Shown piece by piece: positions 1 through 64,000 of a stretch of DNA of 64,000 nucleotides. The stretch's first letter is position 1. The number at the start of each line of letters is the position of its first letter. The position numbers and the translations under genes are program-made. The stretch lies in the NCBI GenBank assembly GCA_039545335.1, contig BCIN01000003.1:62001-126000 (forward strand), written 5' to 3'. The stretch comes from Kondoa subrosea. Taxonomy: Eukaryota. The notes under the pieces were generated by a model, which saw nothing but the letters and a program-made list of their open reading frames with translations, did not search any database and was not told where the DNA came from.

Positions 1-1071
1 CAGCATCATACATCCATGGCCTCGACCGCCGTCACTAGAAACAGCGCAGTCAGTCAACCGGGAGACGTGTCTCTGGACGACACGATCGACTTCGGACCGG
101 TTGGACCTCACGCATCCATGATGTACGGTAATCACGGACCGACACCTGGCTTGTCGCAATTGGTCGAGCAAGAGCAGAATAGAAGAGATTCAGATTTGAG
201 CATCTTTACTTCTACTACGCACAACGAAGCATCGAGAAGAGGCACAAAAGCTTACTCTGCCGCCCCATCCAACCACGATTCGATCTTAGATGGTGTCACT
301 TTCATGGCTCCTCCTCCTTCTGCCGCTAGCTCTGCAGCAGGTATTTCCGCTGGTCATTTCCCTCCGACTCCTACTTCACCTTATTTCCCACTTCCACCTC
401 CTCGATCTCCTTCGTCTAAAGCAGCAGCTCTTGCGACAGAGAAGAATCCCTTTGCCGATCCCAGTCAAAATAGCTTCGCATCAAATCAAGCTACTTTCGG
501 TTCGGACGATTTAGATGATCTACCTTTACCTAATCGACCATTTGCATCTACTAATGCTGCAAGAGAATCCATTTCTTCAGCTATGTCAGGTCGATCAGGC
601 TATGCAAGCGTCCTGGAAGACATTCCCTTCCAACTAGGTTTAGGGGGACCGAATTCGCAACGTGGATCTTTGGCCTATTCCGAGAATGGAGGACCTGACA
701 ATCGAGCTAGTTTTGCTAGCTCTTATTTCGCTAGCGGAAGACCTGATTCCGATCAATACATCCCACCTGTGCCTAGTTTGCCAAGTCAACAATCTTTGGC
801 TGCGATGACTGAAAGAGCTAGTGTTATCGTAGAGGATCAAGAGGGTGCACAAGAGATACCGATGGGAAGTCCTTCGCTGGATGAGGAAGCGCTCAAGACT
901 GCTCGATTACAACCTCAGCAAGCAAAACAAGCGGATACTAGAGCTTCAGTGGATTCATTCATGCAGAGTAAGTAACTCTTGCTACAGTACTACTAGAGGA
1001 TGTAGCTGATCAGTCGAGGTACAGGCGCGATTCTGGCTAATCAATTCTCTGATTCATTACCTGATCCATAA
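1..1071 (+). CDS. C-terminal part of a low-complexity Ser/Pro-rich protein (5' end lies outside the window)
   Basis: 319-aa open frame 16-975. GTAAGT donor at 968 and ACAG acceptor at 1024 give a last exon SAILANQFSDSLPDP ending TAA at 1069-1071. Confidence 0.7.
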
Positions 1072-1742
1072 GAAGTTTTCGCAAAAAAGGACAATTCATA
1101 ACAGTAAAAGAAGTGTAGTTAAGAATTGTGCGGGTGTACTTTGTAATAAGAGATATGTGCCTATTTATGCGAGATTTAGGGTTCGAGATTTCCGCATGAA
1201 TGTGCCACTGTGCACAATGTGCAGATGTGCATGGCTCATGTCTCTCCGCTATTTCGGCTTCAGACGTCGACCTGCAAGCAGTGAAAAGTTATACTAACCT
1301 TATTGGCTGCCACTTATACCATCTGTCAGCTTCAACAAGGCAGGGCAAAGATCAAAAACACACTCGATAGAACATCTTTTGAAAGTTGTTCGAGCGTAAA
1401 AGGCCAACCTTTGAAGGATAATCAAGGGCGCCCACACAAAAGAGTAGCGGCTATCTCAGCTGTACACAACAATCCTAGTGAATTCGGATCAAGCAAAGCT
1501 TGGATCTGGTGTTGTCATTCAGCAACATGGGAAAAGTAAAGGTTAGATAAGCTAGACAGTACATCAAAGGTGATGCTGAATTGGTACACACAGGCTATGA
1601 GGGATCTACAGCGTCGACAAGGTTAGCCTCACATTCTCTCTTTGGAAGGCTTCGATTCCAAAGTCATCAAGAACCATGCTCTGACATGCTGTTCTTTCCC
1701 CTCTTCTCTCTTTCTTCCCCTCTTGTATTGCATATAATACAA

Positions 1743-3699
1743 ATGGTCGGTCATCTCATTTTGCATTTGTTCAGATCTTTCTTCTTCCGCTGTTCAGCAA
1801 ACAAGTGCTGATGAGACTCGGCGAACGACTATAGCTTCGTCTACTGCTGTTCCTGTAGAAGCCTCAACTACTGCTGTTGATAATCAACAAACTACAACAC
1901 CCAGTAAGGGTCCTTTTTTTTCCCTCCTCGTTCTGGAATCGCGGCTATACCTCTATCGTGGGAACAATGTCTCTCTTCAGAATAGATTACTCATTATTGT
2001 ATTCTTCCTCTTACGAACAGATGTTTCTACGACTTCACGAACGCAAGCAGCTACTTCAAGTACAGCTCAACAAGTAACGACGACTCAAGCTCCTACAACT
2101 TCAACTCAAGCAGCACAGCCGAGTACGACCACGCAAGCAGTACCATCCACTACTACACAACAACAGCCCCCGAGTAGTACAGCTCAAGCAGCTCCATCTA
2201 GTACAGGTAAACACTCTATTTGGGTATTCAATGAGATTTTTTGCTCATTTACCTAAACGTGTGTTTACAGCCGCTGCAGGTGGTGGAAATACTGCAAGTC
2301 CAACTTCTCAGACCACAGTACCGGCAGGCAAGTTTCTCTGCCTGAAATCGCATAGAATTAGCAAAGGTGTTAATTTCAGATTGATGACAGGTGGTGCGGC
2401 AGGAACTTCGACGAATGGAGGAACTGCACCAGCTTCTTCAATTGTAATTGAGTCCTCGCAAGCTGGAGGAGGTGTGACTACTCGAACTACTCAAGCTGGT
2501 CAAACTACTTTACCTGGAACCAGTCAGATTGCAGTAACAATTAGTAGCGGAACAGCTCAAGTACCCGCTGAAGGTGGTGGATTCAGTACTACGATCATCA
2601 ATGAACCGATTACTACTACTATTCCAGCTTCACAAGCAAACATTCCAATCGCAGTGTAGGTTTTGAATTTGCGCATTAGACGACTTGCGTCTCATGTTCA
2701 CCATTTTCGCCTACAGAGGAACAACAGTCATTCAAGTCACTTCAGATGGCGGCGTTGTTCTAGTTACTTCAACCCAGTACAGCACTTCAACAGCTTATGG
2801 CACTTTACCCGTAGCTTCAGCCGACGCAGCAGGTAATGGCAGCGCAAACGATACTTCTGGCTCAAAGAAAAGTGGTGGATTCTTTAACAACACTGGAGCA
2901 GTCGTTGGGGTTTTCGTTGTTGTTGGTTTAGGAGCTGCTGCGATTTTGTTGACTGCTGCTTTCTTTTACTTCAAACGAAGAAGAGCAATGAGATTGGATG
3001 ATGATTTGAGAATAGCTGCTGGTGGTGCTGGAGTAGCTGGTGCCGGAACAAGTCGATTCAGAGATGATGACGAGTGAGTTGCCAACTTAAAACATCTATG
3101 AGAGTTTGGGTCTAACGAGCACAACTTACAGCGAATTCATTCAATACGATGAATCTGATGGAGGTCATCCTACTTATCCAGTCATGTCTCAATACAATAA
3201 TCCTTCAAATGGTTATGCAGCGGCGTACAATGATACAGGCGATTATGGATCAGGACCGTATAAGAACCCAGCGAATCGAATGTCTATGGCTAACAGTATG
3301 GCATCAGCAGGAACAGCAGGTATTGCAGGTTATGCGGCAAGCGCAGGTTATTCGAATCACGATCAGTATTCAAGCGGTGATCATGGTTACACGCCTCATG
3401 GTCAACAAGGCAGTCAATGGGCAGATTACGTCAATGCTTATGGCTCACCACCGCCTGGTCAATCCTCACCTGGAGAAAAAGGTTCAAGCAGTGAAGGTCA
3501 TGCGATGCCTGTCGATCAAAGGCTGAATCCAAGGTTCGTGGCTGTCAGTGAGGACATTGCGTCCTTCGGCTGAATTCTTTTTACGAACAGGGCGATGCTG
3601 GAACACATGCACAATACGAACGAGTCAACCGGCTCGCTGGTCGATGGCAATGATTATTCCCGGCCATTACGAGTCGCAAACCCAGGGGACGCTAATTAA
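1743..3699 (+). CDS. Ser/Thr-rich single-pass membrane protein, Wsc/Mid2-like cell-wall stress sensor (multi-exon, start uncertain)
   Basis: Mucin-like S/T/Q/A ectodomain, TM GAVVGVFVVVGLGAAAILLTAAFFYF followed by KRRR, Tyr-rich tail. Spliced C-terminus SLVDGNDYSRPLRVANP resembles the Wsc-family tail motif. Stop TAA at 3697-3699. Confidence 0.75.
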
Positions 3700-3854
3700 T
3701 CATGAAGGACTCTTTCTTCGATTTGTTTTATAGTGGTGTATATAGTTTTAGTTCTTATTGACATAGCATACACTCGTTTTTTTCCAAAACTTCATAAACC
3801 TTATTGGACCTGTTGCATACAATATAAACTACATGCAATTGCTTGTACATTGAT

Positions 3855-5487
3855 CTATTTAGACTTCTTGGCATCCTTCATCGCTTGATAAGCTAGCTCT
3901 GCCATTCCTGGAAAGAGTGCACCATAGGTTTCTGCTTGTTCGCTTGATGCTACGCCAAGCAGACTTCGCGCAGCAATGCCTTGCGAAATTACAGACAGCT
4001 GCCAAAAACCTCTTAGCTCAAAGTTGCCTCGTGAAAAGATACGACTCACTCGGAAGAAAGAGAAAGCCTGGCAAGCTTGCCATCGAGGTAATGGATATGC
4101 TCTGCCACGTTTTTCGCAGTAGTACCGCAAGAGTTCTTCCATACTAGGTAAAGACTTGAGCTGCTCTGGACTGAATCCTCTGTGGTGACGCATTGGAAGT
4201 AGGCATGGATTTCTGCCTAGATCCAATATCTCCACTCACCTCAAATCGCTTTGTTCCGCTCCACTTGGCCAGAAGAAAGGCATAAAGAGGTTACCCAAAT
4301 CAGCGAAAGGATGACCTAAAGTCGATAATTCCCAATCAAGCAAACCAATAACTTGAGGTTTGGTTTTATGGAAAACGACATTGTCCATCTTGTAATCGCC
4401 ATGCATGATGGTCGTTTCTCCAACAGGACAATCAGTAGCGAAGAAAGCGGTGAGTTCTTCAATATGTGGGATTTCTCCTACTGTCCGGGAGCCGTCTTTG
4501 GATTTGATGACTGCTTGAGCTCGAGAGACTTTAGCTAGGGATTTGGCTTGTCTTGGGTAGAAATCAGATGTTGGCTACAAGTTCTCCAGGTTAGTATACT
4601 GCAAAAGTACGGGGAATTGGACTGAAAAAGACTTACACCATAATCTGCTAGACCAACATCTTTTGGGTTCAAGCTGTGAAGTTTCGCCAAAGCGTCAATA
4701 GCAGATTTCCACCTTCGGCGACAGTCAGAGCAGTTATAAAAGGGGCGGAATAATGACTCACATGGCAGTTCTTTCCTCCTTTGTAGATATTTCGGGCAGA
4801 GAAGCATCAACAAAGATTCTCCCATCCAAGAATTCCATGATATAAAAGGTTGATCCAACAATTGATTTGTCCGTGCAGCTAATAGCTCGTGTTATTAGCT
4901 TCATCGAAGAGGCTAGAGGCTTGCTTACAGGCAGAATACTTTTGGTGCCGGTACTCCTGTGCTGCCTCCAACTGCCTTGATCACTCTGTATTCTCGATCC
5001 ACGGCATGGGCAGTCTTGGATATCAGTTCTCCAGGCGGCTGCTTCCTTAGAACTGGGAGAAGTGTTAGACTTCGACGATTGATCATCGGACCTGAGTAAG
5101 CTGACCATATTTGGTGTTTCTGACATACGGAAAGTCAATAGGGATCAATCGTTGAGAGACTTTCCTCTACCTTGAGTCCGTAAGAAGATAAGTCGGGTTA
5201 CTCTGTCAAAGAAAACTATTTCAGCATCAGTCCATTCCAGTTATCTGATGTGTTTGACCTGTCCATGCTTGAATTGCTCGACTTTGACAGGCAATTGAAT
5301 CTCTTTGACATCTGTCACCAAGCCTTAGCGAGTTGAATGAAGCATGCATGTGAATTTCTTTTTACTGTTTTTGAGATAGTCTGACAAGGCAGCCTCATCG
5401 ATCACTTGACTAGGCCAACAGAATGTCAGAGGATGGTGTCATGGACGGTGCGCGAGTCACTGACCGAACTTTGCCTTTGCTTGTCAT
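3855..5487 (-). CDS. Aminoglycoside-phosphotransferase (APH) family protein, ACAD10/11 N-terminal-domain-like
   Basis: Spliced motifs [63 protein letters not shown]. Confidence 0.9.
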
Positions 5488-5549
5488 TGCTGCGTCTCAA
5501 GAATCAACTTTCAACCCCGCACTCGCTTCTTCTGACACGGCCAACATTC

Positions 5550-6081
5550 ATGGCTCATACAGAGTCCGACGAGGTTGAGCAGGTCTCACTGGAGTTGGGC
5601 AATGGCTTTCAGGCTATCCTTTATAGCTTCCTCTTCGCAATTGTGACTTCTTTCCATTCTTACTCGAATCTCGCGTACTGTCTTATTCTCTGTTGCTTAA
5701 GCTGGATGTGGCTGTACATACTCAATATTCCCAAGAGATTGAACCCAAAGTCATTCTAGGCCATGTTCTGATGTTCTTACCTTGTTCGTGTTGTGGAACG
5801 CATTTGTAGCAACCTTTCTTATTCTGTCTGTGTCAGGTCTTCTCGCTTTCTTATACATTACTTCCACGTCTCTGCTTCAGGCGAGTCGGATCTTGCGGTT
5901 TTTATGGGCATCAGCTGCTTCTTGGGCAGGAATCTACATCGTTAGCTTTTGCACCTTCCACCATCTTGGCCGTCTAATCATAGAACAGGTCACATTGGTG
6001 CATACCGCCTCATACACGGATGTCATACAACAGTGCCCACCGATAGCTTCAATATGGATTGCTTCAGTTCGTCTCGATTGA
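5550..6081 (+). CDS. Hypothetical small multi-pass membrane protein
   Basis: Two hydrophobic ORFs (5550-5759, 5782-6081) join in frame through a GTACAT...CTAG intron (~5714-5759). No recognisable family. Confidence 0.45.
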
Positions 6082-6276
6082 TTTGGTTTGATGCCCAAGC
6101 TGAACGTATCCACAGATCATCAGGCTCAGTCTTTCAGAAGCATTACTTTCACTGGGCATGACGGGGTTGTATGTGTATCACGAAGGTTACAAGCTCTTTT
6201 AAAAAGGAGTCCACTCATGTAAACATCTAGACATATTATTCATTCCTCCCCATCTTCGCTCTTGTCCGCCTTGACT

Positions 6277-9200
6277 TTAGCTCTTTCTGCAACATCTGAA
6301 CAGGAAAGAAAGGAAAACATGTAATATCCAGAACCACTTCAAGAAGAAATCAGCGTCATCGTATCAATATAAGATGAAACAAACTTACAACCGAGCCCAA
6401 AAACTTGACCATAGTGATGAAGAAGACTGAAAGCAAGACGACATTGAAATACCACTTGCGACGTTCCCGCAGAAGATCTGGATCTGGATTCCTTCCAGCA
6501 ATATTGGTAACTGCTGCCACTACAAGCGCATTCGCTGTATATCTGATTAGTATAGCAAACAATGGCGGCTGTTTCAAGACTCACTAAAGATCCAGAAAAG
6601 TACAAGACGAGTGCGAAAAGTCGCATTTGAGTCAGTTTCAGAAACTTTTGCGGTTCCCTTTGGTGCTAGCTCATCATTATCAGTCCATGACCTCTTCTTC
6701 TTCTTCATGATGATCACTCACGTCTATGAGGAGCCAAAGCTCTTATAGCTGTCCTTCGAAAATCATCCATCAAATCCGCATCAAGCTTTTCTTCCATCTC
6801 GACAGAACCGTTCGATTTGGTGTTCAAGGTAGGTAAAGCTTCTGCCATATCACTCCCCTTCGTACCCCATGATACGTCATGTAGATTGCAGAAACTGAAT
6901 ACGTCTGGAAAGAAGACTTAGAACAGCGTATTTATGGCGATGAAGTAACGACTTACTGAGGATGTTGATAAACGAAGGAGCTAAACCAAGATAGGGCAGA
7001 AAGGAATGGAAAACATGACCGAATTCGCCGTAAAGAAAAGCTAGAACTTGGTCAGCTGGTACATAATTATAGCAGGAAGGGTCGACTGACAATTGATAAT
7101 GTACACTCCTAGAGAGGACATGAGCGCAGCAAGAAGGATTCCAACCTATGCGCTCGAATCAGGCCGCGAAGAGACTGAAAGAGAGGGGACTGACATCGCT
7201 TGTCGCAAGCTCTTTGACTTGGTTAAGTGCATCCCCCTTGAAATTGAAGTCTGTTCCCAGAAAAGCATTGATAGTCAAGATGAAAGCGCAGGCAATAAGG
7301 TAGCTGTACTCATGTAAGCGAAATTGTAATTTCGGAGATCAAGCTGCTCACTATCCAAGAACGGCATTGACTAAGAATGCCAATGTGTAAAGACCAACTT
7401 CAGCTTTCGGTTTATTGCCTAAAGCGATGACGAAAGTTAACGCTAGCGTTCCGGAATCTGTACCATCATCAGCTAGCGATCAATCGAAAGGGTGAAGGTA
7501 TAGGCTTACAAATCCATAGACTCACTACATTGATCCAGTCTGTTATTTGACGAGTTCCGCCTACATAAATTCCAGTGCTTTCCGGTACGAGCTGGATGAT
7601 GATACTGAAAGTAAGCCAAAGATTGCTCGGAGCGAACCTGCAAGGCTTTGTCAGCCAGGACTTTCCGTGCCAAACAAATTCTGTACCAGGTAAAGACCAG
7701 TACAGCAATGTTAAACAGAGCTTGAATGTGGAAGAAGAATAGCCTGCACTGAGATCAGCCTAGATCTTGATGACAAAGAAGATCACAAACCTAATGATGT
7801 TATGTCTGTCCACGACGATCAGCAAATGAAGTAATTCACCACCATTTCACTCACCCTGATCGATAAACACGAAAGAAGTGTACCAGGGAGTAGATACTAG
7901 CGGCAAAACTTCCGTTGAGCCATCTTCGGCGTTGAGAGACGAGTTCTGATACTCCTTCGCTGTGTATTCTTGAGCTTCGAGAACTCAGCTGTTGTGACAC
8001 AAGCAGACATACGGGACGTCAGTCTCCCCTTTTGCTGCTTTAACGTATGCTGATCCAAAATCAGTGCTGGATAGACGGATACAATGCAATTCCCTCACAT
8101 AGATGCCACGCGCAGCCAGCTTTCGCTACCAACTCGAAGCAAAGGATTCTGTCTTCAGCCAGAAACATGCTGTAAAACCTTTCATGAAATTGCCTCAAAG
8201 CAACACTAGCACTCACTTCTTCTTGAAGATGTTCATGCTTGCAAGTTTTCGTTCGCCCTGAAAGTATTGCTGAAGTGGTCTCTACTTGATAATCAGCTCA
8301 GGACGCCAGGCACCTTGAGTTAGTACGCACGCCAATCAGTGCTCTATACCTATAAGCAGAAAAAGCGCCGGGTAAAACAGAGACGAAGCCAAAACTCGAT
8401 TCGAGAGGTTTATCGAGAATATCTTCCATAAGAAGGTCAGTCCATGTCTGGCATCAGACTTATGAACCTACTACTGATCTGAAAATGGGCCACATATTGA
8501 ACAAAGCAGTGATGCAGTGACTATGTCCATACCTTGTATTCAAAGTTTTGGGCAGCCACCAAAGGATTGATTAGCTTGATGCCGCCGTTAGTTTGAGCGA
8601 AGATCTATCAAAGATAAGTCGTGATTCATTCGTCAAAGCTAGTCGTCTTACTTCACCACAAGCTCCGCCTATCAGCTCTGGTCAGCAATGTGACTTGTGA
8701 TCAATCAAACATCATACCTAGATTCTGGCGATGAAGCGCGTCAGTTAAAACGTATGACAAGTTAACGAATGCTGACCTTATCATTGTGAAAGGCGTTCCA
8801 TAGATGATAGAGACTTTTATGACCCGGTTTTGTTCCAGCATCAATGAGAATAGTGACATTCGGATTCAGCTGTCTACAAAAGCCATTGAAGAGCCACTAT
8901 CACGACATGAATCAGCATTACATGTCATTGGCTGTCATAGAAACCGACTCGGTGCGAGTTGATCTTTCTGATCAGATTTGTCAGGCAAGCAATTGACAGC
9001 GGTAGGCAAGCTTACTTTGCGTTCTTTTGCTTGATGAGAAGCATGTATTGTACAGGTACTAGATTCGTGTGCATATCTTTGCCAGCACGCGAAGGCTCGA
9101 CCAGCTGTGGTTTCCCATTGTGATTGGGTTCGACTGAAAGCTGCGTAGTATACTGAAGAGACAATTCTGAGTTAGGCAGTGGTAGATGGATCGTTTTATC

Positions 9201-10307
9201 TACCTCGAAGAGATGTCCCTGTACTTCTTCTCCGTTGACTTGACGCTTCATCTATACAGATATTAGCCTAGAAATGGTTCAAAGCCAGCAATTAGCGTAC
9301 AATGTTGTCCTGTAGGCATATGAGCTATCTTATCAAGTCAAACCGAGCAGACCGACCTGAAAGACACCTAGCAGTGACAGCACGTCCAGCGAGCGTTTAT
9401 CACAAGGATCAATACCATCCATGATAATACAAACAACTATCCTTTGCCAAGCTGGTACTCTAGTCCCATCTTCGAGCTTGCCTTTCCAGAACTTTGAATC
9501 TGATCGAGAAATGTCTCTAATATTGGTTGCAATGCCATGAAGGGTTCTAGTGAGAAGAATCTTGTCTTCGTTGTAGGCAGTTACAGCTATAACTCTGCAT
9601 GCAAGAGATCAGATCATAGAGACAGTATAGAAGAAGGCAACGGACAGTTCTGTTGAGCGATGATAATCGACTTGTCTTATACTCCAGCCATTTGATATCG
9701 TGAAGTCGTCTGGATCACAAGTAATAGCAGTCTGAAAGGTTCTCAGCTCGATTGAGAGCTCCAAAGCTGGCCACTGACATATCGCATGTGCTGGCACAGC
9801 TCGTGAACTTTGAGTTTCAAAATCGCAAGAGGAATGTTCTCACCGTGATCTCTGAACGCCCGTTGGCATCTGTCGGCGGCTGCCATCGTGGCTCAACAGC
9901 ATTGCGTATAGCAGGTACAGCAGGATGATCTAGATCTCTTCTTATGAGTAAGGCTCCGATCGAAATGCTTCAGACTGACCTAAAACAAGATGACCTCTAC
10001 GAAGCTTGACTCTTTTAGTCAGACCACGCTTTGGAGCAGCTGCTCTCTGCTGCCAGTCTTCCGAGCCAAAATTCGAAGCTACATCTTGTTCTGGCATACC
10101 CGCTGGCGGTAACATTGCTGTTCCAGGCGGCAAAGGCGGAAGCCATGGTTGATCCTGTTGATGCTGAAGTAAAGGATAGGCAGAAGTAGGAGGATTCGAA
10201 GATAGATTTCTCTGATGGAAGGTCTCCCCTTGCACGAAACGGCCATATTCCTGCATGGATGGCTGCCCATCGCTGTCCGTACTGCGAGACGCACGGTAGC
10301 CTTCCAT
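6277..10307 (-). CDS. CHS: Chitin synthase, division 1, probably class III (~25 exons)
   Basis: Motifs rebuilt across introns: [88 protein letters not shown]-terminus FRCCRKS, then TAA. Confidence 0.95.
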
Positions 10308-10881
10308 TGAAAGCAGCAGCGAGAAGAAGGATCGCAAGACATTGGATAGCAAGCTCTAGAATAGCGAAAACGCAAGAACAAAGGGAAATCCAATAGCAGA
10401 GGCAGACATAACACAGTGCAGAAGTGATAGGAGGCAGAAACAGAGTGCAGAAGCGGTATTGCAGCATGTCCCCGCCGTATCTGTCAAGATGCTGCTTTCT
10501 TGAAGAACTGGACTCGGAGGACTCAGGCTCTCTAGTGGCTCTCTTGAAGGATGTTTTGCAAGTCAAGCCAGGACTGCAGCCAGTTGGAATGCTGGCGTTT
10601 GCATGATGCGTCGCATGCGAGCTGTCCGACCATCTCGTTTCTGTTTGCTCTGTCAAATATGGAAGACAGTGACTGGATATGTTTCTTTATGCTCTGCTGT
10701 TCTTTTTTCTCCTCTTCTCTCTTTCCACGTATCAGTATGTAAGTGGTGTTCCGATCATCTGTCAAACAACCACAATGCGAACCAGTCAGATGATACGGAG
10801 CACCGCTTCTTACCTTACCTCAAAGTCTGCTGATGCTTTGCTGGATTGATCTTGATATACGATTGCTCTCCTTGTCAAATC

Positions 10882-11088
10882 ATGGCTGCCATCATGACTC
10901 CCGTTCAGCCCATGCAACAAGCAATTCCTCTACAACCTGTCGTTCAAACCGTGGCTCAGCCAGCGATACCTCCTCCAGTGGCTTCTGCAGCAGTAGCTCC
11001 TCTATCTCCTGTGACTCTTGCATCAGGCAGTACAATTTCTGGATTGACGAAGAATCTTATAACAACTTTTGCGCAGATGTTGGTCTGA
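10882..11088 (+). CDS. Putative 68-aa Pro/Ala/Val/Gln-rich small protein
   Basis: aaatcATGg start context and codon usage similar to neighbouring genes. No homology recognised. Confidence 0.4.
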   Translation: MAAIMTPVQPMQQAIPLQPVVQTVAQPAIPPPVASAAVAPLSPVTLASGSTISGLTKNLITTFAQMLV

Positions 11089-11097
11089 AGTCCAGGC

Positions 11098-11114
11098 ATC
11101 ATCATCATCATCAT
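11098..11114. repeat. (CAT)n microsatellite, about 6 units
   Basis: Tandem cat units seen directly. Confidence 0.8.
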
Positions 11115-11398
11115 CGGGGTCCATACTATCATTGTATGCAAAAACACTCTCTTTACATCTTTTGCTGATGATCATGGTTTGAGTAGCTCGATCCATGCAT
11201 GTTCGTCTTATACTGAATGTGATCTCGTTCGGCTTACCAATCGATGCGCTTTGTATAGTCAGCACAAGCTCGCTACCCATTGTGCTGTACGATTCAATAA
11301 CAACAGCAGGAGCTATTTAGATTACCATTATATGCTGTACTGCTAAATAGGATATATACATGAAGGAATGGTCCATGCAGAATAATCTCTCGGTATGC

Positions 11399-13104
11399 CT
11401 ACCATAGCATTGCTGCTCCCACCACTACCAAAGCACTTGCGAAACCAATAACAGCAGTCTTCATTTCTCCACTAGTCGAAGTGTTGACGGTAGGTTTGGG
11501 ACTTGCAGCAGTTGTCGAGACTACATTGATTTTAGCACTTGATACCATTGCAGAGCCTAAAGGCAACGAGGTCATGGAAGAAGACGATGATGAAAGACTT
11601 GAGCTGGAAAGCATCGGCATCGAGCTGCTGGATGACATGGAGGAACTTGCAGATGACGAAGAGGAAGAACTTGATGCAGAAGTAGGTGGTTGAGGGGGAA
11701 CGATAGTCTGTTCTAGGTTGCGAATAGTTGTGCATTGAGAAGTCGCTCCAGCTTTGTGAGCTGCGGGCGTTGAAGGTTCGCCTTGGTAAAACGTGCTTGT
11801 TCCATATACACCCACTGTATGGATGGATCAGTACAGCCCTCGTCTGCGAGTTGCAATCTCACTTGGTTCGGTTGAGTCACCCAGACAGGTGTCGAAGGAA
11901 CCACTATCGTAGTTACCTGGCATGTTCCAAGCACAGCCCTGTCAGCAATCTTTAGCGGCATCTAATTAGTTGCTGATGTGTCTGACCATAGTATCGCTGC
12001 ATATGCATGTCAGCGAAAACTTAAATCGCAAGAAGTCAGTACACACTAGATATGTTGACAATAACCAGGTGCGTTTGGTCCAGAAGGGTTGCATACACGG
12101 ATGCAGAACTCGTTTGCGGACATCTATGGAACATATCAGATGAGTTAGCATGACAAGCAGGACAAGGCAAACGAAGTTTGTCCATTCATGAATCTGTTGC
12201 CTCTTGCCGCCGAAAGCATCTGAGAAGACCAGGCCCCTACGAAAACCTTAAGCTCTGTGTGGACTCGACGACACATTGATCTTACCCGATAGGATTGCCG
12301 TTTCTTTTGATACAGTCAGCCTTCTGACGCTCTCTTTCAAAAGAACCAACGCTCACCCTGTAGCTCCGTGAGGGTCAAGTTCACCTACAGAGGGGAAAAG
12401 AGTCAGCGAGAGTCAAGAGGACTTAGCGAGAGCTCACCTCCTTCGTCGCCGCGCTTGATGTTCATCTTTGTGAAATCTCCCACACCACTGATTTGCAAGT
12501 AGTCAGGAGTTTGCACGACGTGAACGCCTACATAGACCATAAGCTATCGGTAGACCATCACTCGCTGAGCCTGCCTGACCTTTCAAGGTGCCTTCTGGGA
12601 TAGTTCGAGCGCCATTTCCACCATTCAAGCACCAGGCAACTTCGACTTCTTCGGTAGCACCAACTTCGGAATTCGGTTCAGGAGGACTCCACAAGCAAAA
12701 ACTTAGACCGCAGGTATGAGCGAAAAAGCAAATTACTCCGGTAGGGACTTTCGACATACTCATTAATGTTATTGCTGAAACATATAGGGGTGAATTTCTG
12801 ATAAGTCAATGAGGATAGCGTATCGCTCACACTAGAAGAGTCTGGCAAGTAGCTGCGTGTATCTGTCAGACCCTAGAGCGAATGTGGTAAATGAAGGAGA
12901 ACTCACAATCCTGCGAATTGTTTGTTCCGCAATTGTTATGTCCAGTTTGTCTGATCATACGGATCAGATGGACTGTAGATAGCATACCGACAGCGCATAC
13001 CCTTGTTCTGTTGTATCAGGTTGCTTGTTGTAATCATAGTAAGCTGAATATTGGCTTGCAACAAAAGCAGGTAGAAGTAAAGCGAGAGCAGTGAAACGAG
13101 TCAT
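11399..13104 (-). CDS. GPI-anchored mannoprotein of the Cryptococcus MP88 / macrophage-activating glycoprotein family
   Basis: Signal peptide MTRFTALALLLPAFVAS. Motifs FCLWSPP, EVAWC, GARTIPEGT, GGELDPHGATGNGNPIGG, CQHIYDTMGC. Poly-Ser stalk and hydrophobic C-terminal GPI signal. Confidence 0.85.
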
Positions 13105-13273
13105 TGTAAAAGGAGTGTGTGGGTATTGAAAGAGAGTGTGTGCAGTTGAAGCTGAAGAGATGCGAGAAAGAAGGGGTTAAAGAGAAAGCAAAGGAAGACT
13201 AGGCCGTGGAGACCGGCCTTCAGATAAACATTCGAACGGTTTATTTATAGTTCGTTACTGTACGCGACCCACG

Positions 13274-16200
13274 CTACACCAAGCGAGAATCAATAGGATC
13301 CACTAGGACTGTAGTTCTTGTTGAGCACCAGAAACATGTATTACTTGAACGCGACTTACACATTTTCACAGAACCCCTTTGAGTGTTCTTGTCTTTCTCG
13401 ACAGTGATCTCAACAGTGACCTTGTCAAAGACTCCAATCTTGACACATTCGCCTTCTGGTTCTGCTGGATTGACGGGGACCAGAACTTGATATGTTTCAG
13501 GTTCATATCGATTCTCGCGCTTGAAAGTGATTAATCCTTCCAGACCAAGACTGCGCATCCGTCAGTCTAAATACTCGGAAGGTATGCAGGATACCTACCT
13601 TGACACAAAGACTGCCAAACCATTTCGGAAAGCACGAATCACATATGCTTCTTCTCTCACTTTGCCTCCTGCTCGCTCTTCCTTTGCTTTCAATGCTAAA
13701 GCCACATAGAACTCTACACTAGCTCTTCCAGCTTGTTGAGCGGATCTGTGTCTTTTGTTGATGTTGACCATAATCTTATCAACGAACGCTCGAGAATGCA
13801 AAGCAGAGTTGAGCGGCTTGTTTGAAATGGCAGCGGATAGTTCTCGATGCGCTAGAACGTCGGCATATCGACGAATAGGTGAAGTGAAGTGAGTATAAAT
13901 AGGAGAAGCGAGACCATAGTGACCAAAAGTATCGCGAGCTGCACTTCCAGAACAGAAGTATTCAGCTGATAACATGCATCGGGTAGCCATGATTCGAACA
14001 AGAGTGTTGAAAGTTGGTAGATTTGGGTCCTAGGATATATTAGGTAAATGTTGGGGGCGATTTACCGCAGACTCACAATGCACTGATCGAGCGATTCCGC
14101 CAATGCTTTCGAACTTGAAGTATCAAGATCCATGCCTCTGCGCTTCTGCAAGACGTCTTTCAGTACTTCGAAATTAGTAGGCGGTGGAGCTAAATGTCGA
14201 CGCAAGACTGCTGTTTGAGGGAATTGATCATAGATTCGTTGGGCCACACTGATATTAGCCAGCAACATGAATTCTTCGACTAAACTATTTGTTTCGAGCA
14301 GCTTCTTCTGTTCAACATCGATCGGCCCTGATGTTTCGGGACTTTCGAGGTGGATCTTGACTTCCGGTGAAGCGAGATTCAGAGCACCGGCTTCCATACG
14401 TTTTGCACGCAGCTTGATGGCTACTGTGTTGAGCAATCGGATGCCTACAGTGAGTTCGTCTTGCATGCTCCTGCAGGGCAAGTCAGTTCGAGGCCTTTCA
14501 CGAGCGAACAGAAACACATACATATCGTCTTTTCGTATCTGCGCTTCTTCATACGAGAAGGCAGCTTTCGAAGCGATGACAGACTTCGTGAAGCGAACGT
14601 TAACGATATCGCCTTCTTCAGTCAATTCCTGCTCAAGCATTAGCAATATGCGAAAAGATGAACGAGACACACACCCAGAAGACAGAGAAAGCTAATCTTT
14701 CGACATATGGTCGCAAAGAGCACAAATTGGTGCCAAGAAGAGGTGGCAGCATATCGATACGTTTGTCGACAAGGTAGACTGTTGTTCCTCTTGAAGCAGC
14801 TTCGGCGTCCATAGGGTTGTCAGGAAGTACGAAATGTGAAACATCAGCAATATCTGCGCATTCCATATCTGTTCTGAGCTGCGTTTGACAGCTAAGCAGA
14901 AGAACTTCACGCACGAACACCTGCTTCAATATTTCCATTTGGCAATCGTCTGGCGTGTAGAGCATCATCAATATCCTGACAGCCTATCCTTACTGATCAG
15001 TCTGAATCCTGTACCGTGAAGAACGACTTACCAATGGGATCAATACTGCAAATGATCAAATCCCTAAGATCTTCGCGTCCGTTCCAAACTTTACTTGTCT
15101 TCTCGGGAACTTTCCAACTCTCCCCTTCTTCAGGTAAACAATCGAGAATCGCTCTTGAAAAGGGTCGATACGGTACATCCCATTCTAGAAGCAAACTTTC
15201 AATCTCCGCTTCTTTGCTTTCTACTGTTCCCAATGCTCGAACGAAGTGACCTTCTGGATATCGAGAGGTGACATCCCATCGATCTATGGACACAAGGAAT
15301 TTCTGATTGGCCAGAGTAGGCGTTTGACGAGTTCTGATCCTGATCTTGGGAATCTTGCGATCAAGGGGCGTAGCGAAAACGTTCTGAGGTGCGACTGAAT
15401 CAAGAGCTGATGGACCTAATGATGCTCGATCCAGATGACAAACATAACTGTTCACAGTCTTGCACTATTAGCTTACACCTAGCAGTGTCGCGAATTTGCA
15501 AACCTTCTCCAAGCTCTTCGGATGACGCCAACTACTTTGCCAGTTGGCTGAGCTTCTGCTTTGACAGTTCTTGCTTTCGCAGCAGCTTCTTTCTCTTCTC
15601 TTCTTGCCAACCTTTCTTCCGCGTCGAGTTCTTCTTGATCACCTTCTTCATCTTCATTATCCGGACTATCATTTTTCAACGTAGCTGTACGTTCAGTCAA
15701 ATCCTCTTATCAGACAAAAATCTGAAAAGAATGCGATCTGAACGCACCTTCCGAATCTAATACTTCATCCGCTGGAGCTTTCCATTCCGATTCCGGAAAG
15801 ACTTCTACAACGACCGTATCTCCCGAAACTGATCGATTGATATGTTCTCTTCCAACTAACAAGACAGGTTTCGAATACCCTTGAACAGGTACAGAACCTT
15901 CCAGATAATTGTAAGGGTTAGGTTGGAAATGACCTTGATGGAGTTGTTGAGCTTTAACGCCTGCCAAGAGTGTAGCAGAAGGTAAGTACTATTTTCCTGT
16001 AAGTCAGCTAATCCCAGAAATATAAGGGAAACAATGGCTCACTTCTGGGTAATAAACATTTTTCTTTTGTTTCTTGGCTGTTGTTTCCAAATCTTCACCA
16101 GCTTCATTCGGAGAAGCGACTAGATCAGAAAGATTCTGCGCTTTTTCAGCAGGCATAGAAGCGATGTATGACCGGACTAAATAGGCCAAGATCAGCAACC

Positions 16201-17125
16201 AATGCAGAAACACAGATCGGCAGCAGAATGACCTGAAGCTGCCAATAAACCTTCAGCTTTTGCTTTCCTCAAATTGTCTGCATCATCTGTAACTAGAATG
16301 ACGGAAAGAGGCATGCGAGGTTCTGAAGACTTGTTCGACCTTTTATAACCCGATTGACCGATTAGAGCTTCTTTGATATGAGCAGAGTACCATTTCGTTG
16401 CTTGGCGAATTGCTACAAGCTTATCAGACACATAAGATTTGCGCAGTACGAGAAGCGACTGACCTCTGTCATTTCGATCATTAGGTGTTTCACCATCTTG
16501 CCGAGCAGCGAAAGTGTCCCATCTGGCTTCATTCGAGAAAACGTAACATCTTCTAGCTTCATCTCCAATAAGTACATTCAATCGGTTGTACAGAGGTAGA
16601 GATCGATGTCGAACTTCGTCCAGCACAGTTTGAAGAATGATGATATCAGCACCAAAGTCTGCAGCTTCCAAGAGATCCATCTAAAGTACAGCGCATTCAA
16701 CAACCAAGATTCCAACTTTCGCGCGAGTAATCGCAAAGGAAACACACTTGATGTAAGACGACATTCGTATCGAGCAACAAGTAATGTCTTGAGCTTAGAT
16801 CTCCAGCTAACGGTTCTCTCCCCTTGCGACTCAAGACAGGCCCGTTCGCTCTCTTTGCTTTTTTGCTTCTGACGCTGGTATCAAGATCTGCATCACCATT
16901 GACAGCCAAAGTAGGAGGTTGACTAGATTCGTAGAGATCGATACATTGATCGCAATAGAAGGAACCACAGGGTATATCAGGTCTCAGGTAATGCTCTCTT
17001 TGGATTTTCGTGACTTTGCCTTTAGCGGATTTGCGCAGAAAGGACTTTGTTGTTTGGTGAACTGCTTGATTGCCTGTGCCATCTACAGCTGACAGAGGTC
17101 GCTTGCGTAGCAGAGTGATGGACAT
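13274..17125 (-). CDS. DIS3: Exosome catalytic subunit Dis3/Rrp44 (PIN + RNB + S1)
   Basis: [34 protein letters not shown] site [28 protein letters not shown]. Confidence 0.97.
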
Positions 17126-17284
17126 GGCCAGTCGTCGTCGAATATGACAAGCTTGCTTCCTTCTTTCAACAGCGAAGAACAGAACGAATATACCCAGAGT
17201 ACAGAGGGAGTATAGGCCGGTGATACCAGTGACTGCGTGATACTTGCCTCTGAACGATACCACAAGTTCACCATTTGAATTGTT

Positions 17285-19938
17285 ATGGTGCAAGCTATTC
17301 GACGCGATGCTCTGTCCATGCGCGACAAGCTGTTGGCTCACAGAAAGCAGCAAAGTTGGTCTTCAACTCTCTCATCTACAGAGGACTCGTCTCATTTCCA
17401 TTTGCTACAGACAAAGAACGCATTACCGAAATTGAGCTTCTACGAGACATGCTTTATATTCTGCAAGGCATAGATGGCAAACACGTTCAATTCTCTTCCT
17501 ACGTACCTACTAGAAGTACCGTAGCTCCTTTGGAAGGTAGCATCAAGATCACGGCCGATTTAGTTGGTTCGCAAGATACATCTCTCAATCATGTTCTGAT
17601 GAACAAGATTATACAGGAAAGCGTACCTCAACCTACTAGAGATCTGTTACATCGAATAGCAGAACTAGGTTGGCTCTTTAGGAAAATAGATACAATTATT
17701 ACTTCACCTGTTTTGGATAAAGGCATGATTGTGCAATCCCTCTACTACGCATTGCAACAAGAGTTGAAGGAGTACTACAAACTTATTGCTGTATTGGAAC
17801 AACAAATGAGTAAAGAAGCTTTGACGGGTGAAGAAAAGGAATTGGTTGATGTAACGAAAGAGCAAGAATTAAGCGAAATCACCGGACTAACGCTCAAGAG
17901 ACTGGTCGTTTGGACAGAAGATATGAGACTGAGAATGCGCATGATGGGAGTACTAGTCGAAGGATGTGAACGTCAGTCTGGCTGTCACATTTGCAGATTT
18001 TTGCATTGGTGTTCATCAGTTCCTGACAGGCGAAAGAGGCGGCGCTTTGGTCTCTCTCATTCATTCGTATACTTCTCATGGCGATCCTTTCATTAGAACA
18101 TTTACAGATCAGCTGCTCGAATCCGTGTCGAAACCTTTCTTCGCTGCTTTAGCTAAATGGATCTATCAAGGAGAATTACATGATCCTTTCGATGAATTCT
18201 TTGTTCAACTCAATCCAGAAATGATCAATCATCACTCAAATGCTAGAAATTCACCTTGGCTAACTGAAGGTGCTGGAGAACTGGAAATCGGCATGTCTTC
18301 CGACGTAGAACCTATAGATGGACATGAAGTTTGGCAAAAGAAGTTTGTCTTTAGGCAAGAGATGTTGCCTAAATTCGTCAACGATTCTTTTGGGAAAAAG
18401 ATCTTTTCGACTGGTAAATCGCTCAATTTTATAAAATACAGCTGTCAAGATGGCGAATGGGTTTCTGCACATGACAAGAATACTAGCAGTACAAAGAGTA
18501 CTTACTCCCTTTCCCGTTGTCGGTCTCTGCTGACATTTTGAACAGCATTGATGTACAGCGATATTGCCGGACTCGAGCACTCAATTGACTCAGCCTACTC
18601 ACTCGCATCTCAACGTCTGTATGATGTTTTCCTAGACAAATTCCGTCTTCTACTTCACCTTCGCGCACTTAAAGACTACCTTATGCTCGGTCGAGGGGAT
18701 TTCGTTGAATTGCTCATGGAATCGCTTGCACCATCTTTATCCCGACCTGCCAATACTCTTTTTCGCCATAATCTTACAGCAACACTCGAGACTGCTATTC
18801 GAGGCTCTTCATCAGCTACTGATCATCCTGATGTTCTAAGGCGATTAGATGCGAGAATGATGGAATATTCAGGTAGTGAAATTGGTTGGGAGTGTTTTGC
18901 TTTGGATTACAAAGTTGACGCTCCTGTGGATACGGTGTTGGATCCTCAAGCTATGGCTCAATATATGAGAATGTTCAACCAATTGTGGAGGATCAAAAGA
19001 GTTGAAGTCGCTGTTGATGGTGCTTGGCGAAGAGTCATGACCGGAGCTAGAAGCTATATCAAAGACTCAGGTCAGATGAAATGCTTCCTTGTGTCTGCTG
19101 CAGCTGAGGATAATTCGCAGATTTACAAGCCGACTTTCACAAAACTCGAATCGCTCTATCGGAAATGATTCACTTCGTCCGCCAATTGCAATATTTCTGT
19201 CATCTAGACATCATTGAATGCTCGTGGCAAGCTTTCGAGCAGTTTATAGCAAAGAAGGAAGGAGATCTAGATGGATTGGTTGAAGCCCATCGGACCTACT
19301 TAGATCGGCTCATACTTAAGGCATTACTTCTCACGCCGCATAGACAAGGCAAAGAGGTTCGTGCTCATTCTTCACCCAAGCGTTAATTGTCTAAGCTGTT
19401 TATAGGACTCGCTTTTGAAACACGTCAGAGAAGCCTTTGAGCTTGTTTTAACGTATTGCGATATAGTGGTCAGTGGTTATACTACAATATGACTAATTCT
19501 GATCATCTTGTAGGATTCGCTATGCAATTTTGCACTAGCTGAAGCGAATCGGAATGAAAGTGCTCGCGATGTGGCCAGAGTTCGTTGGCTTGAATGGGCT
19601 GCTAGTCTTTGCTGACCAATCATCCAGGGATTACCGGTCACAATACTTCCGCCTGCGGATCCAGAAACTTTCCCGCATCTCAGGAGACGATTGGCAAAAT
19701 ATGCAGCTGCTTTCCAAGAACTAATGGTCGTCATTATAACAAACCTTGCTGTGCATTCTGATTTGGTGAGTTAAACATCGAAATCTGATGAGTCAATGCG
19801 CTAAGCGATCATGACAGGACGTCCGCTTCCTGTCGGTTCGATTGAATTTCTCGCTATCTTATCAATTGTAAGTCGTTCATCGATCATCTGCACCTCATGG
19901 CTAAAGAAGGCTACAGGACAAAGAAATCAAAGAAGTAG
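17285..19938 (+). CDS. SPC98: Gamma-tubulin complex component 3 (Spc98/GCP3)
   Basis: LLRDMLYILQGIDG, IAELGWL, HGDPFIR, KIFSTGKSLNFI, YLMLGRGDF, RPANTLFRHNLTATLETAIRGS, RFLSVRLNFS. Confidence 0.95.
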
Positions 19939-20018
19939 AACGCAAAGATTGTAGAGGGTTCCTGATGTACATGTAACATTTTTGGGTGTCAAATAGTTTA
20001 GATTGTATGTATATTACA

Positions 20019-22215
20019 TTACGCTTTCTTTGCCGCCGGCGGAAGAGCTTCTTCTTCTACTGTACTCGAAGCTCTAGCTTCTATGACTTTTGACCAAAAC
20101 TCTACCTGCTCTTGTCTAAATCCCTTCAAGCTTTCTACAACAGCTTCCCCGCCAGATCTGAAGACCAATGCTTGCTGAGATTGCTGATCATATCGAGGCC
20201 AATCTGTAACGTTGCCATCTTTTGCAAAGCTCAAGAATCGCTCTCCAATGGCAGCCGAGGTCTTTGCATCACTCGAATCTGCTTTCCATAAAGATTTCAT
20301 GTTGAAAGTAAAGCTGAGATCAACACTGTGCATAACGCCGCAAGCTCCAGCAACTTCATGATTAGCGAAGACCTCGGCTGCAACGCTGTAGTGAGATGAA
20401 GCATTTAGTCTGATACAATTTGAGCACTTACGAGCGACTTCAAGCTTGTAAGCTCTGACAGGTATGGTCTTGCCTGTTTTTGCATTGGGAATAGTATTCA
20501 GTGATTTAGCTGTATGGAGGAAGGGCACAATGAAGATGCTATCCGCTATTGGAGAATGAGTCAGGTTGTGACATGATGTCTCAGGTCGTACCGAATAGGT
20601 GAGATCCAGCACAGTCTACCAACTTGTCGTCTGAAGATGCCTGTGAGATGTTGTATAGCTTCTCCAGTGTGCTATGCCACTCGCTAGGATAGCGTTGAAC
20701 GGAAGCTAAGAGAATAAGTCAGCCTTATCAGGCCATGATGCTGATGGAGCACCTTTGAGCTTCTCTGGATCCTGAGTACCAAGCGCCAAACTGAACATGG
20801 TTCCTGGCAATCTGTCAAGTCTGTCCGGTCAACAAATAACATAAAGAACTCTCACCTTCATCCTGGTTGATGCCCAGGATGACCTCTTCGATCCAAGGAT
20901 CATATTGTCCGTTCATTAATGAATGCACGGGGGAATGTCTCCAAATAGCGTTTGGTCCCTTTTCATTGACGAGACCCCAAGTTCCTAGAGTGAAATACCG
21001 CTGACCGCTTGCTAGCAAATCATCCGCTGGGATCTCCCTCAGAGCCGCTGTTTTGGAAGGGTTTTTGAGACCTTAAGAGGAAAGCAAAAACGGGTGGAAT
21101 TCACCTAATCTTGCTTCTGGGGTTGACTCGTCGATACCGTATTCTTTCAATAAATCGTCATACCACAAACAAGTTTTACCTAGAAGAACGATTAATGCTA
21201 CCCTTAACTTGGCGTATAAAGCGTGAACTTACCCAAATGAGAAGTGCCAATGGTAGAAGGCGCGCCAGAGATCAAGATAGCCCTCTGGAAGAGCTTCTGA
21301 CCAGAATGTAGCAGAACAGATGCAAGCCATGCGCCTGCTGATTCACCAAAGACGGTAACGTTATTTGCATCCCCTCCAAAAGCGGAACTGCAGTTGAGAT
21401 TGCACATGTCAATCGTACGGAAGAGGATCTAGGCGATGTCTGGATGACTAACATATTGCGCTGTACCTTTAGACACTTGTTAGTTTTGTATAAAGGAGCT
21501 ACTTCATCGGATTACATACCCATTGTAGAGCGCAAAGGCAGTCTCGGACACCATAATTCCCAGCCAGACCGTCAGCTTCTTTCAGATCAGGATGTGCAAG
21601 AAAGCCGAATATATCTGTTTCCCATAGCATTAGTCATCTTCAAGGCGAGGAAGAGACAAATGATTGACTTGTTCTGTAATCGAAAGTCACAATAATGCAA
21701 CCCTCATCTGGGTTTTCTTGCTGATGTCTTCTGAGCAGTTCCGTAGGGTCATACAGGTGTCTTGTTGCAGAACCATTATTCAGAGAACCTCCATATATCC
21801 AAACCAAGACTCTTTTCGCTGGTTTATCGTCCGATGTAGAGAAGACATTGATATTGAAAGAATCTTCAGAGTTCTCTACGTCTCGAATATACCACCCTTT
21901 AATGTTCTGCATTCGTTCTTCAGTTATACTTCTAGCTTGATGAAACTTTGAACGGAAGCGGTTGCATGTGAGAGGCTCAGACCAAGGTTCAGCAGGTCTC
22001 TTTTATGCATATGAGCGCTAGTCCCAGAGGACTCAGTAGAGAGCACCGACAGAATGCTCCCATCGTTTCGCTTGACCGTAAGGTATAGAAAGCCATGATT
22101 TTATCGGACCTTCACTGCCAGCTGTATCAGGATGATCCACACCTTTGAAGGTTTGAGTGTTCAGGAAGCCAACGATTGGACCAGAATCAATTTGCAGAGG
22201 CTCAAGAGCAGTCAT
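20019..22215 (-). CDS. Type-B carboxylesterase (alpha/beta hydrolase)
   Basis: WLSIPY, SEDSFNINVF, VWIYGGSLNNG, FGESAGA nucleophile elbow, NQDEG (Glu) and GVMHSVDL (His). Confidence 0.92.
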
Positions 22216-22496
22216 GATGCTTGTACTGATGAGGGAAGTGGAAGTAGAGCAAAGACTAGATTCGAGAACCTGAAATAGCAACTTGATGACAGAAGAATCG
22301 CGAGCTGAGCAATTGGCGGACGTAATAAGAGAAGTAGCTGGAACTTGGACCAGTCCTCAAGGCGAATCACACAGCGTCAGACAGTAGTGCTCGTAGCGGG
22401 ATAAACATCGCACGTAAGATGTTGATTTCGCAGAGGCTTGTCCTGCATCAGCCTACTCATGCTGACTACAGGTCGGCTACAGGAGTGCGTGATACC

Positions 22497-24719
22497 ATGA
22501 ACAGTGCTCAGCGACTGCGGCCTGTCTCCACTAGCAATGCTTCGTCTCCTCCTCGAACTTCAAACTTACCAGTCCGACGTAATACTGGGCAAGGGCATTG
22601 GGATCCCTTTGCACCAAGAGCGAACACTTCAAGCAGGACTAGCGGTCTGGCTACTTCTTTTCTCAATCTTGGAGTGACAAGACCTTCGAGCAGCACACCG
22701 AGACCTTGGACTTCTGCTTCACAATGGACGAATCATGAAGGTCCCTCTGAATGGTCCTTCTTTGGCTTCTCTGCTACACTTTCGGGATTGCATGTATTGT
22801 GCGATGAAATAGAGCATGGACCTGGACCTCGATCACCTACTATTGACATAACAAGAAGTACATCAGCGAATGGTACCGTCGAAGTAGCCAGTTACACCTT
22901 TGCGAGCGAGAGGTGGAAGTGCGATATTCTCAAGCCTCCACCTAACGTTTGGGCTTCAAGCGATACTTCACAATTAGCTGATCCACTGTTGGCACCGCAA
23001 AGCCTAGCTGCGAAGCACTTGAGCTTGTATCTGACTTGTCGTGAGTATTTGCTTTTTTGCAATATACTCAAGCTGATTCTTGTGTTAGATATGCTTGATG
23101 CAGACTTTCCTGGTCAAGATGTGTAAGCTTTATCCATTCAGTCAGTCTGGCTCGGCACTCAATCTTGGTTCCCTGGTAGTTCCATTCCAGCTACGATTCA
23201 TGTCTCTTTATGGGATTCAAAGCAAGCTAGCGCAACACCAATTTGGGAACTTTATCACTCGCATACATTTGGCGAACAAGCAGAACATTTTGAATATCAT
23301 TCTTTTCCTTCCCTTACCACTCTCTTAGCCAACTCTCGAATACAACAAACAGATTCCGTCATTCTTTCCGTTCAAATCCAGTCCCCCTCTACTGCTCGCC
23401 TTACTTCTCAATTATCTTTACCTCAATTTCCTTCTGCTCGATTGGCGCCTAAATCATTGCTCAATGGCTTGTTAGACATGTTTGATTGTCCTCATACCTC
23501 AGATGTCGAACTAACAGTCTTTGAACGCTTTCGACCCGAGAATCAAACAATGGGAGAAAGGGATCTAGGCGCAGAACCGGTTGAACAGGAGCAAGAACCT
23601 TTATATCGACGGCGGACCTTTTATGCTCATTCAGCAATACTGAAAGCGAGAAGTAGCTATTTCGAAGCCATGTTAAGTGATGACGCTAGTTGGCATGAAA
23701 GCGCTCAGGAGGTAGGTCATCTTGTTCAACCTGCACTGTGTTCTGTACTGAAGCAGGTCATGGTGACAGGTCAATGGTCGGAAGATGTTTCGAGTGACGT
23801 TGGATTTTGAATTCGTTGCTGTGTATTGGCTATTGAGATACCTATACAGTGATCAAAGTGAGTAATAGTGTTTGACAATGATCGAACATGACTGACCAAT
23901 ATCTTCGCACAAGTCATTTTCGATGAAAGTGACATCACCCGTAATCTACCTCAAGACGAACCCGCTTCCATTTCAACCGCAGATCTGACGTCCTCCTGGC
24001 AATCTCTTGCTCAGATAGAAGCTTCCGCACACAGAGCAGAGTCGCCTAATAGTTCACGCTCTTTTGCGCAGTCTGATCGTCGAACGGTGTCGGAATCATC
24101 TGCTCACTCAAGAAACTCTTTCAGTCGTCGATCAGCACCGGATGTACGAGCAAGTGGACAAACTTCAGACAGGACTACCCCTCAAACCCGTCAAGTCTTT
24201 GTTTCCATTCCCACTTCGCCCAATCAGCAGAAGTCATCTCAACAGAATGCCCAACAAGAGGAGACTCATTCTCATCCAATGCAAATTGATCTACCAGGTG
24301 CGTTTGACAAGCTTTCTCGATCTTGTTGCTTGCTAAACGTGTACGCCAGCCTCGGCTATCGCAATTTATCAAATTGCCCACGCTTATCACCTTACTTCTC
24401 TCACTCAATTAGCATTAGACCACATCATCGAGAACTTGACTCCAAACACTGCTTTCCCTCTTCTACTCTGGACTTATCTTTACTCTGATCTGCACAACGC
24501 TATCAAAGTTTACGCTTATCGGAATTGGTATGCGATAGTCAACAATTCGGATAGCTACAAGAGATGCATGAACGAGATAGCGGCTGGAATGTGGCCTTCG
24601 AGCGGAGAAGTACATTTTCGTGTTAACCTCTTCTTAAGTAATACAGCCTGATCATCTGTTTTGATTAGGTTCTCTTCGATATTACGAGGTCTTTGACACC
24701 TACTGTTGGTAGTATGTAA
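22497..24719 (+). CDS. MATH-like plus BTB/POZ domain protein (putative Cullin-3 adaptor)
   Basis: HLSLYL segment, SDVELTV...FYAHSAILKARSSYFEAM, YWLLRYLYSD, AIYQIAHAYHL. Spliced stop at 24717-24719. Confidence 0.8.
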
Positions 24720-25151
24720 GCTCTTTGAAAAAGAGCGTTGTCTATTATGTAATCAAGCTTTTTGGCTTGCTGTACTTTTTATCGTTTGTCTGTCCTATTA
24801 GGAAGTCTGTCCTACTGATGTGAGGCTTTAGGTGTATTACTGTCATTGTATCATTACTCCGCATGTAAAAGCATATCCGGTTTCATCTTCATGAAGTTGG
24901 CAACATTTCATTCAGCCCGACTTGCCAGAGTTGGTTACAGTGCCTCAGCTGTATCGTTTCAACGCGTTTTTCTACCTCGCGAAGCTCTTGATCTGTGTAA
25001 AACACGTTGAATTCAGGTCGAGGCACGATCAATGATTTGCGCCGATCAAGCGGTGGGCTCCAGATATCCACTCCGTCATCTCCGAAAAGGATATTTTTAT
25101 GCTTAAAACTCTTTCTATCCTCTTCTTTCAACGCTCTTACGTTTCATCAAC

Positions 25152-26624
25152 ATGGCTGAAACTCATCATGGCACAACTGACGAAAAGCCAAAATTCTGGT
25201 AGTCCGTTGGCTATCCATTTCAGAATCTGGAACGCAAGCTGATTAGTGCTGTATCAGCAAACCTGTTGGAGGCTTCTTCGAGCAGACAGAACAGAAAGAT
25301 GATTCCAATGAATCAAAAGGAGTAAAGACTGGACAAAAAGCTTTCGGTCTTCTAGAGTATGTCCGACGAAATTTCGCTTTCACGTACAGATTTGCCAGAC
25401 TTACACGTCACGAGCAGTCATGAATCAGTAGATAGATGGCAAAAGATTGTCGACATGCTTGAAGCATCTCCGGCAACTGCTACAAAAGATCGCAAAGCTA
25501 TCAAGTTGTTGTTTATTGGTCGACACGGTAAGCAGTTGTCGACAGAAGGACCTCGACTTATGATCTTTCAGGCGAGGGTATACATAACATTGCAAACGAC
25601 AAGTATGGCGAAGAAGCGTGGGACAAGAAGTATGCTCATATGACCGGAGAGTGAGTTGCTTATGTTTGACGCGCAACAAAAATTGATATCCAAACATGTT
25701 TGCAGTGATGAATTCACCTGGGGACCTGGTACGCTTGCAAGATAATGATCAGAGGGCGAGCTGACTCTATGATAGATCCACCTTTGACGGACGAAGGTAT
25801 CGACGAAGCCCGTACTATTGGCAAGACCTGGCAAACCGGATTGTCAGATCGATTTCTTGTTTCGCCATACTTGATACTGATAGATTGTGCAGGGAAGCTA
25901 AACCTCGTGAGCTACCATTTCCAATAGAGCGCAGGTTCTATTCTAAAGATTGCTCTAGCTATTCCTTTCCCAGAGACCTTTTACTGCTCGCCCATGCAGA
26001 GACCTTCTCAGACTCTCTTCTAGTATGCTAATATTTTGTAAGTCGCACCATTGGGCTGACAACTTTGCGTTAGCACTTTCATGGAGAATGGATTGTTGCC
26101 CAAAGACCATCCAGTCTACGTCCGCGAGGGCTTGAGGTAAGGTTAACCGTATCGTCATCCTTATGGTCTGATTTAGAAGTCTGCAGAGAAAAGATGGATA
26201 CCAGACAACCACAGAAGAGACGTCCTCTTTCTGAACTGGTCAAGCAATTCCCTTCCTGGCAAATAGCAGATGACATGGAAGAAGATGATGTCCATTGGTC
26301 AGCTGATAAGGAAGAGTCTGATGAAGGTATGTCATCAAATCTCTTGTGTCGTTCTGAACTGACTTGCGTTTCTTCTTTCGCCCGTCAGCTATGGGAAAAC
26401 GAGCTGGTTCTGTTTTAGATGAGATCTTCCAGAAGCCGGAGAAATGTGAGTATTACTTTCCCTTGAACTACTGAAGCTTACTAATGGCTTTTGAAGGCGT
26501 CTCCATTACATGCCATAGCAACTTGATCAAGGGCTTGCTTCGCTTCATTGACCACCCTGTCTTCATGGCACCTCGAGGAGCAGCATTCGCTGTTCTTCTA
26601 GAAGCTAGTCTCCGAGAAGATTAA
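25152..26624 (+). CDS. Histidine phosphatase / phosphoglycerate-mutase-like protein (Pmu1-like)
   Basis: KLLFIGRHGEGIHN, WGPDPPLTDEG, FYCSPMQR, GLREKM, VSITCHS. Confidence 0.9.
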
Positions 26625-26988
26625 ACACGCAACGAGTAAGCTCTTTGCTTGGTTTAGCAGCGGCGCTGACTCTGGGAAGAAGAACCGACCGACCATGAAA
26701 CCACTCTCAGAAACTAATTTTATTGTCACAAATACACGCTATGCACGAATATAATTTATTGCTCACACTATTTACAAACTTGCCTCCCTTGTTGCGGCCG
26801 TGACCTGATGCTGACTATTAATTGACCAATTACAAGCCAATGCAAGGAAGCCAATGCAAAAGCTCGAAATCGACTGAGTACAACCCGTGGTGATCTTGTC
26901 CTGTGTAGGCTTCTATGTTCAGTCTGATTTAGCGGTCTTGACAGTCTTCACCTTATCTTCTGCCTCGGATCAAACCCGTCCCTATCCG

Positions 26989-27914
26989 CTAAGAATAACC
27001 CATACTTCGTCTAAAGCACTCATGTTAGCACTTGATATATCTCCAGATGTACGCAGCGTCTACTCACCTAGACAGCAAGAACCCTTTGAGCGCTCTCGTT
27101 TCGCTCTTACAACTAGCTAACAATTCAGCAGCGCTTCCAGTCCCATTCCCAAGTCCACTAGCACTTCCATCAAAAGTGGAATCCAAGCCTGAAGTAACGG
27201 AAGAAGGTAAAGTTGAATAAGTTCTGGAATTGATAAAGTTGTATTGCGAGATTTGACCACTAAATTCGACCGTTGCTACAAAGATCCATATTCAGTATCA
27301 GGTCTAGTGCCCAAAACAAGGAGAAGGAAACCACCGACTTTTGATTAGATCTGTGATAGGTCTAGGTAATGCTCTTCTTTCTTCATTGAAAGCTTTCAAA
27401 TCGCTAGCCAGTTCCGAAAGACTTGTAGATAAGTTTGAAGTGATTTCTAGCTTCTGTGCTGTTTGCGTCGGAGGTATTGCTAGTCCACCTTGGGATTCAA
27501 GTAAATTGTCAGAAGGTGATTTCGGTTCTGTCGATTCTTGTAATTCCAGTACTAGAGGTGGTTTGAGTGAAGATAAGAGAGTAGAATGTTGTGATAAAGC
27601 GTGAGAATAGAGTCTCTGCATTGCGGTTGTCATTCTACTGATTCTCGGTAAGAGGAAAGCCTGAAGTTCTGTTCCATGAATTACAGTGTCAAACATATGA
27701 GAATAATAGCACGCACGCGATAGATGACTGTGAATAAAGCAGTAGCGCTTCCGCCATAAATGAACAGCAAAGCGAGAGTTCGAAAGAAAGTAGGCAGCGA
27801 TGTCCTCAGAGGTGGTGCGACTGTTATAGCATTGTATGATAGCAGTGTAGGGTCCTTGGAATATGTTTTAGGCGGTAAAGAGGGTTCTGTGCTGAGCTGG
27901 GTACTTTGCGACAT
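26989..27914 (-). CDS. Single-TM coiled-coil protein with a Pex14/Pex17/Pex33-like C-terminal motif
   Basis: TM FFRTLALLFIYGGSATALFTVIY, helical segments, spliced end CKSETRALKGFLLSRRSMGYS, then TAG. Confidence 0.6.
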
Positions 27915-28139
27915 GCTCGTTGCGAATCTACTTTTGCCCCTCTTCCCCGAAACGGTGTATCGTGTGTTGTGAGTGTGTTGTGGCTGTTGTTCTTCTGCTC
28001 GTCAACACTACGATTATCGGACAGCTACTGTGCCGCGTCTGTATCAGATAAGAGCAAAGTGAACGTGAAATTCGCGCATTACGTCGAAAAGAAACTGGTA
28101 TCTAGCTCTAAGTCTGCAGTGGCATTCCTCTAGGCAATC

Positions 28140-30809
28140 ATGGATAGGCGACAAACACCTCGTGTCATCATCGTTGGAGCTGGAATGAGGTGAGAAGAGA
28201 TCTCTTGAAATGTCAGACTGGCCTATGACTTACTTCAATCGCCCAAAGCTCTATCGCGCTGGCTATCAGATTAAAGCAAGATTTGGATCTATTCTCATTC
28301 GGGGCGAGTAGTAATTTGCTATCGTTGCAATGAACGCTGATCTTCTGCTTGCAGATCTACGAGCGAGCGGCAGAAGAAGGAGGCAGTGAGCTCGTGCCAG
28401 CTGATGTTCTGCTTCTGGCTGATTCCTCGATCAGCTTGGAGAGACAACACATATCCTGTAAGCTGCGCCATCCATTTCGAAAGCCTGCTGCTGTCGACTT
28501 GATGCAATGGTTAAGGGATGCGCATGTGTAAGCTACGACCATGTTGGAGAGAAGTAGAAGCTAAATTAAATGTCACAGGACATCCCGTCTCATGTGAGTC
28601 TCAGGGTATCGCAATCAGGATCAGACTGATACAGATATTCTGTTGGTTGCAGTGGTACAGCTTGTCTACCGAGTAAGCCACTACTTTGCTTGAGTGACGT
28701 ACTCTATACCTACCTGCAAACAGTCTGAATCCGGAGTGAGTACTCTAAACAGCTCGAAATATCATCTTCTGAATCTGTTCCGACAACTCACAGCTGGACA
28801 CAAAAGTACGCCTCGCAAACAGAAATCAAGGCTTGTTAGTTGATACCGCCTTTGAGGCGACGCTTGTCTAACTGACTTCGACAGATTGGAAGCGAATCTT
28901 TGCGAAGCATGATTTGGCTAAGCATACAAGGTTCAATCGAACTTTCAAGACTGCTGAGGTAAGTGTTTACTCTTGTATCATCTTCGCCCATCTAAAACAG
29001 TTGATTCAGTGGGATGAAGATCAAGCAGTTTGGAACGTCATCTTCTACAACACATTGAACCCATCGGAAACCTATACCGCCCAAGCGGAGTTTCTCGTTT
29101 CAGCAGCAGGCGGTCTATCGAACCCTTCTTTTCAAAAACAATCTTTGAAAGGCTTAGAAGACTTTCAGGGCAAAGCTTTCCATTCAGCTCAATGGGATCA
29201 TTCAGTCGAATTGAGTGGGAAAAGAGTGGCACTAATTGGGAATGGTTGTTCAGCTGCTCAGATCTTACCTGTGATTTCCAAAGATGAGACTATGCAAATC
29301 ACGAATTTCATGAGGAGTACGTTCTCTATTCTTTGATAAATCGAAAGAATGCAGGCCTGACCGACGATGCAATAGCTCCGTCTTGGATGAGTCCTAGAGT
29401 TCAGTTCTATTATAGCGATTTGCAGAAATGGATCTTCAGAAACGTTCCTTTGGTTATGAAAGCATATAGAAACTGGATGATATTCAATGTTTGTCTTGCT
29501 ATATATTACGCTTTGTCGAGAGACACATTCTATATTCTATAGGGCGATATACGCTGGATTGCCTGGACAAAATATGTACGTTCTTCTTTGAACCAGAAGT
29601 GAAAGCACTCAACAGCCAATTCTAGGGCGCGGCTGCCCGTAAAGGCGTGGAAAAGAGGCTCATTGCCAGAATGAAGAAGATTGCACCCCCGTTCGTCATC
29701 TAAGTTCCTGCTGATATGGATTTTGTAGCTGATTTGGAAGTGACTAGTGAATATCACGAGATGCTTACACCAAAGTACCCGCTAGGCTGCAAACGAATTA
29801 TATATGATCCCGGATATTACCAAGCTTTGAATAACAAGAATGTCAATCTGGTCGCTGACAAGATTGATACATTCACCAAGAAGGGGATTTTGACTGCTGA
29901 TGGGACGGAACATGAGTTTGATGTCATTGTTTTGGCTACTGGGTTCGATCTGGTCAGTTCATCTGGCTTTAAAAGCATTCAGATATGAGATTGAGAGTGT
30001 TGACAGTCTTCCGAATCTACTGGACTCGATGTCAAGGCGTAAGTGATTGCCAAGCGGATCAGACATGTTTCTCATCTTTCTGACAGCAATGGGAAGAGAT
30101 TGGTCGAGGTCTGGAACAGCAAAGGCGGACCACAAGCATACCTAGGTGCGCATCCATAAATAATTGATAGTAGCCAAGCTGAGTGTCTGCCGAACAGGAA
30201 CTTCAAATGCTTTCTTCCCTAACTTTGTCACTTTACTTGGACCGAATGTCGCATCAGGTAAGACGGTCTTTGCCCAGACTGATCCAAAATGTTGCTTATC
30301 TGCGACGGTTTAGGTCATTACTCTGTCCTGGGTAGTTCGGAAATGCAAATCACTATGATTATCAACCTTCTTCGTCCCCTTGTGGAAGATGGTGTAAAGA
30401 GTCTCGTGATCAAGGAAGAAGAAGAAGACAAGTATTCCGACGAAGTTCAAGGTCGGCTTGGCGAGACCGTTTTCGCACAATGTACATCTTGGGTGAGTCG
30501 CTTCTCCTCGCTTTTATGTAACCGCGCTCATGAGTGTGTTTAAAGTATCGAACTGGAAGTAACGGAAAGATCCATGCTGCTAAACCTGGTCTCTTCCTTG
30601 AATATTGGTGGAGAACTCGTTCGACCGATTTCTCGAAATACATTCAGAAAGGCGGTAAATCGCTTGTGGAATCGCAATCTAATTGGTTGCTCAACCAGTC
30701 AGTCGATGTGTGACCTGTATTCCTCTTTACTGAATATGTCTTTCACAGGGGAATGCTGTTTGTCTCTGGAGTTTGCTTGGCTACTAGCGTTTGGAAATTG
30801 ACTGCATAA
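28140..30809 (+). CDS. FAD/NADPH-dependent Baeyer-Villiger-type monooxygenase with C-terminal hydrophobic tail
   Basis: [69 protein letters not shown]. Confidence 0.93.
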
Positions 30810-30917
30810 TGGCAATATCAAGATGATTGGCATGTAAAAATGTATGTATAGCATTCTGTCTCCGCGTCCTTGAGTACTCTAATTCCATTTAAATCTTTCC
30901 TTCTGTCTCGGATCCTT

Positions 30918-31408
30918 TCATTCCTCCTTTGAGTCTATATGAGCGTGATTATTTTCTCGCCTAGATTAAAACACAAACCTGTAGGGCGGTGAATATCCAG
31001 ATCTTCCACTTTCTGCCCTGTCATCTCCTCGATCTTTTGGTTTGTTGAAGGAGCATTGATGCCTTGACGCATTTGCTCGCCTTGAATCTTCTTCTCTTTA
31101 TTACCAGTGAGTGCACCGCTCATAGCCACTGTCTTATGAATCAGCCGGACCAATTACTGCATTGGTGTCAATGGCTCAACTTGCTTCACCCCTTTGTTCA
31201 TAAATATCGCTTCAATTTCCGGTTGCGTAGCAAGGGAAAATACACTCACACTACTTGCTCCTTGAAGGATGGATTAGCTTCCACCACTACTGGTGTCTGT
31301 TGACTGCCTTGTAAGGTTGAATCCTGCACATAATAAGATATGACGTGAGCATTCGGGGTGTATAAGCAGATTCTGTAAGGATTGGCCCACTGTAGTGTTA
31401 CTCTGCAT
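30918..31408 (-). CDS. Small hydrophilic protein (~90 aa), possibly a stress-type hydrophilin
   Basis: Canonical GT-AG exons give MQSNTTDSTLQG...PSFKEQVVGEA...GALTGNKEKKIQGEQMRQG...DSKEE. Confidence 0.55.
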
Positions 31409-31554
31409 ATTGTCCTTGTCTTTGTATATGATCTGTCACTGATGGTGCCTGCTTGCCAACGCTGAAAGTCCGTTATGCAGAGCTTGTCTTGTGTCAGCCA
31501 AACTTGTTCCCAAAGAGCCTCCAGGCGACCCCGTCTTCAGCAGCAGCTCTCAAT

Positions 31555-34500
31555 ATGACGACTGCAGCTGCCCCACGCAGCAGCAATCAAGGGCAAGGCT
31601 CGGCACCTGCATTGGCTACAATGCAACTGTTGGATTCACTGCGCTCTTACTCTGATACTTCCTCGCCTGATGAGACTCACGCCTTAGTAGCTCAACTTCA
31701 AGCTCTTCCTGTGTCAAGCCCATCAAATACTGGCAATACAAACAAATCCAAGCCAAATGCTTTACATCTCGCTGTTCGTTGTGCTCGCGCTTCTGTCGTG
31801 CCTCTTATTCTGGATCATCGACCTAATGATCTCAATGCGAGAGACAATACTGGTTCTACACCTCTTCATTTAGCTTGCTCTTTAGGAAGAACGGATATTG
31901 TTGCTGTCCTCTTATCTCAACCTGACATTGATGATATGATTAAAGACGATGATGGAAAGACATGCTTGGAAAGATCGAAATCGGGAGAAGTAGCTAGATT
32001 GATTCAAATCTCAAGAAACACTTTCAATCAAACTTATCAAGAATCTTTGCTTACTTATATTCAATCTGGTGAGAAACAAGGATTGTTAGCTTGGTTGGAA
32101 AGGAAGAGAGCTAGGTGTATTGATTATTCGGCAAAAGTTCCTGCTGGTTCAAAAGGTACTACGCTTTTGCATGAGGGTCAGTTGTTGTGGAATCCTTGCC
32201 CTTTGTTCATCGTCTGAAATGATATCTGGATGGATAGCTTCTAGAAGGAAAGATATGGATCTGTTGGAACTCGCAGTGGGTAACGGAGCAGATATTTTGG
32301 CCAGAGATGCAAGAGGCAAATTACCGATGGAAGTTGCTAAAGACGCGGAAACGAAGGCATGGTTTAAGCAAGGTTCGCAAAGGTGGCAAGGATTCAGCAT
32401 GTAAGCTGATCCTCTGCAACCACGACAACAGTAATGGTCAAGGAAGGCGCTGCTCTCAAAGCGAATCCAGGCAGCAGCATTTCAGACATGTCAGCTTTCG
32501 ACGCAGGAACCTTGCCTGTACGCAAGGGATATCTGGAGAAATGGACTAATATGGCCAAGTGCGTGGAATGGACTGTCCGCTGTTTTCAGCTTACAGCCCA
32601 ATTTTGTTCACAGAGGCTATAAACAGCGCTGGTTCGTCTTGCAGAATGGTCAACTTACATACTATCGTCATCAAGATGAAGAAGGCAAAGCTTCTCGTGG
32701 TACTATTATGCTCAATACTGCTCGAGTGACCGGTCTTTCGGATGACAAGATGAAGTTTGAAATCTCTTCAAACATTGCCAAATTCAAGTTTTACTGCAGA
32801 GCTGATCATCCATTAGAGGCTGTACGATGGGTTGAAGATCTGAAGACCCATATTGATGCCGGCTCCGCTCATTCGCGTAACGCTTCAAACACATTGTCTC
32901 CTCGTTATTCCACTTCATCAATGCGCGTTCCCTCAAGTGGTGCTTCAGGCGATGAAGCTCCTACAAGCATTACTTCCAGTACCTCAGCCTCACCAGCTGC
33001 TTCTCATGCTGATCTACCCTCGCAAAATCCGAAACGTCAATCTAAACTTGGAGCATTGAAGAGTCGCGCTCTAAACAGACCTAGCTCGAATGCCAATCTA
33101 GCGGCGGCAGTAGCGGCGAGTAGTAATGATCTAGCTGTTCCATCTGTTCCAACTTCTCAAGCTGCTTCCGTTCATTCCGTCGGACCATCGATCATCGAAG
33201 ATACTGACAATGCAAGTTTACTTACGTTTGCTGGTGAACTTGATGATGGAGCTCGACCACCTCATGAAGAGAATTTCTACCTCTTATCTACTTCCGCTAA
33301 AGCCCAAGTTGAAGCGTCTGAAGCCTTGGTGGATTCGCTTTCTGGATCAGATGATGTAAAGAATGCATTGAGACAAGGTTTGAGAAGGTTGAACGTTATG
33401 ATGGATGAATACGCAGACCAAGTTACTGAGAGAGAACAATGGTACCAAAGACGGTTCGAGAGGGAAGCTCAAACTAGAAAATTATGGGAAGAGAACATGC
33501 ATGATGTGGCTGTTCAGCAAGAAGAATTGGAACAAGAATTGCAAAGGACTGCTGCTAAAGGATCTAGAAGGAAGAAGGAACTCAAGGAAGTTAGGATGGA
33601 ATTGCTCAATTCGCCTACAAAGACTGTTATACCTGTATCAGCTGGATTGGAAGGAGATGGGTCACCGAAAGCTTCACCTCAACCTTTGTCATCCACTGCA
33701 ACTCCGACAATTGCTACTGCGAAAGTCGTTGCGCAAGACGAACCTAGCTCGGACGATGAGGATGATGAATTCTTTGAAGCAGTCGAATCTGGTGCTATCC
33801 CATTGAAAGTCGATCCCCCTCTACAATCTCCCGGTGCTCAACCTTGGCCAAGCGATTTCAACATCGAAGAAAGCAAGATGAAAGCTATGGAGCCGTACAA
33901 AACTCTTCGTACTAAATTACCTATTACCAATGATGACAGACCTAGCGTCTCACTCTGGGGTATTCTGAAGAACAGTATCGGTAAAGATTTGACCAAGATT
34001 TCTTTCCCTGTTTCCTTCAATGAACCCACGAGTATGTTGGAAAGAATGGCTGAAGATATGGTATGGGTGATCATTGGCTTTGCGTACTACTTGCTCAGTA
34101 TTTTTCATGCCATACAGGAATTCAGCGAGTGTTTGGATGCAGCTGCTTTAGCTGAAGATTCGACTACACGAATAGCATATGTTGCTGCATTCGCTATGAG
34201 CAACTATTCCAGTACGCTAGGTAGAATCGCTAAGCCTTTCAATCCTATGCTTGTATGTATCGCCTACATCAATAGTGCCTGACTGATGTTATGCTTTACC
34301 TAGGGAGAAACGTTCGAATATGCTAGACTAGACAAGCATTATCGTTACATGAGCGAGCAAGTTTCTCATCACCCGGTCAGTGCCCAACTTGTACGCCATT
34401 AAGCCTTTGCTTATAGACACACATTTGGCATGACAGCCTATCAGCGCCTGTATCTGTGAATCACCTAGCTGGCGCTACTATGGTGAAGTAGATGCGCGGA

Positions 34501-35581
34501 ACAAATTCTTGGGCAAAAGTTTTGAAATCAGACCAACTGGTATAGCACATTGTGAGTGTTTGCTTGTTGCTTCTCTCTATACACTGATCCCTCCGTTGCT
34601 TTCTCAGGCGATCTCCGTCTGTCTGCTGAATCACATCCCAACTACCCGAAAGATTTGCGCGGAAAAGCAATAGAACACTATAGCTGGAAAAAGGTCACCA
34701 CTTCAGTCAGCAATTTCGTGTGTTATGCTCCTTTTTAGTAGCCCATCCTTTCGCTCATGTCTGCGTTTTGATTGCCATAGATCATGGGAAGCCCAATTAT
34801 TGATCATTATGGCGATATGACCGTCACAAATCACCGGACTGGCGACAAATGTGTATTGAGCTTCAAACCTCGAGGGTGGCGTGCAGCGAATGCTCGTGAA
34901 ATCAAAGGAGAAGTCTTTGACGCATCAGGCAAGAAAGTCTGGGATATTGCAGGTCGATGGAATACTCAGCTGGTCGCTCGTCGGGCTGGAAGTTCAAGTT
35001 CGGAGTTACAACCTGATGCAGAAGTACCACGTCAAGAAGCTTATCTGTTGCTTTGGAAGAATGACGAGAAGCCACCAAATATGCCTTTCAATCTGACTCC
35101 TTTCGCTGTATCACTCAATGACAAGAAGCCAGAGTTACTGCCTTGGCTTCCTACAACAGGTACTGCGTTCTGCTTTATGATAGAATGCATCTGATCGTTG
35201 GCGTTTCTAGATTGCCGACTTCGTCCCGATTTGCATGCATTTGAAATTGGAAAGTTCGAAGACGCGAACGATCTGAAGACTGGTCTAGAAGGCGTTCAGC
35301 GTAAAACCAGGCAGCAGCGTGAAGCTGGCACTCTTCCTCCTCACGCGCCTCGCTGGTTCAGTAGAGTCAGTCGTTGCTCCTGAGTTTCATCTCTTGGGCT
35401 GACGATCGTACAGGCGAAAGAAAATGATACGGGTGAAGGCTACTGGGAACCGGCCAAGACTGATTCTGGCGAAGTTGCATATTGGGAAGAGCGATTCCGA
35501 GTTGGACATGCCAAGAGCAAGGGTGAAGATGCTCAATGGACGAATGTTGATCATATATTTGGCAGTTTTGAATTACTCTGA
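31555..35581 (+). CDS. OSH1: Oxysterol-binding protein homologue, Osh1/Swh1/Osh2 type (ankyrin + PH + FFAT + ORD)
   Basis: Ankyrin [20 protein letters not shown]...[51 protein letters not shown]. Osh1 versus Osh2 orthology is not resolved. Confidence 0.93.
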
Positions 35582-35678
35582 TGGAGAAGGGGTGTATTGT
35601 GTGCAGAAACAAGAAATACGAATAGTTGTATGGCTGTACAATATGAGACAATACAATGCAGTTGGGACTTGATAAATG

Positions 35679-37690
35679 CTATGGTATCTTTTTTGTTGAC
35701 TCCTTCGGGACAATGGCTTCCTTCTTCGTTGATACTGGCGCTTTCTCTGCTTTGTCGTAGAGTGGCATTACTGAAGGCAGCGACTTGCTTATTGCCTGCG
35801 ATGCTCTGTCAGAGAGAGCTCAAGCATTACTACCTAGCGTACCTTGACACGTTCCTCGCCCGCAGGATGTGTTCGTAGTAATGCACAGTCATGAATTGAT
35901 GTAATGCCTTGATGACTTTCTTTTTCAACTTCGTTGAGGAATGTCCATAGCACAGTCGCCTGATTTGGATCATATCCAGCTCTAGCCAAGATCTATTCGC
36001 CAAATTAAAGCGATAAGGAAAAAGAGCTTTACAAGCTCACCTGAAGTCCTAGCTTATCAGCTTCCACTTCAAGCTTGCGGGCATAAGCTCTATCCGCCAA
36101 CGTATCATTCGTGAAGTTGATCATAGCAGCTAAAGCATCTTGGACGAAGGGAAATGAAACTATCACCAGCTTTGCTCCAGATTGATCGAAAGCTAGCGGT
36201 TTCCTTGTACTCACGAGTCAAAGCCCAGCTGACACCTCGAATTACATCGAAAGCGACAGAGGATAGCGCATAGAAGCCGAGGTTCTCTAGTACTCTGCTA
36301 TATAAGATGGTACACGCGCGTGTTCACAGCTTAGAACTCATCTGTATGTCGTTCGATCACATGCTAAATATCTCATCAGATAGGTCTGCACTTCGAAGAG
36401 GTCTACTTACCGATATTTCATGACTCAGTATCGCGGCGAGCAATTGTTCATCGTTGTTCAGAAGATCGATCAAACCGGTGTAGACGAAAAGCTCTTTCGA
36501 AGGAAGCTGTAAGCTGCGTGAGCTGCCGCCCCGCAGGCTCATAACAGACGACTGACGACGAAGGCATTGATTTCAGGAGAGTCGCTGAACCACTATGCAT
36601 CAGCTTCATATTCCACCAACCAGAACAGAACTAAATGTACATTACGTAAACGTCCCATGACGACTCGCTTAGTACTACAGATAGCTCGTTAGATAGCTTC
36701 TCATGCACGTAAGCCAGACTAACCCTTTTTAGGGTTCGAGCTTGGAGGTTTGAACGGCATCAAAGCGGAAACTGTTCTCGAGCTAGGTTCAGGTCTTAAT
36801 TTACTTCGCATTCGGTCAGACATATCGTCCGTCACAGTCAAGAAGCCCGCTGCTGAGACACAAGGTGTATCCATCTTGGCAATACTGATATTGAAATGGT
36901 CAGCAGGAATCGGGCCGGGAGAGAAAGAATGAACTACGCTGAAATCAATCTGTCACATATTCGCTTGAGGAGAATAGATCTCTCATCATCGCCTTTCACT
37001 ACAACAGGATTCTGCGCCATGAGGCTTTCCTGGACCAAATTGTTAGCAATTAGACTTAGGAAAGTCGCATGTTCAAGCTCACGAATCGAGCTTGACTCCA
37101 CTCCAATTCTAAGCCGTGTTTCAGAACCATTCTAGTGGATATATTGTGGGAGACTCACCTTCGCGCTCAGACATCAACAACAATCGCCATCGAGCAGTAT
37201 GCTAAATCCATCTTCTGAGCGCAATTGAGGCATCAGCATCGGAAGCGCTTACAGGCGATTGATCCATTCCCAAAGCCAGGACAAGCACGACGGCTAGCAA
37301 CTGTTAAAACCAATCAGCCCAATAGACAAAGCTCAACGTGAAGCTTACGGGTATTTGAATAAGCAGTCGAGTTGCGCCTGGATATTTCTTCCATAACCTC
37401 CAGCGATACCAGAACGGCAGCGTTATCAAAGTCAAGCGGGTAATCTGAACAATGATTGAGAATTGAGCATGAAAGAAGTATGGGAAGTCGAGGCTCACAG
37501 CTAATAGGGAAGCTTTGAAAGCGGGAAAAGAAACGAAGAAGACATCTTTACGAACAGGTGTAGAGCGAAAAGATCTATGAAGAGGACGCAAAGCAAGATT
37601 CGAGTGAAGTGAGACTCGAGGTAAAAGCGCGGTTTGGTTGATCCGATGAGCAGAGCGAATCAAGTAGAGCTGCTGGAAAGCTCGCTGCAT
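35679..37690 (-). CDS. OMA1: Mitochondrial metalloendopeptidase Oma1 (peptidase M48)
   Basis: Arg/Ser-rich presequence, INAFVLPS, FVYTGL, HEISH zinc motif split by an intron, ARKLEVEADKLGL, RTHP. One intron is best modelled as AT-AC (see findings). Confidence 0.9.
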
Positions 37691-38191
37691 AGCGAAAGGA
37701 AGCCAAGGCCCGAGATAAGAGCTTGAGGTTTTGGAAGATGTAGGTTGACCCGCAACCATGACTTTGCTCTCGAGGACGAGTACGGTGTAACAGAGAACCT
37801 TAATATCTGTGTTCTGATGATACCCGCATGCGAAGGACAGCCAGGTATCAGAGATATCGGCTGCGGATTCAAAGTCTCACGCAGGCAATTGCTAAGCAAG
37901 CAGGACAAACTTGTCTTGGACTACTTGTGCAGCGGCGTATTGTCTTTGCGTTATACTGGTCTCCATCGCTGGATTTGTGAAATTGGCTCAATTTCGGTTT
38001 GCTGGATTTGCCTGTATACTATTCTCTGGAGATCCCGCTGCCTGTTGGATGTGCTACTACATGCTCAGATCCTACGAGGTATACCAAGCTGCCATAATTG
38101 ATGCTCTCGTCCCTTTGTGATACAACCGTTCCGTGCTAAAAGAGCTTATCCTATCACGACCAAAACCAGAACAGGATTTCCATCTAGCTCT

Positions 38192-38737
38192 ATGATGGGC
38201 CAGCTCCATTCCAAGGTCTCCCATCCTCATCTCTTCATGGATCGTACCATCAATGGAGGGAAAGAAATGTATTCTCAAGAACCTCAAAGCGAACCAACTT
38301 TGGATATCGAGCATCATGCCGACCGAATAGCCAGACCATCTATAGAATCAAAGATTTCTGCATCTTCTAGTCAAACAGCTAAACCTGCACAGCCTCATCC
38401 TACCGATATTTGGCGTTGTCCTGATTCTGAAGGGATTTGGCATAGAGAGGCTTTCAATGTCAAAGTACGACTACCAGCTGGTCTCTACTACTGTCAGCGA
38501 CGCAAATTAGAAGTCATTGCTATCGTACGACATTCTCCAAGCTCAACTATCCCTCCAACTCATTACCTCGTTCGCTGCGTTACTGAAGATGGGCTAAGAT
38601 TGATGAGCGTCGAAAGCGTCAATACAGCCATCGATCATCCTAGAGCACGCAAGTATGCAGCAGAGAATGCAAAGACCTTCTCAAGTTTGAAACAAGGTTT
38701 ATTGTTACCCAAGAGTACTATGCAAGGGAAAGGCTGA
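38192..38737 (+). CDS. Hypothetical protein with a possible chromo/chromo-shadow-like C-terminal domain (start uncertain)
   Basis: 206-codon open frame in an otherwise unexplained interval. C-terminal pattern LEVIAIV...HYLVRC...LMSVESVN...Y. Confidence 0.5.
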   Translation: MMGQLHSKVSHPHLFMDRTINGGKEMYSQEPQSEPTLDIEHHADRIARPSIESKISASSSQTAKPAQPHPTDIWRCPDSEGIWHREAFNVKVRLPAGLYYCQRRKLEVIAIVRHSPSSTIPPTHYLVRCVTEDGLRLMSVESVNTAIDHPRARKYAAENAKTFSSLKQGLLLPKSTMQGKG

Positions 38738-39308
38738 AGCTCTGAAAGGATGTCATTGTATTATACTTGACACGAGTACATACGTGTTGTTGACCATTGT
38801 CAGAAGCTCATTCTTGCACATGCATCCCACGTAGAACAGCAGTAAATTGTAAGACCATGCTTCTTAACTCTTGAGAACGAGTATATATACCACTGAACTC
38901 CATTCCACTGTGCTACCTATGACTTTGTGAAGCGCCAAACTTGTTCAAGACAATCGCTTGCTGTCAAGAGTACAAGTTGCCTTACTTGAGCAGACGAAAC
39001 TGTGTCACTGCAGTGGGCAACGCGAGATTCGGGATCCAGGAAACTGTCTGCAAGTCTCGCCAGGCTACAAGCACCAGCACAAGACCAAGCAAGCGGGTGA
39101 CCTAATTACTTTTACGCAAATAGCATAAAACCAAGACAAAACTCTCCTCCGAGCTTTATTACTCAATCCCGCGCTCTGCTGCCAACCTCTTGAAAGCTGT
39201 GTTCTGGCTGTGAAGGCTACGATAGTAGCCAATAGCGAAGACATCGGCTGCCTGTGTTCTCTCACCTGAAGCAGTGCTCAAAGCGCTGTGCTTCCATTTC
39301 AAAAAGCA

Positions 39309-42300
39309 ATGCAGCAATACCCTACTTCATCCACAGCCTCTGGCAATGGCTTCTCTTACGATCCATCAAGGAAACCTCCAGCTCGTGGTCTTTCTCTGCT
39401 GGAAGACTGGCAACCAATTGCTGCAGAAGCTTTCGACGAAACGCCAGACTACGCTAGCAACATAGATCTAGACATTTCTGACTATCCTCCGGCATCCACT
39501 TACTCTCAAGCGCTCTTTCATCAGTCGATCGCAGCCTATCAACAACAGCAGCAGCAATTTCAACCCAATTCAGCTTTCCCTTTGAATCAGCAAACTCAGC
39601 CGGATCCCGCGCTAGGAGTTAACCTTTCGAGCCATACTACCGTGCGTAATTCAGACTCTCATCCTACTTCTTGCGCATCAGGTAGTCTACCATTCTTACT
39701 CAACATCACGTCAAATTCCAGCAATTCTGATCTGTATTCAATGATAGGCCCTCCTTCTACCTCATATCTTGACTTCCTCAACCATTCAAACTCCTCACAA
39801 CCTCATCTTCAGCAAGATCAAGCTCGAAATCCCTTTGCTCCGATCACTCCAGCTGACGCCAACAATCAGAATCCTTCCTCTAGCTTTGATCCTGATCTCT
39901 ATCTAAAGCAGCCGACCGAAGGCAACAATCTAGAGCAAGATCTAGTCAACCAGTGGGCTTTCTTGAGTAACGGACAAGTCAATCAGCAACAGCAACTTGA
40001 CCCAATCAATCGAAGCTATACTCCTTCTTATCATTCTCAATCCGATACTGGGTCTGCTTACGGAGACGCTCAAGCACCTCAATTCAACAGACTATCTCAT
40101 CCTGAAGCTTGGAGAGCAAGTAAGTCTAGCATTTTTTTGCCCTTTGTAATCTCGAAAGAAATGGTCTTCTGATTGCTTTCGCTCTGCCTCTTTTTAGCCT
40201 TCGGCCAAGAACTGATCGACTCTTTATCTGCTTATTCTGGATCATCTCGACCTCCTTCTGTTGCTGAATCCTCTTTCTTCGATACGCCTGATCTTCGAAG
40301 TCGAGAGTTGCCAGAAGCAGACATCCAAGATATTGATCATCAATTGTCTATGTTTGCTCCTTTAGGCGATCATAGCAATTACAACAACATTAATATCAAC
40401 GGCAACAACTTTTCTAAACCTATTCCTCTTCGAGCTGATAGTTTAATGGCTCTGCAAAGGAATTTTCAAGAGAAGGAAACCAGTCCATCAAGAGAAGCGA
40501 CTCTCCAAGCACCAATCATGGAAGATAAAACTCATCATGGTCCTTCTCTTCTAGGCAACACAGTCTTTGAATCGCCTGCTAATTCAGAAGAAGCTACTTC
40601 AGAGCACGATGAAGAGCTTCCTACAGCTAAACCTAAAGTTCAGAAACAATCTTCTTTGTTGGCAAAGTTGAATATCCCTGTTTCTGGTCCTTTGGCTCCG
40701 GCTGGTCATGGAGAAACTAGTCCGATGACAGGTGGAACGACTGCTGGACCTCGAACAGCTAAAGCGGGAGGTCGTAATGTTATTGAGCAAATGATTGCGG
40801 AAGCTGAGAAGGCTAGGAAGGTTCGTTCTTTCTTTTCCCCTTTGTTCGAGTATTTTTGAGCTGATCTTGGGTTGAACTTACAGGAACAAGCTGCTGCTGT
40901 TGAAGCTAAATCTCAAGCTGGCCTTTCATCATCTTCACAAATCCCTCAGCATTTTCCTGGTATCTTACCTATCAATCCTACAATCAATGACATCCAGAAT
41001 GATTTCCGTCGTCCACCTCAACGTCAACGCTCTCATTCCGAAGCAGATATTTCATTGCTCCAGCAACAACCACAGAACATGCATCATGATTGGAATCAAG
41101 TCCGTATGCCCGTTCGATTGCCCAGCTTTAGCGAATTAGGAGCAAGCATCGATCCGCATAACATCAACGTGAATGTTATGCAAACCTCTCCGGTACCCTC
41201 TCCTTCAATCTCATTCCTGCGTAAATCTAGTCAAGATGATGAGATGGAATCGCCTTATTCGTTACAAGATAGCATGCGTGATAGCTTGATTGGTCCTCGT
41301 CGACGATCTGCTGCTTCAGCTACGGGAAGACCTCAGTGGCCTTATGATGAACCGGACAGATCCTACAACCTAGGTCCGCGAGCCCATAGTGAAGAACAAC
41401 AGCATCAGCAACAACAACAGTTTAACCATCAAATGCACCAAAGTGTCTTTCCCAACTTTGATCCTCACAATATGCCTTACGGTATGGATGGAGCTCCACG
41501 ACTGTTGCCCGGTACTTTCTTGCCTCCACATATGATGCCTCAAACAGCTGCACCCGAACAACCACCATCTTTCGATTTCTCTACTCCAATGTTTTCTGAC
41601 CAACCTTTTCCTTACCCTTACAACTCAATGCAAATGCCTCCTCAACCTTCTTCTTCAGGTAGAGCAAGTCCAACTCATTCTAGTAGATCAAGTAAAGCTA
41701 GCGATGGTGCTGAAGTTATGGATAATCCTGCTCATTGGGAATCTCAAACTACTAAAGCTACTAAAATGGCTGCTGAAGCGAGAAGGAAACCAGGAACGGA
41801 TGCGAAGTTTAAGTGCGAGTATTGTGGAGAAACGTGAGTGTTCACTTTTATTTTCAAGGCCGAATGGTAGTTGACTCTTATAAACAGCTTCACTCGAGCG
41901 TACAACCTTAAGGGTCATTTGCGCGCGCACGTGAGGAGCCTCCTCAGTTCCAACTTCTGTTCGCTCATGTTTACGCTTCTTGACTGCCATAGAACGGGAT
42001 AAAGCGTAAGTTGTTTCCGTCAATGAGCTCGAGAGCTTCTCTGACAGTATTTGCCACAGCTTTCGTTTGCAATGAAGCTGGCTGCGATAAAGCTTTCGCT
42101 CGTGCACATGATTTGAAGCGTCATCGTAAGCTTATCATGATTTTCAGAAGTATACCTTACATGTTTCGCAGAAACACTGCACACGACGGTCAGCAAGTAT
42201 AAGTGTTTGGCTTGCGAGAGGTCATTCAAGCGACTCGATGCGTTGCAGCGACACCATCGAAGGTATTTCCATTTTCTATTTTGTCTGTCTGCTTCCTCTC

Positions 42301-42407
42301 CCCTTTTCTCATCTCTTCGAGTCTGCAGTGAGGCTGGTCAGAATTGCGTCGCAACTCTGGAGAATCAGCAGAATTTCAAGCCACACGAGAATGGAACAGT
42401 GAGGTGA
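39309..42407 (+). CDS. C2H2 zinc-finger transcription factor, Crz1-like (three C-terminal fingers)
   Basis: Long Q/S/P/N-rich region, then CEYCGETFTRAYNLKGHLRAH, CNEAGCDKAFARAHDLKRHQTLH, CLACERSFKRLDALQRHHRSEAG. Confidence 0.88.
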
Positions 42408-42612
42408 GCATTTATTCACTGTTCAGACCGCCTCTTTGATTCATCGCTTTTTGTCACAGGCAAATTGGCACTGTTCTGCTGTGATGTTCAGTACAGATTT
42501 TGTCATACTCCCATTGTAGCAGTACTTTAGATTTTCTACTAATATGTAACACTTCCTATAACAATTTGTGTAGCATGAAATTTAACCAGGGGAATCGATT
42601 TTAAATATCTTA

Positions 42613-43833
42613 TCACTTTGCTGGCTTTCTGTGCTTCTTGAAAGCGTCGGCGATCGTACTTCCCTTGGCCAAATCCTCTGCATCGGAGGATCAGTATTTG
42701 TAGATATACAGTCGACTAGAGCGAACTTTTGACTTTCGCATCCGATTCCGCAATTTCATCCGTTATTTCCAGCACCTTGTCCAATTCATGCAGAGGTATT
42801 ACAACCACACCGTTTACATCGCCAAAGATGATGTCCGTTCCATTGTATACAGTACAAGATGGGAAAGCTTTGGCTTCTTCTTCAGGTTTGAGAACGAAAG
42901 GATATTGAGGTTTGATTTCTAGATCAATTTCTACTGCTGATGCTCTAACGAAAGATTTTTGACCTAGAGTAGTCATACCACGAGCGAAAACCTAAGTTTT
43001 CAATCGATTAGCTTTCACCTATCTTTGAGAAATTGATCGCAGTTTTTACTCACTGGGAAATTGAGTCGTTCCATATCCTCAACATCTCCTACAAGTGACA
43101 ATCTTGTCAGCCAATGACATCCCGTGTGGTAAATAAGGAGACTCACGCATGTTCCCATCTATAACTATACCAGCTGCGCCTCTTATCTGAGCTCGTTCGG
43201 CTAGTAAACCACCTAGACAAGCATTCTTGAGATCTATTCTGTAGATTAGAATCTGTAAAGGAGAATTTGAGATTGAGTAATGATGAGACTCACGTCGAGG
43301 AGCTTGTACTACTGCTACTGCTCCATCAGGGATCATGTCGACCTAAAATTCCAATCAGCGAATACTTGAGAGCGCTTTTGAACGCTCGGGAACATACATA
43401 ATTACCTGATAGAGAGGGAGAAGTCTTATCTGACGCTTCGACCATTCTATCATCACCAAATGAGAACAAGAAAAACGCTTGGCATTCAAAGACAGACAGA
43501 CTTTACGGTAAAAGCTGGTCCGCAAAAAGGTAGCGCTTTGGAAGAGGGAGACGAAGAGATTGTTTGATGCTTGATATCTGGTAGAAGACCGCCATGCTTG
43601 TACCCTAAGTTGATAAGAGCATCCGATAACTATTGGCATGACAAGTATTTCAGAACAAGAGGGTAAGAAGATAGGGAATAGAAGGAGCGCACTTCACAAG
43701 TACTTGTACGCAGCAGTTTGTCCCTATGCGTTTGGGTGAAAGAAGACATAGCGCGACTTGGCAGTGTTCGACTTGATAGTGAAAGGACTCGAGTAGAAAT
43801 AGATGGAATGGACAGTACTCTCGCGGAGGGCAT
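42613..43833 (-). CDS. RraA-like / HMG-aldolase (DlpA-type) protein
   Basis: TCELSDAL, FCGPAFTV, NACLGGLLA, GIVIDGNMRD, DIIFGDVNGVVVIP. A second in-frame ATG lies at 43749. Confidence 0.88.
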
Positions 43834-44273
43834 ATAAAGCAAGGAATGGAGCTGTATACTTTGACTCTCAAGCAATTCCACTGGGTGGATGTCGTTTGTT
43901 GACAGGCTTCCCTTTCTTTTGTCGAGCAACGGTTCGCTGATAATACCCTATTCTGGTCTTGAGTCTATGAAGAGGCTGCAGCAAGTAGAGACTCTGATAT
44001 CCACCTTGACTTGACCTAAAGGCTATTACTGGATTTGCTCGAAGACGCTGCTATTTGGCTCGCTTGACCACTTGCCTTGCAATAACAAGACTCGTGATTT
44101 GCGCAAGATCTCCAGGGCTCACAGCAACGCTTTCGAGCCTCTTATTCTTCTGGATTGCGGCTTCATTTGCAAACAATTACTGCGGCCGCCATCCAGAACG
44201 ACAAGAGCCATAATTCTATTATATACTGTCTAGTCAATTTGACTCTCTGTGCTCATACTACACTCGATGTGCA

Positions 44274-47200
44274 ATGAACGAAGATGCTTCAATTACAAAT
44301 ACAAGAAACGGTCCTAGCATTCGAGATAGGAAGAAAGGCTCTGGCGATGTAGTTGGAGATTTCTTTGCTGCAAAGCGTCAAGCTACCAAGTGAGACTTAC
44401 TCGCTACGAAATCCTTGATCGACCAACTGATCATTCATGTTTACAAGAGCCGCTCGTGCTAAAGCGAGTTCTGCTGAACCTTCTCCTACAACGCCAGTCC
44501 CTGTTACACCTGTAGCAAATCCTTCACCTATCAACGTCTCGCAGGACGTGCCTGTTGTCCATGATAAATCGCCTGAGAAACAAGTCAAGCCTGTTGAAGC
44601 CAAACCTCTGGTAGTCAAGCCCAATTCCGTTTTGCCCGCTCCAAAAAGACCTTCTACTCCAGCTCAACGTATAATCTCTCATCATACTTCCAATAGAGCA
44701 AGTCAAGGATCTGAAAAGAGGGCGCATTATGAAAAGCGTCGACCTGAAAATAAGGCTGTTTATCCTGGAGAGAAGACAAGCTACGATGTTGAATTTGATC
44801 GCAGAGCTTCAGCGGCTAATCCTTCGCCTTCCAAAACTGCTGCAAAAGAAAGGAAGATTGAAGAACAACGCATGTCTATTAGGAAGGAAAATAAACCTAT
44901 CAATGCAGGGAAAGCTTTGTTTGACCCTGGGAACAAAAGAGAACGCGGTCCTACTATAAGTCGACGTGGATCTAGTCACTCCTCTGTAGCGAAAACGGAT
45001 GAACGAGCTGAATTTCAACGGAACAATCCTTTGACGACTAAAACGGATCATGGTGAGGGTTCTGATTCAGCTATTGGCGGCACTACTACTACTTCTTCGC
45101 ACACCAAGAAATTGTATGACCATAGACAACAAGATCCAATTACTTTTAAAGCTGGCGGCAAGACTTTGGAGGAAATTTCAAACCCAGCTCTAACCCTGAC
45201 TGAATCTTCTTCCACTAACAAACAAGCTGACGAATCTTCAAACTCTTCAGATGGTAAACATCCTGTGGTGGAAAGGATCAAGAAAGCTTACAAGCGAGTT
45301 ATGGAACTGGAAGGACAACGATTAGCTGAAGCGGAATCCGAACAGCAAAGCAAAGCGGAAAGCGGCTTCAAGAGGAGTTCAGACAGCTCAGAGCCTGTTG
45401 TACTGCTTGCTGGTCAGGAAGCACAGCTGCAACAGGCTCACCATGCTAGAGATGATGCATATTGGATAGATCAGGTCAACAAACACAAAGAGTGAGTTAG
45501 AGCAATCAATCGTTAGGTAGTAGCTGACATCCTGGCATAGACTTGCTGAAGCTCACCACAAATTCTTGCTCCTGTCTCTTGATCCTCGACTACCACCTTC
45601 TCTCCATGCTTTGCCTCAGAAGTATAACATCCCTAGTAAACTATGGCAAAACGGTTTCCATCTCTTGCTCGAAAGGATGCGTCACGCTGTGCCGACTTCA
45701 TCAGAAGGAGATGCACCAACTCAACATTTGCTAGAACACTGGATTGATTTCATTCAATTCGCTTATGCTTTCTACACCCACTTATACGAAGAAGATTCAC
45801 TTCAACCTTTCAAACATGTTTGGTTAGAACAATTGGGAGATTTAGCTCGTTATCGAATGGCTGTAGTTGGTATGGTTACAAGAATGACCAACCGGAAATC
45901 AGCACCAGGTCAAGAATTATCTTTAGGTCATGTGAAAGAATTACCTACTGCTGTCAAACCAGCTGCGAGAATTGATGATGAGGAAGAAGAATCAGTACCG
46001 CTACCTTCTATTGGTGATGCTGCTTTGAATGATTGGGATGTGGAAGATCATGAAGTTTGGAAAACGTTGGCTATTGAATGGTATGGGAAAGGATTGGCTG
46101 AAGCTCCTGGTACTGGTCGATTACATCATCATTTGGCTTTACTCTGTAGAGGAGACGATATGAGAACGCTCTACCATTTCTGTCGAAGGTTAGTGGAAAG
46201 CTTAACATTTGCCATCGAGCTGAGCTGAAATTGATCATGAAAAGTTTGACTGCTTCGCATCCCTTTCAATCTGCTCGAGAATCGGTTCTGCCTCTGTTCC
46301 AAATGGAACATCAAATTCGTCGTTCTCAACCAGAAGCTTCTCTGCTTGATCTCTTTGTTCACCTTCATGGCATGCTCTTCACTCGGATTGGTCTCGACGA
46401 TTTCGATTCCGTTCTAGCGAGATTTGTAGAGAAATTAGAAGAAGCTCAACTGCTGCAATCCGCTTCAGACAATCATCGTTCTCAGCTCGACTCATCGAAT
46501 TGGATCATGATGGGCGTGATCAACGTATCTGCTTGTTTGCAATACGGTAGCGATGAAAGTGTTTTGAGGAAAGCTATGAACAAAGACTCGGCTACTGACA
46601 AGGCATCCAAACAAAGTGGTCTAGCACCTCAAGCTCTGATGATCAATCCTCTCAAAACAAGATCACCTGAACTTCAACCTGCGACTTTACCCGCTGCCAT
46701 CGCGAGCGGTGACGAAGGGGCAGCACAAGCAGAGGCAAATATACGTCGACTTCGCGTATCGGAAGATGAACCAACGGATACACCAAGCGCTTTCACTTTG
46801 GCTTGCAAGCTCACCGCTCAATTGCTGAATTTTACTCTTCTGCAAACCAAGAATTCTACCGAATTGATGCCTTACATATCGATCATCCTCACTTTCTTCG
46901 CGCAAATTTCGCAACAGGCCAATGCTTTCTCTCTCGTCGAAAGATCTGTTCCTTGGCGCAATTTGACAGCTTTCTTCAATTCTATCAAGAACACTGCTGA
47001 CTTGAAAGAAGACGCTCAAATGAAATTTTCTGGTCCACCTTTGCCTGAAGATTGGTGCTTGCGAGGTAGCGAATGGACAGGCAAACAACTTTTCGGTGGA
47101 AGAGCTTATTGGAAACAAGCCAAACCTAATTTTCCCAGCAGCGAAATTTCTGTTCTTGCTCATACAGAAGAAGTCGCCTCCCCTCCGAATGCAGCTCCTC

Positions 47201-48252
47201 CGAACTCTACAATCGGAGGAGTCAATCAAACGGAAATAGAAGAAGTCAAGTTGCGCTGGAAAAGAATTGCCTTGGACGCTAGTTGCATGGCAAAAGCTAT
47301 TCCTGGGCTAAATCTCAACCCTCATGCGACCAACGGCACTCCTTTCCGCATTACTGATTTCTTAAAATCCAAACTTGATGAATGGCAAGCTGAAGATTAC
47401 GCTAAAGCACAAGCTTTGGCTGCAAAATCCGTTCCTCGGGCTCGTTGGGTAGCTGATGAAGACGAGGCAGTGGATAGTGAGGACGTAGAATCGGAAGAGG
47501 AAGAAGATTTGGATGATCCAAATGATTCACCTGAAATGAGGCAGCTCAAAGTGAGTGTTGCTGTGTCTCGGGAAATTTACTAGAGCTGATGGTTATATTG
47601 TTAGCTACGCCGTCGAGAGCTTCTCGCTACGTTGCGTGAAGCTAAGCGCAGAGCAAACTCGAATGCTGCTATTCGGACTGGCAAGAAAACAAAGCGTGTT
47701 GTTCAAGTCGTTCCAGGCTACACCATGCTCGTCTTCGATACTAATGTCGTTCTGAACTCTCTTGAGCTATTCTCGTCGATCCTAGAAAGTCAACAATGGA
47801 CTCTTGTCGTTCCTCTTGTCGTGCTCACCGAATTGGATGGTCTCCGAAATCAGGATTCCGATATCGGTCGCCTGGCTTCTTCTGCTATTCTGTATCTTGA
47901 GAACAAGATCAAAACCCATGGCCTGTTTCTCAAGATTCAGACTAGCAGAGGCAACTATTTGACCGATATCAATATCCGAAAAGAAGAGATTGATTTCACT
48001 TCTTCCAACGCACAAAATATGGACGATATCATCTTACGAGCAAGTGTTTGGCAATCTGAACATTTCGTCAACCGTCTCAATATCGTTTGGCCCAACCGAA
48101 CAGACAAAACACCAGTACCTGAAACAGCTAGCAAAGTCGCTCTATTGACGTTCGATATGAATCTGAGATTGAAAGCTAGAGCTAGAGGATTGGATGTGCT
48201 TGGCGAAAAGGAAATGCTTCACTTGATGGATCATCGAAAACCAAATGGCTGA
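44274..48252 (+). CDS. Est1/SMG6-like protein (14-3-3-like Est1 domain + PIN endonuclease)
   Basis: WLEQLGDLARYRM, PGTGRLHHHLA, PLPEDWCLRGSEW. PIN motifs VFDTNV, ELDGL, MDDIIL, LTFDMNLRLKA. Confidence 0.9.
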
Positions 48253-48587
48253 AGAGAACCTGAATATTGGCCTATAATCTTTCAATCCTTGCTCTTATGC
48301 AGAGCACAGGCAAGAGCACTCGAATGAGCAAGTGTTGCCGTAAGCGGAAATCCTCAAGGGCCGTTTCCAATGAGCTTCGAGCCTTCGAAGGTCGAAGAGA
48401 AGAAGAAGATCGTAAGTTACGCGCTCGATCGGGAGGCAAGTCACTGGTAGTGATCACTGGACGATGTGTAGTGTGTTGTAATGAGCTGTATGATGCGCTG
48501 TTATCCGCCACGGATTTGGCCCAAATGCAAGGCGAGTCCAAAGTGTGAACTGAAGCGTCCATATTCTCGCGACCCAAGTGCTCCAAG

Positions 48588-50608
<2,021 letters not shown>

Positions 50609-50915
50609 GTAGTAAAGAGAAGAGATAAGGAGAATATTGGAATAGGAAGAAAACGGAAAAAAAGTAAGAGCACGGAGGAAAGACAAAATCATTGCATTCA
50701 CTGTTATCGTTCCTTCCTTTTCGCTCTGCGGCTCTCTGCAGTCTGCTCTTTCGATCTGTTGTTTTCCGAGCGCGCATTCACCGATCCCTGAAATCTGCTA
50801 ACTCGGGCTTTTCTTATTTTCTTCCTTGCGCATTCAGTAAGCCTTGCAATACGTATGAGCAAGTGTGAGAATATGCAATATGCAGAATGCGATGCGACAA
50901 TAGGTATACAAGCAT

Positions 50916-52346
50916 CTAATCTAGAACAGCATACTTTCTCAATTCCGCTGGAATGGCATCTGTCAAGTTTTTGCTCGCGAGCCATTTCTTGCTAAACAGT
51001 CGGGTCTGATATCTGTGCAAGTAATCTGAGCACAGTCGGAAGTTGGTAGTCTTGCGCTTACCTATAAGCTGCATCACACAAAATCGTAACGACTTTGCTC
51101 CCTTTGCCTAGCCTTTGAGCCATCTCTGCCGCTGCACATACATTCAAAGCGCTACTCGCACCCATGTACAGCCCTTCTTCGTCCAGCAAACGGTAAACCA
51201 TTTCGATTGTCTTCTCATCCGGAATCGTGAAAGCATCATCCATGAGTCCAATCTCTTGCCTCATGTTTTCCGTCACTCTTCCTTGACCGATGCCTTCCGT
51301 TATACTACCTCCTGATCGTTCTTTGAGCTGACCACCACTTTGAACATAGCTAGTCAAAACGCTGCCAGGCGGATCGGCGAGGAAGACTTTGACTTTGCTT
51401 CCCAGGTTATCTTTGAGTACTCGAGCTACGCCAGCCATTGTTCCACCTGTACCGGAAGCGCAAGTGAAACCATCTAATTCATAATTTGTCTGTTCTAGGA
51501 TTTCAGGTCCAGTAGTTTCGATGTGTGCTCGTCGATTAGCTGTATTATCGAATTGATTTGTCCATACTGCATTGTCCAGCTTCTCGGCGTGTCTTTTGGC
51601 TTCTGTGGAGTCGCGTCTGTATTAAGCCACATATGGCATAAAGCGTCAAGTGAACGCACGATGGTTGTAGTTTTCGGGGTTTTCGAAAGCTACTGCTGGA
51701 ACAGGGTAGACTTCTGCACCAAGCATACGAAGAAGATCAATCTTTTCTTGACTTTGAGTCTTTGCGATCCAACATTGGTCAGACGACCTCCAATTACAGA
51801 AGAAAAGCTCACATTTGGCATATAGATGACACATTTGTAGCCCTTGCTTCTGCATACGTGCTGCACAGCGTCATATAAGCTGAGGGGTATAGCGAGTTCA
51901 AAGAATTGACTTACTGCCAAACCTATTCCAGTATTTCCTGCTGTACCTTCAACGATAGTACCGCCAGGCTTGATGAGGCCTTTGAGGTAGTGAGTGTGCT
52001 TTATTTAGCTAATCTGAATAGGGTTTATTCCGGGCTGACTCACCCTTCTCTTCGGCATCCTTAACTACATATAGAGCAGCTCTATCTTTCACACTACCAC
52101 CTGGATTCTGGAACTCTGCTTTGCCCAAGATATCACAGCCCAAACGATCAGATAAGCGATGAATGCGAATCTAAACAGAAAGAAACAAAATTGGCACAAA
52201 GCAAAAGAACAGAGATAGCAAAAGGAGAGAGCAAGTACGAGAGGAGTGTTGCCTATAGCACCAACGAAACCATTCACTATAGCTGGAGCTGGATTGGCCT
52301 GCGTCGCGAGTCTCCGCGTTATCAGTCGCGAAAGTGTCTTGGTCAT
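50916..52346 (-). CDS. Cysteine synthase (O-acetylserine sulfhydrylase), probably mitochondrial
   Basis: Presequence [38 protein letters not shown] (PLP Lys), [25 protein letters not shown]. Confidence 0.95.
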
Positions 52347-52855
52347 TTCGAGATGAACAAGAATCGGATTTTCATTTCGCTTTGTCTTATCATGTTACGC
52401 CTCATCTGCTTTTCTTACTGCCTTCGACACGAATCTTCATTGAATGCTATATCTCAATAATTGTAAATTCACTAAAAGCAGCGACATGTTCAGCAAACTT
52501 TGTCCTAGGGCCACTTCTATCTCGTCTTCTTGTCATGCCGCCTGTGCCTCTATGCCGACTGCAATGCGACCTTATCTTCATTGAGATTTCTTCATATGAA
52601 CAAGATAGCCTTTGTCTTGCTTCTCGTCTATCTTATCCTCCGTCCTGCTCCCCACAGCAAGATCATGCAGCCAAGCCTATATTGCACATGCAAACACTCT
52701 CTTATCGTGTGCTGCTTAAGGAACCCGATGCTTGCCGGCACTGCATGTGATGAGATTGTCCAAGTGGCTAAAGTCGCCAAGATCTGATCTGATGGACACT
52801 AACAATCTCCTCGTCTCTTCCTCCCAAACGCTATCAATCTTTCAAGTCTTCAGCT

Positions 52856-55533
52856 ATGGCTTCCCTTGCTGATACTACCTTGATGGCTACGGCTGAATCG
52901 CAAACAAAGCGAATGTACAATGACCAAGATCTCGCTTCAGCCCACTTGAAAGAGAAGCGAACCAATTCCGATACTTCTGTACAGCAAGTTGATGGTCACC
53001 ATGGCTCTGACTATCCTTCTGAATCACAGCGAGCTTCCCTGCGAAGAATTCCTGGTAAGCTCTCCCTCATCCTAAATTTTCGCAATCTTCCCCGCTTATT
53101 TCTCCCAAATTTTCATAGGTACTATCAACTATGTCATTCTTACAGTGGCTTTCATTGAAGTCAGTCTCTCCACCAGTATGGCTAGATTATGCGCTTAATC
53201 TTCCTTTCTTCTTTCTCAGTTCGCCGAACGATTTTCATACTATGGTGCAACTGTCGTCTTCACCAATTTCATCCAGCAACCCCTTCCAGAAGGCAGCACG
53301 ACTGGTTCAATCAAGGGACTCCCAGGTGTTGAACTAGTGTAAGTTTTTCCTTGAAGGTCCACTTTCTTCTCATGCTTATCTGATCTGTTTTTAGACCTGG
53401 TGCTCTTGGCAAAGGTCAAAGGGCAGCTTTCGGTATCACCACCTTCAATTCCTTCTGGATCTATGTTACGCCAATCATGGGTGCCATTCTTGCTGAAACC
53501 GTGAGTCTTTCCCGTCTTTTCGTCATCGATTTGCAATCTGAGACATTTGTTCAGTACTGGGGACGATACAGGACTATCTGCTACGCTATCGCTATTGCCA
53601 TTGTTGGACATATCATGCTCATCATTTGCGCTATCCCGAGTGTCATCACAAACATCAATGCTTCTTTCGGACTTCTTAGTTAGTAATTGTTACAAACTTC
53701 ACGAAGGTGCTGAGTGGTGGCTGCAGTCGCTGCTATCATTGTTATGGGCGTTGGAACTGGATGGTTCAAGTCGAACGTCTCTCCCCTTATCGCGGAACAA
53801 ACACCTCACAAAGAACTGGCCTTGCAAACTCTCAAGTCTGGCGAAGTCGTTATTATTGATCCTGCCATGACTGTTTCACGAATTATGATGTACTTCTACC
53901 TTCTTGTCAACGTTGGAGCTCTTTCTGGTCAGATTGGAATGGTGTACGCGGAACAAGACATTGGTTTCTGGTTCTCGTAAGTTCTCTCTATTCTTTCTGT
54001 ATAATATTATCTAAAATGAAACGGTTTTTAGATACATGTTACCCACCATCGTTCTTTGCTTGACTCCTTTCGTGATGTGGTGGGGCAACAAGGTTCGTAG
54101 CGAGCGTCTGGTAATAACATCCGGCTTACATTTTGTTTCTTTAGCGTTACGTCAAGACTCCTCCTTCTGGATCAGTTTTCCTTGACGCCCTCCGTGTCAT
54201 TCGCTATGCACTCAAACCTTGCTACTCTCTCAACCCAGTTACTTTCTTCAAGAATGTCAAGTCTAACGATTTCTGGGAACGCGCTAAGCCATCTAACGCT
54301 GAACGTACTCCTGAAGGCAGACCAAACTGGATGACTTTCGATGATCTCTGGGTATCTCAAGTCCGACGTGGTCTCAAGGCATGCGAAGTCTTCATCCTCA
54401 TTCCCTTCTACTGGATTTGCTACAACCAAATGACTGGTAACTTGACATCTCAAGCCGCTACCAGTTAGTCTTCCGTTTGATGCCGCTCTGATTGACCCTG
54501 AGACGCCCTATAGTGACAAGAAACGGTGTACCAAACGATCTAATCAACAACTTGAACCCTATTTCTTTGGTCATTATGATTCCTATTATGGATCGCGTTG
54601 TCTACCCATTCCTACGCAAGAAGGGCTACAATTTCACTCCTATCAAGAAGATCACCCTTGGCTTCATGTTCGCCTCGCTTTCCATGGTTGTCGCTACTCT
54701 CACCCAACATTTCATTTACGTCGAATCTGCCTGCGGTTCTCAAGCTTCCACCTGTGACACCGTTGCTCCTATCAACGTGTGGGTGCAGACCCCCGCGTGA
54801 GCAGGCAAAATTTTTAGTTGTGTTGATAGCTAACAAAAACTTTTAGTTATGTTCTCATTGGTATTAGCGAAATTGTACGTTTTTCCATGCAGTACACAGA
54901 CTCTTAGCTAACACAGTCCTTTAGTTCACTTCCATCACCGGTCTTGAGTACGCTTTCACCAAGGCACCAGAGAACGTAAGTTTGCAGTCTGTCAGCTGTA
55001 ATGTTCTAGCTGACGTCTTTGTTTGCCAATTCATAGATGCGATCATTCGTTACTTCAATGTGGCTATTCACCAACGCCTTCTCTTCCGCTTTAGGTCAAG
55101 CCTTTGTTCCGTTATCGGAAGATCCTTTATTAGTATGTTTTGTCTCCCTCAGTCTGCTGAAAACATGCTGATTTGTATAATGGGTCTGGAACTATTTGAG
55201 TACTCATCTCCAAAGGCTATATTATCATCTCATAGATTCTACAGGGTGCTTTCGCAGTCATCTCCTTCGTTGCTGGTATTCTCTTTTGGTTCCTATTCAG
55301 AAAACTTGTAAGTACAATTGATCGCCTTAGATCTTCTGCGTATTCACGCATTCTCTCTCAGGACTCTGAAGAACATCAGCTCAACGACATGCGTCGTATC
55401 ACATATGAAAATCATGCACCACACTCAGGTTTGTTTCTTGTTTTGACTCTGCGTATCTATGCTAAATATTTATATAGGCATGGCACCGGCAGAAGCAGGA
55501 GCTGATGTTGGCTACGAAAAGGAAAGATATTAG
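52856..55533 (+). CDS. PTR2: POT/PTR-family di/tripeptide transporter
   Basis: EFAERFSYYG, GTGWFKSNVSP, FYLLVNVGAL, YNQMTGNLTSQA, GVPNDLINNLNP, TGLEYAFTKAP, EDPLLVWNYG (the last needs non-canonical splicing). Confidence 0.96.
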
Positions 55534-55699
55534 TCGTTTCCACCCTTGCATATATAGCATCAAAAAAACAACTGTTTAGTTTACGGGTATACATGTAGTC
55601 GGTTTGGAGATACGAATGTAATGCTTCTTAGCTATTTGAAATCTTTCCCTTGCGGTCGCATCTTTTCCGATTGCCGCTAGTACTCTCTTCACCTCGATA

Positions 55700-56514
55700 A
55701 CAACTATTACATGCATTCATACAAGTTTCGCTTGAATTGTTACAGTCGCCGTCATGAGAGCTCATATCAATCCCAAGCATGATTCTATTGCAACACTGTC
55801 AGCCGAATTGCTATGGCATGCCAAAGTCAGCGAAGACGACCAAACTTGCCTTTGCTAACTTGTCTTTCTCAATGATGAATTTTCCTGATAGCACATTTAG
55901 TTGACACTCACTCTAGCACAGATCTACTCACCCTCTTTGTACCGCTGAGAGTTATGATAAGCTCTCAGCTAGATCATTTGTCAGTCTGCAATCATTTGTT
56001 TGCGCGAGAGTTCTTACATATGTCCTGCCAGGGAAGCAAAGGTAAGCCGAGCAATGCGTATATGTCACTGATACTGACCATCCTATGCGAGTGTTGCAGC
56101 CTTTGCATTTCAAATCGGCTATAGTATGCATTCCCGTTCTGAGACAAAATCAGTATTCCGCTTGAGAATGATGGAAAGTAAGCATACAGGAGAAGCTTGT
56201 TTTCTTCTTTACCGATGTTCACGTTGACCCTACTAGAGCATAAGAATGGGTAAGGGCAACAGAAAATGTGGCTACAAACGCAGATCGAAGCAAGTAAGCG
56301 GGACCATCTCTTCCCGAGAAGGATTTGCTGATCAACTCATCTATGAGAGCTAGATCGCAGCTACAAACTGCACTGCAGACAGAACACGAACGAGAGTAAG
56401 AGAAATGACGCGAAGAAAAGATAACGGGAACGGAACCAGATGAAAGTAGGTTGATCATAGCTTGTCAAGACAGCCAAAGACTGCTCTCCAGGCTCTTGAG
56501 GACTATCAGTCATT
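55700..56514 (-). CDS. Possible small spliced hydrophobic protein (model unresolved)
   Basis: Hydrophobic ORF pieces (YLFFASFLLL; AFVATFSVALTHSYALVG) separated by GTGAAC/GTAAG/GTGAGT-like donors on the minus strand. Confidence 0.3.
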
Positions 56515-56844
56515 GCCCACCACTGACGGCAGGCGAGAAGAGGAGCGAGAGACGCTTCGGCTTGAGATGAAATTGTATTTTTCGAATTTCGTTCGTTGTC
56601 TCGTGTCAATCATCTCACATAGCCTCGCCTTCCACTGCCTTGCAGCCACTTGATCTGCACCCACCACACATCACCAGGGCTACCCTATCTTGCCCCTTTG
56701 ACCAGTTGTAACGGCCGCTTCAGCATCAGACAAAGGAAACCGAATTCACGCTTGGCACTCGAATCCAGCTTGACATCTGTGCTGCGCATCACATACTCGT
56801 GGTCTTACTAGTCACCAGTCTATCAAGCAACCGTTCTTGCAAAG

Positions 56845-58241
56845 ATGTTCGGCCTTACTTCGCTTGTGGGCTGCATGGTCCTGGCTTCTGCAGCTTTCGC
56901 GCAATCAGAATATACTCTCGAGACCTCACTAGGAGCCAACTATAGGTCAGTCTTATTTCTCTCCTAATCAATTCCGTCGTCCGTGGGCCTAAATGGAAGC
57001 CTTATGTTTCACTAATATAGCTATGCCGTGCATCAACCGCTTAACTATTCAAACTCGACTGCTCCTCCTGCTATTCTTTACTTGGGTGGAACAGGGTCTC
57101 AGTACCTTCAGGGCCAAACGCAAGCTATAGAAAGAGTAGTGGTATGTCATCTCCCAAGATTAGATACTTGATCGCGGGGGTTGCTAATTCAATAAAAAAA
57201 AAACGGCATAGTCTTTCGGCGGTCCTGGTTGGAGAATAGATCAGTACTACAATGGAACGAGAGATGAAGTTAACGTGCTGGCTACGGAACAGTGCGTGCG
57301 AGGTTAACCTATTGTTGGAATAATCTGATTCAATGATGCCTTTCATCACAGATTCCTGACCATCATCCCAGTCTTTGAAGTGGAACCGTTAGAGTAAGCT
57401 TGCTCATGGTGTCCAAGCTGTCCGCTGAAGTTGCCATCAGTCATCAATGGAATGAAGCTGCTGTTTTGGCTGTTCTAGCTGATGCGAGGTCGAAGTTCGT
57501 TTGGGATGATACTCGACTGTATTTGGCTACTTTCTCAATGGTTAGTGATTCTTGCTGTAGATCCACAGTCGAATCTCACAGCATGTTACAGGGCGCACGA
57601 ACAGCTTGGCCATTACTGATCGCAAACTCGAGTATCTTTGCGGCAGCTACCATTGCAGCAGGTGTACCAGTCTTGGACGTTGAAAGCCGAACTCCAGCAA
57701 TCAACTACACCGGCATGGAACTGCTTGGCAATATTCCCATTATCCAGTACGCCGGTCGACAGGATTATGAGAATGCTTCGCAAGTATGGGAGCATCAAGC
57801 GTGAGGGCCTCTGGAGCATCAGTAGAATTGCTGATTTCTCATTTGACCATTGCAGTGTTCAGGATCATCTGACGAACGATCTTGGCTTCACCAACGTTAA
57901 CCTTACTATTGAAGAGAACGCTACACATGGTGATATGCAACAAGTTCCATTCACTTCCGATCTCTTCTACTTCTTCCTCAATCATACTGGAAACGGCACC
58001 GCAGCAAGTGAGTCTTTCGAGTTTCCCCAGAAATTTCGCTGACAAGATAAAAAAAGGCATAGCTGGAACCGCTGGTATCGCATCAAGCAGTCTTCTGCCA
58101 ACGTCAGGTGTATTACCAGCTGCAAGTACAGCCGGATCCATAGCTGCAGCAGCAAAAGATTCAAGCGCAACATCATCAATAGTCGTCAGCAGCGCATTAG
58201 CAAGTCTCATGATCATCACTGGTCTCTGCATAGTATTCTAA
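56845..58241 (+). CDS. Secreted, probably GPI-anchored alpha/beta hydrolase-like protein
   Basis: Signal MFGLTSLVGCMVLASAAFA, PAILYLGGTG, DDTRLYLATFSMGART, YAGRQD, NATHGDM. Ser/Ala stalk, hydrophobic tail and several NxS/T sequons. Confidence 0.75.
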
Positions 58242-58851
58242 AGAAACAAGCTATCTTCTTTTATCCCTCGTTCTCGCAAGCATCATTGAAGCATCATACA
58301 AGAGAAACTTCGGACATTTTTTTCTGCAATTGTAAATACATTCATTGGTGCATGAGCATAGGTCATTTAGAAATCTATCGTCGCTCTCTTTGTACATACA
58401 CGTTTAGCTAATTGCATAGTCGACAAGAGCTGAAACTAATAAGACCGTCTGTATTCAATTTCAGGCGACTGATCTAGAGCTAACTTGCCAGCGTCGGTGA
58501 CCTGTGTGTGAGCTGCAAAGCTGTGCCAGCCTGGGATACCGCTTCTTCTTGTGTCGCACGTGACTTTGAGACTTCAACCATGCTTACGTGATGTAAATGG
58601 AATTTCGTTAGTCTTCTGATAACACTGTCCAGGCTTCTCTCAATTCCTCCAGAACCCATCAAACGATCATAGAATCAGATCTTGCATCCATATGGGCGTG
58701 AGTTGACCTTTATCTGCTTCCTTTCCCTTGGTTGGCGAAAATCGCACATACCCCCCTATTCAACCTGTTAGCAATTCTCGACTATACCAGGCAGAGCGCT
58801 GCTCTGTAGCACCTCTTCAATACCTCTGACCTTGCCTGGATCAAAGCTAGC

Positions 58852-61603
58852 ATGGCTGCAACAGTTCAATTGTTGTTCCCGCTAGCAGCTCATGATCTTG
58901 CCAAATGGACTCGTTTCGCTCTCAAAGGTGGAATAGGTCAGTGGTTTTTTGTCGTTATACCCGTAAAAGACTGAATGGATTCCTCCAGGCCAAGGAGTCG
59001 CTCTGGAAGATCGAATGCAAGAAGATCCAATGACTTTCGACTTGATGTTCCTTCGAGGAGATGTCATTACGCTCTTGATGGAACTACCTAAGCAGCATGA
59101 GGCAGAAGAGAAAGTCTACTTTGGATTTTGCGAAGATGTACTTGGACTATTGAATGCTAGCGATGTATTGATTCAGGGGAGACTGAAGAAACCGGTTTTG
59201 AACAAGAGGAAGAAGAAAGAGGTTGTTCAGATTGATCAAATTGGCTTGGGTCTGGGACTACAAGCTAATATCCAACACGAAGAAGGATGGGCAAATCATC
59301 GTGAGTTTGTATTCACAGCAGTAACCAATTCAAGCTGAGAGATGGTGCCAGGAACAGAGTCTTCTGAAGAGACGCTCGCTAGCGGAGTACTCTCACCTAC
59401 CTCTTCTGAGATGTGTACACCCTTACTCGACTATGCTGAATCAACTCCTGGATCTACACCTATGTCCATCACCCATGGCCCTTCCACGCCGCCTATTGAT
59501 GATCACGAAACTGTATCCTTTGGCTCTCCTACTAGCGACAATGGCGATTTCTTTGATCTATACCGCAGATCAGTAGTTGAGGATCCTGACAACATGGATG
59601 ATGAGGACAGCGGTTTAGCTTACATGTCAGGGTCACAATCATGCTCTATTCAATCGCATGATATGGCAGATGATTCAGCAGCAGAACACTTGGGCGTGCT
59701 CATGGCTGATTTGAGTACAAAATCCACCGTACCTATAGTCGCAGCTCGAAAGCTCTCTTACACTCAGCCTATACATATTCCTGGTCTTGCAAGTCGTATC
59801 CGAAAGCAGCGAGAAGTAGAAAACAAGCTCTCTACTTCGACTTCTACTGTGTTGGCCGAACCGTATCAACAGCAAGAGCACTTTCCTCTTCATGGCCCTT
59901 CCTCAATCGCGGCTAAAGAGATCGTATATGCGCCTTCTTCGGCTCCTTTTACTCCTCACAGAGCACCACCTCCACCAGTAGAAGGTCTTCAGCCTGGCTT
60001 TCGATTCCCAGCGCCTCGATCTTTTTCTTCTCCTGAATCTCAGACTAGATCGAGACCTGCACCTCTTAAAGTGACTCAGTACCGCCAAGATAACCTTTCA
60101 CCTTCTTATCCGAGTCCAGCTCTCCTTCATCCTTCTTTACCTTTTCCACCTGGTTCGGCGGCATCCGCCTCATCTTTCGACACCTACGCTACAGCTTTCG
60201 CCGAATCACCATCTTCTCGGAAAGACTCCATACCAGGTCAAAGATCTGTCTCAGATTCGCGTCATCCTTATTCGCCTGTCGATTTTACCAAACCCAAACC
60301 TTCCTCTTCGACTTCTTCAAGATTCGATCTAGCTTTAGATTCACCGGCCAGTTTCACTTCAGCTCATTCTTCTCAACCTACTACTCGCGTCTTACCTAAA
60401 ATCTCTGGGGAATTGGTTCGAAGTAAAGAAGCCGGGGATTTCGAACTTGTTCAACCCGTTTTTACACTGTACGCTACTGATATCAATGACCGGACCGGAG
60501 AAGAAGAGTCGGAATTAGATGGTCCAGCAGTGTGGAAGCCTACTTTGGAAACTCGAGCTCATTTGAGGAGATCCATGATGGTTGAAGCGCGGGATGACAT
60601 GGAAGAAGGAAAGAAGTCTATGTCTGCCCTGAGAAGACCCAGTAGAGACTCGAATAAGACTGGCGAAAACAGCCCGAAATTTGTCAAGAGCACATTGGGA
60701 TATAAACAAAAAGAAGCGAAATGGTTGGCTGTAATGAGTAAAGGCGGGACTTCAGTCAGGAAAAGTAAGATCATCAAGAAGCTTGTTCGAGTGAGTGCAT
60801 TTGTAAGCTCAAAAGGGTGTGAGCTGACATCCTGGCCATAGTCTGGCATTCCTAGTTCCGTCCGAAGTAAGGCTTGGAGCTTCTTGACCAACGCAGACGA
60901 ATTCAGAAAAGAAGGTATCTACTACGATCTGTCCTCGCGAGACGATACTGCAATATCTCCAATTATTGAGCAAGACTTGGACAAGCTCTACGACGAGCAT
61001 CCTCTTTTTCAAGGTTCTTCTGCGCCATATCGCTCAGACTGCACAGCAATACTCCGTGCATATTCTGTCATCTCTCCTGATCTTTATAATGCGGCTCATC
61101 CTATCATTGTCGCCTTTCTTCTGCAATTCTGTCCAGCTGAAGACGCTTTCTGGTTACTGATTGCCATAACAAGACGGATCTCTTTTCTTCAACAACCTAA
61201 AACCACAAGTATACCACGTCTTTCTTATTTACTATCGCAATTACTAGCGATATCAGAACCCAAAATAGCTCAAAGACTCAAACTAGAGAGTATTGATTCT
61301 TCAATATGGGTTGAATCATGGATCCTGCCACTCTTCATACAATCGCTTTCATACACGACAATGGTCAGAGTCTTTGACATTATGCTCTACGAGGGCGACC
61401 ACTTCATCTTGCAAGTCTGCTTGGCAATGTTCGACCTGATGCGAAATCAGCTGCTTGACCCTCATGCAGATATCATGCACCTCATACAGCATCCACCAGA
61501 AGATCTGCTCGATGCACACTCGCTTTTGGCGACTGCTTTGACAACGAAAATTTCGCCAGGAGCAATTAGAAGGCTACAAGTACTGGCCAAACAGCAGCGA
61601 TAG
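58852..61603 (+). CDS. TBC (Rab-GAP) domain protein with N-terminal SH3-like domain
   Basis: WTRFALKGGIG...DLMFLRGDVITLL, long S/P-rich linker, KKLVRSGIPSSVRSKAW, EDAFWLL, VRVFDIMLYEG. Confidence 0.85.
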
Positions 61604-61719
61604 TCACTCGTATACATTTGGGTTTTCATAGTTCAGATAGCTTCCTTTCTGTGCATGGTATTTTTTGCATTGGATATACACCTAGGAGACCTTCAACGCC
61701 GAGCATACATAAGGCCCAC

Positions 61720-63047
61720 TCACTTCTCCTCGTCCGAAATATCCCCCTTGACTTGATCTGGAATACCTTGCATGTCTGTGCCCAAGAAGCGTACTTGGTT
61801 TGCATGAGCATCTCTGGAACAATCACCAGCGAGAACGCAATTCCATGCGAAACAGGTCTTCTTAGCATCTTTTGCTGACTTCAAGCGATAACGGAGAACA
61901 ACTTTCTGAGCAAAAACGGTGTGAGAAGTGCATGATCCGCATTGCCAATCTTCCAATTCGTCCCCAAAGCCGAACATGGCCTTGAGCAGAGGCAAACCCG
62001 GATCCCCCCAACCCTCGCGAGGATTTCCTGTAGCCGCGAATTGAAGGAGACTAGCGGAAGAAATTTATAAACCATGAGGTTGAGAATGTAACATCCAGGA
62101 ATGCCGATCACAACTCACTCCCACATAGCTGACATCGCGCCTACGAAAGTCGTACGAGAGTCATGAACGATCAAGGGCATATTTCTGGGTGAACTGGCCG
62201 AATCGTTCGTACTACCAGATCCAAATTGAACGATAGCGTGATCTTCCCATCGCACCTTTGCAATGACTTCATTCAAGCCAGCAATGTGGGCATCCTTGAA
62301 ATCAAGAAACATTCTGCATGCGGAATAACCACTGATGTATTTTCAATCTGGAGTCTTAAAGCTATAAAGTACAATCAGTTATACTTCCGGACCATCGAAA
62401 AGACCGAACATACGTAAGAGAAATGTCACGCAATACGACTTGACCGTATTTCCCGCCGTCAAATTTTGCGGGTTGCTTTTCCCCATCGTACCACGGTTCC
62501 TCGCAAGTATCGTACCGCTCGTCTATCTGTAGAGGTTCTACAACGGCATCCTTCTCACCGATTTCTGACTGAATCGAGGCCAACAAATCGTCCAGGCAAA
62601 AGAACTCTGCTTCTTGTCGCAAAGCGCGAAGGGTGACAGGAATAGACATGGTCCTTGGGCAAGCTTGTCGATCGAGCGGAAATAGAGGATAAGAACTGAG
62701 ATGCTGAACAATGAGCTGAAAGAGCTCGGGACAGCGATCATGTAAAGAGATAGAGCGAGTTGTAGCTTCTGCAAATTCACCTAGGAAGGCTTGAGTGAAA
62801 TAGTTTGGGCTATCAAATTGGATTTGATTATTCGAAAGCCAGAAGACCTGATCGCGAATCTTGACGCGGTAGAGCTCATCTTTGTCGTCCTTGTCGTCAC
62901 AAGAGGGACAGACCAAGGCAGGCTGCAAAAGAAGGTCGAGCGATGAGCTCACTGCAACACTCGAGACATCGACAGAAACCCGATCAGAGAGCTTACACGC
63001 TTTGCAGGAACCTCGGTTACAGGATCTTCAGCAGCTCTCTTACTCAT
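61720..63047 (-). CDS. Fungal BTB/POZ-domain protein
   Basis: First exon MSKRAAEDPVTEVPAKR spliced to FWLSNNQIQFDSPNYFTQAFLGEFAE...DRCPELFQLIVQHLSSY...EAEFFCLDDL. Confidence 0.8.
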
Positions 63048-63270
63048 CTGGTATAAAGGCAGATTGACTGGTATCAGTGGTGGTAAGCGGAAAAGCCTGA
63101 GACCTTGTCTATACTCGAGTTGCGTTAAGCTGACTAGGGCAAAAATGCGGTAGCCGACACAGCAAGCAAACAGCTAGAAAGAATAAGAATACAATGGGGG
63201 CACTAAACTGATCTGTTTCGCATGTATAACAGCCCAAAACTATTGAAGACCCGATTTGTAGACGATCAAT

Positions 63271-64000
63271 CTACCAGATCTTCTCACCGACTAAAAGGCC
63301 CAGATGAGCTCATATGAAGACAAGCCATACATAGCGACTTACTCCTGGTTCCGATTCCTCGTGGTTTACCTGCGATTGAGGCTTCGTAGGCTTGAGTATA
63401 AGCTTCTATTGCTTCGAGACCCTTTTTCAGGAAAAATGAACATGAGCGAACGTGAGTAGCTACTGAAAATCAATTTGGCCTTACACTAGTCAGATCGACT
63501 TCATGGCCGCGCTGGAACTTGGTCCGCTTGATGAGCTTCCAACCGGCGGCGAGAATAATGACAATGAAGATCATGCCGTAGCTGCAAGAATATTAGCAAC
63601 CTCTGAAAAGGTCGAGTTCAGGCTTACGAGAAGATAAATTGATCCGCGGCAAACGCTCCAGGCAAGAAGACGTAATATCCCGAAATACTGAAAGCAGAAG
63701 TGAATAAGACTTGTAAATTGAGTTCACAGATTTGGCTTACAGAAGAACAAGAATGGACATGATTAAGGCATACCAAGCGGCGAAAGGTTGCAGTTTTGAC
63801 TTGTATGGCAAAAATTCATCTCTAGATAAACCTTGCTTCTTCATGGCGTTGTTGAAGCGCAACCAGGTACTTAGAAACAAGATTCAGCTTGACCCAGGTA
63901 ATCTTTCGAAAGGGCTTACGAAGACATGATCTGTGCACGCAAAGTCAGCATATGAGTTGTGAAGAACAAGATGGACGGACGATCCAGTTGAGCAGCTGTG
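63271..64000 (-). CDS. C-terminal part of an APC-family amino-acid permease (Agp2-like), truncated by the window edge
   Basis: QLLNWIIMSSTWLRFNNAMKKQG, LPYKSKLQPFAAWYA, FSYGMIF, GWKLIKRTK, EVDL. Spliced end IGEKIW, then TAG. Confidence 0.88.

Follow-up and report, generated by a model that had tools for sequence, protein, structure and literature searches.

A gene for a proton-dependent peptide transporter of the PTR2/POT family lies on the forward strand of the window (the whole 64-kb stretch of DNA analyzed here), and near its 3' end a 12-nt segment, coding for the residues VWNY, is bordered on each side by an altered splice site. The exon model was derived from the sequence, from tblastn with the closest homologue (P0001) and from a custom spliced protein-to-DNA aligner; with the VWNY segment included, the gene comprises 16 exons and an open coding sequence of 1875 nt, corresponding to 624 amino acids. 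The features on which the analysis relies are the following:

52856..55533, forward strand: PTR2/POT proton-dependent peptide transporter gene, from ATG to TAG (tblastn and spliced alignment with P0001)
55037..55132, forward strand: exon 12, ending in ...SEDPLL (tblastn, 100% identity to P0001 residues 529-560)
55133..55183, forward strand: upstream half-intron, 51 nt, with a GTATGT donor and ending in TGG instead of YAG
55182, forward strand: G in place of A at position -2 of the 3' splice site (both contigs agree)
55184..55195, forward strand: 12-nt relic or microexon, GTC TGG AAC TAT, coding for VWNY (the sole GTNTGGAAYTAY match in the window)
55196, forward strand: T in place of G at position +1 of the 5' splice site, giving TTGAGT (both contigs agree)
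55196..55244, forward strand: downstream half-intron, 49 nt, starting with TTGAGT and ending in CAG
55133..55244, forward strand: proposed merged intron, 112 nt, GTATGT...CTCAT...CAG, in frame, which would join DPLL to GAFAV
55245..55307, forward strand: exon 14, GAFAVISFVAGILFWFLFRKL, body of the last transmembrane helix (tblastn and gene model)

The ExxER motif on the first helix is the defining motif of the POT/PTR2 family, and the window's protein carries EFAERFSYYG at this site; the motif (E81, E84 and R85, invariant in 40 sequences) is found together with a 12-helix MFS fold. The PF00854 domain is recorded for the closest homologues, and P0001, at 94% identity to the protein of the window, has structural matches among SLC15A4, SLC15A1, SLC15A2 and bacterial POT chains (best E 7.5e-35). 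An earlier reading of the letters, made without database searches (hereafter the sequence-only reading), had named the gene PTR2, and both the domain and the SLC15 structure matches uphold that name. No second PTR2 copy is present within the 64-kb window, and elsewhere in the gene the model shows neither a stop nor a frameshift nor a further broken splice site.

The 13 remaining PTR2 introns (all GT..YAG, 48-64 nt) and eight introns of the neighboring Sec61 gene served as controls. All 21 are GT..YAG, with lengths of 47-80 nt (median 54), none of them uses a GAG acceptor, and there is no sign of relaxed splice-site use in this organism among the 21 introns examined. The Sec61 alpha gene lies 3 kb upstream, and its best named relatives are basidiomycetes, from Tulasnella, Atractiella, Puccinia and Wallemia (83-86% over the query); it has exons of 18 and 23 nt, and its eight well-supported introns are GT..YAG. 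From these relatives and the size of the contig sets described below, the organism is a basidiomycete whose genome is small and for which there are no closely related annotated proteins.

The segment between exons 12 and 14

Exon 12 closes with the codons GAT CCT TTA TTA (final base 55132). The upstream half-intron that follows starts with the GT of a U2-type donor, carries a branch-like GCTGAT motif (55167-55172, 12 nt before its end) and terminates as ...TATAATGG at 55183, its last two bases being GG and not the AG of a U2-type acceptor. In the downstream half-intron the situation is reversed, with a start in TT instead of GT, a branch-like CTCAT motif (55229-55233, with the A at 55232, 12 nt from 55244) and a regular AG at the 3' end, where CTACAG at 55244 is followed by GGT GCT TTC. 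Apart from one base each (55182 and 55196), both half-introns resemble all the other PTR2 introns. The sequence-only reading had described the same arrangement (GTATGT at 55133, the GG end at 55183, VWNY at 55184-55195, TTGAGT at 55196 and CTACAG before GGT GCT TTC), and all these coordinates and bases were recovered when the sequence was reread.

Between the two half-introns, the GTNTGGAAYTAY match is the only one on both strands of the 64-kb window, against an expectation of 0.11 (100 shuffles). By arithmetic, the probability of such a match arising by chance in the 112-nt gap is about 1e-4, and the match is not chance. Both the length (12 nt) and the position of the residues are those of a microexon, with VWNY standing where it stands in P0001, P0121, P0122 and 46 of 82 full-length homologues.

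When the outer sites of the two half-introns are taken together, they delimit a segment (55133-55244) with the sequence features of a U2-type intron, namely a GT donor, a CTNA motif 10-25 nt from the end, a YAG acceptor and a preserved frame. No other canonical intron that has a consensus-type donor keeps the downstream frame, and the 112-nt in-frame GT-AG alternative put forward in the sequence-only reading does, as such, exist. In terms of RNA features, no Rfam family was found in 54800-55600, nor any unusual RNA structure over 55113-55264 (z 0.32).

Support for the bases and routes of splicing

Compared over 54700-55700 (1001 bases), the window and the contigs of two read sets show 0 differences and 0 gaps, and the word depths of the two contig sets over the locus are 144.2 and 52.9. 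In total, these contig sets come to about 19 Mb. The sequence-only reading had pointed to genomic reads at 55182 and 55196 as a check on the assembly, and the contigs from both read sets show G and T at these positions. Since two independently built contigs are identical to the window, an error of the assembler is unlikely; a mutation confined to the culture that was sequenced may exist despite the agreement of the contigs. We regard it as extremely improbable that the two bases are an artifact (whether an error or a culture-only mutation) and that the true gene has AG and GT. Some room is left for this explanation, given that both DNA read sets derive from a single sample (probably the one behind the assembly), so that they represent no second individual, and that contigs drop rare variants; nevertheless, the contigs were built independently with a different pipeline, the two read sets give the same 1001 bases at word depths of 144 and 53, and two errors 14 nt apart, each falling on an invariant splice base, would be very unlikely.

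With P0001 as the query and non-canonical ends allowed at a penalty, the spliced aligner returns exactly 55133-55183 and 55196-55244 as the two introns. Restricted to GT/GC..AG introns of at least 35 nt, the aligner finds no path that retains VWNY and picks a poor GTCTCC donor at 55142, in agreement with the earlier statement that no GT-AG combination includes these residues. The other candidate routes were rejected one after another. Moved by one or two nucleotides, the first junction yields TA..GG or AT..GT ends, an AT..AC reading of 55194-55242 creates an in-frame TAG, using the GT at 55200 as a donor adds 4 nt and shifts the frame, and reading through from exon 12 meets a TGA at 55169-55171. 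A TAG acceptor at 55235 (55233-55235) would keep the frame, with ILQ replacing VWNY, but it lies only 3 nt past the sole branch-like A. Introns of the U12 type have an RTATCCTT donor and an TCCTTAAC branch; the donors found here are GTATGT and TTGAGT, and neither a U12-type nor an AT-AC intron is recognized. A stwintron (nested, stepwise splicing) was considered by inspecting each GT and AG in 55133-55244, none of which rebuilds either site: to place an A beside the G at 55183, the outer 3' end would need an internal intron ending in AG at 55181-55182, which is actually TG, and the second segment would have to begin with G, and begins with T.

Concerning the acceptors available to the GTATGT donor, the GAG at 55198-55200 is the first AG past the first branch motif (29 nt away), and its use gives a 68-nt frameshifting intron. 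Since GAG is used by none of the 21 controls, and since 3 nt separate the TAG at 55235 from the branch A that precedes it, the expected acceptor is the CAG at 55244. The first branch motif could still drive the frameshifting use of the GAG at 55200.

A splicing of both half-introns with the ends they now have (GU..GG and UU..AG), yielding the full DPLLVWNYGAF protein, is in our judgment very unlikely. The U at intron position +1 is the chemical obstacle: in work attributed to Parker and Siliciano in 1993, this base is said to break the interaction between the first and the last intron nucleotides that exon ligation requires. To our knowledge, there is no support for splicing from a 5' splice site with U as its first base. 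The 21 control introns, moreover, are all canonical, and two very rare site types at a single exon would demand two independent improbable fixations. On the other hand, everything else that such splicing would use is in place, that is, the 12-mer, the TGAGT at +2 to +6, each branch motif at its distance of 12 nt and the typical half-intron lengths (51 and 49 nt), while the VWNY codons differ from those of a relative only synonymously in a gene otherwise under purifying selection (as detailed below). In yeast, acceptors that end in G and lack the A can be used at a low level: CG, GG or UG acceptors see little use while Prp18 is functional and are activated in its absence (PMC10711555). In annotated fungal introns, GT-AG ends account for 98.7% (PMC7072748), and neither TT-AG nor GT-GG appears in the main text of that survey or of a 2026 review. 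Ends other than GT-AG, GC-AG and AT-AC do occur in annotated fungal genomes, some of them with RNA-seq support, as a small fraction in which many are annotation artifacts.

Conservation of VWNY and its place in the fold

The closest homologues (P0001, P0121, P0122 and P0126) share 92-94% identity with the window's protein, and all of them read SEDPLLVWNYGAF, with DPLLVWNYGAF at the site; coming from contigs of about 2 kb, they are taken to be transcripts. Across the wider family, DPLLVWNY is read most often (46 of 82 full-length homologues), and DPxxxWxx fits 75 of the 82. The seven that do not fit are P0004, with a W-to-I change, four agaric-type proteins with the Trp in a different motif, P0051, which has an aberrant C-terminus, and the genome-predicted P0090, with a 12-residue gap at the VWNY site for which an annotation slip is possible. 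DPLLVWNYG is also present in 16/16 of the short genomic or partial ORFs examined (34 were found). Together, the relatives' transcripts, the full-length homologues and the short ORFs bear out the earlier assertion that fungal Ptr2 proteins typically read DPLLVWNYG here. No transcript-derived homologue without these four residues was seen, and within the 90% cluster around P0001 (7 members) there is none identical to the window's protein and none without VWNY. The transcript contigs recovered are those of other species.

The genomic ORFs of two relatives (P0123 and P0132) have intron positions that differ in this region, the 6 loci from a metagenome scan include no genomic copy from a close relative (L001 being a relative's transcript contig), and the genome-contig and viral-contig scans gave 0 relatives.

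Relative to the L001 mRNA, the gene shows a dN of 0.044 and a dS of 1.01 (pS 0.556) over 624 codons, with 589 identical residues and a dN/dS of about 0.04; within the VWNY codons there are 2 synonymous and 0 non-synonymous differences. Residue changes private to one branch number 21 in the window's protein and 14 in P0001, and on this comparison the branch leading to the window's PTR2 is not obviously accelerated. Based on the dN/dS and on these branch changes, purifying selection has acted on PTR2 through practically the whole time since the divergence from L001. If the about 10 non-synonymous sites of the microexon had been unconstrained over the whole branch, they would have remained unchanged with a probability below 0.01 (by arithmetic), which suggests that the microexon is either still used or was lost only recently.

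In order to place the four residues in the protein, we used an AlphaFold2 model of P0001 (built on an alignment of 40 sequences; mean pLDDT 80.7, pTM 0.78), which is all-helical. In this model, residues 556-559 form a short loop, helix 560-587 is the last transmembrane helix and VWNY (561-564) makes up its first turn; W562 is shared by at least 90% of the 40 aligned sequences. Judging from the model, a deletion of VWNY would remove the first turn of transmembrane helix 12 and a nearly invariant Trp. With VWNY deleted, LL plus GAFAVISFVAGILFWFLF still gives the stretch from EDP to RKLD about 20 hydrophobic residues, and with this length a membrane span is still possible in structural terms, with the interfacial Trp lost. 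As the Trp is near-invariant and no transcript-derived homologue seen is without VWNY, a viable shortened protein is not assured.

This last point bears on another explanation, according to which the gene is a null or decaying allele (a young pseudogene or a loss-of-function variant), in which retention, or a frameshift through the GAG at 55198-55200 or the GT at 55200, interrupts the protein before helix 12. PTR2 is dispensable in many fungi. Both invariant dinucleotides are altered, with the reads in agreement, the first branch motif is intact and has as its next AG the one at 55199-55200 (leading to the 68-nt frameshifting intron), and the Trp that skipping would remove is nearly invariant, all of which such an allele would accommodate. 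Nevertheless, we think it unlikely, given that the rest of the gene is undamaged (624 codons open, 13 introns intact, dN/dS about 0.04) and that a GAG end is absent from the 21 control introns. In a gene already dead, moreover, it would be improbable for a second mutation to strike the partner splice site, at a distance of 14 nt, ahead of any further disabling change in about 2.7 kb.

Possible loss of the microexon through a merged intron

Given that the bases are real in the reads, that the control introns are canonical, that the signals of a merged intron are in place and that a U stands at +1 of the downstream half-intron, the reading in which the exon is skipped and being lost is favored. 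With moderate confidence, and from sequence evidence, we propose that 55133-55244 is now removed as one in-frame GT..CAG intron and that the VWNY exon is skipped. Of the two readings offered in the sequence-only reading, this is the exon skipping or decay that it had set as the second, now favored by indirect evidence; the use of both non-canonical sites implied by its title finds no support.

According to the proposed mechanism, the VWNY 12-mer would be a genuine ancestral microexon that was once surrounded by two ordinary introns of about 50 nt, with AG presumably ending at 55182-55183 and GT starting at 55196. Two substitutions, one turning the A at 55182 into G (so that AG became GG) and the other the G at 55196 into T (so that GT became TT), would then have abolished the definition of the microexon by the spliceosome, leaving the intact GTATGT at 55133 to pair with the branch site and the CAG at 55229-55244. 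The 112 nt would thereby be removed together, and, the loss of the 12 coding nucleotides being frame-neutral, the mRNA would stay open and encode a transporter lacking VWNY. In such a course of events (the order of the mutations and the skipping are what we infer), the gene would have been broken and then rescued: either mutation alone would have led to a frameshift, through retention of the 49 nt or through the GAG at 55198-55200, and the second would have freed the outer sites to pair, restoring an in-frame product. A break followed by a rescue would explain why two substitutions of invariant bases are found 14 nt apart while the rest of the 2.7-kb gene is undamaged.

Not all the evidence is aligned with the merged intron. 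At 112 nt it would be longer than all 21 controls (maximum 80 nt), which counts against it, and the intact state of the 12-mer, of the donor from +2 to +6 and of the first branch motif is equally predicted by a continued use of the exon. If VWNY were in fact included in the mRNA, the locus would represent an exceptional case of non-canonical splicing, with a natural constitutive 5' splice site having U at +1, in which two defective sites could support each other across a microexon, something that no current model of splice-site chemistry predicts.

If, instead, the skipping of VWNY through the merged intron is true, the gene offers a rare snapshot of a dying exon at an unusually early stage, in which the 12-mer, both branch sites and five of the six donor bases are intact and one base per side is enough to remove the exon. 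The break and rescue would then be a concrete two-step route to exon loss, and the transporter itself a natural experiment on the POT fold, asking if the transporter tolerates the loss of helix 12's first turn and of the conserved Trp in it. There is also a lesson for annotation: at such a locus, gene predictors drop four conserved residues silently or invent a bad donor (here the GTCTCC at 55142).

A narrow literature search found no report of a microexon between GG and TT sites. Other systems share part of the arrangement. Internal exons of at most 15 nt are frequent in basidiomycete genes; in Coprinopsis cinerea, about 9% of the gene models have one (PMC12230235). The VWNY segment is alike in being a short basidiomycete internal exon; those of Coprinopsis have normal splice sites and long-read transcript support, and VWNY has neither. 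A second comparison is with rtnA of Aspergillus/Onygenales, in which an exon and two introns evolved into one intron (Kavalecz et al. 2019, PMC6616335). As described there, a short internal exon and its flanking introns become one intervening sequence in both cases, with a single canonical intron as the end state. In rtnA, however, the paper describes a nested twin intron, alternative 3' sites and intermediates verified by RT-PCR, whereas the PTR2 case has no nested canonical intron, shows a point substitution in each splice site of the exon and is described at the DNA level.

The PTR2 case is also like intronization, in which altered splice signals turn coding sequence into part of an intron (Catania and Lynch 2008, PMC2586383; Roy 2009, PMC2740785), and here the change is tolerable by virtue of the 12 nt being in frame. 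In the basidiomycete yeast genus Cryptococcus, intronization events are rare, as the title of the latter paper states (Roy 2009, PMC2740785). Set against these studies, PTR2 would be a single case caught in the act, its direction and timing being drawn from one genome, and it would belong to a known process, namely exon loss by intron fusion, or intronization.

Microexons and other ORFs in the window

Besides the 12-nt VWNY segment of PTR2 (55184-55195), very short exons are found in the gene neighbouring it:

48588-50706, + strand: Sec61 alpha gene, the PTR2 neighbour
48780-48797, + strand: Sec61 alpha internal exon of 18 nt, with GT..YAG introns on both sides
50438-50460, + strand: Sec61 alpha internal exon of 23 nt, with GT..YAG introns on both sides

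Given these two exons and their flanks, it is clear that microexons with canonical sites are present in the K. subrosea genome.

Elsewhere in the window, three long consecutive ORFs (300, 228 and 325 aa) lie in the same frame at 39270-41837 (+), separated by single stops. None of the three has a Pfam match at an E-value of 1e-5, and together they probably form one large intron-containing gene.

Gene models at the PTR2 site

When canonical sites are forced (GT/GC..AG only, introns of at least 35 nt), the spliced protein-to-DNA aligner lengthens exon 12 by VCF, using a weak GTCTCC donor at 55142; automatic annotation of PTR2 could yield an incorrect model of this sort. In the genome-predicted, annotated PTR2 of Colletotrichum spaethianum (P0090), about 12 residues are missing at the VWNY position, LLGGVGFW directly following DPLL; possibly, the gene model is wrong there in the way that the window locus would provoke.

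The site in two relatives

In a genomic ORF of a close relative (P0123, on a 28.7-kb contig), the residues of exons 10-12 are uninterrupted, so that window introns 9-11 are missing there. Downstream of DPLL this ORF reads GKLT and then a stop, and, since this looks like G followed by GTAAGC, the sequence suggests a donor shifted by one base, or another arrangement, exactly at the VWNY microexon site.

In a second relative (P0132, 80 aa on a 1.4-kb contig, with 81% identity over the C-terminal query), SEDPLLVWNYGAF... is read unbroken as far as the C-terminus, and therefore this relative has no microexon at the site. The residues immediately upstream of SEDPLL are unrelated, and an intron possibly lies a few codons upstream. 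As read from these genomic sequences, intron positions near the VWNY microexon site differ within the clade.
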